Part shown: piece after piece, positions 1-64,000 of the stretch
Position numbering within the stretch: the stretch's first letter is position 1
Layout of the letters: every line of letters begins with the position of its first letter
DNA from: a virus
Lineage: Duplodnaviria > Caudoviricetes
Length of the DNA: 64,000 bases
IMG/VR virus record: IMGVR_UViG_3300029288_000066
Coordinates: 128,001 to 192,000 of that record
Reading direction: 5' to 3' (one strand)
Translations under genes and position numbers: made by a program
Notes under the pieces: model-generated
Databases searched by the model: none
What the model saw: only the letters and a program-made list of their open reading frames with translations
Told to the model about the DNA's origin: nothing

Positions 1-324
1 GCTCACTAAATTCATTGGGGATATTTCAAGCGTAAAGTCTCCATATGTTAACATTCTTTCTGTCAAAGTTCTTGCAATGCCCAATCTTCTATATTGCTTG
101 TCAACATATGTATAACTCAAATAGGGATAAGCGAGAATTCCTTTGTCAAACGTTTTTACAGAAAATGCTATTGGCACCCTATCCAAAAAAGCGGTCACAC
201 AAGCAAATCTTTTTTCTTTAAACCCATCTTTATATTCATCTTGAAAAACGCCAATATTTCCCCAAATCTTTTTTGCTCTTTCGAATTTAGTTTCTCTAAA
301 ATAGATTTTCTTTTCTTCTGCCAT
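1..324 (-). CDS. GNAT-family acetyltransferase (partial, runs off left edge)
   Basis: Manual translation from ATG 324 is open to position 1; contains motif A YVDKQYRRLGIARTL. Confidence 0.75.
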   Translation of the reverse strand, partial: MAEEKKIYFRETKFERAKKIWGNIGVFQDEYKDGFKEKRFACVTAFLDRVPIAFSVKTFDKGILAYPYLSYTYVDKQYRRLGIARTLTERMLTYGDFTLEISPMNLVS

Positions 325-337
325 AAAGCAATGGATG

Positions 338-1168
338 TTAATAATTATATTTAGGTTTAAAAGAATACCAATTTGTATTTTCCAACACTGGTGCGTAATC
401 TGGCGCCTCTGCGTACCCAACCCGTTTCAACCAGTTAGAATATCTTTCCCATTTTCTCATAGGAACTCTTTTTAGCACCAGGTCTTGCCACAGCTTATAA
501 TCATATAAAGAATACACCCAATGTTTATATTTTGCAAACCCAAACATTGTATCAGTGGACGTGGTTTCACGCTGTCCTGGGAACATCATCCCAAACAAAT
601 TTCCCCCCTTGACACACAAATCAGAAGTAAACCCAGTTTCCGTAATGATTTGCTTTCTTACATCATACCAATGTTTAATATCCATTTCAGAAGCAAAATA
701 ATCTAAATTATCCTTTGTCAAAAATGACCTTTCTGCAGGAATAAAGATTGTGTCTGTATTAATTATTAATCCTTTAGAATTCTTTTTAACAGTTTCAACA
801 TATACCACTTTTGGTTTTTGAATATACAGATTGTAAATCTTATACAGTCCGATTCCCATGCATAGAATAATGCATAAAAAAACAAGCTTTATACAAAACC
901 TTCTTAACTTATACCTGAAGAAGTTTATCGTTTTTTCTCTAACTATCAAACTAATCAGAGGCCATACGGACTCCATATAAAACCCCAACCGTTCTATGGA
1001 CTCATCAAGCCATGCATCGGTTGGCACCTTATCGTCATGCATTGTTTTTTTAAGCAACCCCCCAAGAACCTTTTCTACCTTTATCCATCCAAACATTTTA
1101 AAAAATGCGCCAAATAATGCTACAATAAATCTCGGATGTTTTTTTCGGAAATGTCTTAAGTTATTCAT
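338..1168 (-). CDS. Membrane-anchored GH73/FlgJ-like glucosaminidase (cell-wall hydrolase)
   Basis: ETG...NLFGM...GYAEAPDY motifs; hydrophobic segment before catalytic domain. Confidence 0.7.
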   Translation of the reverse strand: MNNLRHFRKKHPRFIVALFGAFFKMFGWIKVEKVLGGLLKKTMHDDKVPTDAWLDESIERLGFYMESVWPLISLIVREKTINFFRYKLRRFCIKLVFLCIILCMGIGLYKIYNLYIQKPKVVYVETVKKNSKGLIINTDTIFIPAERSFLTKDNLDYFASEMDIKHWYDVRKQIITETGFTSDLCVKGGNLFGMMFPGQRETTSTDTMFGFAKYKHWVYSLYDYKLWQDLVLKRVPMRKWERYSNWLKRVGYAEAPDYAPVLENTNWYSFKPKYNY

Positions 1169-1171
1169 AAA

Positions 1172-1489
1172 TTAACCTTTTTTGTTTAACTTTTTTATAT
1201 TTTCTTTAATGCCTTCTAAAATATCATTATCTTCATAATAAAAGAAATCTTTTATTCCATAAGATGGTCCTTCTTTTTTTGAAACTGGGGTGCCCATTTT
1301 TGTACAATTGTATAAAACTTGTCCGAATCTTTGTTTCGGACAAAGCATCCATAACCTCTTTAATTGAACAAGGAATTCATTTATTTCTTTCTCTCTTTTT
1401 GGTAAAGAGAATTTTAGGGTGTTTTTCCCATAGTGCTCAGCCATTTTATCAAGGAAGTTTTCAAAAACATCATCTCTTTCTTTTCCCAT
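1172..1489 (-). CDS. Hypothetical protein
   Basis: 105 aa ORF co-oriented, preceded by AAC-N16-CGTA type promoter near 1545-1570. Confidence 0.6.
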   Translation of the reverse strand: MGKERDDVFENFLDKMAEHYGKNTLKFSLPKREKEINEFLVQLKRLWMLCPKQRFGQVLYNCTKMGTPVSKKEGPSYGIKDFFYYEDNDILEGIKENIKKLNKKG

Positions 1490-1655
1490 AAATTATTGAT
1501 TTACAATGCACATATATGTGTAGTGCATTTCTTTTAATCATTTATACGATTTAATGCAAAAAAAGTTATATTATCGGACATGGGGAAAACACTTATTTTT
1601 AATTTTTGTTATAATTTGCCAAAAAAAATGATATTTATAATAAAAGCATATTTGT

Positions 1656-2348
1656 ATGGGAAATGAAGTTTTAGTAGCGGTGATAGGAGCAACAGCAGTA
1701 ATCTCTACTGCAATAGTTACTGGTGTGTTTAAAGTTATGGAATCCAGAAAAAAGAAAGCGGAGGAAGCAAATAAAAGAGAGCCTATAACACAGATGAAGT
1801 TGTTTGAAAAGGATTTGTTCAGTAAATCCGAATACTGGGTGAACTATACAATAAAGAGATTGGGATTTGAACAGGGTGACAGAAATTGGATTTACGAAAC
1901 AATCATGAGGGTGAAAATAGAAACAATTGCAAAAATGTTTAAAGAATTTCTTCAAAACAACGACTTAATGGCCTTATCAGACACAAGATTTGAAAACTTG
2001 ATATTTGCATTGATATCTGATATAATAGATGAGTATAATGAAGGAATAAGAGTAGAATTTAAAGAGTTCTTTGGAAAAAATAAAGGAGAAAAAATATTCA
2101 ATCTTGTAATGGATAAGCAACCCTCAAAAGAAAGCCCATCGGCAGGATTCAACATTTGGAACGCTCTTACAATAACATATTTGGAAAAGTCAATAAAAGA
2201 CCATTGCGACTCTTTCTATCCTAATAATGTAGAAAAAATGAGCATGATATTAGATGAATTCAAATGTGCCATTGGAGCCGCACATACACACTTATACAAA
2301 ACATTCGGAAACTTCAATGGTGAATTGGATTTCCTATTGCTTACCTAA
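1656..2348 (+). CDS. N-terminally membrane-anchored hypothetical protein
   Basis: One N-terminal TM helix followed by basic patch; TATTTATA motif upstream. Confidence 0.6.
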   Translation: MGNEVLVAVIGATAVISTAIVTGVFKVMESRKKKAEEANKREPITQMKLFEKDLFSKSEYWVNYTIKRLGFEQGDRNWIYETIMRVKIETIAKMFKEFLQNNDLMALSDTRFENLIFALISDIIDEYNEGIRVEFKEFFGKNKGEKIFNLVMDKQPSKESPSAGFNIWNALTITYLEKSIKDHCDSFYPNNVEKMSMILDEFKCAIGAAHTHLYKTFGNFNGELDFLLLT

Positions 2349-2398
2349 AATATTTTTGCTTTTATTAAAAAAATATTGTATATTTTAATAAAAAACAA

Positions 2399-2554
2399 AT
2401 GAAAAGAAATAAGCCATCGCTGACAATAACAATTTCTCCAAAAATTGCAGAAAAGTTAGAAAAAAACAAATACAACAAATCTAAGCTAATTGATTCATTA
2501 TTAAAGGAATACTTTCAAAACAATGATGAAGTAGAAAATAAATATAAAAAATAA
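2399..2554 (+). CDS. Small ribbon-helix-helix-like DNA-binding protein
   Basis: MKRNKPSLTITISPKIAEKLEKNKYNKSKLIDSLLKEYF pattern. Confidence 0.55.
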   Translation: MKRNKPSLTITISPKIAEKLEKNKYNKSKLIDSLLKEYFQNNDEVENKYKK

Positions 2555-2619
2555 TCTGCATACAAGCATGATTTTTATTTTTTCTGCATATTTATAAGAA
2601 ATACTAAACTCTTATAATT

Positions 2620-2784
2620 ATGGCACGCAAAAAAATTGACACAAGAGACAAAAAACAACGAATATCAATCGTTGTTTCTCCAGAAAACTTTAATAAAATA
2701 AAACACCTGAGCATTAACGGCTCTAAATTTATAAGCTGGTTATTGGAGGTGCACTTTAATAATTTAGAAAGTGGAGGAAAATAA
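2620..2784 (+). CDS. Small ribbon-helix-helix-like DNA-binding protein
   Basis: KQRISIVVSPENFNKIKHLSINGSKFISWLL; similar pattern to the upstream ORF. Confidence 0.5.
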   Translation: MARKKIDTRDKKQRISIVVSPENFNKIKHLSINGSKFISWLLEVHFNNLESGGK

Positions 2785-2786
2785 TT

Positions 2787-3485
2787 ATGAAAACATCAGA
2801 AAAGAAAAGGATTTATAACAAAAATCGTTATGAAAAAAACAAAGAAATAATTTTAAAGAAGCAAAAAGAAAGATATGAAAAAGAAAAGATTAGAATTCTA
2901 GATTCTCAAAAAAAATATTATAACAAAAATAAAGAAAAGATTAAAAATTACCAAAAGACTTATAACGCTATAAATAAAGAAAAAGTAAAACAGAGAAAAA
3001 GAAAATGGACAGAAAAAAACAAAGATAGGCTATCTGAAAATTCGAAGTTATATCGAGAAAACAACAAAGAAAAAATAAAAAAATATAAAAAAGACCATAA
3101 TCTAAAAAGAAACGAATTGAGAAAATTAAGAAAAAAAAACGATTATATCTTTAAACTAAGCGAAAACACAAGGTGCTTGGTAAATTATGCATTTAGAAGT
3201 AAAATGAAATATAAATGTAAAACAACATCTCAAATTTTAGGATGCACTTTTAAATTTTTCAAAGAATATATAGAATCAAAATTTGAATCTTGGATGAGTT
3301 GGGATAATCACGGTTTCTATAATGGGAAGTTTAATTGTGGATGGGATTTAGACCATATAATACCAATTTCTACGGCAAAAAACGAAGATGATGTTATTAA
3401 ATTGAATCATTATACCAATTTCCAACCCTTAGACAGCCACATTAATAGAGATATTAAAAAAGACAAATTAATCTTCCATCTCTAA
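2787..3485 (+). CDS. HNH homing endonuclease-like protein
   Basis: Lys-rich helical N-terminus; WDLDHIIP...LNHYTNFQPL...N HNH-type C-terminus. Confidence 0.75.
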   Translation: MKTSEKKRIYNKNRYEKNKEIILKKQKERYEKEKIRILDSQKKYYNKNKEKIKNYQKTYNAINKEKVKQRKRKWTEKNKDRLSENSKLYRENNKEKIKKYKKDHNLKRNELRKLRKKNDYIFKLSENTRCLVNYAFRSKMKYKCKTTSQILGCTFKFFKEYIESKFESWMSWDNHGFYNGKFNCGWDLDHIIPISTAKNEDDVIKLNHYTNFQPLDSHINRDIKKDKLIFHL

Positions 3486-3761
3486 TTCCAAAAACATTTT
3501 GTCAATTTTCTTTTGTTCAGCTCTGTGATACTTATCACAGGCACACATTGGACAGCTGCAAACGGTTGATATTGTTTTTAAAAGATTCGATACCTTCCAA
3601 TGTTCTTTTACGTCTTTCCAATTTGGTTTGCGAATTCTTACTTCTAAACCATCATCATCCTTATAACGCAACCCATCTATACTATTTGCCCATATTTTAA
3701 GACGTGCAATGTGTTTGACATTCTTCTGATGTCTTCTAAGCGCCCTTTTAAAGTTTTTCAT
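3468..3761 (-). CDS. Hypothetical protein with CSCPMC motif
   Basis: ATG 3761 preceded by AGGAGG. Confidence 0.6.
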   Translation of the reverse strand: MKNFKRALRRHQKNVKHIARLKIWANSIDGLRYKDDDGLEVRIRKPNWKDVKEHWKVSNLLKTISTVCSCPMCACDKYHRAEQKKIDKMFLELEMED

Positions 3762-4035
3762 ATTACCTCCTTTTGTTATCGCCAACCCCGCTAGAGCCGA
3801 GGGATTGACTTAAAGTTTGAAGGTAATTCTATCGCTTTTTTTCATGTTTTACAATTTCGTAATTTCCAACCTGGATATTCCATTGGTGGGAATAAAAATT
3901 TCTTTTACGTTGGGGTCACCTTTGAATTGTGCATACTCTTCAGCGTATTTATCAATAGCTTCTTTAACACGTTCTCTTGGGTAATTTACCATGTTTACGT
4001 AATGAACAACAATAAGTTTCTTTTTTTTGAACATA

Positions 4036-4911
4036 TTATTTATAATTTAAAACCTTTATTAATACATAGTTTGATTTTTTCTCTTTTTCTTTAACTCCCC
4101 TTTCAAACTCTTCTTCTGTTAGAGCACAATATCCATTTCTTCCGTCATAATATACCACAATTCCGTCTCCTGGAAGATTGTCATCTATAACAACATCATA
4201 TTTTGTTCCTAACGAAAATGTTAAATCATCAAAAAACATTAAATCTTTAACGATGGGAAAAAGAATTGAATTTAATCTTATTTTATTAGCGCTGATAATG
4301 AGATTTTCTTTCACAATGCTTGCAGAAGCTTGATTAATCATTGTCATCAATGTATGGTTCCAATCTCTCTGAGAATAATAATTACTTGCCTCATTATTCA
4401 CCTTAGACTCGTAGTTATAATCCCACTCAAGCTTTTTAAAACACTCCACTTCTTTGCTAAAACTATCAAATTCATCAGAGAAATAAACTATTTTAACATC
4501 ACATTCTTTAAACATTTCGAAAGCAATTCTCCATGATTCTCCCCAACGCTTGTGTGAAAACTCTGGTTCATAAGTCACAAGTGTTTTAATTCCAGAATTT
4601 ATAATCGCTCTGGCACAGTCTATACAAGGAAACATTGTTACATACATTATTCCACCTTTTAAACAAACTCCTGTTCTTACTGCATTGTATATGGCATTTC
4701 TTTCAGCATGCTCTGTGTAAAGATATTTTTGCGGTCTCTCGTATCTACTATCAATTTTGTCATTGGCGCCTCTCGGAAAACCATTATATCCAAAACTTAA
4801 TACTGTATTATCATCATCAACTATTACAGAAGCGTTTTTAGTGCTTGTGTCTTTACTCCAGGTCGAAATGTGCCTGGCTAAATCCATAAATCTTTTGTTC
4901 CAGTTTGTCAT
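4036..4911 (-). CDS. dCMP deaminase fused to gp23 major-capsid-like fragment
   Basis: HAERNA and PCIDC zinc motifs; C-terminal WDYN...QRDWNHTLMTMINQASA. Confidence 0.85.
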   Translation of the reverse strand: MTNWNKRFMDLARHISTWSKDTSTKNASVIVDDDNTVLSFGYNGFPRGANDKIDSRYERPQKYLYTEHAERNAIYNAVRTGVCLKGGIMYVTMFPCIDCARAIINSGIKTLVTYEPEFSHKRWGESWRIAFEMFKECDVKIVYFSDEFDSFSKEVECFKKLEWDYNYESKVNNEASNYYSQRDWNHTLMTMINQASASIVKENLIISANKIRLNSILFPIVKDLMFFDDLTFSLGTKYDVVIDDNLPGDGIVVYYDGRNGYCALTEEEFERGVKEKEKKSNYVLIKVLNYK

Positions 4912-4913
4912 AA

Positions 4914-5225
4914 TTAATTATTTTTATTTAAAAGTTCATCAAACTTATTTTTTAACTCTTCAAACCTAACTAAAACTTCTGCATAAAGTTTTCCATCAAC
5001 TTTAATAGGATTGATACATTCCACTTTCGTTTCTTGATTTCTTACTGGAATAAGATATTTAATAATTCCATCCTCATTCTTTTTGAATAAACCTTTCGCT
5101 ATTTTTTTCATATAAAGATTTACATCAGCATCTGGTAAATTTCCAACATCCATATAATAAACTAAAATTAATGGTTGTACATTTTTAAAAGCTTTTTTCT
5201 GCTTTCTTGGAGTTCTGTTTTTCAT
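4914..5225 (-). CDS. Hypothetical protein (similar to 3849..4034)
   Basis: Shared LI(L/V)VxY(M/V)x(V/M)xN.P...IP pattern. Confidence 0.55.
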   Translation of the reverse strand: MKNRTPRKQKKAFKNVQPLILVYYMDVGNLPDADVNLYMKKIAKGLFKKNEDGIIKYLIPVRNQETKVECINPIKVDGKLYAEVLVRFEELKNKFDELLNKNN

Positions 5226-5333
5226 AATATCTAATTTAAGTAAACAAATATAGTAAATAAATTCATAAAAACAAAAAACCCCCAACTTTAAATTGGGGGT
5301 TCTTTTATTTTGAGTCTCGATTCGTCGTGTCGC

Positions 5334-6182
5334 TTAGAGTGTTTCTCCACACATGGGGCATACCTTCCATACTGGCTCTACTTTTGTTTGGCACTTGGGA
5401 CATTTACATTTTCCATTAATTGGTGTTGCGCATATTGGGCATACTTTCCAATTGCTCTTTACCTTTGCACCACATTTATGACACTTTAATTTAAGCTCAT
5501 TAAATTCTGCTGGCTTTTGCGATATTGGTAATAATTTGTATATAACCGTATGCAGTGGAAATGTTTCAAACTTCATATCCACAAAGCTAAATTGCTGCCC
5601 AGAGACAGAGCCTTTTTCAACTCTTCCAGTTTCAACTTTTTTGCTTAACTTCCTCTTTGAAACAAATCCCCTTGAAAGTTCTTCTGGGGCATTGTCTATC
5701 GCCGAGTAATCCATCTCCACATCTCCACAAAACTGTTTATAATTTGATGTGTTTGTCGTAAGAGTACCACATCCGTCACGATAAGTTACGGTGCCAGTTG
5801 AACACTGTAAAGAATCAAGAGCAGGTCTTGTGTTTTGCTTTTCTTTAAAAAACTGTATAATGATTTCACCATTATCTTCAATAGCTTTTTTTACTGCTTC
5901 TGAATTTCCATCCACGGTGTAGGTTTCAAATAAGAATCTTTTATCTTCATTAATAAATCTGTCGAGATAACCTCTCATTCCTGGTCTAAGAATTAATCCA
6001 CGATTGGAAATTGGATTTCCATTGATGGAAATCATTGCCATAATGTTGTCTTTGAGTGGGTTGAAAAATTCGAACTCGAATTCTTGTTTGTTTTCTAAGT
6101 AAACAGTGTTAGAACCGTAAACTTTTTTTCTGTCTTTGCCTATAGTTATATAAACTTCAGGTCTTACGAAATTTTTTTTCAT
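5334..6182 (-). CDS. Phage protein with C-terminal double zinc ribbon
   Basis: Two CxxC...WKVCPxC repeats. Confidence 0.7.
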   Translation of the reverse strand: MKKNFVRPEVYITIGKDRKKVYGSNTVYLENKQEFEFEFFNPLKDNIMAMISINGNPISNRGLILRPGMRGYLDRFINEDKRFLFETYTVDGNSEAVKKAIEDNGEIIIQFFKEKQNTRPALDSLQCSTGTVTYRDGCGTLTTNTSNYKQFCGDVEMDYSAIDNAPEELSRGFVSKRKLSKKVETGRVEKGSVSGQQFSFVDMKFETFPLHTVIYKLLPISQKPAEFNELKLKCHKCGAKVKSNWKVCPICATPINGKCKCPKCQTKVEPVWKVCPMCGETL

Positions 6183-6341
6183 AGTTTTTAATCTCCTTTT
6201 TTAATTTTTTCATATTGTTAACTTATTGTTGCCATTTAAACAACTCAACGGTCAATTACTCAACCGAAGTCAACAAAACGAGACTCGAAAATAAATATAG
6301 AAAAAAAATATTTTTATATCAAGGGAAAAATGATTTATTTT

Positions 6342-7457
6342 TTATATCAAAAACTTCGAATAATTTTTTAGCTCTTCCCAGAACTCATCTCCACCTTCAC
6401 TATCATAATAATAAGTCGTTAAAGCATGGTGATAAATTTTGTTAGAATTGGAGCTGCTTATGTTATGAAAAATCTCTTCCGCTATCTGTTCTCCATACCA
6501 ATCATACTTTGGGTTACAATACTCAGTTACAACATTCTTGTTTGGAAACAAATTTATCGCTTGAGATACAATTTTATGTCTTGCTTCCAAACTCATATTC
6601 TTTGCTCTACCGACCCAATATTTAAAGAACTCATCTGGATTATAAATTATTTTTATAGAATTGTTTCCTTCTTCGTTCTTATACATTAAGAGGTTTTCGT
6701 TAAATCTTCTGACAAAATCCTTTTTTACAGCATCAAAAAGATTTAAAACAGAATCAAGTTGAAAATACTGTACACTTAAAAAGTCTCTAAAAACGGATAA
6801 TTTATTTAATTCTTTTAATACCTCGTCATGTGATTTAGCGCCAAGTTTTAGTTTAATGTTTTCCATTTGATTATATGCTTCATGAACCCTGGCATTTACT
6901 TCTTGCGGCAAACTCAAATAAAAAATATTCATGAAATTTTTTAATTCTCTTATATCTCCCAAATAACGTAACTTTTCCATTTCATTTCTAGCCTTATATA
7001 AAGCCTTTGAATAGCCGTTGGTATCAGTATCAACTATATATTGGAATGCATGAAATAGTTCATGAGAAAAGACCTTTTCAATGCTGCCCGTTAAATCAGT
7101 TTTATAATCCCAGTTTATTATATAAATTTCAAAATCTGCAGAATATCTAAACTCACTTTTAATAAAATCTTGCTTCAAATTCATAAACCTACCTGAGACA
7201 CAATTCTTTTGTTTATTGTCTTCTTTGCTTGGGATTATCCGTATATCAATGTTCCATATCTTAGATATTTTTCTATCTTCTGGAGGCAACTCCTTCTGTA
7301 TACGTAGGTTGTCATAACTATATAATTCTCTCTTCTCTTCTTGGAATTTGTTTAACAATATCTCCATTATCATCTTTGCGTACCTATTCGACACATCATC
7401 CAACGGAAAATAGTGACCAAGAACTTCTCTGATTAATTTTCTTATTTTGTTTTCCAT
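6342..7457 (-). CDS. Zincin-like metalloprotease, putative virion internal protein
   Basis: HELFH and EVNAR motifs; N-terminal IRKLIREVL. Confidence 0.6.
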   Translation of the reverse strand: MENKIRKLIREVLGHYFPLDDVSNRYAKMIMEILLNKFQEEKRELYSYDNLRIQKELPPEDRKISKIWNIDIRIIPSKEDNKQKNCVSGRFMNLKQDFIKSEFRYSADFEIYIINWDYKTDLTGSIEKVFSHELFHAFQYIVDTDTNGYSKALYKARNEMEKLRYLGDIRELKNFMNIFYLSLPQEVNARVHEAYNQMENIKLKLGAKSHDEVLKELNKLSVFRDFLSVQYFQLDSVLNLFDAVKKDFVRRFNENLLMYKNEEGNNSIKIIYNPDEFFKYWVGRAKNMSLEARHKIVSQAINLFPNKNVVTEYCNPKYDWYGEQIAEEIFHNISSSNSNKIYHHALTTYYYDSEGGDEFWEELKNYSKFLI

Positions 7458-7489
7458 GTTCCTTGTTCCTTTTAATAATAAATATTGGC

Positions 7490-7714
7490 TTAAAAATAAA
7501 AAAAGCCTCTACGATTGTAAAGGCTTTTTTCAATTTTATTCTCATACTCCTTCTGCAGTTCTTCCAATATCGGCGCAATCACTTTACAAGGACCACAATA
7601 ATCGGCATAAAAGTCCAATATTATAGGCTTTTCGCCTTCAAACTTCCAATCATCATTGTTGCTGAAATTCTTAACTTTTTCTTCGAAAGCTTCTTTTGTT
7701 AAATGTTCTATCAT
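7490..7714 (-). pseudogene. trxA: Truncated thioredoxin
   Basis: Bacteroidota-like MIEHLTK...DFYADYCGPCK; sequence jumps into a terminator after EYENKI. Confidence 0.75.
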
Positions 7715-7772
7715 GGGTTTAAATTTTGTACAAATATAATGAAAACACAGAATAAAGCAAAGAAGATTAGCT

Positions 7773-8840
7773 TTATTTAACCTGATTGGTCTTCCACGCC
7801 TTGTATTCATCAGAATCGTAGTCATGTGCCATATAATGTTTATCTCCAAAGTCTTTTGGGTGCACCGCAGGAATTTCTTCAATAGAAACCTTTGACATAG
7901 CGTTTTTAAACAACCCTATTGAATGGTGTCCAAAGTTGCCTTCGCTTTCTATTTGTGCATGGTCAGGAATTTTTATTCCATCATATCCTGCTTCCTCTAC
8001 TTTTCTAAAAAGTTCTACTTTGTGATAATCTGGGTCAAGAAGACTAGCTTCTCTTGTGCCACCTGCAGTATAATCAAATATTTTCAAATTTTCTTTGGGT
8101 GTAATTATAAAAAGTCTTCCTTGGTGCCTATAATCAGCTGGTAAAACTTTTTCTTCTCCACCATTATATTCAACCTTTAACTTCCAAGAATTACTCCCCC
8201 TATATGAGTCTACTTCTCTAGGCTCGTATCCAAGTTCGGCAAGCTTTTCGTTTACGTATTTGTTTTTTTTCTTTTCAATATCATTTGCAAAATATTCTTT
8301 TTTTGCCTGTTCTATTTTATCTTTTAATTCAATTTCTTGACGTATTTCTTCATTTTTTTCTTCGGGTGATAAACTTGGCCATTTTACAGAAAGCTCTTTT
8401 TTAAATTTTTCGAACACATCCATCAATTTGTTATATTTATTCCATGATTCATAATAAGCATCTGAAATTCCATTGAACACGGGTGCTTCTTTATAAGATT
8501 CAACATGTGAATTTCCAACAACATCTGAATACTCTATTCCAAATTGTTTTTGTATTGATATTGTTTCTCTTCTTGTTGAAGGTTTTGAAAGATACTCTGT
8601 GTTTGTATAAATGGACATGCCAGCAACAGGAATATAGCTTTGAGAAATCGCAGATTGTTCAGTTGTCCAAAAAACCCCATCATATCCGCCTGGTCTTGAT
8701 TTATTATAATCAAATTCCTCTCCAGTTCCATGAAACAATTTGTGCCCAGCAGGAATTGTTAAGTCATCAGTAGAGTCCGATTCTTTTAATAGACCAGCAA
8801 GCTTCTGAATTCTATGCCTATATGATTCTGATAAGTTCAT
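7773..8840 (-). CDS. ADP-ribosyltransferase-fold protein, putative virion internal protein
   Basis: LFHGT...GVFWT...GYDGI; N-terminal LSESYxxRIQKLAG. Confidence 0.55.
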   Translation of the reverse strand: MNLSESYRHRIQKLAGLLKESDSTDDLTIPAGHKLFHGTGEEFDYNKSRPGGYDGVFWTTEQSAISQSYIPVAGMSIYTNTEYLSKPSTRRETISIQKQFGIEYSDVVGNSHVESYKEAPVFNGISDAYYESWNKYNKLMDVFEKFKKELSVKWPSLSPEEKNEEIRQEIELKDKIEQAKKEYFANDIEKKKNKYVNEKLAELGYEPREVDSYRGSNSWKLKVEYNGGEEKVLPADYRHQGRLFIITPKENLKIFDYTAGGTREASLLDPDYHKVELFRKVEEAGYDGIKIPDHAQIESEGNFGHHSIGLFKNAMSKVSIEEIPAVHPKDFGDKHYMAHDYDSDEYKAWKTNQVK

Positions 8841-9412
8841 TATTTATCATCTTCCTTTAATAATTTCAACTCATTCTCCACCGATTTCTTTTCCGATTCT
8901 AACATTATTTTTTTATGAAAAGTTATAACTTCTTTCTCTACAAACTCTAACAAATTACCTGACTCGTTTAATCCCATACGTTCTTCAAAATGTTCTTTTA
9001 ATTTCCAATAATTTTCTTTAAAGAAATCTAGAAAAGCTTCCTTTCCTTCATAAATGGTTTTTCCATCATCTCCAAAGACTTTTGCGTTTTCTAATTTCAT
9101 ATTCCACTCAGGAGATTCTACCTGTGGAGGAATTGCCTGGTCTACGGTTGCTCCCATTACAGCTGGTGTGTAAGAACCAGAACTGGTTATGTCAAAATCT
9201 ATATATAATTCAGCACCATATGGAAAGTTTTTATCATTTGACCCAATTATAACGTGAATTTTCCCAATTGAAAAATCTATGTCTGGAGTTTCTATGTACT
9301 CAAACCCGTTTTCTTTTATGTTGGAAACTAATTGCTGCGCAATATTAATATCTCCCACAGATTCTGTCAAAATCTTAAAAACTTCTTTGCGAATAATTTG
9401 CCTTACATCCAT
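8840..9412 (-). CDS. Hypothetical late protein
   Basis: N-terminal VRQIIRKEV; TATTTATA upstream. Confidence 0.6.
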   Translation of the reverse strand: MDVRQIIRKEVFKILTESVGDINIAQQLVSNIKENGFEYIETPDIDFSIGKIHVIIGSNDKNFPYGAELYIDFDITSSGSYTPAVMGATVDQAIPPQVESPEWNMKLENAKVFGDDGKTIYEGKEAFLDFFKENYWKLKEHFEERMGLNESGNLLEFVEKEVITFHKKIMLESEKKSVENELKLLKEDDK

Positions 9413-9941
9413 AACTGTTATTTTCTATATAAATAGGAAAAAAAACCCGATTCCTATTCGATTCTGTTACAAAGAAAAACCCCCACGTCTTTCGACGAAG
9501 GGGAACTTTTAGTTTTTCTAATCGGGCTCTATCGTATGATGAAGCGCAATCTAATAATGTATACGTAATAGTTTTAGGAAAGTTACAATTATTAGCAAAA
9601 AGAAACCCCCGCATCTCGTAAATACGGGGGAAACTTTCGTTTGTCGCAGGGGTTTAGCCCACTAGCTTCAAGCTTTCATCTAGGACGCACGGATTAAAAA
9701 AACACTGACCTTATCTGAAGGGTAAACGAGTTTTACCAGGAGTTTCCTAATCACAAAACAGAATCTTCAAACTTATACGCAAACTTTTAAAAAAAGTTTC
9801 AATTTTATTTATTTATTAACGCAATTAGTTTTTTCGTTGCGTCATATGTACGAAAATAAAACCACCAATATTTATGATGGCCTTCAAAGATTTTCATTTT
9901 GTGATAATATATATCAATTTTCATAATTCAAAATTTATTTG

Positions 9942-10025
9942 TAGCTAAGAAAGGACTCGAACCTTCAAATTCTTACGAATCACGGTTTCTGAAACCGCTG
10001 CGTCAACCATTTGCGCCACTTAGCC
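9942..10025 (-). tRNA. tRNA-Leu(CAG)
   Basis: Cloverleaf, loop TTCAGAA, long variable arm. Confidence 0.9.
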
Positions 10026-10224
10026 ATTTATTATTCTATTCACAAAGTCAAAAAGTTCCATTCCTCTTATGAATTTATCTTTTGCTTCTTTATATGTCGG
10101 CGCATTAGTCACTGCTCCCCCACTCCATTGTACGATATTCCAACACCATCTTCATCTTGAACAATTAATACATCCCATTTTTCTATTTTCTCAACTCTAA
10201 TTTTCATAATTCAAAAATTATTTG

Positions 10225-10309
10225 TGACATCGGAGGAAGTCGAATCCTCATGAGTATTAACTCGATAGCCCCTCAAGCTATTGCGTATAACCAATTTCGC
10301 CACGATGCC
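10225..10309 (-). tRNA. tRNA-Leu(GAG)
   Basis: Loop TTGAGGG, long variable arm. Confidence 0.9.
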
Positions 10310-10315
10310 ATTTTG

Positions 10316-10397
10316 TACCCCAAGAAAGACTCGAACTTTCACACCTTTCAGTACCAGGTTTTGAATCTGGGTCGGCTACCATTTTCGACATTGGGGC
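10316..10397 (-). tRNA. tRNA-Leu(CAA)
   Basis: Loop TTCAAAA. Confidence 0.9.
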
Positions 10398-11267
10398 TTA
10401 TTTAAAAATTTTTTTTAATCTTATTAATTCTTTTATAACTTCTTCAGATTCTTTAGTTTTATGTTTGTTTTCAAATAATTCTATTTTTTTTAATAATTTT
10501 TTCAAACTTATTTGCGACTTTACACCCTTAGATTGATTTTTTATGTGTGGCACTAATCTACAATTCGCTGGATGTCTTATTATTATAGGATTTATTCCAA
10601 TTAAAAACCCATCTTTGACTGAAAAAACATGGTCTCTACTAACTCCTTTTAAATTATTCTTCTTATTTGTTGGACTATACCATCCGATTTCTTTAATAAG
10701 TTTTATATTAAATTCTTCTGGAAACATATTTAATGAAAATTTAAATTCACATTCTGCTCTGTAAAATTTATAATATTTTACCTTACATGATTCGCAAATT
10801 GTCTTAAACCCAAAAACTTCACCTCCTTTGCAAATTTTACAATATCTCATTTTTTTCTCCACGGGTTTCTTTTTATTTATTGCTTTTTTTATTTTTCTAC
10901 AATCCTCGCAAATTGCATTATTTAGAGAAGCTCTTTTGTTTATCAGAAGTTCTTTTTCACACTTCTTACAATAGGCCTTTTTTGTTTCTGAATAATTTAT
11001 TTTTCTCAGCTTATTGTTAAATGATGCTGAACAGGATTTAGAACAAAATATTTTATTTTCACTTTTCAAACTTTCAAAAATACTACCACAATTTTTACAA
11101 TTATTATGAACTTTACTTTCTTTTATTAAAGAAATTTTTAATCTGTGGAATTTTAACTGTACCGATTTTTTAGTTCTACCAATAGTTTTAGCTATTTCAT
11201 TACATGAAATATTGGATTTTGCCAACTCAACAATTTTATCTATTTCTTTTGTATCCCATTTTTTCAT
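10398..11267 (-). CDS. Zinc-finger HNH-type homing endonuclease inside tRNA operon
   Basis: Multiple CxxC/FCSKSC; RDH...HPANC...N. Confidence 0.7.
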   Translation of the reverse strand: MKKWDTKEIDKIVELAKSNISCNEIAKTIGRTKKSVQLKFHRLKISLIKESKVHNNCKNCGSIFESLKSENKIFCSKSCSASFNNKLRKINYSETKKAYCKKCEKELLINKRASLNNAICEDCRKIKKAINKKKPVEKKMRYCKICKGGEVFGFKTICESCKVKYYKFYRAECEFKFSLNMFPEEFNIKLIKEIGWYSPTNKKNNLKGVSRDHVFSVKDGFLIGINPIIIRHPANCRLVPHIKNQSKGVKSQISLKKLLKKIELFENKHKTKESEEVIKELIRLKKIFK

Positions 11268-11342
11268 ACTATTTTTATTTATAAATAGTATAAAAAAAGA
11301 GTATTACAACCTTTTCGAACCTAAATTTCAAAGAACTTTTTG

Positions 11343-11416
11343 TACTCTACCTCGGACTCGAACCGAGAAAATCATGAGCCTAAATCATGTGGATATACCA
11401 ATTCTCCTAGTAGAGT
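11343..11416 (-). tRNA. tRNA-Leu(TAG), short variable arm
   Basis: Loop TTTAGGC. Confidence 0.85.
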
Positions 11417-11421
11417 GTTTG

Positions 11422-11492
11422 AGGTCAGCAACGGAATCGAACCGTTCTATATGGGTTTGCAATCCACAACTTAACCAATCAGACAGCTGACC
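11422..11492 (-). tRNA. tRNA-Cys(GCA)
   Basis: Loop TTGCAAA, U73. Confidence 0.85.
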
Positions 11493-11501
11493 TTATTTTT
11501 G

Positions 11502-11590
11502 TACCCCAGGAGAGACTTGAACTCTCACGCTACTATTATTTCGCCTCGGATTTTAAGTCCGATATGTACTACCAATTTCATCACTGGGGC
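11502..11590 (-). tRNA. tRNA-Leu(TAA)
   Basis: Loop CTTAAAA, long variable arm. Confidence 0.9.
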
Positions 11591-11596
11591 ATAAAT

Positions 11597-11737
11597 AATC
11601 AAGGGAAAATTTGAAAAAGTGTAACCCTTTCGGGATGGCGGGATTTGAACCCGCAATGACCTTTCGGTCACCAGATTTTTAGTCTAGTGTCTGTACCAGT
11701 TCGACAACGAAGTAACTTTTTCGATTGCCACTTGATT
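11597..11737 (-). ncRNA. Scaffold RNA copy 1 (Y RNA-like stem, Leu-type tRNA-like insert)
   Basis: GTGGCAATCGAAAAAGTTACTTCG...ACTTTTTCAAATTTTCCC enclosing D-, anticodon, variable and T-arm elements. Confidence 0.7.
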
Positions 11738-11765
11738 TTATTTTCAATATTTTAAAGAACGATGT

Positions 11766-11806
11766 AAAAAGAAAAAGGGAGCTAGTTTTTCAACTGCTCC
11801 CTTTTT
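11766..11806 (-). terminator. Attenuator terminator of Leu/Cys tRNA operon
   Basis: AAAAAGGGAGC..GCTCCCTTTTTCTTTTT hairpin; 5' arm complementary to CAATTGCTCCC in leader. Confidence 0.85.
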
Positions 11807-11826
11807 AAGTTTGGTTTATCTCGCAT

Positions 11827-11907
11827 TTACGCAAAATCATACCACGTCAACTTGCTTTGGGAGCAATTGGCTAGTAAGAGGCATAAACACAAAGATATAG
11901 TTTTCAT
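11827..11907 (-). CDS. Leu/Cys attenuation leader peptide MKTISLCLCLLLANCSQSKLTWYDFA
   Basis: 26 aa ORF between promoter and terminator; LCLCLLL run matches downstream tRNAs. Confidence 0.85.
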   Translation of the reverse strand: MKTISLCLCLLLANCSQSKLTWYDFA

Positions 11908-11940
11908 AATATATTTCTTTCTATTAAATAGTTCAATTTT

Positions 11941-11992
11941 TTACTTTCTACGCAAAGATACAAAAAAAGTTACATTAAATGCAAGTTTTTTT
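11941..11992 (-). promoter_or_regulatory. Composite promoter of tRNA operon (TTGC...TATCTTTG plus GTAAC-N16-CGTA)
   Basis: Near-identical copies at ~27560-27610 and ~49835-49885. Confidence 0.75.
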
Positions 11993-11995
11993 CAT

Positions 11996-12607
11996 TTATT
12001 TTTTAAATAGCTGATTTACAATCTCTTCTTTTATTATATTTTTAATGATTTTTCTAGCCTCTTCAGTATTTCCATTTTTTTCTACACTTATAATCTCTAC
12101 ATTTTCTGGATTATAAACTATACAGTGATAAACTTTATCAACATCATTGAACTCGAACCCTTTTTTATATAATAACATAGCATCATAGCCCAACTTGCTC
12201 ATTGCACGCATAAACGCCTGGGGTGCTCCGTTATATTGTTCTACCCTTAAAGAGTGCCACACCTCATCCTCTGTATCACTATATTTTATTGCTTCATTTA
12301 TAGCCATTAACTTATCTGTTTCTATATCAGAACTCCAATTATTCGCATAATCTTCATCACTTATCATATCAAGAAACTTCTTCAAATCTCTTCTGTTTGC
12401 TTTAGAAGCGGACTTCATATTTGTTATTACTTTTCTTGGAGCTAAATTCACAGTATATGTAAGTTTTCCCCACATTGCAGCATTTTCTTTAGAATTTGTA
12501 AAATATATTCCAGGACCTTCAGCGTCAGGGACTCCAATTTTCCCTGCAAACTCATCTGAGAACTTCTCTATTTTAGAATTTGAACCGTGATAAAAGACTC
12601 CATTCAT
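11996..12607 (-). CDS. ADP-ribosyltransferase-fold protein
   Basis: FYHGS...GPGIYFT...GYDA; C-terminal EARKIIKNIIKEEI. Confidence 0.6.
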   Translation of the reverse strand: MNGVFYHGSNSKIEKFSDEFAGKIGVPDAEGPGIYFTNSKENAAMWGKLTYTVNLAPRKVITNMKSASKANRRDLKKFLDMISDEDYANNWSSDIETDKLMAINEAIKYSDTEDEVWHSLRVEQYNGAPQAFMRAMSKLGYDAMLLYKKGFEFNDVDKVYHCIVYNPENVEIISVEKNGNTEEARKIIKNIIKEEIVNQLFKK

Positions 12608-12689
12608 TTAAACTAATTTTTAATATAAATATCAAAAAATTTTTTTAAAAAACAATATTTTTTTTCTATTTATAAAAAACTATAAAGCC

Positions 12690-15600
12690 ATGTTAATAAA
12701 AAACAATAAAGCACACGCAGCAACTTTTTATTATAAAGTTGGGGGAAAAATCTTTCATGTTAAAATTCCTGGATACGTAACAGTTGAAATTCCAGATTTA
12801 ACAAGTACTTCTCAAATTGTATCAAACACTTCTGACCGTAGAATAAGACACATAGAGGATAAATTTGGATATAACTTTGAGACTACTTTTGAGGAACCGA
12901 ATGACCCAGATTTTCCAACATTTTCTATCGTTTCGTCAACATCATCGTTGGGTACAATCCATCCACTTGGAACAAGTAAAATTGCACAAGGAGAAAGTGT
13001 TACTTATACAATGACACCATCAACCTTAGAGTCCTTTCAATTAACTGCTGCTACCACTTATCCAGCATATGGAATAATTAGTCCCAGTGGAAGCTCTTTA
13101 AATGCATCTGGATGCTGTTACTTAAGTGCGTTTGTAGTAGATGGAGCAAGCGCTATAAGTGCTATTACTGGTAATCTTAGTGCAGCTACAACATATCAAT
13201 TCGCTCACGTATTTGCAACACACACAATTGCTTCTACTTTTTACTTGGCACAAAACACATTGTTTACAATGACACCAACAGCAGCTCCTGAATATAGAGT
13301 GTCAGCACATACTACAAATGAACCTTGTGGAACGCTATCTCCAAGTGGGAGCACTGTATATACATCGAATTTTTACTATCTACGTAGCTTTTTAATTGAT
13401 GGTTCGGAAAAAGTCAGTGACGTTACTGGAACAACAAGTGGAGTAACAACTTATTTGTTACATCCAGACACAAACCATTATATAAATCCAATTTTTTCAT
13501 ACGTGCAAGACGTGCCAAGATTCTCAATGACGCCCACAGCCACTGGATATTTAATAACTGCACATACAACAAATCCAAATTATGGGTCTATTACCCCAAG
13601 TGGAAGCTCAATTGGAACACTAAATTATAATTACCTTTCAAGCCTTCTCATTGATTCAGTTGAACAAATCAGTGGAATTACAGGGAATCCTACCGCATCT
13701 ACTCTTTATAATTTATCTATTGATAAAAGCTATGACTTTAATCCAGTATTTAGCCAAGTTCAAACTATTAAAAACTTTACATTGGCACCAACAGCAGCTC
13801 CTGGATACACTTTGTCTGCATGGTCTACAAACCAATCTTTAGGAGCTATTTCGCCAAGTGGAAGTACAATATATACATCAAACTTCTATTATCTATCAAG
13901 CCTTTTTGTTGATGCTGTTCAGAGGATTGCTAATGTTACTGGGACAACAAGCGCTAATACAACTTATGATTTAGCTGTTACAACAAACCACGATGTTAAC
14001 CCAACCTTTAGCTATTCTAGTGATACCAAAACGTTCACAATAACGCCAACAGCGGCTCCTGGATATTTATTAAATGTTCACACAACAGGCACAGCAGATG
14101 GTTCTATTACACCAAGCGGAAGTTCCGTTGGCACAGCAAACTATTATTATTTATCAAGTTTCTTGTTAGATTCAACTGAACAAATTAGTGGAATTACAGG
14201 GACAGCTCCATATAGCTCAACTTCAACTTATGATTTAACCGTTTCTGCAGCACATAAAGTTAATCCTGTATTCACTCAATTCTTAGATACCAAAACTTTC
14301 ACATTAAGCTCAGCTGCCACATTCTTAGTATCGGCTGTAACTTTAGGAAACTCTGGAGGTACAATAACTCCAAGTGGAATGTCAATAACAGCAGATGCTT
14401 ATTTACGCAACTTCTTTGTTGATGGTGATGATAAAGTAGCTCAAATTCCTGGAACAACTTATAACTTGACAGTAACAGGAAATAATGACGTCAATCCTGT
14501 GTTTAGTAGAAACAACACTACCATTACGATGACGCCAGAACGTTATTTTGCAGTAACATCATTTACATTAGATGGTGTAAGCAAAATTGGCGACATTGTG
14601 TCAAATGTTTATACAGGAATAAGCACATCTGGTTTAGTAGAAGTTTTGTTCTCTGAATATGTTCACTGGGAAGAAATGGATAGCTCGCTCAATGGAAGAG
14701 TTTACACCATTCAATTTAGCGGAAGCGATTTATACATTGGAGGAGCATTCTATGATACTATGATGATAGTCAACATGCCAAACAATATCGGAAAATGGAA
14801 CGGAACAAGATTTGTAAACGTCGGAGATTCATCTTCCTTTGGAGCACAATTCGGAATTGTTTATTCTATAGCATTTTCTGGAACAGATGTGTATGCAGCA
14901 GTATCTGATGCTAGTAGCAATTATTATGTTTCCAAATATGATGGAGCAAGTTGGACAAAGTTGGGTGGAAATTTTAATAATCCTGTTCGTGCTATTACTT
15001 TTTCTGGAACTGCCCTGTATGCAGGTGGTGGTTTTACCGCTAACGATGCGACTGCAATGACTGGACTATCTAGATGGGATGGAGCAAGTTGGTCAGAGGT
15101 CGGAGGCGGACTTTTAAATATTTCAGAAGGCGCACAAACTGTTTATTGTTTAGCTGTTTCTGGAACTAATTTATATGTTGGGGGAGACTTTACGACTGCT
15201 AATGGTACAACCACTTCTGCTAGAGGACTTGTTAAATGGGATGGAGAAAATTGGAGCGAAATTGGAAGTGGAGTAACAGTTGGATATACTCCAAAAGTTA
15301 TATGCATGGAACTTGCTAATGACAATATATATGTTGGAGGGACATTTATATCTGTTAGTGGTGGAACAATCGGCATAAGTGGAATTACCAAATGGGACGG
15401 AGTTAAGTGGAACGCAATTGGAGAAGGTATAGCAGCAGAAGCCCAAGTTTCGTCTATAAGAGTTAAAGGAACCGATGTATATGCTGGAGGTTATTTTACA
15501 AGAGTTAGTGGGACAACAATTCCAGTTAATTACCTTGCTAAGTTTGATGGTTCTAATTGGAGTGGTGTTGGTGACGGTACTGGTGGATTTATTGAAAACG

Positions 15601-15707
15601 GTGCAATGGCAATTTATAGCAATAGCTTGTATGTTGGAGGAGAATTTACGACAGTCAGTGCAACAACAATTGCAGCAAAATACCTAGCAAAATACAGGCC
15701 TATTTAA
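12690..15707 (+). CDS. Large repeat-rich structural/adhesin protein
   Basis: Ser/Thr-rich ~88 aa repeats (TMTPTA...GxIxPSGS...YLSS) plus C-terminal YxGGxF/WDG propeller-like repeats. Confidence 0.7.
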   Translation: MLIKNNKAHAATFYYKVGGKIFHVKIPGYVTVEIPDLTSTSQIVSNTSDRRIRHIEDKFGYNFETTFEEPNDPDFPTFSIVSSTSSLGTIHPLGTSKIAQGESVTYTMTPSTLESFQLTAATTYPAYGIISPSGSSLNASGCCYLSAFVVDGASAISAITGNLSAATTYQFAHVFATHTIASTFYLAQNTLFTMTPTAAPEYRVSAHTTNEPCGTLSPSGSTVYTSNFYYLRSFLIDGSEKVSDVTGTTSGVTTYLLHPDTNHYINPIFSYVQDVPRFSMTPTATGYLITAHTTNPNYGSITPSGSSIGTLNYNYLSSLLIDSVEQISGITGNPTASTLYNLSIDKSYDFNPVFSQVQTIKNFTLAPTAAPGYTLSAWSTNQSLGAISPSGSTIYTSNFYYLSSLFVDAVQRIANVTGTTSANTTYDLAVTTNHDVNPTFSYSSDTKTFTITPTAAPGYLLNVHTTGTADGSITPSGSSVGTANYYYLSSFLLDSTEQISGITGTAPYSSTSTYDLTVSAAHKVNPVFTQFLDTKTFTLSSAATFLVSAVTLGNSGGTITPSGMSITADAYLRNFFVDGDDKVAQIPGTTYNLTVTGNNDVNPVFSRNNTTITMTPERYFAVTSFTLDGVSKIGDIVSNVYTGISTSGLVEVLFSEYVHWEEMDSSLNGRVYTIQFSGSDLYIGGAFYDTMMIVNMPNNIGKWNGTRFVNVGDSSSFGAQFGIVYSIAFSGTDVYAAVSDASSNYYVSKYDGASWTKLGGNFNNPVRAITFSGTALYAGGGFTANDATAMTGLSRWDGASWSEVGGGLLNISEGAQTVYCLAVSGTNLYVGGDFTTANGTTTSARGLVKWDGENWSEIGSGVTVGYTPKVICMELANDNIYVGGTFISVSGGTIGISGITKWDGVKWNAIGEGIAAEAQVSSIRVKGTDVYAGGYFTRVSGTTIPVNYLAKFDGSNWSGVGDGTGGFIENGAMAIYSNSLYVGGEFTTVSATTIAAKYLAKYRPI

Positions 15708-15965
15708 TCAAGAACATCAACAAATAAAAAGGGACTTCACAGTCCCTTTTTTACATCTTGCACTTAAAGTAAATGAATGCCCAAACCGTCCAAACAAAAC
15801 TGACCAAAGCAATAGTTAAACAAATAGAAAATGACGGATGTGGGTTGCTTTTACACATTTCCGCTCCAAAAAAACCAACAGCAAATCCTGGAATTATAAA
15901 AGCCGCTTCTAGTACATCTTTAAAAGCATTTCTCTTAAATAAAAAATCTATAATCTTTTTCATGT

Positions 15966-16598
15966 TTACACTTTCTCAAATTGATTCTTATAATACTCTA
16001 TACAACTTTTTACATCTTCGGTCACATCCCTTTTGTCATCACTATAAATTCTACGCACATCAATTCCTGAAAACGAAAGTTTATAGTGAACATATTCTGG
16101 CGCATTTTGCTTATTTAATATCTTTTCCATAAATTCTTTTGTCATCCCTTCTCTTCTCATAATTCTTTCTTTTCTTATTTCCAAAGGAGCTTCAACAAAA
16201 ATAGCAAACTCAAAGATTTTATGGAATCTACTCTCTGTAAGAATAGCACTTTCCATCATAACAAATGGAAAATTTTCTTTATGTATTTTATCAGACTTCC
16301 AATCCAGAAATTCTTTTAAAACTGCTGGGTAGACAATATCCTCAATAAAATTTGCATTCTTTTTGTCTGAAAACAACATGTTTCCCAGACGCCTTCTATC
16401 CAACTCTCCATTGTTATAAATATCGCTTCCAAATAAATCACAAAAACTATCAACAACTTTTGAATCTTTGTTCATTATTTTCTTGGCACAATCATCCGTG
16501 TTAAAAACTGGAATCTCATTTTTTTCAAAAATTCTGGAAATAAAAGTCTTTCCACTTCCAACTCCACCCGTTATTGCAACCATTCTGTCAAAAATCAT
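15966..16598 (-). CDS. coaE: Dephospho-CoA kinase
   Basis: AITGGVGSGKT, D-x-AK, LDRRRLG, ESAIL motifs. Confidence 0.9.
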   Translation of the reverse strand: MIFDRMVAITGGVGSGKTFISRIFEKNEIPVFNTDDCAKKIMNKDSKVVDSFCDLFGSDIYNNGELDRRRLGNMLFSDKKNANFIEDIVYPAVLKEFLDWKSDKIHKENFPFVMMESAILTESRFHKIFEFAIFVEAPLEIRKERIMRREGMTKEFMEKILNKQNAPEYVHYKLSFSGIDVRRIYSDDKRDVTEDVKSCIEYYKNQFEKV

Positions 16599-17479
16599 AT
16601 TTTAATCTCCTGCAGATTAAAACTACTTGGATAAATCTTCATATCTTTTGCATCCAGAAATTTTGACATGATTTCAGGCTCATACAGCGATATTTTTATG
16701 TTATGGCCACCTTTCAGCAGGTAAGGATAGAAATTGGCGCCAAATGCAATCTTATTCTGTTTCTCTGGCAATTTTTGAATGAGGTATTCCCAGTCAATAT
16801 CTTTTTGTTCTGCCCTTCCCTGATTTCCATAAGGCAATAAAACAAAATAATCAATCTTGTCTTTCCAAGAACCATAAATTTCTGCAAAGTAATCAATAGA
16901 TTCTTTGTCTGAAATGATAATGTGAAAATTTAGCCTTATACCTTGTTTACAATATAATCGTGCCGCACCTTCCCAATACCTTTTTAAATGCGGATGACAG
17001 CTAATTGCAACCCCACCACAATATTTCTTCGTAGCATTTAATATACGTGTTTGTTTATCGTTTACAAAAATTGTATCAATAAACATCCCATTTGTGGTAT
17101 AGTTCGGACAAATGTCAAATTCTTCTTTGAGCATTCTTAAGAGCTTAATAAAGTCTGGATGAGAAGTTGGCTCACCACCCCCTAATGCAACCTGAAAAGG
17201 CAAGCTTTCCTTCGGCATTGAGTTAAAAAAGGTGCGAATCTTTTCTACAACATTTTCATTGTGGGCACCTGGCTTGCTATCCATATAACAATATGGACAT
17301 TTTCCCTCACAATTCTCAGTGACTTTTACATCATAAAACTCAGGATACTTAAGTTCCGTGATTGGTTTTGAGGGGTTGATGGCAAATCTCAATGTTTTGC
17401 CACCACACCAGATTGCTCTGTAGTTAGCAGAATCCTCTCTCCTGGTTTTAATTCCAGGGACTTCCATTTCTTTATTCAT
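16595..17479 (-). CDS. Radical SAM protein
   Basis: CEGKCPYC, GGGEP, TTNG. Confidence 0.9.
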   Translation of the reverse strand: MNKEMEVPGIKTRREDSANYRAIWCGGKTLRFAINPSKPITELKYPEFYDVKVTENCEGKCPYCYMDSKPGAHNENVVEKIRTFFNSMPKESLPFQVALGGGEPTSHPDFIKLLRMLKEEFDICPNYTTNGMFIDTIFVNDKQTRILNATKKYCGGVAISCHPHLKRYWEGAARLYCKQGIRLNFHIIISDKESIDYFAEIYGSWKDKIDYFVLLPYGNQGRAEQKDIDWEYLIQKLPEKQNKIAFGANFYPYLLKGGHNIKISLYEPEIMSKFLDAKDMKIYPSSFNLQEIKI

Positions 17480-17816
17480 CTTTATATTTAAGATTAAGCA
17501 CTGTAAAAAATTTCTCCATGATACCCATCAATATGTTATCATTTTGGTCTATCCGACAAACATACACTTGACTAAAATCAATATCTTCTGGCATGATATA
17601 ATCATCCTTACAACTAGAATCTTCCCAGCTGCTTATTGTTGTTTCATTACAATTACCAGCTTCTTTTTTAATGAATTCAAACATTTCTTTAAGAATTCCT
17701 TCTGCTTTCGAAGTGTCAACAATAAATAATTCTGTTGAACTGTTTGTAATCAAATCTACAACACTGTGTAGTTTGATGATGACTATGTTTTTCTTATCCA
17801 TCTCTTGTTGCCTCAT
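17472..17816 (-). CDS. HSxVDxITNSS-motif protein 1
   Basis: KLHSVVDLITNSSTELF. Confidence 0.75.
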   Translation of the reverse strand: MRQQEMDKKNIVIIKLHSVVDLITNSSTELFIVDTSKAEGILKEMFEFIKKEAGNCNETTISSWEDSSCKDDYIMPEDIDFSQVYVCRIDQNDNILMGIMEKFFTVLNLKYKDE

Positions 17817-18270
17817 GGTTTGTTGAATAAAGATATTTTAAAAGTCTGTTTGCTAACTCTGAATACTTTTCATCTTTCGGAAGAAGTTCTAAAGCTGTTG
17901 GATAAGGATAATATTCATAATAACCCTCGCTTTCTTCCGCATTAATCATCCATTCCGGCTTCTCTATTTCTTTTTTAAGAACCTTGAGTTTGGTTTCATT
18001 TATAAAGGCGTCGCTATCCTCTACATCTTCTGGAAATCCAAATTTATTTTCTTCGTCATCTTCATCTTTATAATGATAATTTTTCTTTAAGAAAACATCA
18101 GCATAAAACAAATCATCAAAAGTTTTATCTTCAATACCGAAGATTTTTAACATTTCATTTACAAGCTGCTTTACCGCTTCAATACTTCCCTCACTGTACG
18201 TGAAGATAACTGTGCTCGAATTTGTAATCAAATCCACTGAGCTGTGCAAAATAACTTTAATTGGTTTCAT
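17794..18270 (-). CDS. HSxVDxITNSS-motif protein 2
   Basis: ILHSSVDLITNSSTVIF. Confidence 0.75.
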   Translation of the reverse strand: MKPIKVILHSSVDLITNSSTVIFTYSEGSIEAVKQLVNEMLKIFGIEDKTFDDLFYADVFLKKNYHYKDEDDEENKFGFPEDVEDSDAFINETKLKVLKKEIEKPEWMINAEESEGYYEYYPYPTALELLPKDEKYSELANRLLKYLYSTNHEATRDG

Positions 18271-18295
18271 AGACTTATATTGGTTTTAGTTTTTT

Positions 18296-18613
18296 TTAAT
18301 CTGTATATTGTTTGTAAATTTCAAACTTTTCTTTTATTTTTTCTTTTATTGCCCTGCAAGGTTCATGATTAATTTCATAATCATACCAAATTCCATAAAC
18401 GCCCTCAATAGTATTTCCTTTTTCATCCTCCGCCTCATATACAGAAAAACTAACGGCATCACATCCGAACTCTTCCAATATCGCTGACAACGCAGAATAT
18501 AAAACATCTTTTCCCTTTGCCTTCACAGAGCAAAAAATTTCCGAGGAACTATTTGTGATTATATCAACAAACGAATGCGGCTTTACTTCAAATAATAATT
18601 TTCCTTTTTTCAT
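18296..18613 (-). CDS. HSxVDxITNSS-motif protein 3
   Basis: KPHSFVDIITNSSSEIF. Confidence 0.75.
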   Translation of the reverse strand: MKKGKLLFEVKPHSFVDIITNSSSEIFCSVKAKGKDVLYSALSAILEEFGCDAVSFSVYEAEDEKGNTIEGVYGIWYDYEINHEPCRAIKEKIKEKFEIYKQYTD

Positions 18614-18820
18614 TTAATATAATTTTTTAAATTTCAAAAACTTCTTCAATCCAAAAGTGATATTGGTTTTTTGTATTTTCCTTGTTGTAAAATTTTCCGC
18701 TAAAGCCGCTTCCATCTTTGTATATCACTTCAATCTTATTGTCAAGTCATTAAGCATTACATAATTTTGAGAGAAAAACTCATCTATGTGCAATACGTGA
18801 AATATTTTCATAATACAATT

Positions 18821-19486
18821 TTATCCTAAATGATAATTGCTACCGCTTAATTGACTATTGATAATATCCCAGATGTCATAAGGGATAGAGTTGTCATCGC
18901 TTCCTGTTATTATAACACAGCCATCCAGCTGTTTGACAAGAGTGCTATTATAGTGATATTCCCATGGTTTTTTCCACCAATCTGGTTTTGTTTTTTTCTT
19001 CTCAATTTCTTTATATATTCTTTCTACTTCTTTTTGACGACTTTGATAGTCGTATTCCCCATCTTTACCAAAAGAAGCCTCTTGAATCCCGCCTTGAAAA
19101 ATGCTTCCATCAGAAATCAAACACGCACGAGAATCACCATATTCAATATAATGTATACGAAGATTTCTTAAAGAATCTGAGTCTTCATCATCACTAAACC
19201 AACCTTCAATAGTATGAAATTTATTGTTCCAATCTTTTTCCTTGCTTTTCTTTTCGCTTTCTTTCCACCTTCTGAATTCCTTGAGGCTGAAAATATATGG
19301 TTCTTCAAACACGTCCATAGAATAACTTCCATCAGTCATCATATTGTAACCGCTGATAATCTTTTGCAAGACTTCCTTTACCATTTCAATAGTTTTCTCT
19401 GTATTACAAACAAATAATTCAGTTGAACTATTGGTAATTTCTGAGACAAAAGAATGAATTTTAATAGTACTAAACATTTTTCCCAT
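18821..19486 (-). CDS. HSxVDxITNSS-motif protein 4
   Basis: KIHSFVSEITNSSTELF; C-terminal DDNSIPY. Confidence 0.75.
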   Translation of the reverse strand: MGKMFSTIKIHSFVSEITNSSTELFVCNTEKTIEMVKEVLQKIISGYNMMTDGSYSMDVFEEPYIFSLKEFRRWKESEKKSKEKDWNNKFHTIEGWFSDDEDSDSLRNLRIHYIEYGDSRACLISDGSIFQGGIQEASFGKDGEYDYQSRQKEVERIYKEIEKKKTKPDWWKKPWEYHYNSTLVKQLDGCVIITGSDDNSIPYDIWDIINSQLSGSNYHLG

Positions 19487-19600
19487 ATTTATTTTTTTAA
19501 TTATACGTAATTTTATTTTAAAAGTTATAAAATTATTTGTTTAGTTTTCCTAGAATTGTTTTTATTGCTCAAAAATTAAAAACATAATTTATCTGTTTTT

Positions 19601-19843
19601 TTAAACTCCAAAAAAATTATTCGACATTCTTCCTGTGGAAACTGCTCTACTAATAGTGCTTGGTGCTCTATTTACGCTTTTTGAACCTTCTTCAAACGTA
19701 GAAAAAGAACAAATGTAATTTCCATCCTTATCATATTTATATACTTCTGTAGAACCCTTTTCTTTTACCGTCCCAATGTTTTGTTCATTATTCCCAAACC
19801 TCCATTGATTTCCGTTTGCAACTTTTGCTTTTCTGTTACACAC
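19601..19843 (-). pseudogene. NUMOD1-like homing endonuclease remnant
   Basis: VYKYDKDGNYICSFST...ISRA; no nuclease domain. Confidence 0.55.
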
Positions 19844-19878
19844 ATTCGATATCGTTACATAATCAGTGTGTGTCTTTT

Positions 19879-20688
19879 CTATGTATTCAATAGCTTTTTA
19901 TTTTCTTTAAACCACTTTTTAATTTGCGCCAATTTTTCTTTCTGTTTTGGCATCTCTTCCGACAATTCGTCAATAGACATTTCTTTGTTGAGAATTCCCA
20001 TAATATAGATGGTCTTCATATCTCGCCAGGAAAACATATCACTGGTATGATATTTTTTTACATCTTCAGATTTTACAAGCTCCATAAGCTCATTGAAGGT
20101 GTATCTTTTCATACCAATTCCCCTATCTCTATTCCATTTTTCTACAGCTTCTTTAATAGACTGTTCCTCATCAAATATACAAATCACTTCATTATTAGAG
20201 GTTGTTTCATAATGAAAAGTCCTTATAACATCTTCTTCTCTCATTCCCTGAGTAGCATTCGAAGATATAAACTCTTTTATCTCAACGGTTTTAATTCCTT
20301 CCGATAACAATTTGCATATTTCTGGCAAATCTCTTTTCCGAAATGTTGATAAATAGTTTAAACACTCAGCTTCATGTTTGGTTCCCCTCGAAATCCTAAT
20401 GTTGGATGCAATGATTTTTGCTCTTGGACATTTTGGCAAAGGTCCAAAACATTTTTCAATCGTATAATCAGTACCCATCATAAGGCCCCAATAAACATAC
20501 TCGTCTCCAGATTTTATTTCTTCATCACTCACAAGCAGAACTTGCTGAGGATACCACTCATCAACATCAATACTATTCGGAGAAATACAAATGTCGTATT
20601 CACCATGTCGAAAATTTCCCTTAAACTGAAGGACATCGCCAGCTTCAATTTCTTTTTTTATTGGAAACGCTATAAGACTATATTCCAT
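19879..20688 (-). CDS. Hypothetical protein (related to 20741..21451)
   Basis: Shared SDEEIKxGD...KIIASNI motif. Confidence 0.6.
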   Translation of the reverse strand: MEYSLIAFPIKKEIEAGDVLQFKGNFRHGEYDICISPNSIDVDEWYPQQVLLVSDEEIKSGDEYVYWGLMMGTDYTIEKCFGPLPKCPRAKIIASNIRISRGTKHEAECLNYLSTFRKRDLPEICKLLSEGIKTVEIKEFISSNATQGMREEDVIRTFHYETTSNNEVICIFDEEQSIKEAVEKWNRDRGIGMKRYTFNELMELVKSEDVKKYHTSDMFSWRDMKTIYIMGILNKEMSIDELSEEMPKQKEKLAQIKKWFKENKKLLNT

Positions 20689-20740
20689 TTTTTATGTATT
20701 TTTTCTTATACGAAAATAAATTTATTTTGTTATTCGTATG

Positions 20741-21451
20741 TTATTTTTCTTTTTTAAATTGTTCAAACCAATAGTTTTTTGCAGCATCAGACTTAGCGCC
20801 TTCAATAAAATCGTCAATCGTATTGTTAAAAATTTCATCATTACTATATGGTGCTGTTTCCACATCGTCTTCTAAATGTATAATACATGAATATTCCCTT
20901 GCAGCATCTTCAATTGATAAAGGGAATAAACTAGTACCTTTAAATTTTTCAAATCTTTTTCCCCTTTCATCTATTTCTTCTTTTGTCGGAAGTTTATCTT
21001 TTCGAAGCAACTCAAGAGAGGATGGGTCAATTGTCACATCTGGCAAAAATCCTTTCTTCTCACAATCTTTGCAAGCAGAAGAATAAGCGCTATCACAAGT
21101 TTCTACATCAACACACCATTTGTTAAAAAAACAATTTTCACATTTATGATTGTATCCATCTTTTTCGTAACAATCGAACATTTCACACCCTACTTCAATC
21201 TCATCAACAGGATTCAATGTCCATTCTTCTAAAAAATCTTTTGTAAATATTGGCAAGTTACCAAGCTTAATATTAGAAGCAATAATTTTTTTTCTATTTT
21301 CAGAAATATCAATAATGCCTTTTTGTTCCCCAACATAATTGGAAAATGTATTAATATACCAATCTCCATCTTTTGGCTCGTCATCACCAATAAGGATGAA
21401 CTGTAAAACATCTTTTTTACTAAGTGGTAGAACTATAATTTTATGTTTCAT
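20741..21451 (-). CDS. Hypothetical protein
   Basis: GDDEPKDGDW...KIIASNI, Cys cluster. Confidence 0.6.
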   Translation of the reverse strand: MKHKIIVLPLSKKDVLQFILIGDDEPKDGDWYINTFSNYVGEQKGIIDISENRKKIIASNIKLGNLPIFTKDFLEEWTLNPVDEIEVGCEMFDCYEKDGYNHKCENCFFNKWCVDVETCDSAYSSACKDCEKKGFLPDVTIDPSSLELLRKDKLPTKEEIDERGKRFEKFKGTSLFPLSIEDAAREYSCIIHLEDDVETAPYSNDEIFNNTIDDFIEGAKSDAAKNYWFEQFKKEK

Positions 21452-22058
21452 ATGTTACAACAGTTACTCTTTTTTCTTTTCTTTGCACGTTCCTACAAAG
21501 ATATGTGGTTTTGTCAATCATGTTTTTATTGCTGTTGTACTTCCCAATTCTTGGGTTGTTTGAGCCCCAAAGAACATACATATATTCAAAACTGTAATAT
21601 TTATCACCCTTTTTAAAAACCAACCTGCAGTCATTGTGTTCATTTCCCTCATAAACGAGTTGATTGCTTATGACTTCGTATTCTTTATATTTAAAGGGGT
21701 TATCAAAATCCAATTCTTCACCTGCAATGCTAATTAACTTTAACAAGTCGTTATGTTTCATCCGCAAATCATCTGGTGATGCACAATTTCTCTTAACCCA
21801 TTCTTCACAATTTTCTTTGGATTCTCCCCAAACGCTAAACGCAGTTCTTCCATCTTTATTATAATCTTTGGGAGACCCTGTTTCAAATACAAGCTTTAAC
21901 CCGTGCGGATACATTATGTATTTGCCGCTGGGAGTGGTCACATAATATTTGTCATCACGTTCTTGTATTCTAACTTTGGATTGCAAATATGCAGCTGGAT
22001 TTATTGTAGTCCAACCGTTTTCAGATTTCTTAATCTTCATAATTTGTTTTTTGTGCAC
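21441..22058 (-). CDS. Hypothetical protein
   Basis: 205 aa ORF with AAC-N16-CGTA promoter upstream. Confidence 0.55.
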   Translation of the reverse strand: MHKKQIMKIKKSENGWTTINPAAYLQSKVRIQERDDKYYVTTPSGKYIMYPHGLKLVFETGSPKDYNKDGRTAFSVWGESKENCEEWVKRNCASPDDLRMKHNDLLKLISIAGEELDFDNPFKYKEYEVISNQLVYEGNEHNDCRLVFKKGDKYYSFEYMYVLWGSNNPRIGKYNSNKNMIDKTTYLCRNVQRKEKRVTVVTYET

Positions 22059-22332
22059 CTCATTATACGAGAAAAAACAAATTATGTTACAACTAACGTT
22101 TTTTTGTTGGGAAATATTTTTCGTTGATTTTCTTCTGACATTCTTGCCAGGTTTCTCCTTCGAATTCTTCTACGAATTCATATCCAGCATTGTTTTCTTT
22201 GTCAAACTTACGTGTCTTGCTGTGTAAGAGAATTTGGCCGCTTTCTTTGTTTTTATACACCTGGACTATCATAAATATAAATAGTCTGGGAATGTGGAAA
22301 ATAATAAAAAAATGTGAAAATTTTGTGTAGTG

Positions 22333-22406
22333 TGGACCCAGGAGGAATTGAACCTCCGACCTTTTGATTATGAGTCAACTGCTCTGACCAACTGAGCTAT
22401 GGGTCC
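22333..22406 (-). tRNA. tRNA(CAT), probably Ile2 from operon context
   Basis: Loop CTCATAA; lies in Ile/Lys operon. Confidence 0.8.
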
Positions 22407-22412
22407 TTGGTG

Positions 22413-22486
22413 TTGTGAAGGTCGGGCTCGAACCGACATATCTCCTGCTTATAAGACAGGCGCCGTCACCATTTAGCTACTCCACA
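22413..22486 (-). tRNA. tRNA-Ile(TAT)
   Basis: Loop CTTATAA. Confidence 0.85.
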
Positions 22487-22558
22487 GTTTGTGTTTCCCC
22501 AATGGCCTCTGGCTGTGGGGAAACTAACGTATTCGTATATGAATTTGTATCCGCATCA

Positions 22559-22819
22559 TTAAAACATTATTCTATTTTCTTCAATTTGATAATCTTCAAT
22601 TCTTTTATACCATCCACCTAAAATATCGCATCCTTCTGGTATCTTACTTAACACCCTTCTTGCCATGGGAAGAGCATAATCCTCCTCAATTTTGTACTCT
22701 CGTTCACTTTCAAACAACTTAAAAAGGTTTGGATTGCTCGCCCCACTTAAGCCCTTTAGAAGTCCACTATTTTCCCATGACCTAACTATATTTTCTCTCC
22801 GCTCTTGCAAGTTTTCCAT
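22559..22819 (-). CDS. Protein resembling the N-terminal segment of T4-like gp23
   Basis: WENSGLLKGL...LFES...LPMARRVLSK. Confidence 0.55.
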   Translation of the reverse strand: MENLQERRENIVRSWENSGLLKGLSGASNPNLFKLFESEREYKIEEDYALPMARRVLSKIPEGCDILGGWYKRIEDYQIEENRIMF

Positions 22820-22869
22820 AATTTTTTAATTCAAATATATGAAATTATATTTCAAATCTCAAGTTTTTG

Positions 22870-22942
22870 TCGGAATGGAGGGAGTTGAACCCACGACCTT
22901 TTGAATATCAGTCAAATGCTCTACCAACTGAGCTACATTCCG
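22870..22942 (-). tRNA. tRNA-Ile(GAT)
   Basis: Loop CTGATAT. Confidence 0.9.
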
Positions 22943-22949
22943 TTATTTG

Positions 22950-23023
22950 TGGACAAGGTAGGATTTGAACCTACGACCCCGAAGTTATCAGCTTCGTCTT
23001 CTAACCAACTGAAATACATGTCC
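22950..23023 (-). tRNA. tRNA-Ile(GAT)
   Basis: Loop CTGATAA. Confidence 0.85.
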
Positions 23024-23024
23024 G

Positions 23025-23990
23025 TTATAATTGTTTTCCTTTTTCGTATTGCTCCAATTCTTTTTTCCCAAGCATTATGTGATAATATCCTTCTGATAAT
23101 ACAGCTTTTTTCTTTGCTTCTAATTTATCTCTATCACGTTTTTGAAACCATTCTCCCTTCATTTCTATAACTAAATTTCTCTCTGGTAAATAAAAGTCTG
23201 TAACATGAATACTCTTTTCTCCTTCAAATTCATATTCTATTCTTAACGTTTCGTAGAAATACATTTCTTTTCTTTCATCCAAAACATCCATCATTCTTAG
23301 TTCATAAGAACTTCTGTAATAAACCTCCTTCCCATACCAAGTCGTGTGATATCCAGTTTGATATTTAGTATTTACATTTGGAATTGCTCTACCTTCAACA
23401 AACGCCAGTCTTAAAGACTTAGATGTTGTTCTTAAATTAATACCGTTCTTTTTAAAGAAAAAATGTGTTGTATTATACATTATCCCATATTCATTTCTTA
23501 TTTGAATCAGTGCTTTTTTATTTGTAAAATACTCTTTTGAAAGGAGTATTAAAGCATTTTGATTTGACACCTGTAAGTTTTTTTGTAAAACTCCCAATTT
23601 GTTAAACAGATTTTTGTATTGTATGAAAGAACTACATAAATTACAATATTTTTTTTTGTTTTCATTAGAAATTTCCACCCCACAGCTTAAACATATTTTT
23701 TTATCTCCTTTTTTTTCACACAAAGGTCTCGCAGATTTTCTACGATTTCTTTCTTCATCAGAAATATTACAATTATATCTTCCATTGTTTTTACCAGAAG
23801 TTTTTAATATTCTTTCAGTAGACTGTTTTCTTCCTCTTAATTTTTCAGACGCTCTTTCATAGGATTCTTCAGTTCTAAATTTTGATGAGTATGTTCTAGC
23901 GCACTCTCTTGAACAGAATTCTCCTGTGGAATACTTACTGTATTTTATAGCTTCTTTTTTATTACAACTTTTACATTTCATAACAAACAA
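23025..23990 (-). CDS. PD-(D/E)xK (TnsA-like) homing-type endonuclease inside tRNA operon
   Basis: YRSSYE...TDFYL...IEMKG. Confidence 0.7.
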   Translation of the reverse strand: MFVMKCKSCNKKEAIKYSKYSTGEFCSRECARTYSSKFRTEESYERASEKLRGRKQSTERILKTSGKNNGRYNCNISDEERNRRKSARPLCEKKGDKKICLSCGVEISNENKKKYCNLCSSFIQYKNLFNKLGVLQKNLQVSNQNALILLSKEYFTNKKALIQIRNEYGIMYNTTHFFFKKNGINLRTTSKSLRLAFVEGRAIPNVNTKYQTGYHTTWYGKEVYYRSSYELRMMDVLDERKEMYFYETLRIEYEFEGEKSIHVTDFYLPERNLVIEMKGEWFQKRDRDKLEAKKKAVLSEGYYHIMLGKKELEQYEKGKQL

Positions 23991-24063
23991 ATTTACTATA
24001 AATATACAAAAAAATTCGAATATTCGATGCCAGATTAAAAATATTTCAAAGAACTTGTTTTTG

Positions 24064-24136
24064 TGACCCAGGCGGAGTATGATTCCGCAACCCCATCATT
24101 AAAAGTGATGTGCTCTACCAATTGAGCTACTGAGTC
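24064..24136 (-). tRNA. tRNA-Lys(TTT)
   Basis: Loop CTTTTAA. Confidence 0.85.
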
Positions 24137-24141
24137 TTTTG

Positions 24142-24214
24142 TGAACCAGGTGGGAGTCGAACCCACATCCTTCGATTTAAGAGACCGAAGCTCCACCAAT
24201 TAAGCTACTGGTTC
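24142..24214 (-). tRNA. tRNA-Lys(CTT)
   Basis: Loop CTCTTAA. Confidence 0.9.
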
Positions 24215-24218
24215 ATTG

Positions 24219-24291
24219 TACTGCTGGAGGGACTCGAACCCTCAACCCACGGAGCAAAAATCCGTTGCTCTACCAATTAAGCTACAACAGC
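24219..24291 (-). tRNA. tRNA-Lys(TTT), atypical loop TTTTTGC
   Basis: Cloverleaf with G37. Confidence 0.8.
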
Positions 24292-24301
24292 GAAATGTTT
24301 G

Positions 24302-24372
24302 TGCATTCAGTTGGAGTCGAACCAACCTCTGCGGGTTAAAAGCCCGTGGCGAAGCCGCTTTGCTATGAATGC
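24302..24372 (-). tRNA. tRNA-Lys(TTT)
   Basis: Loop CTTTTAA. Confidence 0.85.
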
Positions 24373-24474
24373 ATTTTTACAAGTGAACTCACAACAATTT
24401 GCAGCTCACTAGTTACTGTTTTCGTTTACATTTAAATTTTTTCATTTTATTTTATCTTTTTTAATTTTTAACTC

Positions 24475-24514
24475 AAATAAAAACCCCCCAACTCATTTCT
24501 GCGCTGGGGGGTTT
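24475..24514 (-). terminator. Attenuator terminator of Ile/Lys tRNA operon
   Basis: AAACCCCCCAGC..GTTGGGGGGTTTTTATTT; 5' arm complementary to GCTGGGAG in leader. Confidence 0.85.
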
Positions 24515-24534
24515 AAGGTTTTTGTTATTTACAA

Positions 24535-24618
24535 TTATGCAAAAATCTCCCAGCCACTAAGTTTTTTAATCTTAATGCTAATAGATTTCTTTATAATTAC
24601 AGTTAACAACATATTCAT
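24535..24618 (-). CDS. Ile/Lys attenuation leader peptide MNMLLTVIIKKSISIKIKKLSGWEIFA
   Basis: 27 aa ORF; IIKKSISIKIKK matches downstream tRNAs. Confidence 0.85.
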   Translation of the reverse strand: MNMLLTVIIKKSISIKIKKLSGWEIFA

Positions 24619-24701
24619 TTTATTTTAAATTGTCTGATTTTAATCAAACATAAATAGTTTCTTTTTTCCTTTATACGTATGAAACAAAAAAAGTTTCATT
24701 T

Positions 24702-25085
24702 TTATTCATTTATTTTTTTAAGTGCTTCAAAATATTGTTTCAATTCGTTTCGAAGAGTCATATATTCTTCATATTCTTCCAGCAGTTTTATTTTTGACTC
24801 TGCCAATGCTTTCAATTTAAAAGCTCTTGTTACAGGAGTATTGTCTTTTGCTTTTACATTTCCTTCTGCGTCAACATACAACTCTCTCCCGTCTACACAA
24901 AAATTGGTTTGAATATTGTATGTTCCTAATCCAGATAAAGAAGCACCAAGACTAATGCTTCCACTGCATATGGTACCAACCATGTTGTTTTCTTCTTCTT
25001 GCTTTGGAACAATGTCATATTCACTCTTAGAGAATTTCACAGACAATTCTATAAATCTCAAAACTTTTTCTATTTTCTTTTCCAT
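24702..25085 (-). CDS. Hypothetical protein
   Basis: 127 aa ORF. Confidence 0.55.
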   Translation of the reverse strand: MEKKIEKVLRFIELSVKFSKSEYDIVPKQEEENNMVGTICSGSISLGASLSGLGTYNIQTNFCVDGRELYVDAEGNVKAKDNTPVTRAFKLKALAESKIKLLEEYEEYMTLRNELKQYFEALKKINE

Positions 25086-25264
25086 AATATTTTTATTTAA
25101 TTTTATGAAAATATAAACAAAAAAATAATGAATATCAAATATTTTTTTTCACACTTAATCAAAGAACGTTTTGCTGCCGAAGGTGGATTCGAACCACATT
25201 TTAACCTGACCTATTTGTCCTGAGATGACCTTGCAAGGAAAACATCTCTGCTTCAACAATCTTG

Positions 25265-25338
25265 AGCCAACTGGAGGGATTCCAACCCCCGTAATCCGCA
25301 TTACAGGTGCGGCGCATCGAGCACTCTGCCACAGTGGC
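25265..25338 (-). tRNA. tRNA-Thr(TGT)
   Basis: Loop CCTGTAA; variant T-loop TTGGAAT. Confidence 0.8.
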
Positions 25339-25345
25339 TTTTCAC

Positions 25346-25422
25346 TGGAGCCGTAGGAGGGATTCGAACCCCCGACATCCTCATTACAAGTGAGGCGCTC
25401 TGGCCAACTGAGCTACAACGGC
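25346..25422 (-). tRNA. tRNA-Thr(TGT)
   Basis: Loop CTTGTAA, encoded CCA. Confidence 0.92.
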
Positions 25423-25431
25423 ATTCTTTTG

Positions 25432-25503
25432 AGCCAATAGAGGGAATCGAACCCCCGAATTCCTCTTTACGAAAGAGGCGCAATACCACTATGCGATATT
25501 GGC
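25432..25503 (-). tRNA. tRNA-Thr(CGT)
   Basis: Loop TTCGTAA. Confidence 0.88.
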
Positions 25504-25512
25504 ATTCTTCAG

Positions 25513-25584
25513 AGCCGACGAAGAGAATTGAACTCTTGACCTCTTCCTTACCAAGGAAGCGCTCTACCTCTGGGCTACGTCGGC
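25513..25584 (-). tRNA. tRNA-Thr(GGT)
   Basis: Loop TTGGTAA. Confidence 0.88.
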
Positions 25585-25590
25585 AGGTTC

Positions 25591-25768
25591 TGTTTAACTG
25601 ATGGGATTCCAACCCACACGTCCTATAACCTGCATTTAATTACCGCACCGCAGCCGCCCTGTGCGAAAAAATTCGAGCCCCGTTAACTGACTAACCATTC
25701 CTCGAATGACGGGGCAAGCGTCGAGGTGTTTACGGTTTAGCGACTAGCAATTCCGCCACAGTTAAACA
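25591..25768 (-). ncRNA. tRNA-like RNA with ~100 nt structured insert at anticodon position
   Basis: Acceptor TTTAACTG/CAGTTAAA, D-arm GCGGAATTGCTAGTCGC and T-arm GTGGGTTGGAATCCCAT around a GC-rich insert. Confidence 0.65.
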
Positions 25769-25770
25769 TT

Positions 25771-25846
25771 GGGTGAAAGGTCGGCTTCGAACCGACAACC
25801 CTCTGAACCACAATCAGATACTCTAACCAATTGAGCTACAATCACC
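25771..25846 (-). tRNA. tRNA-His(GTG)
   Basis: Loop TTGTGGT, G-1/C73. Confidence 0.9.
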
Positions 25847-25850
25847 ATAT

Positions 25851-25983
25851 AAAAAAGGGGAAAAGTTAGAACAGGGTTTTTCATGTAAAATCCTGGAGTT
25901 TAACCAGTACCCATTGAATTAAAAGTCAATTGCTCAACACTGAGCTAATTTTACGAAGTAGCTGTTCAGATTGCCACCTTTTT
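25851..25983 (-). ncRNA. Scaffold RNA copy 2 (Lys-type tRNA-like insert)
   Basis: GTGGCAATCTGAACAGCTACTTCG...CTGTTCTAACTTTTCCCC enclosing cloverleaf with CTTTTAA loop. Confidence 0.7.
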
Positions 25984-26016
25984 ATGTTTTCAATATTTTA
26001 AAGAACTTATTCTTAG

Positions 26017-26091
26017 GGTGTCGAACCAGATTCGAACTGGCGTTGACTAAGGTCACAGCTTAGCCGTAGAAACCAACACTACACCGACACA
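26017..26091 (-). tRNA. tRNA-His(GTG)
   Basis: Loop CTGTGAC. Confidence 0.8.
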
Positions 26092-26093
26092 GA

Positions 26094-26177
26094 AGGGGAG
26101 GAGGGATTCGAACCCCCGTAAACCCGAAGGCACTAACGTTAACAGCGTTCCGCTCTGACCAACTGAGCTACACCCCC
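26094..26177 (-). tRNA. tRNA-Asn(GTT), long variable arm
   Basis: Loop CTGTTAA. Confidence 0.8.
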
Positions 26178-26189
26178 ATGTAATTTTTT

Positions 26190-27035
26190 TTATTTTTTAT
26201 AATCTTTTAGCCATTTTCTAATTGCATTGTCAGAAACACCATATTTTTTGCCAACCGCACAATAATTTGTTTTTTTAATTTCTTGCATCAACTGTTCATA
26301 AGACGGCCTTTCAACCCTTCTTCTACTTTTTTTATAACAATCTATACATTCTTTTGCTTTTACATCCTTCTCTTTCCCACATTTGCAAACTCTTGTTTTT
26401 TCACTTTTCCTTTTAATGTTTCTAAAACAATATGTGTTTAACGTAGAATCACAATTTGGACATATGATTCTTAGATTTTTTAATCTATTATCCATATGAT
26501 TTCCATTAATATGGTCAAGAATTAAAATTAATTTATTTCCATTCCAATTTACATCCTGTCCACACAACTCACAACATTCTTTTTTTAAACCTTCATCATA
26601 CAATCTTTTTTTAAAATTAGAAGGTAAGCTTTTTCCAACTACAAAATAATATTCAATTGGGTTCTTTTTGCAACCAGTAATTACACCTTGTTCTTTTAAT
26701 CGCTTATACAGCTCTTTTTTTCCAGTAAAATGTGAAATGTCTACATTATATCGAGCAATATAGTTTTTTATTGTTGTAAAACTTGCAGATGCTGGATTAA
26801 TATTAAGATTTCTTAAAGCATCAGAATAAGAATATGCATTTTTAACAGCTTCTAGTATTTCTTTTTCTGAATATTTCCAAATTCCATACTTTGCAACTTT
26901 TAAACCAAGACGCTTTGCTTTATGAGCTACGGAATGTTTACTCTTGCCTAACTTTCGAGAACAATATATAGCACCATGCTCTTCATAATTGTTCTTAAGA
27001 AATAAAATTTCATTTTCTACCCATTTATATTTCAT
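26190..27035 (-). CDS. HNH homing endonuclease with C-terminal HTH
   Basis: LDHINGNHMDNRLKNLRIICPNC; GKKYGVSDNAIRKW. Confidence 0.85.
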   Translation of the reverse strand: MKYKWVENEILFLKNNYEEHGAIYCSRKLGKSKHSVAHKAKRLGLKVAKYGIWKYSEKEILEAVKNAYSYSDALRNLNINPASASFTTIKNYIARYNVDISHFTGKKELYKRLKEQGVITGCKKNPIEYYFVVGKSLPSNFKKRLYDEGLKKECCELCGQDVNWNGNKLILILDHINGNHMDNRLKNLRIICPNCDSTLNTYCFRNIKRKSEKTRVCKCGKEKDVKAKECIDCYKKSRRRVERPSYEQLMQEIKKTNYCAVGKKYGVSDNAIRKWLKDYKK

Positions 27036-27101
27036 ATTGACATCTTTATTATAAATATGCCAAAAAATTATTTTTTCAATATTTCAAAGAACTTAATTTT
27101 G

Positions 27102-27188
27102 CGTTTCCTGTAAGATTCGAACTCACGATGGGGATTACTCCTCGTCAGGTTAACAGCCTGATGCCGTCGGCCACTTGGCTAAAGAAAC
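27102..27188 (-). tRNA. tRNA-Asn(GTT), long variable arm
   Basis: Loop CTGTTAA. Confidence 0.8.
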
Positions 27189-27191
27189 ATA

Positions 27192-27349
27192 AATTCGGGG
27201 AAAAGGAGCAAAAGTGTTTTTTCTATACTCTAACCAACTGAGCTACGTGCTCCATTTTTTTTATTATTTGGGAGCACGACTGGACTCGAACCAGCGACCT
27301 TTTGTTATCAAGACAAATGCGAAGTAACTTTTACAATTGCCACCGAATT
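27192..27349 (-). ncRNA. Scaffold RNA copy 3 (circularly permuted Ile-like tRNA)
   Basis: T-arm and CGTGCTCC come before GGAGCACG and D-arm GCTCAGTTGGTTAGAGT inside conserved stem. Confidence 0.75.
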
Positions 27350-27374
27350 ATTTCAAAATTTTAAAGAACGATAT

Positions 27375-27412
27375 AAAACAAAAAACCCAGACTCTTTTGG
27401 AATCTGGGTGGC
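27375..27412 (-). terminator. Attenuator terminator of Thr/His/Asn tRNA operon
   Basis: ACCCAGATTC..GAGTCTGGGTTTTTTGTTTT; competes with GTCTGGGTG in leader. Confidence 0.85.
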
Positions 27413-27431
27413 TTTTTGTTTTCTTATATTT

Positions 27432-27521
27432 TTATTTTAAGATAGACATATTACACCCAGACACACATGTATTATTATGTTTGTTGGTCTTCGTGTTAAT
27501 ATGTATACTTAAAGCTAACAT
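27432..27521 (-). CDS. Thr/His/Asn attenuation leader peptide MLALSIHINTKTNKHNNTCVSGCNMSILK
   Basis: 29 aa ORF; HINTKTNKHNNT matches downstream tRNAs. Confidence 0.87.
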   Translation of the reverse strand: MLALSIHINTKTNKHNNTCVSGCNMSILK

Positions 27522-27558
27522 TTCAATATTTCCTTTTTATTTAAATAGTATGATTTTT

Positions 27559-27650
27559 TTACTTTCTACGCAAAGGTACAAAAAAAGTTACATTAAATGC
27601 AAGTTTTTTTTCGTTTATTTTTAAAATAATTTTTAAGTTGTTGATTGTTA
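27559..27650 (-). promoter_or_regulatory. Composite tRNA-operon promoter (repeat)
   Basis: ~85 bp near-identical to 49835-49920. Confidence 0.75.
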
Positions 27651-27659
27651 ATAATTTAA

Positions 27660-28004
27660 TTAATCAATTATTTTTCTCTTTGGAACATTATGTTCATCCA
27701 GCAAACTCATAACTTCATCTCTCGCAGAAAGTGGAGCATAACATCGAATATCTTCGTGCATATTTTTTTTACCTTCATTTGTCGCAGTTGATAAATCAAT
27801 TCGTTCATCATCATCTAACTCCTTTGTACAACCGTTATTCCACTGTTCATTAAATTCATCATCAGTTAAAAGTTTATTCTTAAAATCTTCAATTGATTCT
27901 CCCGTATAATGACCAATTGGGCTAATGGCTGACATTGTGCCATCATCATTCCAAATTTCTTTGGTCTCGGTATAATTTCTATATGCTTCCTGTAATCTAC
28001 TCAT
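27660..28004 (-). CDS. Hypothetical protein
   Basis: 114 aa ORF. Confidence 0.55.
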   Translation of the reverse strand: MSRLQEAYRNYTETKEIWNDDGTMSAISPIGHYTGESIEDFKNKLLTDDEFNEQWNNGCTKELDDDERIDLSTATNEGKKNMHEDIRCYAPLSARDEVMSLLDEHNVPKRKIID

Positions 28005-28046
28005 ACACCAAATATATAAAAAAGTTTCAATAAAGTCAAATTGGAT

Positions 28047-28735
28047 TTAAATTTTTTCCAAAATAATTCTCTCAACGATTTTTTTCATATAATTCCAATC
28101 ATCTTCTGATGTTTTATAATTTGGTGTTATGAAAGGGGCGTGTGAATCCCATTCTTCGCCCACTTTTCCTTCTGAAGATTTTATTATCTTTTGAGCTCCA
28201 CTTTTCTGTAAGTATGATGCAAGCCTTCCTTTTTTATTAATGGAAAGCTTTAATATAACTCCTTCACGCAAAACTTCTACATCAACTCTTTTCCCGTCGA
28301 ACATATTTTTGTGGTCTGTTGTGATTAAGTCAAAAACAACAAGGAGAGCTCCATCTTCATCAACACTTATGTTTTTAATATCAATTTTTTTTGGAATTTC
28401 CTCGGCACATAATTTTTCAATTACCCATTTTAATTCAACATCTGTTTCCTTGTCTGTCTTCTCTGGTATTGGAATAATATTAAAAGGGGTTGCCAACACT
28501 CTGTTTCCTGCCGTGAACAAAAGATATTTACCTCTATCTGGGAACCACTTTAAAACTTTATGTCTCCATAGGCTGGCCTAATATTATAAACAGTTCTTCC
28601 TATAAGGTCTTCAAATTTCTCTATTCCCAGGTGTTTTAATTGCTGTTGGTATTCTTCCTTGGAAAAATCTTTAAAGCCCGTCACATCAACTCCTGAGAGC
28701 TCCTGAAGTCTTTTTTTATATGATTCTGTCAGCAT
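28047..28735 (-). pseudogene. Frameshifted late gene (LTESYKKRLQELSG N-terminus)
   Basis: Two ORFs joined by a -1 shift near 28565. Confidence 0.55.
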
Positions 28736-28743
28736 ATCTTTAT

Positions 28744-29577
28744 TTATATAACTTCAATATATTTAGGAGGAATAATCCCATTATATTTAACTGAATGTAC
28801 AGTTTTTAAACTAAACCAATAATCTTTTGGATTAATACTAACAACATTGTATTTCTTGTCATATCTTTTTGGATTATTTTTGGCATATAAATTATATAAC
28901 TTTTTTATATTTTTCCATACCATTTCTCTATTGCCCATGCCGTCAACAACAACTGGTTCATCTAATTCATTAAAATCGACCATTAATAAATTGTTGTTTG
29001 GGATTTTAATTTTTAATACAATTGGACTACCACCTTTAAATTTATTTAACTCTTCATCTTCTGATGCTTCAATTGAATAATACTCTGCTTTTTCATATAA
29101 ATCTGTTAAATATGGGTTTTTCAATCCTTTGGTCATAATATTATCTAACACAGCATCCGTTGTACCATGATAAAAAATATTATTGTCGCCAATTATATTT
29201 GATTCCTCAAATATCTTTATTTTACTATATTTCTCCAGTTCGGGGTCATCTTTATAAAAGAATTGAAAATCTACAATTCGCCCATTCCACTTTGGTTTAA
29301 ACACGTCGCTGGTAAATTTTGAATGGTAATGCTCAGTTCTTTTTAAAGAAGAAATTTTATCTGATTTCGGAATTATGATTCCAATATCCAAATCAGAATC
29401 GTCCTTGGCCGTTCCCTTTGCTTCAGAGCCAATAATAAAAGCATTAAGGATTGGATAATCAACTCTCGATGTTAAATTGTTTCTTAGCATAGACACAATA
29501 TCCTTTTTGCTTGGATATTTGAGCATCCTGTCAATTTCCTCTCTAATCAATTTCCTTATGTATTTTTTATCTTCCAT
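28744..29577 (-). CDS. Minimal nucleotidyltransferase fused to ART-like domain
   Basis: GSEAKG...DSDLD; FYHGT...YLT; N-terminal IRKLIREEI. Confidence 0.7.
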   Translation of the reverse strand: MEDKKYIRKLIREEIDRMLKYPSKKDIVSMLRNNLTSRVDYPILNAFIIGSEAKGTAKDDSDLDIGIIIPKSDKISSLKRTEHYHSKFTSDVFKPKWNGRIVDFQFFYKDDPELEKYSKIKIFEESNIIGDNNIFYHGTTDAVLDNIMTKGLKNPYLTDLYEKAEYYSIEASEDEELNKFKGGSPIVLKIKIPNNNLLMVDFNELDEPVVVDGMGNREMVWKNIKKLYNLYAKNNPKRYDKKYNVVSINPKDYWFSLKTVHSVKYNGIIPPKYIEVI

Positions 29578-30371
29578 TATCTTAACTCATCAAATAAGTG
29601 AACTTGACTTTTCGGTACTTCTATAATAACATCATCATATCCCAGTTCTTTCATGGAAATCACTCTATGTCTTCCATCTGAAAATCCAAGTCTTCCATAA
29701 TTTATTGAAACGTATGGAGCTTGAAATTCTACATCACCCCAATCGGTTCTCTGATTTGTTTTTCGGTTTATGTACCTTTGGTCTTTTGAGTAATCCATCC
29801 AATATTGCTTTGCTCTTTCAACTCTTCCTGGATGGTCAGCAGTTTCTCTGGTGTCGAAAGCATAATCTGGTTCGTCTTTTTTGTGTCTGGCCAGTAGTTT
29901 ATTTATATTAACAACAATGAGCGTATCATCTTTAGAGTCCCTAAGTTTATATTTTGAGAGCATGCTCTCTGCAGGTGGATAGTCATTGTTCTCAATTTCA
30001 TCTAATCCTTCATATTCATCTGGTCCTTTAGAGACATAAATTTCTTTGGCTTTTTTTACTTCCCCCGAATAAAAATATTCTCCTGGATTATAAGCATCAT
30101 AAACATTTTCGGTTGGGACAAGCGCTTGAATTACATGGAATGGTTCCTCGTGATATACATGATTATTTTCAGCATGTTCTATTGCAAATTTTTTACTTAA
30201 AGTCACATAATCTTTATCTCTAAATTCAAAAACATCATTTGGGGCTGCTCTATATATTGTAACAAATGGAACGTTCATTTGATTACTCAGGCCTTTTCCG
30301 AGTATCCTTGGGGTTTCATCAACACCAGCCAACTCTTGTAATCTTCTTTTATATGATTCTGATAAGTTCAT
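29577..30371 (-). CDS. ART-like plus ParB/Srx-like domain protein
   Basis: IYRA...DYVTLS; DGRHR; N-terminal LSESYKRRLQELAG. Confidence 0.55.
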   Translation of the reverse strand: MNLSESYKRRLQELAGVDETPRILGKGLSNQMNVPFVTIYRAAPNDVFEFRDKDYVTLSKKFAIEHAENNHVYHEEPFHVIQALVPTENVYDAYNPGEYFYSGEVKKAKEIYVSKGPDEYEGLDEIENNDYPPAESMLSKYKLRDSKDDTLIVVNINKLLARHKKDEPDYAFDTRETADHPGRVERAKQYWMDYSKDQRYINRKTNQRTDWGDVEFQAPYVSINYGRLGFSDGRHRVISMKELGYDDVIIEVPKSQVHLFDELR

Positions 30372-30374
30372 TTT

Positions 30375-31067
30375 TTAATAAGCGTATTTTTTTACTCTAG
30401 AGTCTTGTGAAAAGCTGTATGCATCCGAAGTTTTTGAGTCAAATCCGAAATCAACCACAACAACTCTCGGAACGCCATCTCTCAAAACCTCTCCATAGGT
30501 TGATATTCTTGAGAAATCCCCAGGGAGTGGATATTGAAAATCTTCTGTAAATTGGTTAAGGTCATACGCAAATTCATTTTCGCTTAAATCTCTCCCAGGC
30601 ATTCCCCATCCTACTTTCCCTTGTATGTTTGCCATCCAGGCTGAAACTTCTTCTGGACTAGTACCTGTCAATTCTCTAAATCTTCGTGGAGTTATTTTCT
30701 TTGCAAGTTCCATTTCAATCCACATATCATCATTATCAACATCAAACACTCTTGCTACAACATCATAATTTTGTTTATATGCCCAGGATTCTGCATCATT
30801 TTGAGCACGTCCTCTTTCGTTCAGAGCAACCTTAAGAACCTTTTCGTCATCAATTCTAAAAACTGCTCTTCCGCTTCCCACACCAATTTTACCAAGCAAG
30901 TGTTGTGTTGCATATCTTTGTTTGCCAGCAAAAGACATTATGTTTTTAAATTCTTCAGGATTAAAGTTGGTTGGATAAGCCATTTCATCCATCATAAAGT
31001 CTTGTGCTTCACAAAAAATTTCGTCAAGACATTCTCTTATAACTTTTCTTATGACTTGCTTTTCCAT
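30375..31067 (-). CDS. Protein-kinase-like protein
   Basis: IGVGSGRAVF, VLK, QNDAE, VDFG. Confidence 0.65.
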   Translation of the reverse strand: MEKQVIRKVIRECLDEIFCEAQDFMMDEMAYPTNFNPEEFKNIMSFAGKQRYATQHLLGKIGVGSGRAVFRIDDEKVLKVALNERGRAQNDAESWAYKQNYDVVARVFDVDNDDMWIEMELAKKITPRRFRELTGTSPEEVSAWMANIQGKVGWGMPGRDLSENEFAYDLNQFTEDFQYPLPGDFSRISTYGEVLRDGVPRVVVVDFGFDSKTSDAYSFSQDSRVKKYAY

Positions 31068-31140
31068 TAAAAAAATCTTTTTATATAAATAGTTATAAAA
31101 TGGAAAAACCCCCAGCGTTTTTCGGAGGGGGTTTTTATAA

Positions 31141-31482
31141 AGTAATTTTATGGGAATTCTAGGTTGAGCGTCACCCCTTAGTCCCACCCAAATCTTTTCA
31201 GACATCACCTAGTGAAGGAATGGGTTTATAGGCCAAGTATTATTAAGGCATTTACTTTTCATCCCAGTTTTTTTAAGGTGTTTACTGTTAACCCATAGTT
31301 TTAAGTTTCATGTCAACTCAGAAATTTTAAGCTTTTAAGAAGCTGCTCTAAACCTTCTAACACCCACACTTAAGTTAAGGCTTTAACCGTTAGCGCCAGG
31401 ATGGCCGCAGAGCGTGCAGACCATTTTTTTTGCTGTTTATGAACATAGAAGTATCTCAAATCTTTACCACAAAAAAATTACT
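31141..31482 (-). ncRNA. Scaffold RNA copy 4 (large ~270 nt non-tRNA insert), own transcription unit
   Basis: GTGGTAAAGATTTGAGATACTTC...CTCAACCTAGAATTCCCA; boxA upstream, terminator 31104-31136. Confidence 0.65.
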
Positions 31483-31569
31483 TCAAAGAACTTTATGCTT
31501 GTATAAATATACAAAAATTTCAAATTTCTAATGCAAATATATTACAAACGAAACTCAAATGCAAGTTTT

Positions 31570-31959
31570 TTACTTAAAATATCTAAATCCCTGAAACCCT
31601 TTCATTGGAATTGGTTCAATTTTATGGAAAGGACCAGAGCGTTCAATAAACTTTCCTTTCCAGTTCTTTCCAGATGTCGTACAATCAAAATTCTTTTCTG
31701 ACATTCCCACAATTTCCATCCATCCTATTATAGCTCCATCATAAAGCAAGTAACATTTATTGCCAGGTTTCGTTTTTGGGAAACCGCTTACTTTAAAATT
31801 CATGACCTGCTTATAATCCTTTACAGCATCCAACTCTTTGTTATAATCTTTCCATTGGATTGACTTTGGGATAGTTATGATAATATCCAAACCTTTTTCT
31901 TCGTCTTCGTTTATTCCAGCCAATGCTTGAAGTCTGTTTTTATAATTCTTTGTTATCAT
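31570..31959 (-). CDS. PUA/ASCH-like hypothetical protein
   Basis: PGNKCY...IPMKGFQGFRY. Confidence 0.5.
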   Translation of the reverse strand: MITKNYKNRLQALAGINEDEEKGLDIIITIPKSIQWKDYNKELDAVKDYKQVMNFKVSGFPKTKPGNKCYLLYDGAIIGWMEIVGMSEKNFDCTTSGKNWKGKFIERSGPFHKIEPIPMKGFQGFRYFK

Positions 31960-32253
31960 TTATTATGTCGATTTTTCCCCCATAATATTCATATGGGCAT
32001 TTTTTATCAAAACAATAGTTGGCGAAACCCACTCTTATACCATTCATATTATAAACTATACCTCTCACAGCATGAATATCATCTATGTTGGTTATAATAC
32101 AATATGTTTTTTTATCATCTTTTTCCTGGATTTTCATTCCCACCTTAATGTCCTCGATGGAATAGCCCTTTACAAATTTTCTTGCCATTATGTTTTTTTG
32201 ACGTATACGCAAAAAGATAATAAAAGTTACATATTTATAAAAAAACAAAAAAC

Positions 32254-34254
32254 ATGAATTACTTCTTCAATTCTAACAATAGGATAACTAATGAATTTTC
32301 TTATACAGCATCAACTACCAATCCAATAGGAAATATTACAAAAACATCAGGAATTGGCGTTTGGAATCTAAACGGAGAAAAAATTGTATCCACCAACAAC
32401 ATAGCAACAGAAACTATGACTGGAGCTGGTCCAACTTATTTGATGAAACTATATACAGATTCTTTTGACAAAATAACAGAATTGTCTTTAGGAAGTCTTG
32501 TTGACAATTTAAATATTTCTCAATTTACTAAAATTACTTCTCTCAATACCAATTCTTCTGGTAGTTTAACAAGCATTACAAATCCAAATTCATCTGCTGT
32601 ATTTACATTATATTCCGTAAACAGTTGCGACTTAATTGGGGAATTAGACATAAGCTGCCTGAGTGGAATTGGCGGAACTCTTTTGGCTTATGACAATGGG
32701 AATCTAACAAGCATCAAAAATCCAAATTCTTCTCAAAACATTGACTCTTATCAAGTGTATAACTGCAAATTAACTGGGGATTTAAACTTAAGTGGTTTAA
32801 CTGGTCTTGGTGGTGGATTTACATGTTATTCAAATGCAAATTTAACAAGCATCACCAATCCAATCTCATCTCGTAATTTTACTAATTATTATGCGTACGA
32901 ATGTGATTTAAGAAATTTAAATCTATCTAATTTAAGTGGGCTTGGAGGAGCATTTCGAGCTGATAAAAATTCCAATTTAACAGCAGTAACATTTGCAAAC
33001 TCTTCTGTTGAGTTTAGTCTTTTTTGGATGAACAATTGTGATTTAAAATCCTTAAATCTTTCTGGACTGAGTGCTCTTGGTGGAAATTTACAGTTGGGGT
33101 CAAACTCAGGATTAACTGCAGTAACACTTCCAACATCTTCTACAGTTTTTTCTAATTTTGAAGCGTCTGTTTGTGATTTGAGAAATTTGGATTGTTCTAG
33201 TTTGAGTAAACTAGGAGGAGTTTTTAGAACATATAACAACACTAACTTAACAGCGATAACTTTTACAAGCTCAACTGAAGTATTTACAAACGTCAGTGTT
33301 TTTTCTTGCAATTTAAAAAAATTAGATGTTTCTGGATTTAATAATCTTGGTGGATATTTTGCTGCAAATAGCAATGCGGCTATGACAGCACTAACACTTC
33401 CAATTTCATCACAAGTATTTACCTATTTTGATGTTTCGAACAACTCTGCTCTAATAGATTTAGATTGTTCTGGATTAAGCAACCTGGGGGGCTCCTTCCA
33501 GGCATATTCTACTATACTTATGACTGGAGTAACACTTCCGTCTTCTTCACAAGTTTTTACCGTTTTTGATATTCACAGCAGCAATCTATTTGATTTAGAT
33601 TGCTCTGGATTGAGTAATTTAGGAGGAGATTTTAAAGCCCACTCAATTAAAGATTTAAGTAGTGTTACAAATCCAAATTCATCTCAAGCATTTACTACCT
33701 ATGATGTACACAACTGCAATTTAATTGGAAATTTAAATTTAAGTGGTTTAACTAGTCTTGGTGGAGCTTTTTATTCTTATTCTAATCCACGTTTAACTTC
33801 AATTACAAATCCAAACTCTTCTCGAACATTTACCAACTATCGAACTTATAGCTGCGGCCTAGCTGGTGATTTAGATGTAAGTGGACTAAGTGGATTGGGA
33901 GGAAGTTTTTATGCTTATTTAAACACGGGGCTAACAAGTGTAATACTTCCAGTCTCCACACAAACTTTTAGTAGTATTAAAATATATGATTGTGCAAGTC
34001 TTGGATATGTAAATTTATACCCACTTTCTGGTTCTTCAAGCAACTATATTGATATTGAATTGAATGACAATTCATGGTCAGCAGCAATAGTGAACCAAGT
34101 TTTATATGATATAGACCAAATTGGGTGGACTTTAGGAACTCTATTTATAGCTGGTACAAATTCTGCTCCAGATACTACTTCTGGTGGGTATAATGGAACT
34201 GCTGCAAAATCAAATTTAGTAACAGTGAAAGGGTGGAGTGTCTTTTCAAATTAA
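32254..34254 (+). CDS. Leucine-rich-repeat-like structural protein
   Basis: ~46 aa repeats CDLxxLxxSGLSxLGGxF...NxxLTxxTxPxSS. Confidence 0.75.
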   Translation: MNYFFNSNNRITNEFSYTASTTNPIGNITKTSGIGVWNLNGEKIVSTNNIATETMTGAGPTYLMKLYTDSFDKITELSLGSLVDNLNISQFTKITSLNTNSSGSLTSITNPNSSAVFTLYSVNSCDLIGELDISCLSGIGGTLLAYDNGNLTSIKNPNSSQNIDSYQVYNCKLTGDLNLSGLTGLGGGFTCYSNANLTSITNPISSRNFTNYYAYECDLRNLNLSNLSGLGGAFRADKNSNLTAVTFANSSVEFSLFWMNNCDLKSLNLSGLSALGGNLQLGSNSGLTAVTLPTSSTVFSNFEASVCDLRNLDCSSLSKLGGVFRTYNNTNLTAITFTSSTEVFTNVSVFSCNLKKLDVSGFNNLGGYFAANSNAAMTALTLPISSQVFTYFDVSNNSALIDLDCSGLSNLGGSFQAYSTILMTGVTLPSSSQVFTVFDIHSSNLFDLDCSGLSNLGGDFKAHSIKDLSSVTNPNSSQAFTTYDVHNCNLIGNLNLSGLTSLGGAFYSYSNPRLTSITNPNSSRTFTNYRTYSCGLAGDLDVSGLSGLGGSFYAYLNTGLTSVILPVSTQTFSSIKIYDCASLGYVNLYPLSGSSSNYIDIELNDNSWSAAIVNQVLYDIDQIGWTLGTLFIAGTNSAPDTTSGGYNGTAAKSNLVTVKGWSVFSN

Positions 34255-34265
34255 AATAATATACT

Positions 34266-34556
34266 ATGAATTTTTCTACAACAACGTACAAAATTAATGA
34301 TTTTACTGTTAATAAAGTTACCATAGAACATGGGTGGGTAATGGTTTATGACAACACAGAAAAAATAATCATAACGAGCCCAGTTGAGGTTTCTAATTCT
34401 ATACTTGAAACTACCCATGAATTTTGTGTGAAAGACACTGAGGATGAACTACTCGATATTATCGAGCAGTTAAAACTTTCTAAAATAGAAAATAGTAAAG
34501 AAACTATTATAGACAAAGCAATAAAAGAAACTTCTGAATATATTTCAAATAAATAA
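34266..34556 (+). CDS. Hypothetical protein
   Basis: 96 aa ORF in operon with LRR gene. Confidence 0.55.
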   Translation: MNFSTTTYKINDFTVNKVTIEHGWVMVYDNTEKIIITSPVEVSNSILETTHEFCVKDTEDELLDIIEQLKLSKIENSKETIIDKAIKETSEYISNK

Positions 34557-34607
34557 AAAAAGGCATAGCATTTATACTAGGCCTTTTTTATAAATAAATA
34601 TTAATAT

Positions 34608-35555
34608 TTAATTGATTATAAATTTAGCATCTCCCTTTAATGTTCTCAGTATATATATTCCAGGCTTCATATTGCTTACATCAACTTTATTCCCAACTCC
34701 TTTAATTACTTCTTCTCCAGAAATTGAAAATACTGAAAAAGACGTTTTCTCTGAAATATATAAACAAGTTGTTACAGGGTTAGGATAAATTTTAAAAGTT
34801 GTTTTATTTGGCACACTTTCAACATAAACCCCATCTATAACTACTGTTACTTTATTGGATGACTGCCAACGTTCATGTATACAAGTATCCAACATTAAAT
34901 TGGTAACATATACAATTTTTGCCTGTATACTATAATCACCACTTGCGTATGCTATAAATGATGTATCTGTACCTGTATGAATTAATAACCCATCAAGATA
35001 CCAATATACAGAATCACAGCGTGCACTTGTTCCACCTCCTGAAACATTTACATATATACTAAAGTCAGCAAGAGTTAATGTGTCAGTTTGACTTTTAGAG
35101 CTTCCCCCTAACAACAAAGAGGGGGGTAAAAATTTTGGATAAACAACAGCATATTCAACATCAGCTCCTACAATATATGCAGTTATGGTAATTGGATTCC
35201 CTATAAAAGTTGATGTGTTTGATGGTAGAATATAAGCTATTGTATCGCTATACCAAATTGTATCATTTGTATATGGTGGATTTTGATTATCAATTATCCA
35301 ATAATCCACATTAACCACATCAGATGAGTCATCAAGAAGTTTTGCATAAATTGTATCTCCTCCAACTCCAGAAATACTTGGACTTCTATAATTCGTGTTT
35401 GAGTGCGGGATTGCAATAGGCTGAAGTCCTGACACCCAACTTCCACTGTCATTTAAAAAGGAAATTTCATAATTCTGCGCACTCACTCCTCCGCAAAAGA
35501 TAAGAACCATTGCAATAAGGATAATAAAACTTTTTAACATTCTTTTCGTTTTCAT
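34608..35555 (-). CDS. Secreted protein with T9SS type A C-terminal sorting domain
   Basis: Signal peptide ending AQ; KIYPNPV...GIYIL...KFI. Confidence 0.8.
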   Translation of the reverse strand: MKTKRMLKSFIILIAMVLIFCGGVSAQNYEISFLNDSGSWVSGLQPIAIPHSNTNYRSPSISGVGGDTIYAKLLDDSSDVVNVDYWIIDNQNPPYTNDTIWYSDTIAYILPSNTSTFIGNPITITAYIVGADVEYAVVYPKFLPPSLLLGGSSKSQTDTLTLADFSIYVNVSGGGTSARCDSVYWYLDGLLIHTGTDTSFIAYASGDYSIQAKIVYVTNLMLDTCIHERWQSSNKVTVVIDGVYVESVPNKTTFKIYPNPVTTCLYISEKTSFSVFSISGEEVIKGVGNKVDVSNMKPGIYILRTLKGDAKFIIN

Positions 35556-35620
35556 AATAATAATTTTTAAATTGTTTTTACTATATTATACGAGAAAAAA
35601 TAAAAAAGGTTACATTTTTA

Positions 35621-35821
35621 TTAAACTTTTTTAAATTTATATTTTGGCTTGATAACAGCATCGAAGTAAGCTCCTGGTGATTTAGATTGTGTTATACCAG
35701 CATACACTTCAGGAGGAACAGAAAAATATTTATATTTACCACCTTTAACAAAATCAATTGTTAAAACGTCTGTTGAATCGTTGTATTCCACAGATTTTAT
35801 TCTTGAAGAATTTAATTGCAT
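35621..35821 (-). CDS. KTSC domain protein
   Basis: SSRIKSVEY...F..G..Y.Y..VP...S.G.YF. Confidence 0.85.
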   Translation of the reverse strand: MQLNSSRIKSVEYNDSTDVLTIDFVKGGKYKYFSVPPEVYAGITQSKSPGAYFDAVIKPKYKFKKV

Positions 35822-35833
35822 ACTCTTTTTCTT

Positions 35834-36515
35834 TTAAATATGCAATAATTTCAGATTCCCTTTAAAAACTTGTTTCAGACTTGTCCTTTTACCTGTTACA
35901 TGGTCAACAATTAAGTCACTTTTAAATGTATAAGTCCTTCTTTTCTCTCCCCTGGAGCCAGAACCTATTTGCTTTCTTCTTCCTTCTACTTCTTCTCCAA
36001 TTACACCAGTGCGATAAAATTCATTAACACGTCTATTCAATTCTTTTATTGCTTCGTCTTTATTCTGGTATTGATTACGACCATCACGTACTACTTTAAT
36101 TTTAGTGGCATAATGAGTAACGATAACGCAAGAATCCGTGGTATTTTTGTGTTGCCCCCCGTTTCCGCTTCCTCTCGTTGTCTCCAAACGATATTCATCA
36201 GGATATAAATTTATTTCCTTATAATTGCTTTCTTCTAAAATTGCAACTGTAACTGAACTTGTATGAACTCTACCTTTTGATTCTGTGGGAGGAACCCTGC
36301 TGAATGTGTGTCCCCCAGCTTCTTGTAGAAAATAATTTTTTACGTTAGCGCCGTCAAAGACAAATGGAAATATATCCTTCTCTCTCTTCTAATATTGAGA
36401 AGGAAAAATTTTCAACTCTGGCCGCTTTCTTATAGACATTGGCCAAATCTCTTGCAAGAAGTTTGGAATCCATTCCGCCTTCTGCACTTCTAATTTCAAC
36501 AATTACTTTTTCCAT
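35834..36515 (-). CDS. Class I peptide release factor homolog lacking domain 1, RF1-type PxT motif, split by CTT-TGA-C +1 frameshift
   Basis: EIRSAEGG (frame 0); EAGGH..RVPPTESKGRVHTS and GSGNGGQH (+1 frame); CTTTGAC at 36353-36359. Confidence 0.85.
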
Positions 36516-36565
36516 GTCTTTTAATTTGATATAAATATAATAAAATTTTTCTTAAAATCAAAACA

Positions 36566-36784
36566 CTACACCACTTCTCTTCCCTCACAAAAAAAATCCT
36601 TGCATCTTTGCGGTTTATTATCTTGAATTGCGCATTTTCCATCTTTCAAATATGGACATAAATCTGTCCACATATAATCAATAAAAACAAGCTGCTCTTT
36701 GAACATTTTCAATTCTTTGTTTCCAGAAAGATGAACCAGCCAATGTTTTTCACAACATTTTCCGCAAGCCATGCAGTTTTCCAT
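36566..36784 (-). CDS. CxxCxxCC (YkgJ-like) cysteine-cluster protein
   Basis: CMACGKCC...CPYL...C.I...P..C. Confidence 0.75.
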   Translation of the reverse strand: MENCMACGKCCEKHWLVHLSGNKELKMFKEQLVFIDYMWTDLCPYLKDGKCAIQDNKPQRCKDFFCEGREVV

Positions 36785-36847
36785 TTATACGTATACGTTT
36801 TTTTTTCTTAAAAGTTATTGTTTTTCTCTCTATTTATAAAATGATAA

Positions 36848-38743
36848 ATGATTAATAAAAACAACATGAAGAAACTATTTCTTATACTAGCTTTTTTAGC
36901 ACTCAACGTACTTTCTGTATTTTCTCAAGGTATAGACTGTGCAAGTTCTGACCCCTTCTGCACGGGAACTTCTTATAATTTTCCTGCAAGCACCAATGTA
37001 GCCGATATGGGCACTGTCGGCTGCTTATATACCACGCCAAACCCCGCATTCTATTATTTACAGATAGACCAGTCTGGTTCCATTGACATTACGATGCAGA
37101 GCACCCCGCTTGTTGATATTGACTTTATTTGTTGGGGTCCTTTCCCAAGCTTGGTTGCAGCATGCGCCTCTAATTTAATGACAAATTCTGGAGTTGATTG
37201 TAGTTATTCAACTGCGGCTACTGAAATATGTAATATTCCAAATGCAATATCTGGAGAGGTATATATATTGTTAATTACCAACTATTCAAATACTGTATGT
37301 AACATAGACTTTTCACAAACAGGAGGAACTGGAACCACAGACTGCAGCATTATGTGTTCTAGTCTTTCAAATAATGGTCCTCTTTGTGTTGGACAAACTT
37401 TAAATCTCACATCTACCACAGTTTCAGGAGCAACATATGCATGGACAGGTCCTAATGGGTTCACATCTAATCTTCAAAATCCAACCATATCTTCAGTTGT
37501 GGCTGCAAACGCAGGTGTTTATTCTTGTATTGTAACGGTAAATGGAAATTCTAGCCAACCTTGTACAACAACGGTTGTGGTCAATTTGCCTCCCCTTGTA
37601 ACAGTTAACAGCCCAACAATTTGCGAAGGAGATGATACCGCTTTAACCGCAGGTGGAGCTTCAACATATGTTTGGAGTACTGGAGCGGTAATAAATCCTA
37701 TAACAGTAAATCCACCATCATCAACTTCTTATACAGTTATTGGTACTGATGCAAATGGATGTAAAGACACCACTATTAGTAATGTCACGGTTAATCCGAA
37801 TCCAATTGTAACTGTTAATAGTGCCACAATATGCCAGGGAGAAACACAAATAATAACTGCGAACGGAGCAATATCATACGTATGGGACAATGGTCAAAAT
37901 ATTAATCCTATAAGTGTAACACCAAACACAACTACATCATATACTGTTACTGGAACATCACTTGGTTGTACAGGAACAGCTGTTTCAACAATTACAGTCA
38001 ATCCAAACCCAATAGTAGATATTAACGATACAACAACTTGTTCTGGAATACCAGTTATTCTTACCGCAACTGGCGGAGACACGTATGAATGGAGTAATGG
38101 AAGTCTGTCAAATCAAATATCCGTTAATCCACAATCAACATCTACATACACAGTAACTGCAACCATGAATGGGTGTACTGGAACCGCAATAGGAACAGTC
38201 ACAATTAATGCAACTCCAACAGCTGAGTTTACTGTATATCCAAGCAACATCATACTTAATCAAGGAACATTTGAATTTACAGATGTATCATTAAATGCAA
38301 GCACATGGAGTTGGGATTTTGGAAATGGACAGGTTTCGAATCAGCAATCTCCTTCTTATGGGGGATATACATCCGAGGGAAGCTATCTTGTTTCATTAAC
38401 TGTTACAAACGGAATATGTTCTGATAGTATTGAGCATATGGTTTATGTTGGGGATGTTTATTATTTTTGGGTGCCAAATACGTTCACCCCAAATGGAGAC
38501 GGACACAACGATGTATTTATACCGACGGCATACAATATTGACCTTAACCAATTCTCTATGACAATATACAACAGATGGGGAGAAGAGCTCTATAAAACAT
38601 GTGACATAAGCAAACCGTGGGATGGGAAAAACTTGAAGACAAACTTGGTTTATCCACAGGGAGTTTACTGTTATATTATTTATTTTGTCGGAAATGATAA
38701 CAAGAAACATATCGTTGACGGAAGGATAACTTTGTTACAATAA
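36848..38743 (+). CDS. Secreted PKD/Ig-repeat protein with T9SS type B (gliding-motility) C-terminal domain
   Basis: VPNTFTPNGDGHND...IYNRWGE...WDG...GVY; PKD WDFG. Confidence 0.85.
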   Translation: MINKNNMKKLFLILAFLALNVLSVFSQGIDCASSDPFCTGTSYNFPASTNVADMGTVGCLYTTPNPAFYYLQIDQSGSIDITMQSTPLVDIDFICWGPFPSLVAACASNLMTNSGVDCSYSTAATEICNIPNAISGEVYILLITNYSNTVCNIDFSQTGGTGTTDCSIMCSSLSNNGPLCVGQTLNLTSTTVSGATYAWTGPNGFTSNLQNPTISSVVAANAGVYSCIVTVNGNSSQPCTTTVVVNLPPLVTVNSPTICEGDDTALTAGGASTYVWSTGAVINPITVNPPSSTSYTVIGTDANGCKDTTISNVTVNPNPIVTVNSATICQGETQIITANGAISYVWDNGQNINPISVTPNTTTSYTVTGTSLGCTGTAVSTITVNPNPIVDINDTTTCSGIPVILTATGGDTYEWSNGSLSNQISVNPQSTSTYTVTATMNGCTGTAIGTVTINATPTAEFTVYPSNIILNQGTFEFTDVSLNASTWSWDFGNGQVSNQQSPSYGGYTSEGSYLVSLTVTNGICSDSIEHMVYVGDVYYFWVPNTFTPNGDGHNDVFIPTAYNIDLNQFSMTIYNRWGEELYKTCDISKPWDGKNLKTNLVYPQGVYCYIIYFVGNDNKKHIVDGRITLLQ

Positions 38744-38779
38744 ACACATTTTTATACTATTTATAGAAAATATTTTATC

Positions 38780-39787
38780 ATGGGAAACATAAAGAATTTT
38801 ATTCTAGAAGAATTAAAAAGACTTCATCAAGTAACTTTGTCAGAAATGGCTGGTTATAACTACGAAGAAAAAATGACTGATGACAAAGGAAATACTTTTT
38901 ATATAGGACAGCGCCTTAAAGATAGTGAAGGAAATTCTTTTGTTATAGATGGATTTGAAAAATTCTCAAGAGACAGCATCGGAGTGGACTTAAGAGGACA
39001 AGGTGGTGGTAAAGGGGTTTCTTTGTGGGATTTAAAATATTATAAAATAGTTGAACCAAAAAAAACTATAAAAGACTTCGTTCAAGAAGAGTTGAAAAAA
39101 CTTCATCAAAAAACATTATTGGAAGAAGCAAAAAAACAAATTGAGTCTGAATTGCACATTTTAAACGAAGATGCTGATTTAAGCGGAGGAGGATATCACC
39201 CAGATGCTGACAACGATTGTTTTGTAACAGACAAACCATCTGGCGGATATGATGTTGCATGCTTCGGAAAGTTTGTTGGAAATTTTGAAGAAATTACAAT
39301 GGCATTGGATGCCATTAAAAAGGAAATGGAAAAAGCAAATTTATATCCAACAATATGGTTTAGTTCTGACCACGGTAATGTTTGGCCAATTGATTCGGAA
39401 GGTAATGAATTAAAAGAAACAGCTGGTATTAAAGCACTGTATAGAAACGCTGGAATGCAACCGCCTCATCCAGGAAAAGGTATTCACACAAAGAAATTCC
39501 ATAAATGTGTTACATCAGTTGGTGATGAAAAAGGGAAAAACCCTTATACTATCTGTATGGCCAGCTTGGGAAAAGATAAAGCCGTAAAAGCAGCCCATAG
39601 AACTGATGAACAAATAAATGAAGAATATAATAGGTGGAGTAATTTACAAGACCTAAAAAACAATGACGTTTTTTCAAAAGAAGACCTTAGCAGAATTTTG
39701 GATGCAATTTATCATCAAGTATACGAATCTGATTGGAACACAATACTTGATATAAAAAGATTTTTTAACGTTGCTGATGACAATTAA
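38780..39787 (+). CDS. Late protein with repeated IK(N/D)F(I/V)xEEL motif
   Basis: TATTTATA upstream; motif occurs twice. Confidence 0.6.
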   Translation: MGNIKNFILEELKRLHQVTLSEMAGYNYEEKMTDDKGNTFYIGQRLKDSEGNSFVIDGFEKFSRDSIGVDLRGQGGGKGVSLWDLKYYKIVEPKKTIKDFVQEELKKLHQKTLLEEAKKQIESELHILNEDADLSGGGYHPDADNDCFVTDKPSGGYDVACFGKFVGNFEEITMALDAIKKEMEKANLYPTIWFSSDHGNVWPIDSEGNELKETAGIKALYRNAGMQPPHPGKGIHTKKFHKCVTSVGDEKGKNPYTICMASLGKDKAVKAAHRTDEQINEEYNRWSNLQDLKNNDVFSKEDLSRILDAIYHQVYESDWNTILDIKRFFNVADDN

Positions 39788-40324
39788 AAAAGCCCCACAT
39801 TCTGGGGCTTTTCTTTTTTACGGAAGGTATTTAAAACCTTCTCCATAGAACTTCATCAGTTTTTCATTCCCTGATGCCATTTCGGCATATCCATCCGCTT
39901 TTTTATACGCTTCTGTCTGATTGATTGCAGAGACGTAGAATTGTAGCATATCGCCGCTCGTAAGCTCGATTTCTACCAACCAATATTTCATTGGCTGTTT
40001 CTGGTAATCTTTTTGATTTTCTAACATATTCAAATGTCATTAAGTAACATTGAATATTTTGTTAGCCAGGGCTGAATGACATATGTTTTTGGTTTATTAT
40101 TTAAATATTAATAGTTAATTTATTCAATTTGTTCCAGTCTACTCTTTTCCTTGCAAGAATTTCTTCCTGTTGCCTTAATATATCTTCTGTTCTTTTCTTC
40201 TGTTCGGGAGAATCAAAATCTATTTTATTAACAATAAATTTAGACAATTCTTTTTTCATACTGTATATTTAATAAATATCAAAAAAAAATCCTGACTTTC
40301 TTTGAGAAATCAGGAAGTTTTAAA

Positions 40325-41082
40325 ACCTTGAGTTTACAGGCTTTAGTGAGCCAACTTTCGGAGGATTATTGTTTCCCCGCCTTATCCACATGCCTTGCGA
40401 CACGTACCGACTCAATCTCGACTGCTATGGGCAATCACTCCTATCGTCACAGACTACTCTACTGCTACTTTAACCACAACAAGGGCGCCCCCCTGCAATA
40501 GCCTTTCACAATAATCCGTTGAACTTTGACATCCAACGTCCCCAATTCATCTTGCGATGTCAGGGTCTGAGAGACCTGTCGTCCATAACGCCAGCGGAAC
40601 TTTTTCTTTGCTTCTATTGTTTTTAGAGAATAGAGCGGTTTTTACCCCGCACCAAAGTATGTGTTTAATTAAGGATGTGCCGCTGGAACAGCTTCGCCAC
40701 TTTTGGCGACGAAATACTATACACCTTCTGCGCCCTTTTGCATCAGTACGCTTTCATCTCCGAATCCTTCCTCCATCGCTGGAAGCGAGAATCCCAAAAA
40801 CAAATGGAACACGCTCTATAGTCTGCTAAACGTTGAACATTATTCCTCGGTTTTTCCTGTTACCCCTTTCGGAGCTCAATCGCCTTAACACAATTTAGAC
40901 GATATTCCACTCAGCAGTTGCCCTTGCAGAACGTACTAACCTATTGTATGCTCGACTTCCTTGTGAAAGCGGCGAGTTATAAACCCCACCTTTAATCCTG
41001 GTCACCCAGTTTATTTTGCCTGCCCCTTTCGGAACAGACCTTGACAACCCGTAGGCCACCAGTGACAGCACACTGCCACAAA
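40325..41082 (-). ncRNA. Large structured ncRNA, GOLLD-like
   Basis: ~760 nt GC-elevated segment with no credible ORF, between TATCTTTG promoter/boxA and terminator 40290-40316. Confidence 0.55.
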
Positions 41083-41199
41083 TATTTTCAATATTTTAAA
41101 GAACTTTAAATCTTGGTTACTCACCTATAATGAGCAAAGATATATAATCTAAAAACAAAAAGCAACTTTTTTCTTGTTTTTTTTTATTTTTTTTTAAAA

Positions 41200-41282
41200 A
41201 GACGTAAACAGGCCGCTCAACCACCTACCCTTGCTTTCTTCCGAACCTGGGGGAGTTCAGTAGGAGCTGGCCTATTACGCTT
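41200..41282 (-). ncRNA. ffs: SRP (4.5S) RNA
   Basis: Helix-8 signature CAGGTTCGGAAGAAAGCA in long hairpin. Confidence 0.8.
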
Positions 41283-41567
41283 TTTAAGTTACATAGATAC
41301 AGCTGAACCATTTTTCAGAGTCAATTTAAATGCGAAGGGCTTCCACTCTTGCGAGTCATACACAGCCTCACTTTCCTCACATACTGCATCAGGCGACTGA
41401 ACCTGACCTTTTTTAATAACTTAAATTTTCAATATCTTAAAGAACTTTTGCCAATGTAAATATACAAAAAAAATTCCATTTACATAGGCTCATACGAAAA
41501 AAAATAAAAAAAGTTACGAGAATCAAATAATTTTTTCTATATTTATAAAAAAATTAGGTTCTCTATA

Positions 41568-42638
41568 ATGAAAGACAAGTTAAGGCTTTTTATCCAAGAA
41601 GACATTTCAAAAATATTTGAAGACGATTATATAAGCTCATTCGAACCTGAAGATATCCCAGAAATGCAACCAGGCGGAGTAGCACATCAAGCATTTTTAA
41701 AAGATTTGTGGAAAGAACCATCAATGGGGAAATATAAAGACCCATCAGGAGAGGAAGTTGACAATATAATAAAAGGACTACAACAAGGAAATCTTGATTT
41801 GCCGAATGATTATGATTTGACCCAACAAGCAGAAAAGGATTTACAAAGAAAATTAAATTCACCTGAGAAAAGTGGCGCAGATACCATAAAAGACATGGAG
41901 AAACTTGCAGGAGCTGGCTCATATAACGAATCAATCAGAAAAATAATAAGAGAACAAATAAACACACTGTTTGAAATAAATGCTGGCATTTCAAGCGATA
42001 CAAGACAAATTGCCATGGCAAGAAAATTAATGGGAGATGACTCTATTATCGTTCTGAATAAATTAAAATTTGGTGAAGAACTAAGCATGGCCGAAGAATC
42101 CGAAGCAAGAGATAAGTATTTTACAGATTATATAATTACAAAAACAAGACTTGGAAAAAGCTTAAAAAGGATAAATCCAATAAACTTATATGATTTAGAA
42201 GCCCTTTTCGAAAGAGGTGGTTATGTGTTTAACTCATATCTGTCAGCATTGGTTGAAAGATATTCAAACGTGGAACAAATAAGTAACCTGGAAAGAAATT
42301 CTTTGCTAAACACTGGAAAATTATACACTCCAGAAAATGCAAATGATAATATAGCAAAAAAATATATTATAAAAATGTTTGTTAACTTAGATGTTCCACA
42401 AGCTGATGACAACAAATGGACTCAGGATGACAGCATGGAAGCTTCAAAAGCATATCAAATTGCATTATCAGATGGTGAATTTAGAAACATACTTGAACAG
42501 GTGCTCTATAGAAAAGGAATGCAAAACTCTAGACTATATAAAAAACTTAAAAGCATATCTGATGAAATCCCTGCAACACCAAGTGCATTGCCACACCACA
42601 TGAAACGATTTGCAGAACAACAGGAAAATATGTTCTAA
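41568..42638 (+). CDS. Late protein with IRKIIREQI motif
   Basis: TATTTATA upstream. Confidence 0.6.
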   Translation: MKDKLRLFIQEDISKIFEDDYISSFEPEDIPEMQPGGVAHQAFLKDLWKEPSMGKYKDPSGEEVDNIIKGLQQGNLDLPNDYDLTQQAEKDLQRKLNSPEKSGADTIKDMEKLAGAGSYNESIRKIIREQINTLFEINAGISSDTRQIAMARKLMGDDSIIVLNKLKFGEELSMAEESEARDKYFTDYIITKTRLGKSLKRINPINLYDLEALFERGGYVFNSYLSALVERYSNVEQISNLERNSLLNTGKLYTPENANDNIAKKYIIKMFVNLDVPQADDNKWTQDDSMEASKAYQIALSDGEFRNILEQVLYRKGMQNSRLYKKLKSISDEIPATPSALPHHMKRFAEQQENMF

Positions 42639-42669
42639 CAAAAAAGCCCCCAGAATTTGGGGGCTTTTT

Positions 42670-43019
42670 TTAATGACTCATATAAGTCATATTCGAAAAT
42701 TGAGCTCTTCGAATCTCTTCATTCTTATTCAAAATTAAAGAATTAAACTCTTCTATTTCCAACTCAACAATTTCATTAACCTCAAGCTCAAACATTCTTA
42801 TTTTATCATCATACAATCTGTTTTATCAATTGGCTCCACAAGACACAAACTTACACCAAGCTCGCCCTTTTCCAATTTCTCTTTTATTTGTTCAACAAAC
42901 TTTAATCCCGTTTCTTTATAAAGGATTTTTGCTTTTTCATAATCTTTAATGTGCTGCTTCTGATTCTTTTTTAAAGCATCAATCACATCAATTGTTTTTA
43001 CATTAATCTTTCTTGACAT
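42670..43019 (-). pseudogene. Frameshifted hypothetical gene
   Basis: Reading continues in -1 frame after GATTGTATG. Confidence 0.55.
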
Positions 43020-43037
43020 AACTTTGTTTTTTTTGGT

Positions 43038-43724
43038 TTATAGTAATACGTATTGACTTTTTTCTGAATTCATTAATTCCATGGTTTGCTTTAATTCCCC
43101 ATTTTCCATGAATACTTTTACACATTTTTCTGTTTTTGCTTCCTCAAAAGTCCCTTCAGGAAAATAGCCACATATCATAATGGCTCTTTTTTCTTTCATT
43201 AAATATTCTCCTGGATTATTCAATACATTCTTGAATCTTTCAATTAAGAGTTCTTTAACTTCACTTTGCAATTCTTCTGGATTACTAGAATTAAACTCTG
43301 GAGTAAGAAAAAGAGTTATTCCTCTTCTTGGAACAAAATCAGAACCGTAAAAAATTGGCGTTATACATGCTTCATTCTTTACAGGCTCAGTGAGGTTTTC
43401 TTTATCATATATTATCGGAGTTAAGAAAATTGAATATAGATAAACTTTGGGGCCTTTGAATTTTAAAGTATCACCCACTTTAACTGTGACGGTTTTATGC
43501 GTTTCAACTTCACCACCTTTTTCCAATTGGATAAATGGCTCGTCCAATATAACTAGATGCTTTACATTTTCAAATTCATCACATCTTAAAAGCGCTTCTT
43601 GTACTATGGGAGCTTTTAAAATATCTGGAGTTAACATATATTCTTCTGTGAATCCAAGCCCTTTTTCAGCTTTTGTACCATGTGATATTTCAAATAAACT
43701 TTGTAAATATTCTGACATTTTCAT
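43038..43724 (-). CDS. Protein with gp23 C-terminus-like segment
   Basis: LTPIIYD...FVPRRGI. Confidence 0.5.
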   Translation of the reverse strand: MKMSEYLQSLFEISHGTKAEKGLGFTEEYMLTPDILKAPIVQEALLRCDEFENVKHLVILDEPFIQLEKGGEVETHKTVTVKVGDTLKFKGPKVYLYSIFLTPIIYDKENLTEPVKNEACITPIFYGSDFVPRRGITLFLTPEFNSSNPEELQSEVKELLIERFKNVLNNPGEYLMKEKRAIMICGYFPEGTFEEAKTEKCVKVFMENGELKQTMELMNSEKSQYVLL

Positions 43725-43854
43725 AATTACTGTTTTTTAATTTATGAAAATGTAGTAAAATAAAATAGTAAAATCAAGTTTTATTTTGGCAAATGTTTTA
43801 AGTTCGATTTGTATTATCGCTTTTTTTTGCTATATTTATAGAAAAGATGAAATT

Positions 43855-44709
43855 ATGAATAAATGTTTAAATTGCGGACAGGAAACAAATAACAATAAGT
43901 TTTGTTCTATTAGTTGCCAACATAGATTCCAAAAAGCATCACAAATTGATAAAAGACTTGGTATGTTTTTAGACTTTACAATTAAATGCAATAAGTGTGG
44001 AAAGGAGTTTGTAGTTAATGAACGTGAAAATTTATTTCCACAAAAAGAAAAATATTATTGTAGTAGAAGTTGTGCAAATAAAAGAATTCATAGTGAAGAA
44101 ACTAAGAAAAAGATAAGCAAAAGAATTAAAGAGCTTATAAAAGAAAATCCAGAAAAATATAGCAATGGTGGTTATAATAGCGGTTCTGAATTACAAAAAA
44201 AAAGAGAAAAAATTGTAAAAATAATTTGTAAAAAATGTTTAAAAGAATTTTGTGTGCCTTATGGTAGAAGAAATAGGCAATTTTGTTGTAAAACGTGTGC
44301 ATCTAATTGGATGAAAGGTTCTTCTAAATCTCAATTAACTGGACTGTTATCAGTACAAGCACAAAAGGATATGAGAAGAAGTAAAAATGAGATATATTTT
44401 TCTGAATTATGTAAAAATCACTTCAATAAGGTTTTAACCAACGAACCAATATTTAATGGTTGGGATGCAGATGTTATTATTGAAGACATTAAAATGGCAG
44501 TTTTGTGGAATGGTAAGTGGCATTATGAAAAGATAACTAAAAAACACTCTGTCAAACAAGTTCAAAATAGAGATAAAATAAGAATTAAAGAAATTAAAGA
44601 ATATGGATATAATTACTACATCATTAAAGATATGGGAAGACAAAATAAAAAATTTGTTGAGGATAAATTTAACACATTTATAAAAATGTTGGGAACAAAA
44701 AATTCTTAG
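43855..44709 (+). CDS. Zinc-finger PD-(D/E)xK/Vsr-like endonuclease
   Basis: FCSxSC fingers; WDAD...WNGKWH...D. Confidence 0.7.
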   Translation: MNKCLNCGQETNNNKFCSISCQHRFQKASQIDKRLGMFLDFTIKCNKCGKEFVVNERENLFPQKEKYYCSRSCANKRIHSEETKKKISKRIKELIKENPEKYSNGGYNSGSELQKKREKIVKIICKKCLKEFCVPYGRRNRQFCCKTCASNWMKGSSKSQLTGLLSVQAQKDMRRSKNEIYFSELCKNHFNKVLTNEPIFNGWDADVIIEDIKMAVLWNGKWHYEKITKKHSVKQVQNRDKIRIKEIKEYGYNYYIIKDMGRQNKKFVEDKFNTFIKMLGTKNS

Positions 44710-44783
44710 TGGCGATGACGAGATTTGAACTCGTAACCTTCTCTTTATGAGAGAGATGTGCATACCAATTACACCGCATCGCT
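44710..44783 (-). tRNA. tRNA-Met(CAT)
   Basis: Loop CTCATAA. Confidence 0.85.
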
Positions 44784-44795
44784 GTTTAAAAAAAT

Positions 44796-45003
44796 AGTGG
44801 TGCGTGAAAGCCTCCTACTTTCATAATCTCGCTGACTTACACAGCTAGAAGGTCTCGGAATCGCACAACGAAAGTAGTTGTAGTCGAACAAATTTCACTT
44901 CTTCTGAAATGATATTCATTCTTTCGATTGTGTCAACAATCCAACTGCTCCGTTGATTCACTACTGAACCTTTAATTACAGCGGTCTTAAGCACCGCACC
45001 ACT
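44796..45003 (-). ncRNA. Unidentified ~205 nt structured RNA
   Basis: Terminal stem AGTGGTGCG/CGCACCACT inside tRNA operon. Confidence 0.5.
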
Positions 45004-45087
45004 TGCCTACAAACAACTCATGCATTAGCTGTTCATGTGCCAGGGAAACACTCGCCCTTTTGCAAATAGAGTCTGTGATTCCTTTTG

Positions 45088-45159
45088 AGCGAAAGATGGG
45101 GTTCGAACCCACGGCCTGAACCTTGGCAAGGTCCCACTCTACCACTGAGCTACTTTCGC
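45088..45159 (-). tRNA. tRNA-Gly(GCC)
   Basis: Loop TTGCCAA. Confidence 0.9.
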
Positions 45160-45162
45160 ATT

Positions 45163-45327
45163 AAAATTAGGGAATTCTCGAACTAAGCTTTTTCTTTTCC
45201 GCCCCATTTAGCCACTCTGGTACTCCTCGATTTTAATTTTCTTTGTCGAGGAGGATGGATTCGAACCACCGTAGGCTTACGCCAGCAGATTCCTTTCGAA
45301 GTATCTTAATTTGTTACCACTAATTTT
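45163..45327 (-). ncRNA. Scaffold RNA copy 5 (circularly permuted Tyr-like tRNA)
   Basis: Variable and T-arm plus CTCCTCG precede CGAGGAG and D-arm; opened at anticodon loop. Confidence 0.75.
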
Positions 45328-45330
45328 TTG

Positions 45331-45404
45331 TGGAGATGACTGGATTCCAACCAGCGACTTCTTGATTGCAGGTCAAGCGCTCTAAGCAGCTGAGCTACAT
45401 CCCC
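45331..45404 (-). tRNA. tRNA-Ala(TGC)
   Basis: Loop CCTGCAA, G3:U70. Confidence 0.85.
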
Positions 45405-45487
45405 CATTGTTTTCCTATTAACTCTTCCTGCACTAAGGTGCGCAGGTTAACAGAACTTCGGAAAAGCTTCTATACTTGTTCAGTTAG

Positions 45488-45564
45488 TCGGGCATGCAAG
45501 ATTCGAACTTGCGAGTTCTCCACATCCCAAATGTGGCGGGGTGGCCTGACTCCCCAAATGCCCG
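45488..45564 (-). tRNA. tRNA-Pro(TGG)
   Basis: Loop TTTGGGA. Confidence 0.88.
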
Positions 45565-45633
45565 AATTTACAACCTTTGTTTGCAGAATAGTTTTTGAAT
45601 TTTAATTTTTTAAACTATTTATAATAAAATACG

Positions 45634-46335
45634 ATGAAACCTTTATTTACAGAAGAAGAGTTCAACAATGCAAAAAGCGAAGATAAACTTCCTTGCGAAT
45701 GCTATTATTGTAAAAAACAATTTTTTCCCTATAAAAAAGCAATTAAACATGAATTAAAAAGTAATAGTGGGTGGATAAAGTTTTGTTCAATTGCATGTCA
45801 TAATAGATATAAGTTCGGAGAATCTGTTTTAACAAAATGCTCTAATTGTAATAAACATATATATAAAGACCCTTCACAAATAAAAAAATCTAAAACTGGA
45901 AATATCTTTTGCTCAAAGTCTTGCGCTGCCACATATAATAACAAGCATAAAATTCATGGCACTCGTAGGTCAAAGCTTGAAATTTATTTAGAAAAACAAT
46001 TAACGCTTTTATACCCAAGTTTAGAGATTCTTTATAACAACAAAGAAACAATAAACTCTGAACTTGATATTTATATTCCTTCTTTTAAACTTGCTTTTGA
46101 ACTTAATGGAATCTTTCATTACGAACCAATATTTGGTGATGAAAAACTAGGTAAAATCCAAAACAATGATGAGCGCAAATTTCAAGCTTGTTTAGAAAAC
46201 CAAATTGAACTCGTTTTAATTGATGTTTCTTCTTTAGGATATTTTAAGCCTAAAAATGCTGATAAATACCTTAATATTATTATCAACATTATAAATAAAA
46301 AATTAGGGAATTCTTTGCAGAATCTTTTTTTATAG
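45634..46335 (+). CDS. Zinc-finger PD-(D/E)xK/Vsr-like endonuclease, antisense within tRNA operon
   Basis: ELDIYIP...FELNGIFH...D. Confidence 0.7.
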   Translation: MKPLFTEEEFNNAKSEDKLPCECYYCKKQFFPYKKAIKHELKSNSGWIKFCSIACHNRYKFGESVLTKCSNCNKHIYKDPSQIKKSKTGNIFCSKSCAATYNNKHKIHGTRRSKLEIYLEKQLTLLYPSLEILYNNKETINSELDIYIPSFKLAFELNGIFHYEPIFGDEKLGKIQNNDERKFQACLENQIELVLIDVSSLGYFKPKNADKYLNIIINIINKKLGNSLQNLFL

Positions 46336-46457
46336 CGTTCTAGCCATTAAACTATCCCCACAATTTTACTTTATTCTCTTTTGTGTAGGGAGCGAGATTC
46401 GAACTCACATTTCTGTCTTGGAAGGACGATGAAATTCTACGATTTGCCACTAATTTT
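46299..46457 (-). ncRNA. Scaffold RNA copy 6 (circularly permuted Gly-like tRNA)
   Basis: GTGGCAAATCGTAGAATTTCATCG...ATTCTGCAAAGAATTCCC; CTTCCAA loop and T-arm, then D-arm. Confidence 0.7.
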
Positions 46458-46458
46458 G

Positions 46459-46534
46459 TCGGAGTAACTGGATTCGAACCAGCGGAAATCTTGCACCCCA
46501 TGCAAGCCCATATAGCCATCTGTGGAACACCCCG
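46459..46534 (-). tRNA. tRNA-Pro(GGG)
   Basis: Loop ATGGGGT. Confidence 0.85.
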
Positions 46535-46668
46535 ATAAAATGACCAACGTCAAGATTTTTGAGTTGCTAATGCTTTTGCTACATCACCGTTAATGCTGCT
46601 TTGTCGACTCATCGGCAATAAGGCCGCTATTCACATTAATTCTTCCTCTCATATTAATCAGTCATTTG

Positions 46669-46743
46669 TCTAGGTGGCAAGATTCGAACTTGCGGACCGA
46701 TGTTTCCAAAACACCGTAGTATAGCCATCTGCAATACACCTAG
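46669..46743 (-). tRNA. tRNA-Pro(TGG)
   Basis: Loop TTTGGAA. Confidence 0.82.
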
Positions 46744-46760
46744 TTTTTTATTTTTCACTG

Positions 46761-46846
46761 TTGCGGGTGAGGGACTCGAACCCCCGCTTTCCTTTTGGGA
46801 AAGTCCAGCTTATGAGACTGGCGAGATGCCGCTTCTCTAACCCGCA
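46761..46846 (-). tRNA. tRNA-Met(CAT), long variable arm, fMet-like
   Basis: Loop CTCATAA; TTTCCCAAAAGGAAA variable hairpin. Confidence 0.8.
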
Positions 46847-46852
46847 TTTCAG

Positions 46853-46924
46853 TGGGAATAGCAGGATTCGAACCTACAATTCACAGATTTACAGTCTGCT
46901 AAGCAACCGCTGCTCAATACTCCC
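46853..46924 (-). tRNA. tRNA-Tyr(GTA), short variable arm
   Basis: Loop CTGTAAA. Confidence 0.85.
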
Positions 46925-47040
46925 AATTTCTCCAGCTCAAGGGTCAGTCTATCCCTTTTCTTTTTAACGCTATATTAAGGAGACTTCTATGTGTTCAACA
47001 ACGCTCTCATATGCAGCTAGAGGAAGATTTTCAAAATTTG

Positions 47041-47122
47041 TCGGAAGGGTAGGAGTTGAACCTACATAGCCAGAGGCGACTGTTTTACAGACAGCTGATT
47101 TAGCCGATTTACCATCCTGCCG
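47041..47122 (-). tRNA. tRNA-Tyr(GTA)
   Basis: Loop CTGTAAA, long variable arm. Confidence 0.85.
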
Positions 47123-47126
47123 AATT

Positions 47127-47277
47127 AAATCAGGGAAAGGGCGGAAGAGTTTTTTTTAAATTCCCCCTTGTTAAATTTGTTTTTCTTAATTGGCGGGGGA
47201 AGTTGGATTTGAACCAACATTGTTTGTTTTTCACACAAATGTTTACCGAAGTATCTCTTTCTATTGCCACTGATTTG
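47127..47277 (-). ncRNA. Scaffold RNA copy 7 (permuted Phe-like tRNA with internal CCA)
   Basis: GTGGCAATAGAAAGAGATACTTCG...CTCTTCCGCCCTTTCCC; TTCCCCC-GCCA precedes GGGGGAA. Confidence 0.7.
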
Positions 47278-47352
47278 TGGAGCTTAACGTATTCGAAACG
47301 TTCTGCTTTTCTCATTGCAAATGAGATGACCACCCTAGCAGTCCCAAGCCCC
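47278..47352 (-). tRNA. tRNA-Ala(TGC)
   Basis: Loop TTTGCAA, G3:U70. Confidence 0.82.
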
Positions 47353-47362
47353 ATAGTTGGGA

Positions 47363-47889
47363 TTATAATAATCCCAGGTTTTTTAATCTTTCGATTTCAA
47401 TTTCATTTCTTTTTATTTTTTTTCTTAACAGAGTGTTATCGAAATCCAGTAGAAATGATTCTGGAATTTTGATATTTTTTTCTTTGAATTGGTTCAGCAC
47501 TTCATCTTTTGTAAAGCTACATTCTACAATTCCGTCTGTCCATTGGTCTAGCCACAGACCCCAACTTTTTTTCCCTATTACAACACCCTTTAAAATATTA
47601 GGATGACAGCTTTTTAGGTTATGAATTTTGATTTCGCCATTTTCGAATTTTCTATAACAAAATTTTCCTTCATCTGAATTTAAATCGAATTCCACTTTCA
47701 CATCTGAGCCGCAGAATGTAAGAATTCCGCTTCTGTATGATGTTAAAAAGAAGGTGAAGATTTCATTAAATTTTTCAGAATATCTTTGAAGTTTTCTATG
47801 AATTCTACTTCCAGATTTCTCTTTTGTTTTTTCAATTCTTTTTAATCTTTCTTGGATTAAGTCGCTTTTCGCATGGTTGTTCCCTCCAT
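47363..47889 (-). CDS. Hypothetical protein (start codon off-frame by one base)
   Basis: Frame open to 47890; ATG at 47889 out of frame. Confidence 0.5.
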
Positions 47890-47906
47890 ATTAATTGTTT
47901 AAAAAT

Positions 47907-47981
47907 AAAATCAGGGAAAAATTTACTGAGAGAGTTTTTTGATTGGAAGTCGAAGTATCTCTACTGATTGCCACTGATTTT
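47907..47981 (-). ncRNA. Scaffold RNA copy 8 (minimal; only a GA-CTTCCAA-TC anticodon-like loop)
   Basis: GTGGCAATCAGTAGAGATACTTCG...CTCTCTCAGTAAATTTTTCCC. Confidence 0.7.
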
Positions 47982-47984
47982 TTG

Positions 47985-48055
47985 AGCGAAATGTGGGAAT
48001 TAAACCCCTTCTACTAGTTGGAGGCCAGCCGCTTTATCGTTAAGCTACATCTCGC
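47985..48055 (-). tRNA. tRNA-Gly(TCC), degenerate T-arm
   Basis: Loop CCTCCAA. Confidence 0.7.
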
Positions 48056-48182
48056 ATTGTAGTGGTTTTGTATTAACCTGTGACCACCAAACACCGCCAA
48101 CATACGATTTGGAATGAGTGTGCAGCGGCTCTGAACCCGCTCTACGCCTTACATCATCTTCGTTCCCTTGTACTTCGGGCTT

Positions 48183-48258
48183 TGGAGCAGAAGACGGGGC
48201 TCGAACCCGCCACCTGGAGATTGGAAATCTCCCGCTCTACCAAATGAGCTACTTCTGC
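48183..48258 (-). tRNA. tRNA-Gly(TCC)
   Basis: Loop TTTCCAA, encoded CCA. Confidence 0.92.
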
Positions 48259-48351
48259 ATTGGTGCCAGACATTTTGAACTTTTTCATTCACGGGCACTT
48301 TCGGGAAAACCCTATACATAACGCCCTGACAGCTATCTCGCCTCCGCTTTT

Positions 48352-49212
48352 TTAATTTAATTTCTTTTCGTAATATTTAATCCATTTTCTTACTGCATTA
48401 TCAGAAACTCCATATTTTCTTCCGACTGCACTATAATTAGATTTTTTTAATTCTTCAACAAGTTCTATATAAGAAGGTCTCTGTGTTTTTCTTTGCCTAA
48501 TTTCATCACACGATTTACATCTTTTCATACCTTTACCTATTTCATTTCCACATGCACAATAATTTTTATTTTTTTCTTTAATTTCTTTTATTTTATCAAA
48601 ATATTGCTTTCCTATATTCTTTCCTCCATTAGTATTAAATGTAGCCGCACAATTTGGACAAACTATTCTTAAATTTTCCAATCTATTATCATTATGATGC
48701 CCATTTTTATGGTCAAGAATCAAACTAATTTTTTCCCCATTCCAAACTTCTCCTTGTCCACATTTCTCGCATATTTTTTGTTTAAGTTCTTCTTTATATA
48801 ATCTTTCTTTTAAATTTGTCGTATGATTATATGTTGAATTTTCAACTAATATGTCGGACAAATCAAATTTTCCAGAAACAAATCTATTACCTGAAATGCC
48901 AAAATTAAAATGTGAAATGTCAATGTTGTATTTCTCTATATATTTTTTAATAGTATTTCTGTTACCACAATGAGTTGTAATTCCCAATCTCCTAGCTACA
49001 TCAGTATAGCTTTTAGACTCACCCACAACTTTTTTAAATTTTATTTCATTGTATTTTTCATTCCTACATTCAAGATTAAGAGCAAAATGTTGTGCTTTAC
49101 CTCTAATAGATGTTTTTGTCCTTTTTAATTCATTTGCACAAAATTCACATCCGTAGATTGGATAATTCTTTTTCAAGAATTCCACGTCTTTTTCTGTCCA
49201 TTCTTTTTTCAT
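48352..49212 (-). CDS. HNH homing endonuclease (paralog of 26190..27035)
   Basis: LDHKNGHHNDNRLENLRIVCPNC; GRKYGVSDNAVRKW. Confidence 0.85.
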   Translation of the reverse strand: MKKEWTEKDVEFLKKNYPIYGCEFCANELKRTKTSIRGKAQHFALNLECRNEKYNEIKFKKVVGESKSYTDVARRLGITTHCGNRNTIKKYIEKYNIDISHFNFGISGNRFVSGKFDLSDILVENSTYNHTTNLKERLYKEELKQKICEKCGQGEVWNGEKISLILDHKNGHHNDNRLENLRIVCPNCAATFNTNGGKNIGKQYFDKIKEIKEKNKNYCACGNEIGKGMKRCKSCDEIRQRKTQRPSYIELVEELKKSNYSAVGRKYGVSDNAVRKWIKYYEKKLN

Positions 49213-49293
49213 GGTTTTTGTTTTTTCTTATAAATAGTTCAAAAAAACAAAAACTATAAATTTAACTATATAATTATCAACACACAAAAAAAG

Positions 49294-49364
49294 CGGAATG
49301 CGTGGGAATCGAACCCCTCCCTCAGCGTGACAAGCTGATATACAACCATTATACTGCGCACTCC
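49294..49364 (-). tRNA. tRNA-Asp(GTC)
   Basis: Loop TTGTCAC. Confidence 0.82.
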
Positions 49365-49479
49365 ATTTTGTATATCTACACTATTAAAATTACATTAATA
49401 GCGTAGATATACTTTTTGAAATCTTTTTTTATTCCCAACATGTCAAAGAACTTTCCAATAGAATAAATCTATAGAAGAG

Positions 49480-49568
49480 CGGGGATTATGGGATTCGAAC
49501 CCATGTAAAACCTTTTAAGGGTCTCAGGCGTGACAGGCCAGCATCAACTCCAGACTTGACCAAACCCC
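49480..49568 (-). tRNA. tRNA-Asp(GTC), long variable arm
   Basis: Loop CTGTCAC. Confidence 0.8.
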
Positions 49569-49594
49569 CGTATTTTTATTTTAAAGAACGATAT

Positions 49595-49630
49595 AAAAAA
49601 AGAAACCCGAATCTTTTTGGGATTCGGGTC
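49595..49630 (-). terminator. Attenuator terminator of Met/Gly/Ala/Pro/Tyr/Asp tRNA operon
   Basis: ACCCGAATC..GATTCGGGTTTCTTTTTTT; competes with CGGGTATGTTTA in leader. Confidence 0.85.
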
Positions 49631-49661
49631 TGTTTATTCCTTTTATAAGTTTACAACTTCA

Positions 49662-49772
49662 TTAAGGTTTAGTATTAAACATACCCGTCCCACATCCATA
49701 ATCGGCATCAATCGCTGATGGATAGCCGCCCATCGGAGTTACTTCTAAACGATATGTAAAATTCTGTTTCAC
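49662..49772 (-). CDS. Attenuation leader peptide MKQNFTYRLEVTPMGGYPSAIDADYGCGTGMFNTKP (GTG start)
   Basis: PMGGYPSAIDADYG contains all six amino acids of the downstream tRNAs. Confidence 0.87.
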   Translation of the reverse strand: MKQNFTYRLEVTPMGGYPSAIDADYGCGTGMFNTKP

Positions 49773-49832
49773 CTTTAATTAATTTTTATACTGTTGTTAC
49801 TATTAAATATCTCAAAAAAATGTTTTTCATTT

Positions 49833-49920
49833 CTCTTCTACGGCAAAGGTACAAAAAAAGTTACATCAAATGCAAGTTTTTTTTCGTTTATTTTTAAAAT
49901 AATTTTTAATTGATTGATTT
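49833..49920 (-). promoter_or_regulatory. Composite tRNA-operon promoter (repeat)
   Basis: TTGCATTTGATGTAACTTTTTTTGTACCTTTG. Confidence 0.75.
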
Positions 49921-49942
49921 ACAATACACTTATTTTTAAAAT

Positions 49943-50398
49943 TTATTTTGCTTTATCATCTATTTTTTGAAATTTTCTTAAATCTTTTTGAAAATTTCTT
50001 GAAAAAGAGTTGTAGGTTTTAATCATTTCATCAATTTTTTCCTGAGTAATTGGGTCACCGTTTGAAGAATTTCTACCCTGTTTAAGTTTCAAACTATCTT
50101 TTACGATTCTTCTTCTTAGATAATGATATCTGACCAAATTCTTTGTATAGCTTGATATAAAAGGCCACTTCTTTATTATCTGATATGATTTTTCTTCGTG
50201 ATTTGTAAATGAATAATTATATCCATCTGTCTTCAGTGTTGCTACAAAAGGTTTTCCAATATCATGCAATAGTGCGGCCACGCATAAGTCTGGCATAGCA
50301 AAGAGAAAATACCAAAACGCTCTTAATGTATGGACAAGTACAGAGTGTTTGTGATGGGTATTTTGTCTAATGAATAATGTGATAAAAAATTTTTTCAT
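49943..50398 (-). CDS. HD-domain protein
   Basis: HT...ALLHDIGK...HE...H. Confidence 0.8.
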   Translation of the reverse strand: MKKFFITLFIRQNTHHKHSVLVHTLRAFWYFLFAMPDLCVAALLHDIGKPFVATLKTDGYNYSFTNHEEKSYQIIKKWPFISSYTKNLVRYHYLRRRIVKDSLKLKQGRNSSNGDPITQEKIDEMIKTYNSFSRNFQKDLRKFQKIDDKAK

Positions 50399-50594
50399 TA
50401 GGGCTTCTTTTCCTTCTCTTCTTTTTTAGACCATTTTATTGAATAGTCGTAATCATCATTCATCCAGATAGCATAAAACTTGTTGTCACATGAATCACAT
50501 TTAAACCAATATCTTGTATCTATTGGATTCAAATCACCACCGCAGGTGTCAATTTTACCACCGCAGTCACATTTTATTTCCATGTTTATTGTAT

Positions 50595-52061
50595 TTACAA
50601 AGCTTCAACTTCAGTTAGATATTTTTCATCAAAGACAGGAGTTCCTCTATCGTCATCATCCTGTTCAAATCCAACAGGCTTTCTCTTATTCATTGATGAT
50701 TGTTCAGATGCATACTTCAAAATATTTTTAATATCATCCTTCATTCTTTCTTTTACAGTTTTTATAAGGCCAACATCTATATCTTTACCTTCACTTACGG
50801 CAAACGATGCAGATGATTGTGCCAACTCTTTTATTTCGGCACCAGACATCATGTTAATAAGCGGATACAATTCTTCTCTTATCTTTCTTCCAATTTTTGT
50901 TTTGTTGCCATTTTTATTGTTAAAAAGAATTTCATTAAAATAAATCTCAGCACACTTCATTGCATACTCTCCAGAAAGAACACCGAATTCAAGAATTCTA
51001 TCAACACGTCCTGGTCTTTTAAGGATTCTAGGTTCAATTTTATCTGGGTGATTGGTTGTCATTATTACATAAGAACCAAGCATGTTTTTTGGTTGGTCTA
51101 CGCCATCTAAGAAATTCAACAAAGCAGAATTCGCTTGTTGCAGAGTAGATTCTGCATCTTCCAGAATAACCAAAGTGCTTACTTTATGAGAAGCACATTT
51201 TGTCAAGTGCTGTGCAACATCTGATATATTTGTTGAGAACACTACACATTTATCAACTGCGAATTTTTTTGCAACTTTGATTGCTAAACTTGTTTTTCCT
51301 GTTCCTGGAGGACCCACCATTAAAGTCTTTCTTACACCCGTCATTCCAAACCTTGTAAATAAAGGAACATGTTCATAGTAATATGTAATGTCCTGCAATA
51401 AGGTCGCTGTTGATGGGTGAATTATTGGAGTTTCCTGTAAATCATCAAGTTTTTTATATGCAATGCCGCTTCCACCAGGACTAAAGATTCTATATATTCC
51501 ATTCTTGGGTTTTGAACTCTTTTTTCTTTCTTGTTTTATCATTTTAAGGAATTGCAACCACACACCTTGTTCTGCTGCGTACATCCCTTCAACAGAACGA
51601 CTCTTTCCAGCGCCGCTAATCCACTTTGAATAATACATGAAGGAACCGTCTGAAAAGATTATTTTAAACAATCCTGTGGTGTCCGTCACTTGTATGCTGT
51701 ATGTTTTGTGTTTTACAAGAGATACTCCAAAAGAATAGTTGGTTATCATTTCTGACTGAATTCTTTCTATCTCTTCAATATGAAATGATTTTCTCCCATA
51801 TCTTTTTGCTTCATATTTGGATTTGTTTAACATCGCAATGTCATAACTATCCGAATATTCAACAACTACAAACCCACAAAGTTCTTTTAACAATCCTGGG
51901 TTCTGTAAATTATCTTTCCATAGTTTTTCAACCTTTTCCTCAAGCTTCTGCTTCTTTTCTATGGTGAGGTTCTTTTCTTTTTTATAGAGATAGTCTCTGA
52001 TTTTGTCTTTCCGATACCTGATAAGCAATTCCTTGTAAATTGATTCTCTCAATGTTCCCAT
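50595..52061 (-). CDS. AAA+ ATPase
   Basis: GPPGTGKT, ILED, TTNH...RPGRVD. Confidence 0.9.
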   Translation of the reverse strand: MGTLRESIYKELLIRYRKDKIRDYLYKKEKNLTIEKKQKLEEKVEKLWKDNLQNPGLLKELCGFVVVEYSDSYDIAMLNKSKYEAKRYGRKSFHIEEIERIQSEMITNYSFGVSLVKHKTYSIQVTDTTGLFKIIFSDGSFMYYSKWISGAGKSRSVEGMYAAEQGVWLQFLKMIKQERKKSSKPKNGIYRIFSPGGSGIAYKKLDDLQETPIIHPSTATLLQDITYYYEHVPLFTRFGMTGVRKTLMVGPPGTGKTSLAIKVAKKFAVDKCVVFSTNISDVAQHLTKCASHKVSTLVILEDAESTLQQANSALLNFLDGVDQPKNMLGSYVIMTTNHPDKIEPRILKRPGRVDRILEFGVLSGEYAMKCAEIYFNEILFNNKNGNKTKIGRKIREELYPLINMMSGAEIKELAQSSASFAVSEGKDIDVGLIKTVKERMKDDIKNILKYASEQSSMNKRKPVGFEQDDDDRGTPVFDEKYLTEVEAL

Positions 52062-52392
52062 GTTTTAAAAAGTTTTTTTGGTTAGTAGTTAGTTGGTTAT
52101 TATCGTTTCCCTCTTTGTGCAGTAAACAATCTTGCTAGTAGAATTTCATTTTTATCATATAAGCCAGAAGGCCAATTATTGATTTTCCCGTTTACCATTA
52201 TTTCGATTTTTTCATTATTAAACATAAGGTAATACCCACTGGGAATAGTATAACTATTAAAGTCACATATATTGTGTTCAGCTATTTGACACCGTAGGTC
52301 GTTACTCTCGTGTTCATTAAGAAATCCTAAAGATTTCCCTTCACTATCAAAATGTTCAACGCATAGAACATCTATTTTGTTTGGTTGTATCA

Positions 52393-52878
52393 TTAAATTG
52401 TATTGTGAAATTCGAAAAGAGAAATCTTATACCCGCCAATATGAGATATTCTATTGTACATTCTTCCTGAATCTTCATCCATAACGGTATAAAGCTCTGT
52501 GTTAGATGAGGAAATAAAGCACTCAACTCCCCTATCTATTGCGCTTTTTACTTTCGCACCTTCTTCATTTTCTATTAACATTATTATTCCACAAATAGTT
52601 TTTTGGTCTCTATTCCAATAAACATCAACAATCATAAACGCAGGCTCTTTATCATCTTCGGCAACCTGTTCTCCATGTTCTGTAGGAATAACCAAAAATC
52701 CATCATTAAGCGTACCCACTGCTGCTCCTTGATCAACAAGGTCTGCTTTAAATTGTTCTATTGCTAATAATATATTTTCTTCATCAAGAAATGTATTGCC
52801 AGCTGGCCTTAATCTCTCAAGCTCCCCTTCGAGCATATATCCATCTTCTGACTTGTCAATTAATAATAATTTTGACAT
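52393..52878 (-). CDS. Degenerate gp21 prohead-protease-like protein
   Basis: AVGTL...GIIMLIENEEGAKVKSAIDRGVECFISS resembles T4 gp21 but the catalytic His region is not conserved. Confidence 0.4.
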   Translation of the reverse strand: MSKLLLIDKSEDGYMLEGELERLRPAGNTFLDEENILLAIEQFKADLVDQGAAVGTLNDGFLVIPTEHGEQVAEDDKEPAFMIVDVYWNRDQKTICGIIMLIENEEGAKVKSAIDRGVECFISSSNTELYTVMDEDSGRMYNRISHIGGYKISLFEFHNTI

Positions 52879-52887
52879 ATTGTGGTT

Positions 52888-53307
52888 TTAGTTTAATATA
52901 TTTCCTTTTAAACCGATAGGAAGTACGAGCTTACAACTGTCATTTTCAATAACTATTGTAACTGGCGCAATAGTTTTAGTTGCCATACTAAGGTTCACAT
53001 AAGTCATAGTTTTCGAGCCATCTGCATTATCAGTTACACTCTTCAGTTTTAACTTTGACATATTAGTAAACTTGTTTGTGTAGTACAACTTCAACGTTGC
53101 TTTACCATATTTTTTAACATCCGCAGAAGCAGTGAATTTTATCATCATATCATAGTTCGCTGTCTTTCTTAAAGACTGCATGAATGACATAAAATCAGAA
53201 CCATAAATAAATGCTGGATTTGAATACGGCTTTGTCTGTGCACTTGCATTGTTTCCTATCATTAAAGCAAAGATAGAAATAAAAACAATAATAACAAAAT
53301 TTTTCAT
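52888..53307 (-). CDS. Secreted hypothetical protein
   Basis: Signal peptide ending ASAQ. Confidence 0.6.
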   Translation of the reverse strand: MKNFVIIVFISIFALMIGNNASAQTKPYSNPAFIYGSDFMSFMQSLRKTANYDMMIKFTASADVKKYGKATLKLYYTNKFTNMSKLKLKSVTDNADGSKTMTYVNLSMATKTIAPVTIVIENDSCKLVLPIGLKGNILN

Positions 53308-53361
53308 AACATTTTTTTTAAAGTTTCTATTAATAGTATACGAAAAAAAGTCAAAAAAGTT

Positions 53362-53967
53362 TCACTTTACTGTAATATTCTTTTCCCAAAAAGCAACACT
53401 TTTTAGATATTTATCTCTATCCAATGGTACGCCAGAGCCCCCTTCTTCCATACCCAAAGCATTTCTCAGCATCGTTTCTGGCTTCATCGGCTCTTCGTTA
53501 GGATGCGACTGTCCTAAAATAGCCACAATTCCCCAATCTGCGTCAAACCCAAAAATCCCCGTTGCATCATCTTTCCCCTTTGCTTCTTTTTCAATTTGTT
53601 CTTTGCTGTAAAGAACAAGCATAAGCCATTTGGCTTTGGGTTTTCCTAATGGCAATTCCAACCATCTTGAGAACACTGGGAGTTCGTCGTCTTTTCTTGC
53701 TGAATATCCAGTTCTAATATATGGATAATTTTCCAGTGTTATTGGAAGCGACCCAACCCTGGCATCAGTAAAATTTTTAATTGGCCAAAGCTTGCAAAAT
53801 GAAGCATACCCATCTATCCATTCAAGCTTACCAAATCTTTGAATCTCGTAATCAACAATATCATCAATAACAACTTGAAATTCTTCAAGTGTACGGTCAA
53901 GAATTTTCGTTGCGCCAAACTTTGGGTCGAAATGTCTTTCTCCAAAGTCTGTTATTTTCATTTTCAT
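53362..53967 (-). CDS. DUF3228-like protein
   Basis: DGYASFCK...ELPVFSRW...PMKPETMLRNALG.EEGGSGVPLDR. Confidence 0.75.
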   Translation of the reverse strand: MKMKITDFGERHFDPKFGATKILDRTLEEFQVVIDDIVDYEIQRFGKLEWIDGYASFCKLWPIKNFTDARVGSLPITLENYPYIRTGYSARKDDELPVFSRWLELPLGKPKAKWLMLVLYSKEQIEKEAKGKDDATGIFGFDADWGIVAILGQSHPNEEPMKPETMLRNALGMEEGGSGVPLDRDKYLKSVAFWEKNITVK

Positions 53968-54458
53968 AGATAAATGTTTTCCCCATATACGAAAAAAATC
54001 AAGAAAGGTTACAAATAAAAAGCCCCACTGGTCGGCGGGGCTTTCTTTTAGTCTATTACGTAAACTATTTCTTTGTTTACCTCAGTTACATACTGCGGCT
54101 CTCTAAACAAATTTGGTCCTGGGTGTTGTGTCATTTCTGATACAAATATTTCCACCTTTTCTTTCATCAAATTTTCTGCGATACAATACCAACCATCACT
54201 AATTCTCCTTGCATTCGTTAACGCAACAAGTTGATAATTATTATACCTTTCGCACTCAAAGAAAACGTCTCCTTTTCTAATGTTTTTTACTTCTAAATAA
54301 GTATCTGACCATTCTTCGTTTAGGTCAAAATTTTTTGGTCTTAAAATCTTTACTAATTGTTCCATAACTATTATATTTTTTGTTTTATATAAATAGTCAA
54401 ATAATTCAGAAAAGACGGGGTTTTCAGAAGAAAAAAGTATTAAAAAATAAAATTTTAT

Positions 54459-55265
54459 TTACTTGGTTTTCAACACTCTCACAGGTCTATCAATTGTTCT
54501 GTGAATATCCCAATACTTTGGCATGAATTTTGGTTTCATATTTTCCAAAAAATCACCTCTCCACATCTCCACAAATTTTTGTATATCGGTTACTTTTGAC
54601 ATGACTTCTCTGCCATGATTACTGTGAAATTCATTATAATCCTTTTGACTTATTTTAGAGAGCTTTTCTATTTCTTCTATTGGAACAAAATCTTCCTCAT
54701 ATCCTAATATTGAAGATATGTTTTCAAGAAGCTCCATTTTCCTTTCTTCTGGCATCATTGCACTATTCAGCGTGAAAGCTTTTGATAATTTTATGGCTTT
54801 TACAAAATTTGATTGTGAGTTGCAAAGCGGAACTACATACTGTTCAGATATTTTTTCTTTTAATCTTGAAGCATATATGTTTTCGTACTCATCGTGACAT
54901 GGCCTGCAAATACAAACAACATCATGACTCGTGGCAACCTTTAACTTCTTAGGAAAATGCTTTTTGTATAATGAAGGAACAATATGGTGCTTTGTAAGCA
55001 AATCCAACTCTTCTACTCCGCAAACTACACAAATGTTTTTCTTTTGAGTTAAGGCAAATTCATCACCATGCCAACCTACGCCAGCGGGGGTAAAGTTCAA
55101 TTTTATAATAGGGGGCTCTTCGGAAACAATGTCTGCTAAATCCCTAGACAAATACCAATTTGCTTTTCTAGTTGTACATCTGAACATTTCAAACCCCTGC
55201 GGATGAAGCACCAGCCAGTTACCATAAATCACATTTACTCTCTTAGTAGTTTCTTGCATAACCAT
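54459..55265 (-). CDS. HNH-like protein (EXD2 C-terminal-like)
   Basis: KANWYL...CVVCG...HHIVP...SHDVVCIC..CH. Confidence 0.65.
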   Translation of the reverse strand: MVMQETTKRVNVIYGNWLVLHPQGFEMFRCTTRKANWYLSRDLADIVSEEPPIIKLNFTPAGVGWHGDEFALTQKKNICVVCGVEELDLLTKHHIVPSLYKKHFPKKLKVATSHDVVCICRPCHDEYENIYASRLKEKISEQYVVPLCNSQSNFVKAIKLSKAFTLNSAMMPEERKMELLENISSILGYEEDFVPIEEIEKLSKISQKDYNEFHSNHGREVMSKVTDIQKFVEMWRGDFLENMKPKFMPKYWDIHRTIDRPVRVLKTK

Positions 55266-55762
55266 TATTCGCTATTCTTAATAACTTTCCCATTAAGAGT
55301 GTGAGTGCAACAAGAACAAAGTGAAAGTTCACATTTTGCATTTTTATCAATAAACTGAAGAATTCCATTTTCATCTACTGTTAATGAGTGATACATTGAG
55401 CCTTCTCCCAAGCGAACAATAGGTGGCACTTTCCCATGAAGTGGATGAACAATTGTTAAATCAGGATATACCAAATAAAAGATATTTTTTTCGCCTTCTT
55501 TTCCATTAAGCCTAGAAACAGCCTCTGCATGCACATCATTCCATGGCTTCCCCACTTTCGATTGTAAAAATCTGTATAATGGAGTATAATCATATCCCAG
55601 ATTGTTTTTTGGATTCATATTTTTTTTATTTCCTTGGAAATTTTTCATTTCCTTTGTATGCCTTTCGTGTCTGAAGTCACCACCTTTTATTACATAATAG
55701 TGTGTACTAAGAGATGATTTATTCTCTTTTCTAAACAACGGTTTTTTTCTATCTTGTTTCAT
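55265..55762 (-). CDS. Hypothetical protein
   Basis: YDYTPLYRFLQSKVGKPW..V...CSCCTHT. Confidence 0.55.
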   Translation of the reverse strand: MKQDRKKPLFRKENKSSLSTHYYVIKGGDFRHERHTKEMKNFQGNKKNMNPKNNLGYDYTPLYRFLQSKVGKPWNDVHAEAVSRLNGKEGEKNIFYLVYPDLTIVHPLHGKVPPIVRLGEGSMYHSLTVDENGILQFIDKNAKCELSLCSCCTHTLNGKVIKNSE

Positions 55763-55794
55763 ATAGATTTATACGAGAAAAACTAGAATAAGTT

Positions 55795-57261
55795 TCAATC
55801 TTTTTCTTTGGGAAAAATACTTCCATTTCCTGCGGGAGGTGCTTGCGCTTGGAAATTACCTATTTCAATTTGGTTGGCTTCGTCAAATACTCCTCTTTTT
55901 ATAACCTCTTTGTTTGCTCTAAACTCTCTTATAACACCTCTTACTGTAAACGGGTGTTCTAACGGTTCCCAGTTTTTAATTAATTTTGAATCTGATGGTG
56001 CATATTTAAATCCTAAAGTAATGTGTTGAAATTCGTTGTCAGAAAAATAGTCCCCAGAGACACCAAGAGCAACTGCATCGTCTGATATTCCAAAAGTTTC
56101 AATATTAAGCACAACTTCTTTATCTAAATCTCTTTTAAATCGCAACGGGAGCTCTCCTAAGCCTATGGTCATGTGATAATCTAATGTTCCATCTTTAAAA
56201 GCAGGCCTGGTAAAAAATCTTTCTGGAATTTTTCCTTGTGCTTTTAAAGAATCATAAACATCGCTTATTTTCTTTTTCTCGGACTCATCTTCAATTGAAA
56301 CTGCTGTAAATGCAGCAGTTGGAATCTGCTGTTTTAGTTTGACTTCTCTTATTTCTTTAACTTTGTCAAAGAATTCTCGATGGAATTCATCATATCCTTT
56401 ATCAGATAATTTTGCAATAGGATTTGCTTTTATTTCCAAATTAACACTTAATGGAACATTTAATATTTTTGCAGCACAATATCTGTGATGTCCATCTTCA
56501 ATATAAAATTTTCTTCCATCAAAACTTACATCAATAGGTTCAGATAAATTAATCTTCTTAGCCCATTCAGTTTTTGAAATTCCCTTTTTTTGATTATTAG
56601 CAATTTCCCATATAACGTTTTCAAAATCGTCTTTCCATTTAATAGAAAGCTGTTTGGGCATCAAACTTTTCACACTTTCTTCTGTAAATCCAAAAGCAGC
56701 TAAATCAAGAGCTTCGGTTGAAAACCCTCCGCTTCTTAACAATTCTTCTGATGTATTATGTTTCTTTGCTTCTTTTTCTAGCATCTGAAACCCTATCGAC
56801 TGTGGAGTGTTCTTTTTTTTTGTATATACTAATTTATCAATTTCCTCTCGTATAATTTGTTTTATAATGTTACGTGCTTCATTTGTTGTTCCATATTTAT
56901 CAATAGCTCTCAGCACTGTTTCATTGTCAAACAAATCATATATAAAATTATATTTCCTGGTTTCTTTATAAACTCCACCACCGCCAGGCAGTTGTGTATA
57001 TGGTTTCCCAGTTGGAAAATCTTGAAATAAAACTTTTGATAAATAATAGTCTTTTAAAAAAATATGATTTTTTGTTTTTTCGTGTTGTCTTGGGTCATGA
57101 GACTTAAGCCAATCTTTTTGTTCATCACTTAATTTGTTTACTTTAAAAACCTCTTTTGTATTATCGAACCCAACAAATCTAGAATCTGGATATTCATAAG
57201 CAACACTCAGTATATATAAATCTGCTCCTTTTTTGTAAAGAGCAAAGCCCTTATTTGTCAT
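55795..57261 (-). CDS. Multidomain late protein: ParB-like plus 2H-phosphoesterase
   Basis: IEDGHHR; YHMT...QHIT; internal IKQIIREEI. Confidence 0.65.
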   Translation of the reverse strand: MTNKGFALYKKGADLYILSVAYEYPDSRFVGFDNTKEVFKVNKLSDEQKDWLKSHDPRQHEKTKNHIFLKDYYLSKVLFQDFPTGKPYTQLPGGGGVYKETRKYNFIYDLFDNETVLRAIDKYGTTNEARNIIKQIIREEIDKLVYTKKKNTPQSIGFQMLEKEAKKHNTSEELLRSGGFSTEALDLAAFGFTEESVKSLMPKQLSIKWKDDFENVIWEIANNQKKGISKTEWAKKINLSEPIDVSFDGRKFYIEDGHHRYCAAKILNVPLSVNLEIKANPIAKLSDKGYDEFHREFFDKVKEIREVKLKQQIPTAAFTAVSIEDESEKKKISDVYDSLKAQGKIPERFFTRPAFKDGTLDYHMTIGLGELPLRFKRDLDKEVVLNIETFGISDDAVALGVSGDYFSDNEFQHITLGFKYAPSDSKLIKNWEPLEHPFTVRGVIREFRANKEVIKRGVFDEANQIEIGNFQAQAPPAGNGSIFPKEKD

Positions 57262-57595
57262 AATTTTTATTTACTATAAATATAACAAAAAAGGAGATTT
57301 TCATCTCCTCACATAATTGTTCTTTTTAGGTGTTGACCTTTTAATTAACGACTTAAATCCCCCAAATACCATATTGATTGGAATCCAAAATGGGGCGGTA
57401 AGCACAGCCCATTTGAGAATAAAAAAAATAAAATAAGCAACAGCTGACACCAAAAGACATGCATATAACCACCCTTGGCTAAATACATCAACGTCATATT
57501 GGAATAAGCTCCACAAAAGTTTAAGGTATTGATTAAAAATTTCTTCCATAATTTTGAGTTTTTAATGTTTACGCAAATATATGAAAAAAGTTGCA

Positions 57596-57904
57596 CTAAT
57601 CATATTTATCCATAAAATATTTTAGAAGAAGATAAGATACATAGCAAACAAAGCTGCTTGCAAATCCATAACATATATTGAATAAATCGCTCCACATAAG
57701 GTTTGAGAATTCCCCGCCGTGCCACATAAATAAAGCTCTAATTATTAAACCAATCCAAAACCCCATACATTGTGGGCATTTCAATAACTTTCCCAGCTTT
57801 GGGCTTATAGAGCTTGCTTTATCTCGTATAGGCTTGAGCAAATACGATATGTTAATTATAAATGTGGCTCCCAGACAGGAAAGAAAAAATAATAATAATT
57901 CCAT
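57596..57904 (-). CDS. Membrane protein, DUF1360-like
   Basis: LLKCPQCMGFW. Confidence 0.6.
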   Translation of the reverse strand: MELLLFFLSCLGATFIINISYLLKPIRDKASSISPKLGKLLKCPQCMGFWIGLIIRALFMWHGGEFSNLMWSDLFNICYGFASSFVCYVSYLLLKYFMDKYD

Positions 57905-58102
57905 AAATTTATTTAGCTGAAGTCTCTTCAGCATCACCTACGAACCGCCGCAACAATGTGTAACTGGCCTTAAGAAAAATTTAATTGTTACCATAATGTA
58001 AAGGTTTTTATATAAATATAGCCAAAAATAAAAAAAAGTAAACATTAAGCGGTCTTATTTTAAAAAAAACTACTATTTATATAAAACAAAAATCCTAATC
58101 CT

Positions 58103-58486
58103 ATGAAAACAGAAGAATTAAAACAAATAATTTTAAAAGAGGCCATATACATCAAAAACCTTATCGAAGAAAAGAAACAAATTGAAGAGGCTTTGAAAAA
58201 CCTGGAAGAAGGTAAAAAAATAGAAGACGAAGGTGTTGGAATCGGAAAAAGTCTTGCCAATAAAAAAAGTGTTAACAAAAGATTGGATGACCCACACAGA
58301 TTAAAAGAAGAAGAAGAAGCGGTGGAAGATGAAAGCCTTGATGAAGTTACAGGCATTGGTCTTGGCGTAAGCAAAAGAGCAGAAAACAGAAGAGATGAAT
58401 TGAACGAATCTATAATTCTTTGTAGAAAAGCTGTTAGAGAACAACTTTACGAGTCTTATGGACTTAATGACCTAAAAAAGTCTTAG
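58103..58486 (+). CDS. Acidic late protein
   Basis: LKQIILKEA; TATTTATA upstream. Confidence 0.55.
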   Translation: MKTEELKQIILKEAIYIKNLIEEKKQIEEALKNLEEGKKIEDEGVGIGKSLANKKSVNKRLDDPHRLKEEEEAVEDESLDEVTGIGLGVSKRAENRRDELNESIILCRKAVREQLYESYGLNDLKKS

Positions 58487-58529
58487 TTAAAAATGACATT
58501 GGTAAAAACCCCCAACTAAGGGGGTTTTT

Positions 58530-59216
58530 TTATGCCATTAATTTATCATAAAGCCACTTTGTTCCCCTAGTCGCTTTGTCTACAATAAAAGTTCTGCCTT
58601 CTGCTGGGGCTAAGTTAACATTATTTGGGTCAATTACATAAATTTGTTCTCCATGAAAATATTTAATTAAATCTGCCGCAGGAAAAACAACCAAAGAAGT
58701 TCCAACTATAATTAAAAAATCCGCATTTTCCATTGCTTTCATGGCTTTTTTGAATTCTCCCGTAGGCAAAGACTCTCCAAACAACACAGTGTTGTGACGC
58801 AACTGAGAATTATCATCAGCTTTATCTCCAAGTTTAATATCGCCACTTAAAGGATATGTTTTGTTAGGGTTCATTGAACTCTTTGATTCAGCTATATTTC
58901 CGTGAACGTGAATTACATTTGTCGACCCACCTCTTTCGTGTAGGTTGTCTATATTTTGTGTGACAACCGTTACATCATATCTTTCTTCCAGCTTTGCCAG
59001 GGTTTTATGCGCATCGTTTGGCTCACACTTTGAGAACTCTTTTGCAAATTCATTGTGAAATTTTAAAACTTTCTCCTTATCTTTTTTCCATCCAGACATA
59101 GAGGCCACCTCATCAGCAATGTGTTTATTCCAAAGACCTTCATTATCTCTGAATGTCGGAATTCCACTTTCTGCAGATATGCCCGCACCTGTAAAAACTA
59201 CAATTTTCTTTTTCAT
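58530..59216 (-). CDS. cobB: NAD-dependent deacylase (Sir2 family)
   Basis: GAGISAESGIPTFR, TQNID, HG, GTS. Confidence 0.92.
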   Translation of the reverse strand: MKKKIVVFTGAGISAESGIPTFRDNEGLWNKHIADEVASMSGWKKDKEKVLKFHNEFAKEFSKCEPNDAHKTLAKLEERYDVTVVTQNIDNLHERGGSTNVIHVHGNIAESKSSMNPNKTYPLSGDIKLGDKADDNSQLRHNTVLFGESLPTGEFKKAMKAMENADFLIIVGTSLVVFPAADLIKYFHGEQIYVIDPNNVNLAPAEGRTFIVDKATRGTKWLYDKLMA

Positions 59217-59282
59217 AAATTATTTTTTTTCTTATACGTAGTTAAAAATAAAAAGTTAAAAAAAAGGAACTATTTATATTCA

Positions 59283-59924
59283 ATGGAACCTAGCATCACA
59301 TATCTACATCTGAGAAATAACATTGCCCAACTTCCTGTCAAAGAAAGACATGAGTTGTTAATGCAACTCATTGAAAATGGTATAGACTTGACCAGAGAAG
59401 AGGAAGAATATCTTTCAAGACATGATATGAAATATTATGTTGGCAAATTATTCCAACGAATGAGCCATCCAACAGCATATGAATTGAATTTTGCCGATGA
59501 TACTGAGAAGGATATTTATGTTATGAATCCCAAAAGGTTGGAAATTTTGATTCCAATTATGAAAGACTTAGACGATTCCTGGAGAAAAACAATTCTCACC
59601 ATGGCCGTTTTTTCGAATAAAGGACTTGAAGATTCTGTTTTTAAAACACTACCAGACAAAGACAAAAGATTTTACGCCAACTTGTGTATAGTCAATTCGG
59701 ATTATTCATCTGCGGAGGTTGTAAAATATATGAGCCCCAAAAATCAAAGACTTGTTATTAAACAAATTTTAGAAAGAGGAGAGGCATTTTCCAATGACCA
59801 CTTTAAAAGTTTAACAAAAGAAAATCAAAGACTTTATCGAAAACTAGACAGAAAAAGAAAGAACATACAAGAGTCTGTTAGAAATTTTATTAGAAAAATT
59901 ATCAACGAAACCGTTGAAAAATAA
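59283..59924 (+). CDS. Late protein with C-terminal VRNFIRKIINE motif
   Basis: TATTTATA upstream. Confidence 0.55.
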   Translation: MEPSITYLHLRNNIAQLPVKERHELLMQLIENGIDLTREEEEYLSRHDMKYYVGKLFQRMSHPTAYELNFADDTEKDIYVMNPKRLEILIPIMKDLDDSWRKTILTMAVFSNKGLEDSVFKTLPDKDKRFYANLCIVNSDYSSAEVVKYMSPKNQRLVIKQILERGEAFSNDHFKSLTKENQRLYRKLDRKRKNIQESVRNFIRKIINETVEK

Positions 59925-59961
59925 AGAAATTTAATTCTTGGCATGGTTGTTGTAATGTATA

Positions 59962-61128
59962 ATGAAACAAAAGACCATGAAAACTATATTAATCACAATC
60001 GCACTCGTTTTAATGTCATTCGCATCATACTCTCAGTATGTCGATGATGTTTATTACACGTCAAAGGACAAGAAGAAATCTTCCCAAGTTATTGATACAA
60101 CCGCTAAGGTTGTTGATACTACTTATTCCACAGAAAATAAAACATACGTAACAAATAATTATTTCGATTCTGATGATTATTATGATTACGAATACACCGC
60201 AAATCTAAGAAGATACTATTCAAATTATACATTTGGATATTATTCTGATTATTACACCAACTACTATTGGTATAATTATGACCCCTACTACTACGGTTAT
60301 AACATATACGATTCATACAACTGGTATACTCCTTACTATCATTACTATGGATGGAACCATGGTTGGTATTACTCATATAGTCCATACTGGTACTACGGCG
60401 GATGGGGTTATTACAACTATTGGAGTTATAATAATTACTGGAATTATTACGCTTATAATGACCATTGGGGACATAATCATGATTGGAACCATGATGGACA
60501 CAATCACGATGGACACCACAATCACGACGGGAACCACAATCACGACGGAAACAACGGTGGTGGAGGAGACAACGGATATTATGGTCCTAGACAAACAACT
60601 GCTACTAACAGTTCATCTTCTACGCAACCAACAAATAGTAATCCAAAAACATATAACAGTTCATCAACATCTATATCAACAAACTATAGTAAACCTAAAA
60701 CTTATAGTAACACTGTTTCTGTAAAACCAAAATACAGTGCTCCAACCAATACAAATGTTGTGCAAAGTAAACCAAGGAACTATAATGCTCCAACGTATAA
60801 TAAACCAAAAACATATACTAGTCCTACTTATTCTGCACCAAAATATTCACAAGAATACTATAACACACCAAAGCCAAGCTCAAACTACAGCACGCCAAAA
60901 TCAAATTACAACTCTGGCTCAAATTACAGCAGCCCAAAGTCAAGCTCAAATTACAGTAGCCCAAAATCAAGCTCAAGTTACAGCAGCCCAAAGTCAAGCT
61001 CAAGTTATAGCAGCCCAAAGTCAAGCTCAAGTTACAGCAGCCCAAAGTCAAGCTCAAGTTACAGCAGCCCAAAATCAAGCTATGGAAGTAGGTCAAATGC
61101 GGGGAGCTCTAGTTCAAAAAGGAGATAA
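59962..61128 (+). CDS. Secreted low-complexity Tyr/His/Ser-rich protein
   Basis: Signal peptide, DDVYY motif, YYW-rich, HNHDG and SSYSSPK tracts. Confidence 0.75.
   Translation: MKQKTMKTILITIALVLMSFASYSQYVDDVYYTSKDKKKSSQVIDTTAKVVDTTYSTENKTYVTNNYFDSDDYYDYEYTANLRRYYSNYTFGYYSDYYTNYYWYNYDPYYYGYNIYDSYNWYTPYYHYYGWNHGWYYSYSPYWYYGGWGYYNYWSYNNYWNYYAYNDHWGHNHDWNHDGHNHDGHHNHDGNHNHDGNNGGGGDNGYYGPRQTTATNSSSSTQPTNSNPKTYNSSSTSISTNYSKPKTYSNTVSVKPKYSAPTNTNVVQSKPRNYNAPTYNKPKTYTSPTYSAPKYSQEYYNTPKPSSNYSTPKSNYNSGSNYSSPKSSSNYSSPKSSSSYSSPKSSSSYSSPKSSSSYSSPKSSSSYSSPKSSYGSRSNAGSSSSKRR
60919..61080 (+). repeat. Six 27-bp tandem repeats encoding S(N/S)YSSPKSS
   Basis: TCAA(A/G)TTACAGCAGCCCAAAGTCAAGC unit with synonymous variants. 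Confidence 0.9.
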
Positions 61129-61143
61129 TAAAAAAAGGGGAAT

Positions 61144-62204
61144 TTACTTCCCCTTTTTCTTTTCTGCAACAGCTTCATCCATTGTTTTCCCCTTAAACTT
61201 ATTGCTTCGAACAAAATTAACTTGGCACTTTCCAAGCTCTTTGCTAAAATTTTTCTGTTTTTTGAAACAGTCGCTTCTACTGTTATTTCCCCATATTTTA
61301 TAATTTCTCAGAGCCTCAGTTCCGCAACACTCTGAATTACATCCAAGCTCCATAAAATCATTATCAGCTACAAAAAATTTAATATCATAGTGTCCACACA
61401 GCTGTTATCAGAACCAGATATGTTTCCAAATGTTTTATAATATTCAATAATGTTATGTCCCAAAAAATCTCCTATCTTATTCATAATTTTTTTCTCACCT
61501 TCTGGCATCGTAATACGAACTTTTAACCCCTCAATATTTACCGCCCAACAACCTGCTTCTTTTGCCATTTTAATGAGTTCTGGCAAATCTTCTATAATTT
61601 TTGGATATATGGCAGGCTGAATCTTAATCATTATTTTATAGCCCTTCTCTGTAAGTTTTTTAATTGCATCTAGTCTGCTTTTTGCAGAAGGAGCATTCGG
61701 CTCACATACTTTAATAAATTTCTCATCTGTTGAAATAAGTGTCACTGCAATAGTCCAATTGGGATTTTTGAAATCATCTGCAATGTCACAAATTCCTGCA
61801 GGATTCTTCGTTTGAATTTCTACTGGATAATCAAACTTGTGAAATACTTTAAGGATATCGTAAGTAATTTTACTTTTCCATTCGGCATAAGGAAAGGGGT
61901 CAGCCGTGGCACCAATCTTAATTGGAATTCTTTCTTTAAATGCCACCTCTTCTGGTTTGTTGTAATCGTATTCTTTTGTATTTGTCCTTTCTATCCACTT
62001 TTCTAAAAGGTCAGCTCTATTTCCGACCAAATAAGAGAATGATTTTTCATTTCCGATTTTGTTTCTTCTGCTGAATGTAACAAAGTCCCTGGCAAAACAA
62101 TAAGAACAATTAAAAGAACATCCCCTATATGTATCCATGTGGTAGGGGATGGGGCAATGAATAAACTGTGATGTAATTGATGGTTTCCAAAATTTCTTTT
62201 CCAT
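61144..62204 (-). pseudogene. SplB-like radical SAM, split near C-terminus
   Basis: GCSFNCSYC, DPF, TK; C-terminal part continues in another frame. Confidence 0.7.
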
Positions 62205-62256
62205 AACTTATTTAGCTTTCACTAAACTTAGTTATTTATTCTAGAAAAGTAAACAA

Positions 62257-62628
62257 TTAATACATTGCCCCTGGAGGCAATGGTGGAGTTGGTTTATATT
62301 CACCACTTGTTACATTAAAAGCAATTCTCAGGTGAGAATTCTTATCAAATTCTTCTGGAAACTTATTTTTTAATTCTTCTATTTTTTCTCTAACCGCAGT
62401 TCTTAATGGGTCTGGTGGGTTAAAAGGAAAATGAAATCCACATGTTATACCAAGCAGATAATCATCTAGTTCTTTGCAAGTACTCATGGAATTAATTTTT
62501 TTTATTTCTTGATTCCTATATTCTTCCATTTCTTTTTCAGTAGGATATGAGTCATCAGAATCATTTTGCTTTGTTTCAAAAACTTCATCAATTGACTCTC
62601 TTATAAGTTTTCTTATTTTATCTTTCAT
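62257..62628 (-). CDS. Late protein with IRKLIRESI motif
   Basis: TATTTATA upstream. Confidence 0.6.
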   Translation of the reverse strand: MKDKIRKLIRESIDEVFETKQNDSDDSYPTEKEMEEYRNQEIKKINSMSTCKELDDYLLGITCGFHFPFNPPDPLRTAVREKIEELKNKFPEEFDKNSHLRIAFNVTSGEYKPTPPLPPGAMY

Positions 62629-62675
62629 ATGTTATTTTTTATATAAATATAAGAAAACAATAAAAAAATATAAAG

Positions 62676-62750
62676 TGGTACCCTCACCCAGAATCGAACT
62701 GGGATTTAAAGTTTAGGAAACTTCCGTTCTGTCCGTTGAACTATGAAGGC
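62676..62750 (-). tRNA. tRNA-Arg(CCT)
   Basis: Loop TTCCTAA, encoded CCA. Confidence 0.88.
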
Positions 62751-62906
62751 ATTTGTTACATAAATTTTAACCTCAGCTTCGCCTTATCGTACTTTGCCAA
62801 AGCTTTTTCATATTCTTCCTTAGAAACATTCTTTTTAAAGTTTTCACTTTGAACACGCTTTCTAAGAAATTCTACATATTCCTTATGTCTTTCGACATCA
62901 TCTTTT

Positions 62907-63125
62907 TTATTTTCTTGTTTCTTTTTCATAACTTCCATCTGGTAATTCTGGCAACAGCTGCCAGTGTGTAACATTCATAATTGACCATCCTTTGCAATGC
63001 CCCGTTGGCTCATTCTTGTGACCATAGCCCCAAAAATAAGCTGTCACAATGCCAATTGGCGTTCCGCAAGCCAACACCTTTGTCCCAGGAGTTGGTAATT
63101 CATCCTTAATTGAAATCCATGTCAT
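62907..63125 (-). CDS. DUF551-like protein
   Basis: WISIKDELP...VTHWQLLPELP. Confidence 0.75.
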   Translation of the reverse strand: MTWISIKDELPTPGTKVLACGTPIGIVTAYFWGYGHKNEPTGHCKGWSIMNVTHWQLLPELPDGSYEKETRK

Positions 63126-63292
63126 ATTAATTTCTTTTAACCTCTCAGCAGAAAAATCAGGATACCTAACCGATATTGCGTTCGGGAACCTTTCAGTCCT
63201 CGGTGGTAAGAATGGGAAACTTTGGACATCTCCACTTACATACAACGGTATCCTAACCTCACTTTTTCATTTTCTGCCTTACTATTTTATTT

Positions 63293-64000
63293 TTAAATTA
63301 TTTTATATGATTTTGCCCATTTTCTAATTGCATTGTCAGACACTCCATATTTTCTTCCAACAGCACAAAAAGACATTTTATTTAACATTTCTTGTAATTC
63401 CTCTTTTGTTGGCCTATCTTCTACCTTTCTAATATTTTCTCTAAGAAAACATTTTTTCTTATAAAAGTCAGGAGCATTCCTTTTTACAAAGCCTCTTACA
63501 TATTCCATACTCAATCCAGTTAAAATTGTAGTGTTATATACCCAGCTTTTCTTTGAAAAATCTATATTAGAATTCATTATTATATCAATATCTAATTTTA
63601 CTCTTTCTGTCTTTATATTCTTTCCAGCATATGTTTTGGTTTGAGAATGACAGTTAGGGCACAACAATTCTAAATTTTCTAATCTATTATCATTATGTGT
63701 TCCATTTTTATGTTCTAAGTGCAAAGAGATATAAAATCCATTCCATTCACTAATATTACATTTATTACATTTATATTCTAATAATCCTTCTTTTAATAAT
63801 CTTTTTTTTAAACTCTCGTTGTTTTTATAGAGAGAATTTTCTATAAGAATTTCTTCCAAAGAATACTTTTTATTATTCTTTTCATAATTAAAATTTCTTT
63901 TAAAGCTTGGGATGACTACCCCAAGAGTTTTGCAGTGTGACCTAAATGTTCTATAGGCTCCAGACCCATTAGAGTTAATACCTAATTCAATAAAAATTTT
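63293..64000 (-). CDS. HNH homing endonuclease (partial, third paralog)
   Basis: LEHKNGTHNDNRLENLELLCPNCH; GRKYGVSDNAIRKW; open to right edge. Confidence 0.85.
   Translation of the reverse strand, partial: KIFIELGINSNGSGAYRTFRSHCKTLGVVIPSFKRNFNYEKNNKKYSLEEILIENSLYKNNESLKKRLLKEGLLEYKCNKCNISEWNGFYISLHLEHKNGTHNDNRLENLELLCPNCHSQTKTYAGKNIKTERVKLDIDIIMNSNIDFSKKSWVYNTTILTGLSMEYVRGFVKRNAPDFYKKKCFLRENIRKVEDRPTKEELQEMLNKMSFCAVGRKYGVSDNAIRKWAKSYKII

Follow-up and report, generated by a model that had tools for sequence, protein, structure and literature searches.

Genome context of the C1 module

The window analysed here is a stretch of 64,000 nucleotides (positions 128001-192000) from a 228,886-bp IMG/VR phage record with a CheckV completeness of 82%. 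The DNA is AT-rich, with a G+C content of 33%, and ARAGORN placed 35 tRNA genes in the window, all of them on the minus strand. One of the tRNA clusters on this strand (cluster C) is preceded by a compact module, termed C1, whose elements follow one another in the order promoter, ORF, antiterminator within the distal part of the ORF, terminator and tRNA genes. The promoter (27571-27603(-)) consists of CTTG at 27603-27600, a 21-nt spacer and TACCTTTG at 27578-27571. We typed it by the pattern TTTG/TAnnTTTG, which we take to be the Bacteroidota promoter consensus, and the transcription start is predicted near 27565. Downstream of it lies a leader ORF of 29 codons plus TAA (27432-27521(-)), the only ATG ORF of at least 8 amino acids between the promoter and the terminator. 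The intrinsic terminator itself occupies 27375-27409(-). A related-loci search with the neighbour genes of the module (114 and 203 amino acids) returned no relatives.

The type of this promoter and a CHU_C type IX secretion domain found in one encoded protein together point to a host among the Bacteroidota. The 22-nt core of the promoter (27571-27592(-)) is identical to sites upstream of pgk (phosphoglycerate kinase) genes in bacterial and Bacteroidales metagenome contigs, and among metagenome-assembled genomes the 22-mer was present in Paludibacter (4/12), other Bacteroidales, Dysgonomonadaceae, Barnesiella and Draconibacterium. We treat this identity as a lead to the host and nothing more. 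Exact-pattern scans of viral contigs with the module promoter gave no match beyond the record itself, and a metagenome scan with the 22-mer returned mostly bacterial pgk promoters, the only phage modules being those on contigs L032 and L034 (see below). Among the contigs of four DNA runs that were compared, one of 417 nt was about 85% alike over 27381-27523. Apart from the landfill sample, the possible source, contigs identical to 26987-27410 and 27255-27400 turned up at low depth in three metagenomes of other studies, two of them from groundwater and one from a lake. A search of RNA runs gave none with this stretch.

Sensor codons in the C1 leader

Codons 6-18 of the leader (27468-27506(-)) form a patch, IHINTKTNKHNNT, in which 13 consecutive codons are decoded by cluster C tRNAs. 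They read ATA CAT ATT AAC ACG AAG ACC AAC AAA CAT AAT AAT ACA and are thus limited to Ile, His, Asn, Thr and Lys. A sequence-only reading of this DNA had claimed that nine of 12 codons are His, Asn or Thr, and counted over codons 7-18 (His x2, Asn x4, Thr x3, Ile x1, Lys x2) this is correct, as are its other statements about the sequence itself. As in leader-peptide attenuators, the leader favours codons that correspond to the genes it would control, here those of the tRNAs downstream. AT-rich DNA is rich in Ile, Lys and Asn codons and small ORFs are common in this genome (959 ATG ORFs of 20-40 amino acids), which would favour a reading of C1 as a chance ORF beside the ordinary terminator of an upstream gene. 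The C1 ORF is, however, the single extreme of the 959: it alone has 9 of 12 residues that are His, Asn or Thr, and no other has 13 successive residues drawn only from H, N, T, I, K and M. The promoter moreover separates the upstream gene from the ORF, a matched design recurs in five further modules and in three other phage sequences, and the permutation results given below contradict a chance origin, which we regard as extremely improbable.

The three Thr codons, ACG, ACC and ACA, correspond to the anticodons CGT, GGT and TGT of tRNA-Thr genes at 25584-25346(-), as had been noticed beforehand. The proposal that there is one Thr codon for each encoded anticodon describes a real match, although its statistical support is weak. 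Given three Thr codons and the genome usage (ACA 0.46, ACT 0.30, ACC 0.13, ACG 0.11), the probability of drawing one each of ACA, ACC and ACG is P ~0.04, and over all modules 30 of 40 anticodons had a Watson-Crick codon in their leader against 26.8 +/- 2.3 expected under synonymous resampling (genome-wide p 0.12). Designed sampling of one codon per anticodon is suggestive, not established, and the present set of modules gives the test little power.

Genes downstream of C1 and the nested C2 leader

The first part of the genes that C1 would gate (25266-27345(-)) comprises a Y RNA-like cassette (27205-27345(-)), tRNAs for Asn (x2) and His (x2), a Lys-like tRNA, tRNA-Thr with anticodons GGT, CGT and TGT, a Thr-like tRNA and one HNH-like ORF (26190-27035(-)). 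A second, nested attenuator, C2 (24481-24618(-)), then follows. It has a 27-codon ORF (24618-24535) with an Ile/Lys/Met patch, IIKKSISIKIKK, an antiterminator strand, GGCUGGGA (complementarity p 0.02), and a terminator at 24514-24481, and in Rfam it appears as a weak look-alike of His_leader and Phe_leader. The second part of the gated genes (22332-24372(-)) consists of four tRNA-Lys (TTT, CTT), three tRNA-Ile (GAT, TAT) and one tRNA-Met (CAT). The Ile and Lys codons of the C1 patch had been suggested to match Ile-like and Lys-like scaffold RNAs of the same operon, possibly by coincidence. They match real genes instead, namely the four tRNA-Lys and three tRNA-Ile at 24372-22332. With these tRNAs of the nested sub-operon counted, every one of the ten anticodon species in the cluster is represented in the C1 leader, nine of them elongator species and the tenth CAT, at the ATG. 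Between C1 and C2 we found no terminator-like site on the same strand other than a weak match within a tRNA-like gene, and the promoter copy before C2 is degenerate and lacks the TAnnTTTG box. With no intervening terminator and only this degenerate promoter, C1 probably gates entry to the whole cluster and C2 its distal half.

Both tRNA-Asn(GTT) genes of the cluster, at 27101-27188(-) and 26092-26177(-), encode molecules of 86-88 nt whose long extra arm is not typical of this tRNA. Sequences about 78% alike to them are annotated as tRNA-Asn in phages of Cronobacter, Escherichia, Enterobacter and Klebsiella. The Thr(TGT)-like tRNA at 25266-25338(-) was detected by Rfam only (38.8 bits) and has C rather than U at anticodon-loop position 33.

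Terminator, antiterminator and predicted switching

The terminator hairpin spans 27409-27385 with 10 base pairs, is followed by a T-run at 27384-27375 and has a calculated energy of -18.6 kcal/mol with its A/U extension. Its 5' arm coincides with segment 3, CACCCAGAU (27402-27410(-)), which can pair instead with the antiterminator strand, segment 2 (27453-27463(-)), whose core GUCUGGGUG at 27462-27454 lies in codons 20-23. The sequence-only reading had held that a segment of the leader can sequester a terminator arm, and our calculations agree: GUCUGGGUG and the 5' arm form a duplex of 9 bp with one G-U pair at -15.8 kcal/mol, compared with -5.3 +/- 2.0 for shuffled sequences (0/1000 shuffles in one test, p 0.003 in another). 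Minimum free energy (MFE) folds further predict a 1:2 hairpin (27436-27513(-)) that would serve as anti-antiterminator, joining the sensor codons to the distal part of the ORF and thereby engaging segment 2. For the ORF by itself the folding energy is -19.7 kcal/mol, and the leader fold has a z-score of -5.15, with 0/200 shuffles equally stable. C1 thus has the intrinsic terminator and the antiterminator of leader-peptide attenuators and, by prediction, their 1:2 hairpin. In these folding models the C1 leader is a classical three-state layout.

We compared the energies of enforced conformers. In the free leader, the terminator plus 1:2 conformer reached -34.9 kcal/mol versus -25.3 kcal/mol for the antiterminator conformer, and with segment 1 masked the two were near-equal, at -17.7 kcal/mol for the antiterminator and -19.0 kcal/mol for the terminator. 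Both antiterminator strands are transcribed before the 3' arm of the terminator. In simulations on transcripts ending before that arm, ribosomes stalled at codons 3-16 allowed segment 2 to pair with 8-10 of the 10 nucleotides of the 5' arm, and ribosomes placed at codons 18-27 blocked this pairing. The last Thr codon of the patch, ACA (Thr18), lies 5 nt upstream of segment 2, and a simulated stall there left 2/10 nucleotides paired. A ribosome stalled on this codon would cover part of the antiterminator, so that the codon may not act as a sensor. When the whole terminator had been transcribed, equilibrium folding gave the terminator as the MFE structure at all simulated C1 stall positions, and hence read-through must be kinetic, as in trp.

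This last result bears on the question of whether C1, as a real conserved cis element with a translated ORF, might have another output, be it protection from Rho or RNase, timing of expression, or a switch of the opposite sign in which fast decoding leads to read-through. A terminator that prevails at equilibrium whatever the stall position would suit such outputs, as would a module (E, see below) that lacks an antiterminator. The position of the stop codon (27434-27432) speaks against them. It lies 22 nt upstream of the terminator 5' arm, and the ribosome therefore cannot mask the terminator, unlike in pyrBI-type control, where the leader ORF runs through the terminator. From the coordinates, a ribosome with the stop codon in its A site would sit between segments 2 and 3. 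In five of the six modules and in other phages, a strand that competes with the terminator is found just 3' of the sensor codons, a geometry that gives read-through on stalling. We consider an output other than stall-induced read-through unlikely.

Six paralogous modules in the record

The 229-kb record contains six paralogous modules, C1 and C2 included, and in each of them a promoter of Bacteroidota type, a leader ORF and a terminator precede a tRNA block. Genes are grouped into these blocks by amino acid, and every leader carries the amino acids of its own block. About 100 bp comprising the promoter (CTTG, 21 nt, TACCTTTG) and the 5' UTR are conserved at 83-94% identity before blocks A, B, D and E, and the degenerate copy before C2 has 77% identity. 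The ORFs and the terminator stems have diverged among the modules, whereas the flanks are conserved. A post-terminator box, TATATCGTTCTTTAAAAT at 27358-27375(-) in C1, is likewise conserved and in variant forms follows the terminator in modules A, B, C1, D and E; 3' of the C2 terminator it was not recognisable.

Module A has the leader patch QRFFQVVFFVQQ before tRNAs for Gln, Phe, Arg(ACG) and Val. Module B (11770-12012(-)) combines a promoter, a 26-codon leader (11907-11827) with the patch LCLCLLL and a terminator, and would gate five tRNA-Leu and tRNA-Cys. C1, with IHINTKTNKHNNT, stands before Asn, His and Thr, and C2, with IIKKSISIKIKK, before Lys, Ile and Met. Module D (49590-49919(-)) has a promoter, a 36-codon leader with a GTG start (49772-49662) and a terminator before tRNAs for Asp, Gly, Ala, Tyr, Met and Pro, and 13 of the last 22 codons of this leader, counted from an internal ATG, are read by its own tRNAs. 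Module E lies outside the window (record coordinates 194158-194005(-)) and has the patch SWSSRRRSSSR before Ser, Arg(TCT, CCT) and Trp. When the codons of each leader were set against the tRNAs of each block, the resulting 6x6 matrix was diagonal, and the true assignment was the unique best of 720 permutations, with the same outcome whether scored by count or by run length. The match extends to the codon level for Arg, which is split between two modules: A has CGC and CGT (anticodon ACG), and E has AGA and AGG (TCT, CCT).

Complementarity between leader and terminator arm exceeded that of shuffles in modules A, B, C1, C2 and D (5/6 modules; p 0.003-0.04, with p 0.003 for B). It was also module-specific, the true pairing ranking 2/720 among permutations, or 1/120 without module E. 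In module E, despite a strong terminator, no antiterminator was detectable (p 0.5). For three AGY Ser codons of this module no cognate tRNA was found in the block, and a search for tRNA-Ser(GCT) in block E did not yield one.

Matched leaders in other phage sequences

The 636-kb uncultured phage LR756504.1, reached via the HNH-like ORF, has at least seven modules of the same layout, and here the true assignment of leaders to blocks was the unique best of 5040 permutations. Its leaders with T, I, R, N and M precede tRNAs for Thr, Asn, Thr and Arg(ACG); I, R and M precede Arg(TCT), Ile and Met; A, I, V, E and G precede Glu, Ala, Ile, Val and Gly; FWHFHF precedes a Trp-like tRNA (hand-read from the sequence), His and Phe; L, S and C precede Leu, Ser and Cys; and two tandem leaders with K, Q, D and Y precede Asp and then Tyr, Gln and Lys. 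The His tRNA thus belongs to another operon in this phage, whose leader is also where the His codons are now found, the Thr/Asn leader being without His and having gained Arg. Nesting recurs as well, in two pairs (m1/m2 and m6/m7) whose upstream leaders carry codons of the next sub-operon.

Two further contigs show the same correspondence for other amino acids. L034, from a metagenome, has a leader with pairs of Glu codons (GAG GAA, twice) and a terminator before two tRNA-Glu. L051, a Logan contig that carries a 47%-identical relative of the gene directly upstream of C1, has an F/D/A/E patch before tRNAs for Phe, Glu x2, Asp x2 and Ala x2, with the antiterminator AAGGUCA facing UGACCUU. Leaders therefore co-vary with tRNA content in three other phage sequences (LR756504.1, L034 and L051). 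Operons that lacked the ORF, or whose leaders had a random composition, would have counted against the sensor reading, and these leaders match their tRNAs. For the phage analysed here, we found no tRNA-Glu in the 228,886-bp record; the relative L034 has a Glu block.

A third contig, L032, holds a homolog of module D with 77% DNA identity and the same split antiterminator. In its leader ATG replaces GTG, and two indels of one codon each keep the frame, which is evidence for translation of the leader. This bears on a reading in which no ribosome is involved and the patch, which is by construction complementary to the anticodons of its block, binds tRNAs directly in the manner of a multi-specifier T-box. 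T-box riboswitches also convert tRNA status into a choice between terminator and antiterminator, but they bind uncharged tRNA directly and need no translation. In C1, by contrast, the matching triplets share one frame, bounded by a start codon and TAA, and the frame of module D survives the indels and the start-codon swap in L032. The C1 patch is moreover predicted to lie within the paired stem of the 1:2 hairpin and not to be exposed in a loop. The T-box covariance model gave no match at C1, either at its gathering score or at E up to 1, and no other riboswitch family was reported there even at that level. We consider direct sensing of tRNA by the RNA very improbable.

Proposed mechanism and relation to known attenuators

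We propose that C1 is a ribosome-mediated transcription attenuator of the trp/his type that senses decoding capacity, is opened by stalling and gates a phage tRNA operon. We hold this reading, which the sequence-only reading had put forward in outline and which gains support from the six block-matched paralogs and the co-varying designs in other phages, to be likely correct. The analysis shows the anatomy, the statistics and the co-variation across phages; leader translation, stalling and read-through are the steps that we infer. Transcription would start from the host-type promoter, and the 29-codon leader would be encoded in the first 90 nt of the transcript. Its codons 6-18 would be read by exactly those tRNA species whose genes follow, namely Asn, His and Thr x3, with Lys, Ile and Met lying beyond the nested attenuator. 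Slow decoding of any patch codon would hold the ribosome on segment 1, GUCUGGGUG would pair with CACCCAGAU before the terminator 3' arm exists, and RNA polymerase would enter the tRNA genes. With fast decoding the ribosome would cover segment 2 and reach the stop codon, and the terminator would form. On an untranslated leader the 1:2 hairpin would trap segment 2, and again the terminator would form. The net effect would be negative feedback, in which the tRNA set is topped up only during a shortage of decoding capacity for its codons. The scheme assumes, for a host of Bacteroidota type, coupling of transcription and translation and translation of the leader without a Shine-Dalgarno sequence.

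Multi-amino-acid patches are known from thrL (Thr, Ile) and ilvL (Ile, Leu, Val), and the C1 patch resembles them; the pheM leader attenuator controls pheST. The classical attenuators trpL, hisL, thrL, pheL and ilvL/ilvGMEDA have the same short translated leader, regulatory codons and intrinsic terminator as proposed here, the same alternative 1:2, 2:3 and 3:4 helices, and the same reading of charged-tRNA supply at the ribosomal A site (for theory, PMC1183508; for pheL, PMC3082878). They gate biosynthetic enzymes, whereas the phage module would gate tRNA genes. The phage system further differs in being phage-borne, in having six paralogous copies that divide the tRNA set, in nesting attenuators in tandem, and in a promoter and host of Bacteroidota type. 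The C1 patch mixes five amino acids and samples isoacceptor codons, with no repeats of one codon. Related in function are pheM/pheST and the histidine leader that controls hisS paralogs in bacilli, also a leader-peptide attenuator (PMC2965389), where a component of the translation apparatus is likewise gated by decoding of cognate codons; these leaders gate aminoacyl-tRNA synthetases for one amino acid, and the phage module would gate tRNAs for several. The genes regulated by leader-peptide attenuators are expected to serve amino-acid biosynthesis or to encode aminoacyl-tRNA synthetases, and C1 departs from this with tRNA genes, tRNA-like RNAs and HNH-like ORFs downstream. In Rfam, the best weak cmscan match, Thr_leader (RF00506), fell exactly on 27377-27520(-). 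It is a look-alike in layout and not a homolog, its 22.5 bits (E 0.67) falling far short of the gathering score of 55, and His_leader (RF00514; 24.6 vs 49) and Phe_leader (RF01859; 24.2 vs 55) also remained below their thresholds.

For a survey published in 2010, leader-peptide systems were confined to Proteobacteria, Actinobacteria and the Firmicutes cases that it newly described (PMC2965389), and in the literature on phage and viral tRNAs, tRNA operons or arrays and leader-peptide attenuation we came across no account of tRNA genes controlled in this way. Whether phage tRNA genes serve codon compensation or help the phage to escape defences that target tRNAs has been debated for decades (PMC10264068). 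If our reading is true, each block has a specific sensor that opens on slow decoding and the phage tRNA supply is regulated by demand, which would turn the tRNA-gene question into an assay of which depletion opens which gate. Leader-peptide attenuation would then be seen to control RNA genes, to operate in phages, in this case one with a promoter and a likely host of Bacteroidota type, and to use multiplexed patches that address several amino acids and isoacceptors together. As natural parts, the modules would also be compact devices that report the decoding speed of chosen codons. More tentatively, in a reading that we hold to be less likely than not, the six attenuators might together act as a distributed decoding-capacity meter for 19 amino acids that lets the phage replace exactly the host tRNAs running short in infection, including those cut by host anticodon nucleases, and thus as an inducible, codon-resolved counter-defence rather than a compensation for codon usage.

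Other RNAs and genes of the tRNA operons

Three tRNA-like RNAs, the scaffold RNAs of the sequence-only reading, share conserved flanks at 27205-27345(-), 25870-25990(-) and 11620-11750(-), with GGTGGCAAT..GTTACTTCG on the 5' side and ACTTTT..TTTTCCCC on the 3' side, and their flank helices covary. The first of them (27345-27205) has a T-arm, a closed acceptor-like stem and a D-arm in permuted order. We considered a permuted split tRNA gene at this position and rejected it, the better fit being the tRNA-like module of Y RNA-like RNAs; the score against the corresponding module of Rfam YrlA was 30.8 bits, with a gathering score of 69. The phage also encodes a TROVE (Ro60/Rsr-like) protein (record coordinates 214082-214933(-), 72.5 bits), and the two kinds of molecule may constitute a phage Ro/Y-RNA pair.

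ORFs of 281-321 amino acids lie between tRNA genes at 26190-27035(-), 10398-11267(-), 23025-23990(-) and 48352-49212(-). Their appearance is that of passengers of the homing-endonuclease type, and they would share transcripts with the tRNAs. The one searched, 26190-27035, has relatives within the tRNA arrays of other phages, and the arrays holding such relatives are not sorted by amino acid and were uninformative. Between two tRNA blocks the window encodes a GOLLD RNA (40325-40729(-), 185.9 bits) and a small SRP RNA (41196-41283(-), 47.2 bits). Elsewhere in the record are a suppressor tRNA with anticodon CTA, which reads TAG (record coordinates 196604-196678(-)), and a permuted tmRNA with a 26-residue tag (record coordinates 84078-84424(+)).

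What the first reader, a model, noticed from the sequence alone, without database searches (positions are those of the whole stretch)
35834..36515. RF1-type release factor behind an RF2-type CTT-TGA-C +1 frameshift
Codon 53 CTT is followed by TGA C. A +1 shift gives a 226 aa protein with RVPPTE (PxT, UAA/UAG specificity) and GGQ but no domain 1. In prfB this motif is autoregulatory for UGA-reading RF2. Here it would make a PxT factor respond to low host RF2 activity, another translation-stress sensor parallel to the tRNA attenuators (inference). The upstream SD-like stimulator of prfB is not at the canonical spacing. Caveat: the window has other indels, though most of them need -1 rather than +1.
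Basis: partly seen in the sequence, partly recalled or inferred. Interest (0 to 1): 0.78.

Follow-up and report, generated by a model that had tools for sequence, protein, structure and literature searches.

The report
Frameshift-gated short phage release factor
A 229-kb phage of Bacteroidota carries a shortened RF1-type translation-termination factor that is made in full only if the ribosome slips one base forward at CUU-UGA-C; relatives keep this slip site but with UAG, so this copy is probably gated by host RF2 rather than by itself, and I found no paper describing such a switch for RF1-type genes.

Summary
On the minus strand (36515..35834), a 53-codon frame ends TGT CTT TGA C. The +1 frame then continues for 173 codons. 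The joined 226-aa product matches RF1 domains 2-4 across the junction and has PPT and GGQ but no domain 1.

The shift is real rather than an indel:
- 16 other distinct homologues need +1 at the same codon, with CTT-T and the following CGG invariant.
- Both halves are under purifying selection.
- The junction lies inside a confidently modelled beta-strand.

In all those relatives the stop is TAG. That includes a protein identical to this product over its last 160 residues. The window nests inside a TAG clade, so its TGA is derived and is so far unique at this site.

Across the family, 77 of 80 IMG/VR relatives are gated by an internal stop. The gate is CTT-TGA, CTT-TAG or CTT-TAA with a +1 shift at either of two codons, or an in-frame TGA, TAG or TAA. 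None of the five genomes checked is recoded genome-wide.

The missing Shine-Dalgarno stimulator is expected, because Bacteroidia shift at prfB without it.

RF2-sensing is plausible but untested. This scan has reported the same gene family in other phages. I found no paper describing it.

The parts
35834..36515 (-). Whole release-factor gene. It gives a 226-aa product after one +1 shift and ends at the TAA stop at 35834-35836.
   Evidence: The product matches RF1 continuously: T. maritima RF1 residues 86-313 at E 2e-39.
36357..36515 (-). Frame-0 part, codons 1-53 (MEKV...ISICL). It covers the first strand and helix alpha-5 of RF1 domain 2.
   Evidence: dN/dS against relatives is 0.14-0.33 in this frame.
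36353..36359 (-). Shifty-stop heptamer CTT TGA C. The P-site codon is CUU, the frame-0 stop is UGA (36354-36356) and the +4 base is C. The preceding E-site codon is TGT (36360-36362).
   Evidence: CTT-T and the following CGG are invariant in 16 distinct homologous 64-mers. The stop is TAG in all of them except the window.
35837..36355 (-). +1-frame part, codons 54-226 (DGANV...LLHI). It covers the rest of domain 2, the GGQ domain 3 and domain 4.
   Evidence: dN/dS is 0.12-0.47 in this frame. No start codon lies in this frame before 36187.
36284..36292 (-). PPT tripeptide, the PxT-type stop-codon 'anticodon' within RVPPTESKGRVHTS.
   Evidence: PPT is the family's usual form.
36152..36160 (-). 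GGQ peptidyl-tRNA hydrolysis motif.
   Evidence: It is invariant in 56 aligned family members.
10224..10309 (-). Phage tRNA-Leu(GAG), a possible decoder of the shifty CUU codon. This is context only.
   Evidence: Its role in the shift is inferred, not tested.

Best explanation
The gene is decoded by a programmed +1 ribosomal frameshift. The ribosome translates 53 codons and pauses with peptidyl-tRNA-Leu on CUU and UGA in the A site, in the weak UGA-C context. If RF2 binds, a 53-aa dead-end peptide is released. If the A site stays empty long enough, the tRNA re-pairs on UUU, GAC is read next, and the full 226-aa factor is made. That factor is a bacterial class-I release factor of RF1 type (PxT and GGQ) without domain 1, the RF3/L11-side domain. 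It is predicted to release peptides at UAA and UAG. UAA ends about 80-90% of the long ORFs in these phages. UGA is read only by RF2, so the yield of the phage factor should rise when free host RF2 is scarce. If the phage factor takes over UAA termination, more RF2 would be free for UGA. That would close an indirect feedback loop. Shown here: the shift site, its conservation, selection on both halves, the RF1-type fold and the absence of domain 1. Inferred: shift efficiency, codon specificity, dependence on RF2 and the feedback loop.
For: - Site and frames.
- RF1 homology is continuous across the junction. Family scores favour prfA over prfB, and prfB over PrfH.
- The AF2 model has pLDDT 83, with the junction inside strand 48-55 in blocks of pLDDT 90-93. 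The top Foldseek hits are ribosome-bound RF1, at E 1e-23.
- The same-codon +1 site, [TGT/TGC/TAT] CTT TAG CGG, occurs in 16 other distinct homologues, while neighbouring synonymous positions vary.
- dN/dS is 0.1-0.5 on both sides of the shift, each in its own frame.
- 77 of 80 IMG/VR relatives carry an internal-stop gate. All 21 +1 sites examined use CTT followed by a stop: 14 TAG, 6 TGA, 1 TAA.
- An RF1-like short factor behind a complete SD-CTT-TGA-C cassette occurs in a GC-rich huge phage and in myxobacterial chromosomes.
- T9SS sorting domains in neighbouring genes point to a Bacteroidota host.
- prfB shifting in Bacteroidia works without SD pairing (PMC10798248).
- Domain 1 is dispensable for codon recognition and release (PMC1586002).
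- Stop usage of long ORFs.
Against: - TGA at this codon is seen only in the window. The nearest relative, P0004, is identical over residues 67-226 but reads ...VFSGAG..., the TAG-type form. The two-base difference therefore rests on one assembly, and no reads were available.
- Codon specificity is predicted, not measured. The motif is PPT rather than the canonical PAT or PVT. The Gln that reads the third stop base in RF1 is Ser in this clade (HTFSR; residue role from my own knowledge of RF1-ribosome structures).
- The family swaps TGA, TAG and TAA between close relatives. That argues against strict meaning for the stop's identity.
- The phage also carries an amber-suppressor tRNA, which sits oddly with supplying a UAG-reading factor.
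- No shift efficiency was measured.
Confidence: 0.6

Rival explanations
1. The stop's identity does not matter. The internal stop is a generic gate that keeps a potentially toxic release factor at a low level, or reports overall termination capacity. Alternatively, the short factor reads all three stop codons, so that every gate, including this UGA, is true self-regulation.
For: All three stops occur at the family's gates, and close relatives differ in stop type: L152 TGA against L153 TAA, L131 TGA against L010 TAG, and the window TGA against L130 TAG. Variant tripeptides SPT and PPN occur in the family. RF over-expression is harmful in bacteria (PMC12421855).
Against: The window's recognition elements (helix alpha-5 tip, PPT loop, GRVHTS) are identical to those of its TAG-site relatives and are RF1-like. 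At the window's own codon TAG is otherwise universal, which fits RF1-type self-regulation. No correlation was seen between tripeptide variant and stop type.
Confidence: 0.22
2. The factor is not a general terminator. It is a rescue or specialised factor in the manner of PrfH or ArfB, and the frameshift only limits its dose.
For: It lacks domain 1, as PrfH does. The phage also carries a tmRNA and many tRNAs, which suggests translation repair. PrfH and ArfB models give weak matches.
Against: The PxT loop and GRxHTS stop-codon reading elements are kept and nearly invariant. The PrfH model scores 65 bits against a cut-off of 167. In Foldseek, PrfH ranks 50th, at E 6e-13. No RtcB gene lies among the adjacent genes annotated.
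Confidence: 0.1
3. The interruption is an assembly error or a recent inactivating change, so the gene is a pseudogene in this phage.
For: TGA at this site is a singleton. A patch of 7 changes in the 13 residues after the site separates the window from P0004.
Against: The need for +1 at exactly this codon is shared by 16 distinct relatives from independent samples. The change from TAG to TGA is a substitution that keeps a shifty stop identical to the prfB core. Both halves show purifying selection. There are no further stops or shifts in the gene.
Confidence: 0.06

Closest known systems
Bacterial prfB (RF2) autoregulatory +1 programmed frameshift (SD, 3 nt, CUU UGA C)
   Same: The core heptamer CUU UGA C is identical. 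A short frame-0 ORF is followed by the rest of a class-I release factor in the +1 frame. Yield is set by competition between release-factor binding and slippage.
   Different: The gene is RF1-type, not RF2-type. The site is at codon 53 in domain 2, not near codon 25 in domain 1. There is no SD element 3 nt upstream. The factor made is not predicted to read the gating codon, so the loop is not direct self-regulation. PMC12421855 found no programmed frameshift in prfA and never found TAG in the prfB motif.
SD-independent prfB frameshifting in Bacteroidia (Naeem et al. 2024, PMC10798248)
   Same: The likely host phylum is the same. Shifting there relies on the shifty stop alone, at about 7% in F. 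johnsoniae.
   Different: That is the host's own RF2 gene. Here the device sits in a phage gene for another factor type.
Mimivirus/Megavirus class-I release factor gene (Jeudy et al. 2012, PMC3521657)
   Same: It is a virus-encoded release factor whose translation must pass internal stops by frameshift and by readthrough. Both devices occur in this phage family.
   Different: That gene is a eukaryotic/archaeal eRF1-type protein in amoeba viruses and is not homologous. The window's copy has only the frameshift.
Release factors of stop-codon-recoded phages (Borges et al., bioRxiv 10.1101/2021.08.26.457843)
   Same: These are phage-encoded RF1 or RF2, often near suppressor tRNA genes.
   Different: There, RF1 goes with TGA recoding and RF2 with TAG recoding, and the 'code change' genes are described as standard-coded. 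Here the five genomes checked are not recoded. The RF1-type gene is itself interrupted, and it co-occurs with amber suppressor tRNAs.
PrfH (RF-H), the domain-1-less release-factor homologue paired with RtcB (PMC1586002)
   Same: It lacks domain 1 and keeps GGQ.
   Different: PrfH has its own recognition residues and an obligatory upstream partner gene, and no frameshift is described for it. The phage protein is much closer to RF1 (188 against 65 bits) and keeps PxT.

Membership tests
Class-I bacterial release factor, RF1 subfamily | PCRF and RF-1 domains with a GGQ motif | tested here: met
   Pfam PF03462 scores 67 bits and PF00472 scores 73 bits, both over their cut-offs. GGQ is at residues 119-121.
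Class-I bacterial release factor, RF1 subfamily | PxT tripeptide and greater similarity to RF1 than to RF2 | tested here: met
   The tripeptide is PPT. prfA scores 188 bits against 111 for prfB. PDB RF1 scores 139 bits against 85 for RF2. Foldseek ranks RF1 first.
Class-I bacterial release factor, RF1 subfamily | Full length with N-terminal domain 1, reaching the NCBIfam prfA equivalog cut-off | tested here: not met
   The match covers model positions 105-332 of 347 only. The score is 188 bits against a cut-off of 400. No domain-1 coding sequence exists anywhere in the record.
Class-I bacterial release factor, RF1 subfamily | Peptide release at UAA and UAG but not UGA | not testable with these tools
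   This needs in vitro release assays.
prfB-type programmed +1 frameshift | CUU-UGA-C shifty stop, with the rest of the protein in the +1 frame | tested here: met
prfB-type programmed +1 frameshift | Conservation of the site at the same position in homologues | tested here: met
   CTT-T-stop-CGG sits at the same codon in 16 other distinct genes. The stop is TAG there.
prfB-type programmed +1 frameshift | SD-like stimulator 3 nt upstream of CUU | tested here: not met
   The upstream sequence is TCC ATT TGT. The nearest GAAGGA ends 15 nt upstream and lies in conserved codons. There is no conserved RNA structure either.
prfB-type programmed +1 frameshift | The gating stop codon is read by the factor that the gene encodes (direct autoregulation) | tested here: not met
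   The gate is UGA and the factor is PxT-type. The feature is met in the TAG-site relatives. Specificity is predicted only.
PrfH (RF-H) | Reaches the TIGR03072 cut-off and has an upstream RtcB-family partner gene | tested here: not met
   The score is 65.5 bits against a cut-off of 166.65. The upstream gene is a 72-aa CxxCxxCC protein.

The most novel reading that the evidence does not exclude
The domain-1-less phage factors are a distinct class of release factor whose internal stop gates (UGA, UAG or UAA; shift or readthrough) are all self-regulatory, because the factor reads all three stop codons. Equivalently, the family forms a virus-owned homeostat of total termination capacity. The window's UGA swap would then be a neutral or tuning change within that system.
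Probability: 0.15. Interest if true: 0.9.

Novelty: new variant of a known kind. Interest (0 to 1): 0.8.

Why it matters
Programmed +1 frameshifting at a shifty stop is the textbook self-regulation of RF2. Reviews and a 2025 survey of about 12,750 genomes state that no counterpart is known for RF1 genes (PMC5009743, PMC12421855). This phage family supplies that counterpart (CUU-UAG-C). It also supplies the long-hypothesised in-frame-stop version, and, in this window, a cross-wired version in which an RF1-type factor is gated by the RF2-only codon.

The window offers a compact natural system for three questions:
- How does a virus monitor and top up host termination capacity?
- Can a release factor work without domain 1 and RF3 coupling?
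- How interchangeable are stop codons as sensors?

It also matters for annotation. Gene callers split these genes or translate them with table 4, which puts Trp at the gates.

Tried and rejected
- **Genome-wide stop-codon recoding as the cause of the interruptions: rejected.** Recoding TGA or TAG hardly changes ORF coverage in G000-G004. Same-frame ORF pairs joined by one stop are nearly all joined by TAA. All three stops end long ORFs.
- **Code 4 or 25 read-through of the window's TGA: rejected.** Frame 0 hits TAA two codons later.
- **Selenocysteine at the in-frame TGAs of relatives: unlikely.** TGA does align with Cys codons, but TAG and TAA occur at the same codon.
- **Stop-hopping: rejected.** The codons flanking the in-frame stops do not match each other in most genes.
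- **A UGA-suppressor tRNA(UCA): none found.** There was none at ARAGORN's default threshold, and lowering the threshold gave only noise.
- **SD or RNA-structure stimulators: none found**.
- **A specificity change accompanying TAG to TGA: not seen**.
- **AlphaFold2 without an alignment:** the model was poor, at pLDDT 39, so it was repeated with 56 sequences.
- **The look-up of encoding contigs was closed.** The DNA of the nearest relative, P0004, could not be read.

Full report
**What is there.** On the minus strand an ATG at 36515 opens a 53-codon frame. It ends ...ATT TGT CTT TGA CGG, with CTT at 36359-36357 and TGA at 36356-36354. Frame 0 dies at a TAA two codons later. The +1 frame from GAC (36355) runs 173 codons to the TAA at 35836-35834. 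It has no start codon of its own before 36187. Reading CTT-T as one step gives a 226-aa protein.

**What the protein is.**
- Pfam finds PCRF (model positions 101-194) plus the RF-1 domain.
- NCBIfam ranks prfA (188 bits) above prfB (111), PrfH (65) and ArfB (20). All are below their cut-offs because the first ~105 positions are absent.
- Against the PDB, the best matches are RF1 of T. maritima and T. thermophilus, at E 2e-39. The alignment runs unbroken across the shift junction.
- An AlphaFold2 model built on 56 family sequences has pLDDT 83 and places the junction inside strand 48-55, where the 10-residue pLDDT blocks are 90-93.
- Foldseek ranks ribosome-bound RF1 first (E 1e-23). RF2 ranks lower and PrfH far lower.
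- The protein has GGQ, a PPT tripeptide in RVPPTESKGRVHTS, and the GG-x-D tip of helix alpha-5.
- The genome holds only this one release-factor gene and no domain-1 coding sequence.

**Context.** The window is part of a 228,886-bp virus record at 33% GC. The record has 53 tRNA genes, a tmRNA and one amber-suppressor tRNA(CUA). Neighbouring genes carry type IX secretion sorting domains, which points to a Bacteroidota host. The gene lies between a 72-aa CxxCxxCC protein and a KTSC-domain protein.

**Is the shift real?**
- The heptamer alone is not enriched in the window: 11 matches against 9.6 expected. Its position is what counts.
- Searches of IMG/VR and JGI metagenomes returned 55 related loci.
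- Sixteen other distinct genes need a +1 shift at exactly this codon. In 16 distinct 64-mers (15 of these genes plus the window), CTT-T and the following CGG never vary, the E-site codon is TGT in 14, and neighbouring synonymous positions vary freely. The Gly codon after the shift varies at the third position of the +1 frame.
- Pairwise dN/dS is 0.14-0.36 for the 53 frame-0 codons and 0.06-0.47 for the first 45 +1 codons.
- An assembly indel or a pseudogene is unlikely.

**The surprise.** In every one of those relatives the stop is TAG. An IMG/VR pattern scan that allowed TAG, TGA, TAA or TGG found release-factor sites only with TAG. In a maximum-likelihood tree the window sits inside a starred clade (100/97, then 96/92) whose other five members have CTT TAG C. 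A protein from an ENA assembly, P0004, is identical to the window's product from residue 67 to the end. It reads ...VFSGAGVKKFFSNEV after the site, which is the TAG-type form. Seven of the 13 residues after the shift differ. The window's N-terminal module, including the site, therefore looks like a derived or recombined patch. The recognition elements of the window's protein are identical to those of its TAG-site relatives. Nothing suggests a specificity change that tracks the codon swap.

**The family picture.**
- A profile search kept 80 of 162 IMG/VR relatives. Only 3 of the 80 are uninterrupted.
- Twenty-four need a +1 shift. All 21 examined use CTT followed by a stop.
- At the window's codon (about 53) the stop is always TAG.
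- At a second site (about codon 37) it is TGA in 6, TAG in 3 and TAA in 1, often with an SD-like GGAGG or GGGGG 3 nt upstream.
- The remaining 53 have one or two in-frame stops at these same two regions. Most are TGA followed by C or A, some are TAG, and one metagenome copy has TAA.
- One lineage combines an in-frame TGA with the CTT TAG shift (L138, L182).
- A GC-rich 485-kb huge phage (LR745208.1) has a complete GGAGGGG-T-CTT-TGA-C cassette in an RF1-like short factor.
- Chromosomes of Archangium, Pyxidicoccus and Minicystis, and several MAGs, carry relatives with CTT TGA or CTT TAG at the first site.
- Public gene calls of 225 aa show Trp at both gates, which means table 4 was applied to short contigs.
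- The five genomes I assembled from loci are not recoded genome-wide. The stops are gene-specific gates.
- Amber-suppressor tRNA genes lie 1-3 kb downstream of the gene in many loci.

**Mechanism.** The core is the prfB shifty stop. There is no SD element at the right spacing and no conserved structure. In Bacteroidia the anti-SD is sequestered, prfB shifts at about 7% without SD pairing, and an SD-less site works as well as the native one (PMC10798248). So the bare heptamer should suffice in the likely host. RF2 is the only factor that reads UGA, so the fraction of ribosomes that shift should rise as free RF2 falls. The product is predicted to serve UAA and UAG. UAA ends 80-90% of long ORFs in these phages. 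A rise in the phage factor could therefore relieve RF2 at UAA and indirectly restore UGA termination. Domain 1 is dispensable for recognition and hydrolysis but is needed for RF3 coupling (PMC1586002).

**Doubts.**
- The stop type is swapped between close relatives across the family. This fits a generic gate or a broader specificity (rival 1).
- The tripeptide is PPT, not PAT or PVT. In this clade the Gln that reads the third stop base in RF1 is Ser (residue role from my own knowledge).
- An amber suppressor in the same genome sits oddly with supplying a UAG reader.
- The TGA rests on one assembly.

**Comparison with the literature.**
- PMC12421855 states that autoregulatory frameshifting is shown for prfB but not prfA, and that TAG is never the premature stop in prfB.
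- PMC5009743 states that neither an early in-frame UGA in RF2 genes nor the UAG/RF1 counterpart is known. It points to the Mimivirus release factor (PMC3521657) as the one viral case with both frameshift and readthrough.
- Papers on huge and recoded phages mention RF1 and RF2 genes but no interruption (PMC7162821, bioRxiv 10.1101/2021.08.26.457843, PMC13037316).
- I found no paper describing this family's gates.
- Earlier reports of this scan describe the same family in other phages. My tests agree with them and add that this window is the only TGA case at the second site.

Noticed in passing
L001-L014, L120-L131, L155-L177 and others (homologue loci): Most relatives are in frame but carry one or two internal stops at two fixed regions (about codons 39-45 and 52). 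Most are TGA, some are TAG (the L010 group), and one is TAA (L153). How these are read is unknown. No tRNA(UCA) was found. The class-B TGAs align with Cys codons of the frameshifted class.
   Followed up: partly
G000 196604-196678 (4.6 kb beyond the window end); L001, L002, L006, L007, L008, L012, L016, L018: An amber-suppressor tRNA(CUA) is present in genomes that are not TAG-recoded. In many relatives it lies 1-3 kb downstream of the release-factor gene, often next to a tRNA-Cys.
   Followed up: partly
L080 3001-3658 (LR745208.1): A GC-rich 485-kb huge phage has an RF1-like short factor with a full SD-CTT-TGA-C cassette at codon 37. It lacks the PxT loop (RVQRTSNGRIHSS).
   Followed up: partly
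L242, L246, L250 and other genome-contig loci: Complete myxobacterial chromosomes (Archangium gephyra, Minicystis rosea) and Pyxidicoccus carry domain-1-less RF1-like genes with CGG AGG ... CTT TAG/TGA +1 sites. I did not check whether these lie in prophages.
   Followed up: no
window 36316-36355 compared with protein P0004: The nearest relative is 100% identical over residues 67-226 but differs at 7 of the 13 residues just after the shift site. This suggests a recombination boundary or a local burst of change around the gate.
   Followed up: partly
L019, L144, L146 compared with the window, L130, L135: Within one clade the GGQ domain comes in two very different versions (TNGTGPGGQNRN... against TRGSGNGGQHKN...). 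This indicates domain-level mosaicism among phage factors.
   Followed up: no
L013 1493-1569; G003 180238-180311: tRNA-like genes have eight-base anticodon loops (ccta, agac). The first could read UAGG as a quadruplet.
   Followed up: no
L008 325-679, L012 720-1074, L015 1057-1430; G000 84078-84424: tmRNA genes occur in these phages. In three homologue loci they lie about 2 kb upstream of the release-factor gene.
   Followed up: no
G000 116953 (+), 11 kb before the window start: A second ATC CTT TGA C site joins 84 upstream codons to 105 +1 codons. It is antisense to a tRNA array, the sequence is low-complexity, and it is probably chance.
   Followed up: partly
window 34608-35555 (-), 36848-38743 (+): The phage encodes proteins with type IX secretion sorting tails (Por_Secre_tail, CHU_C) and PKD/Ig domains. 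This indicates a Bacteroidota host.
   Followed up: partly
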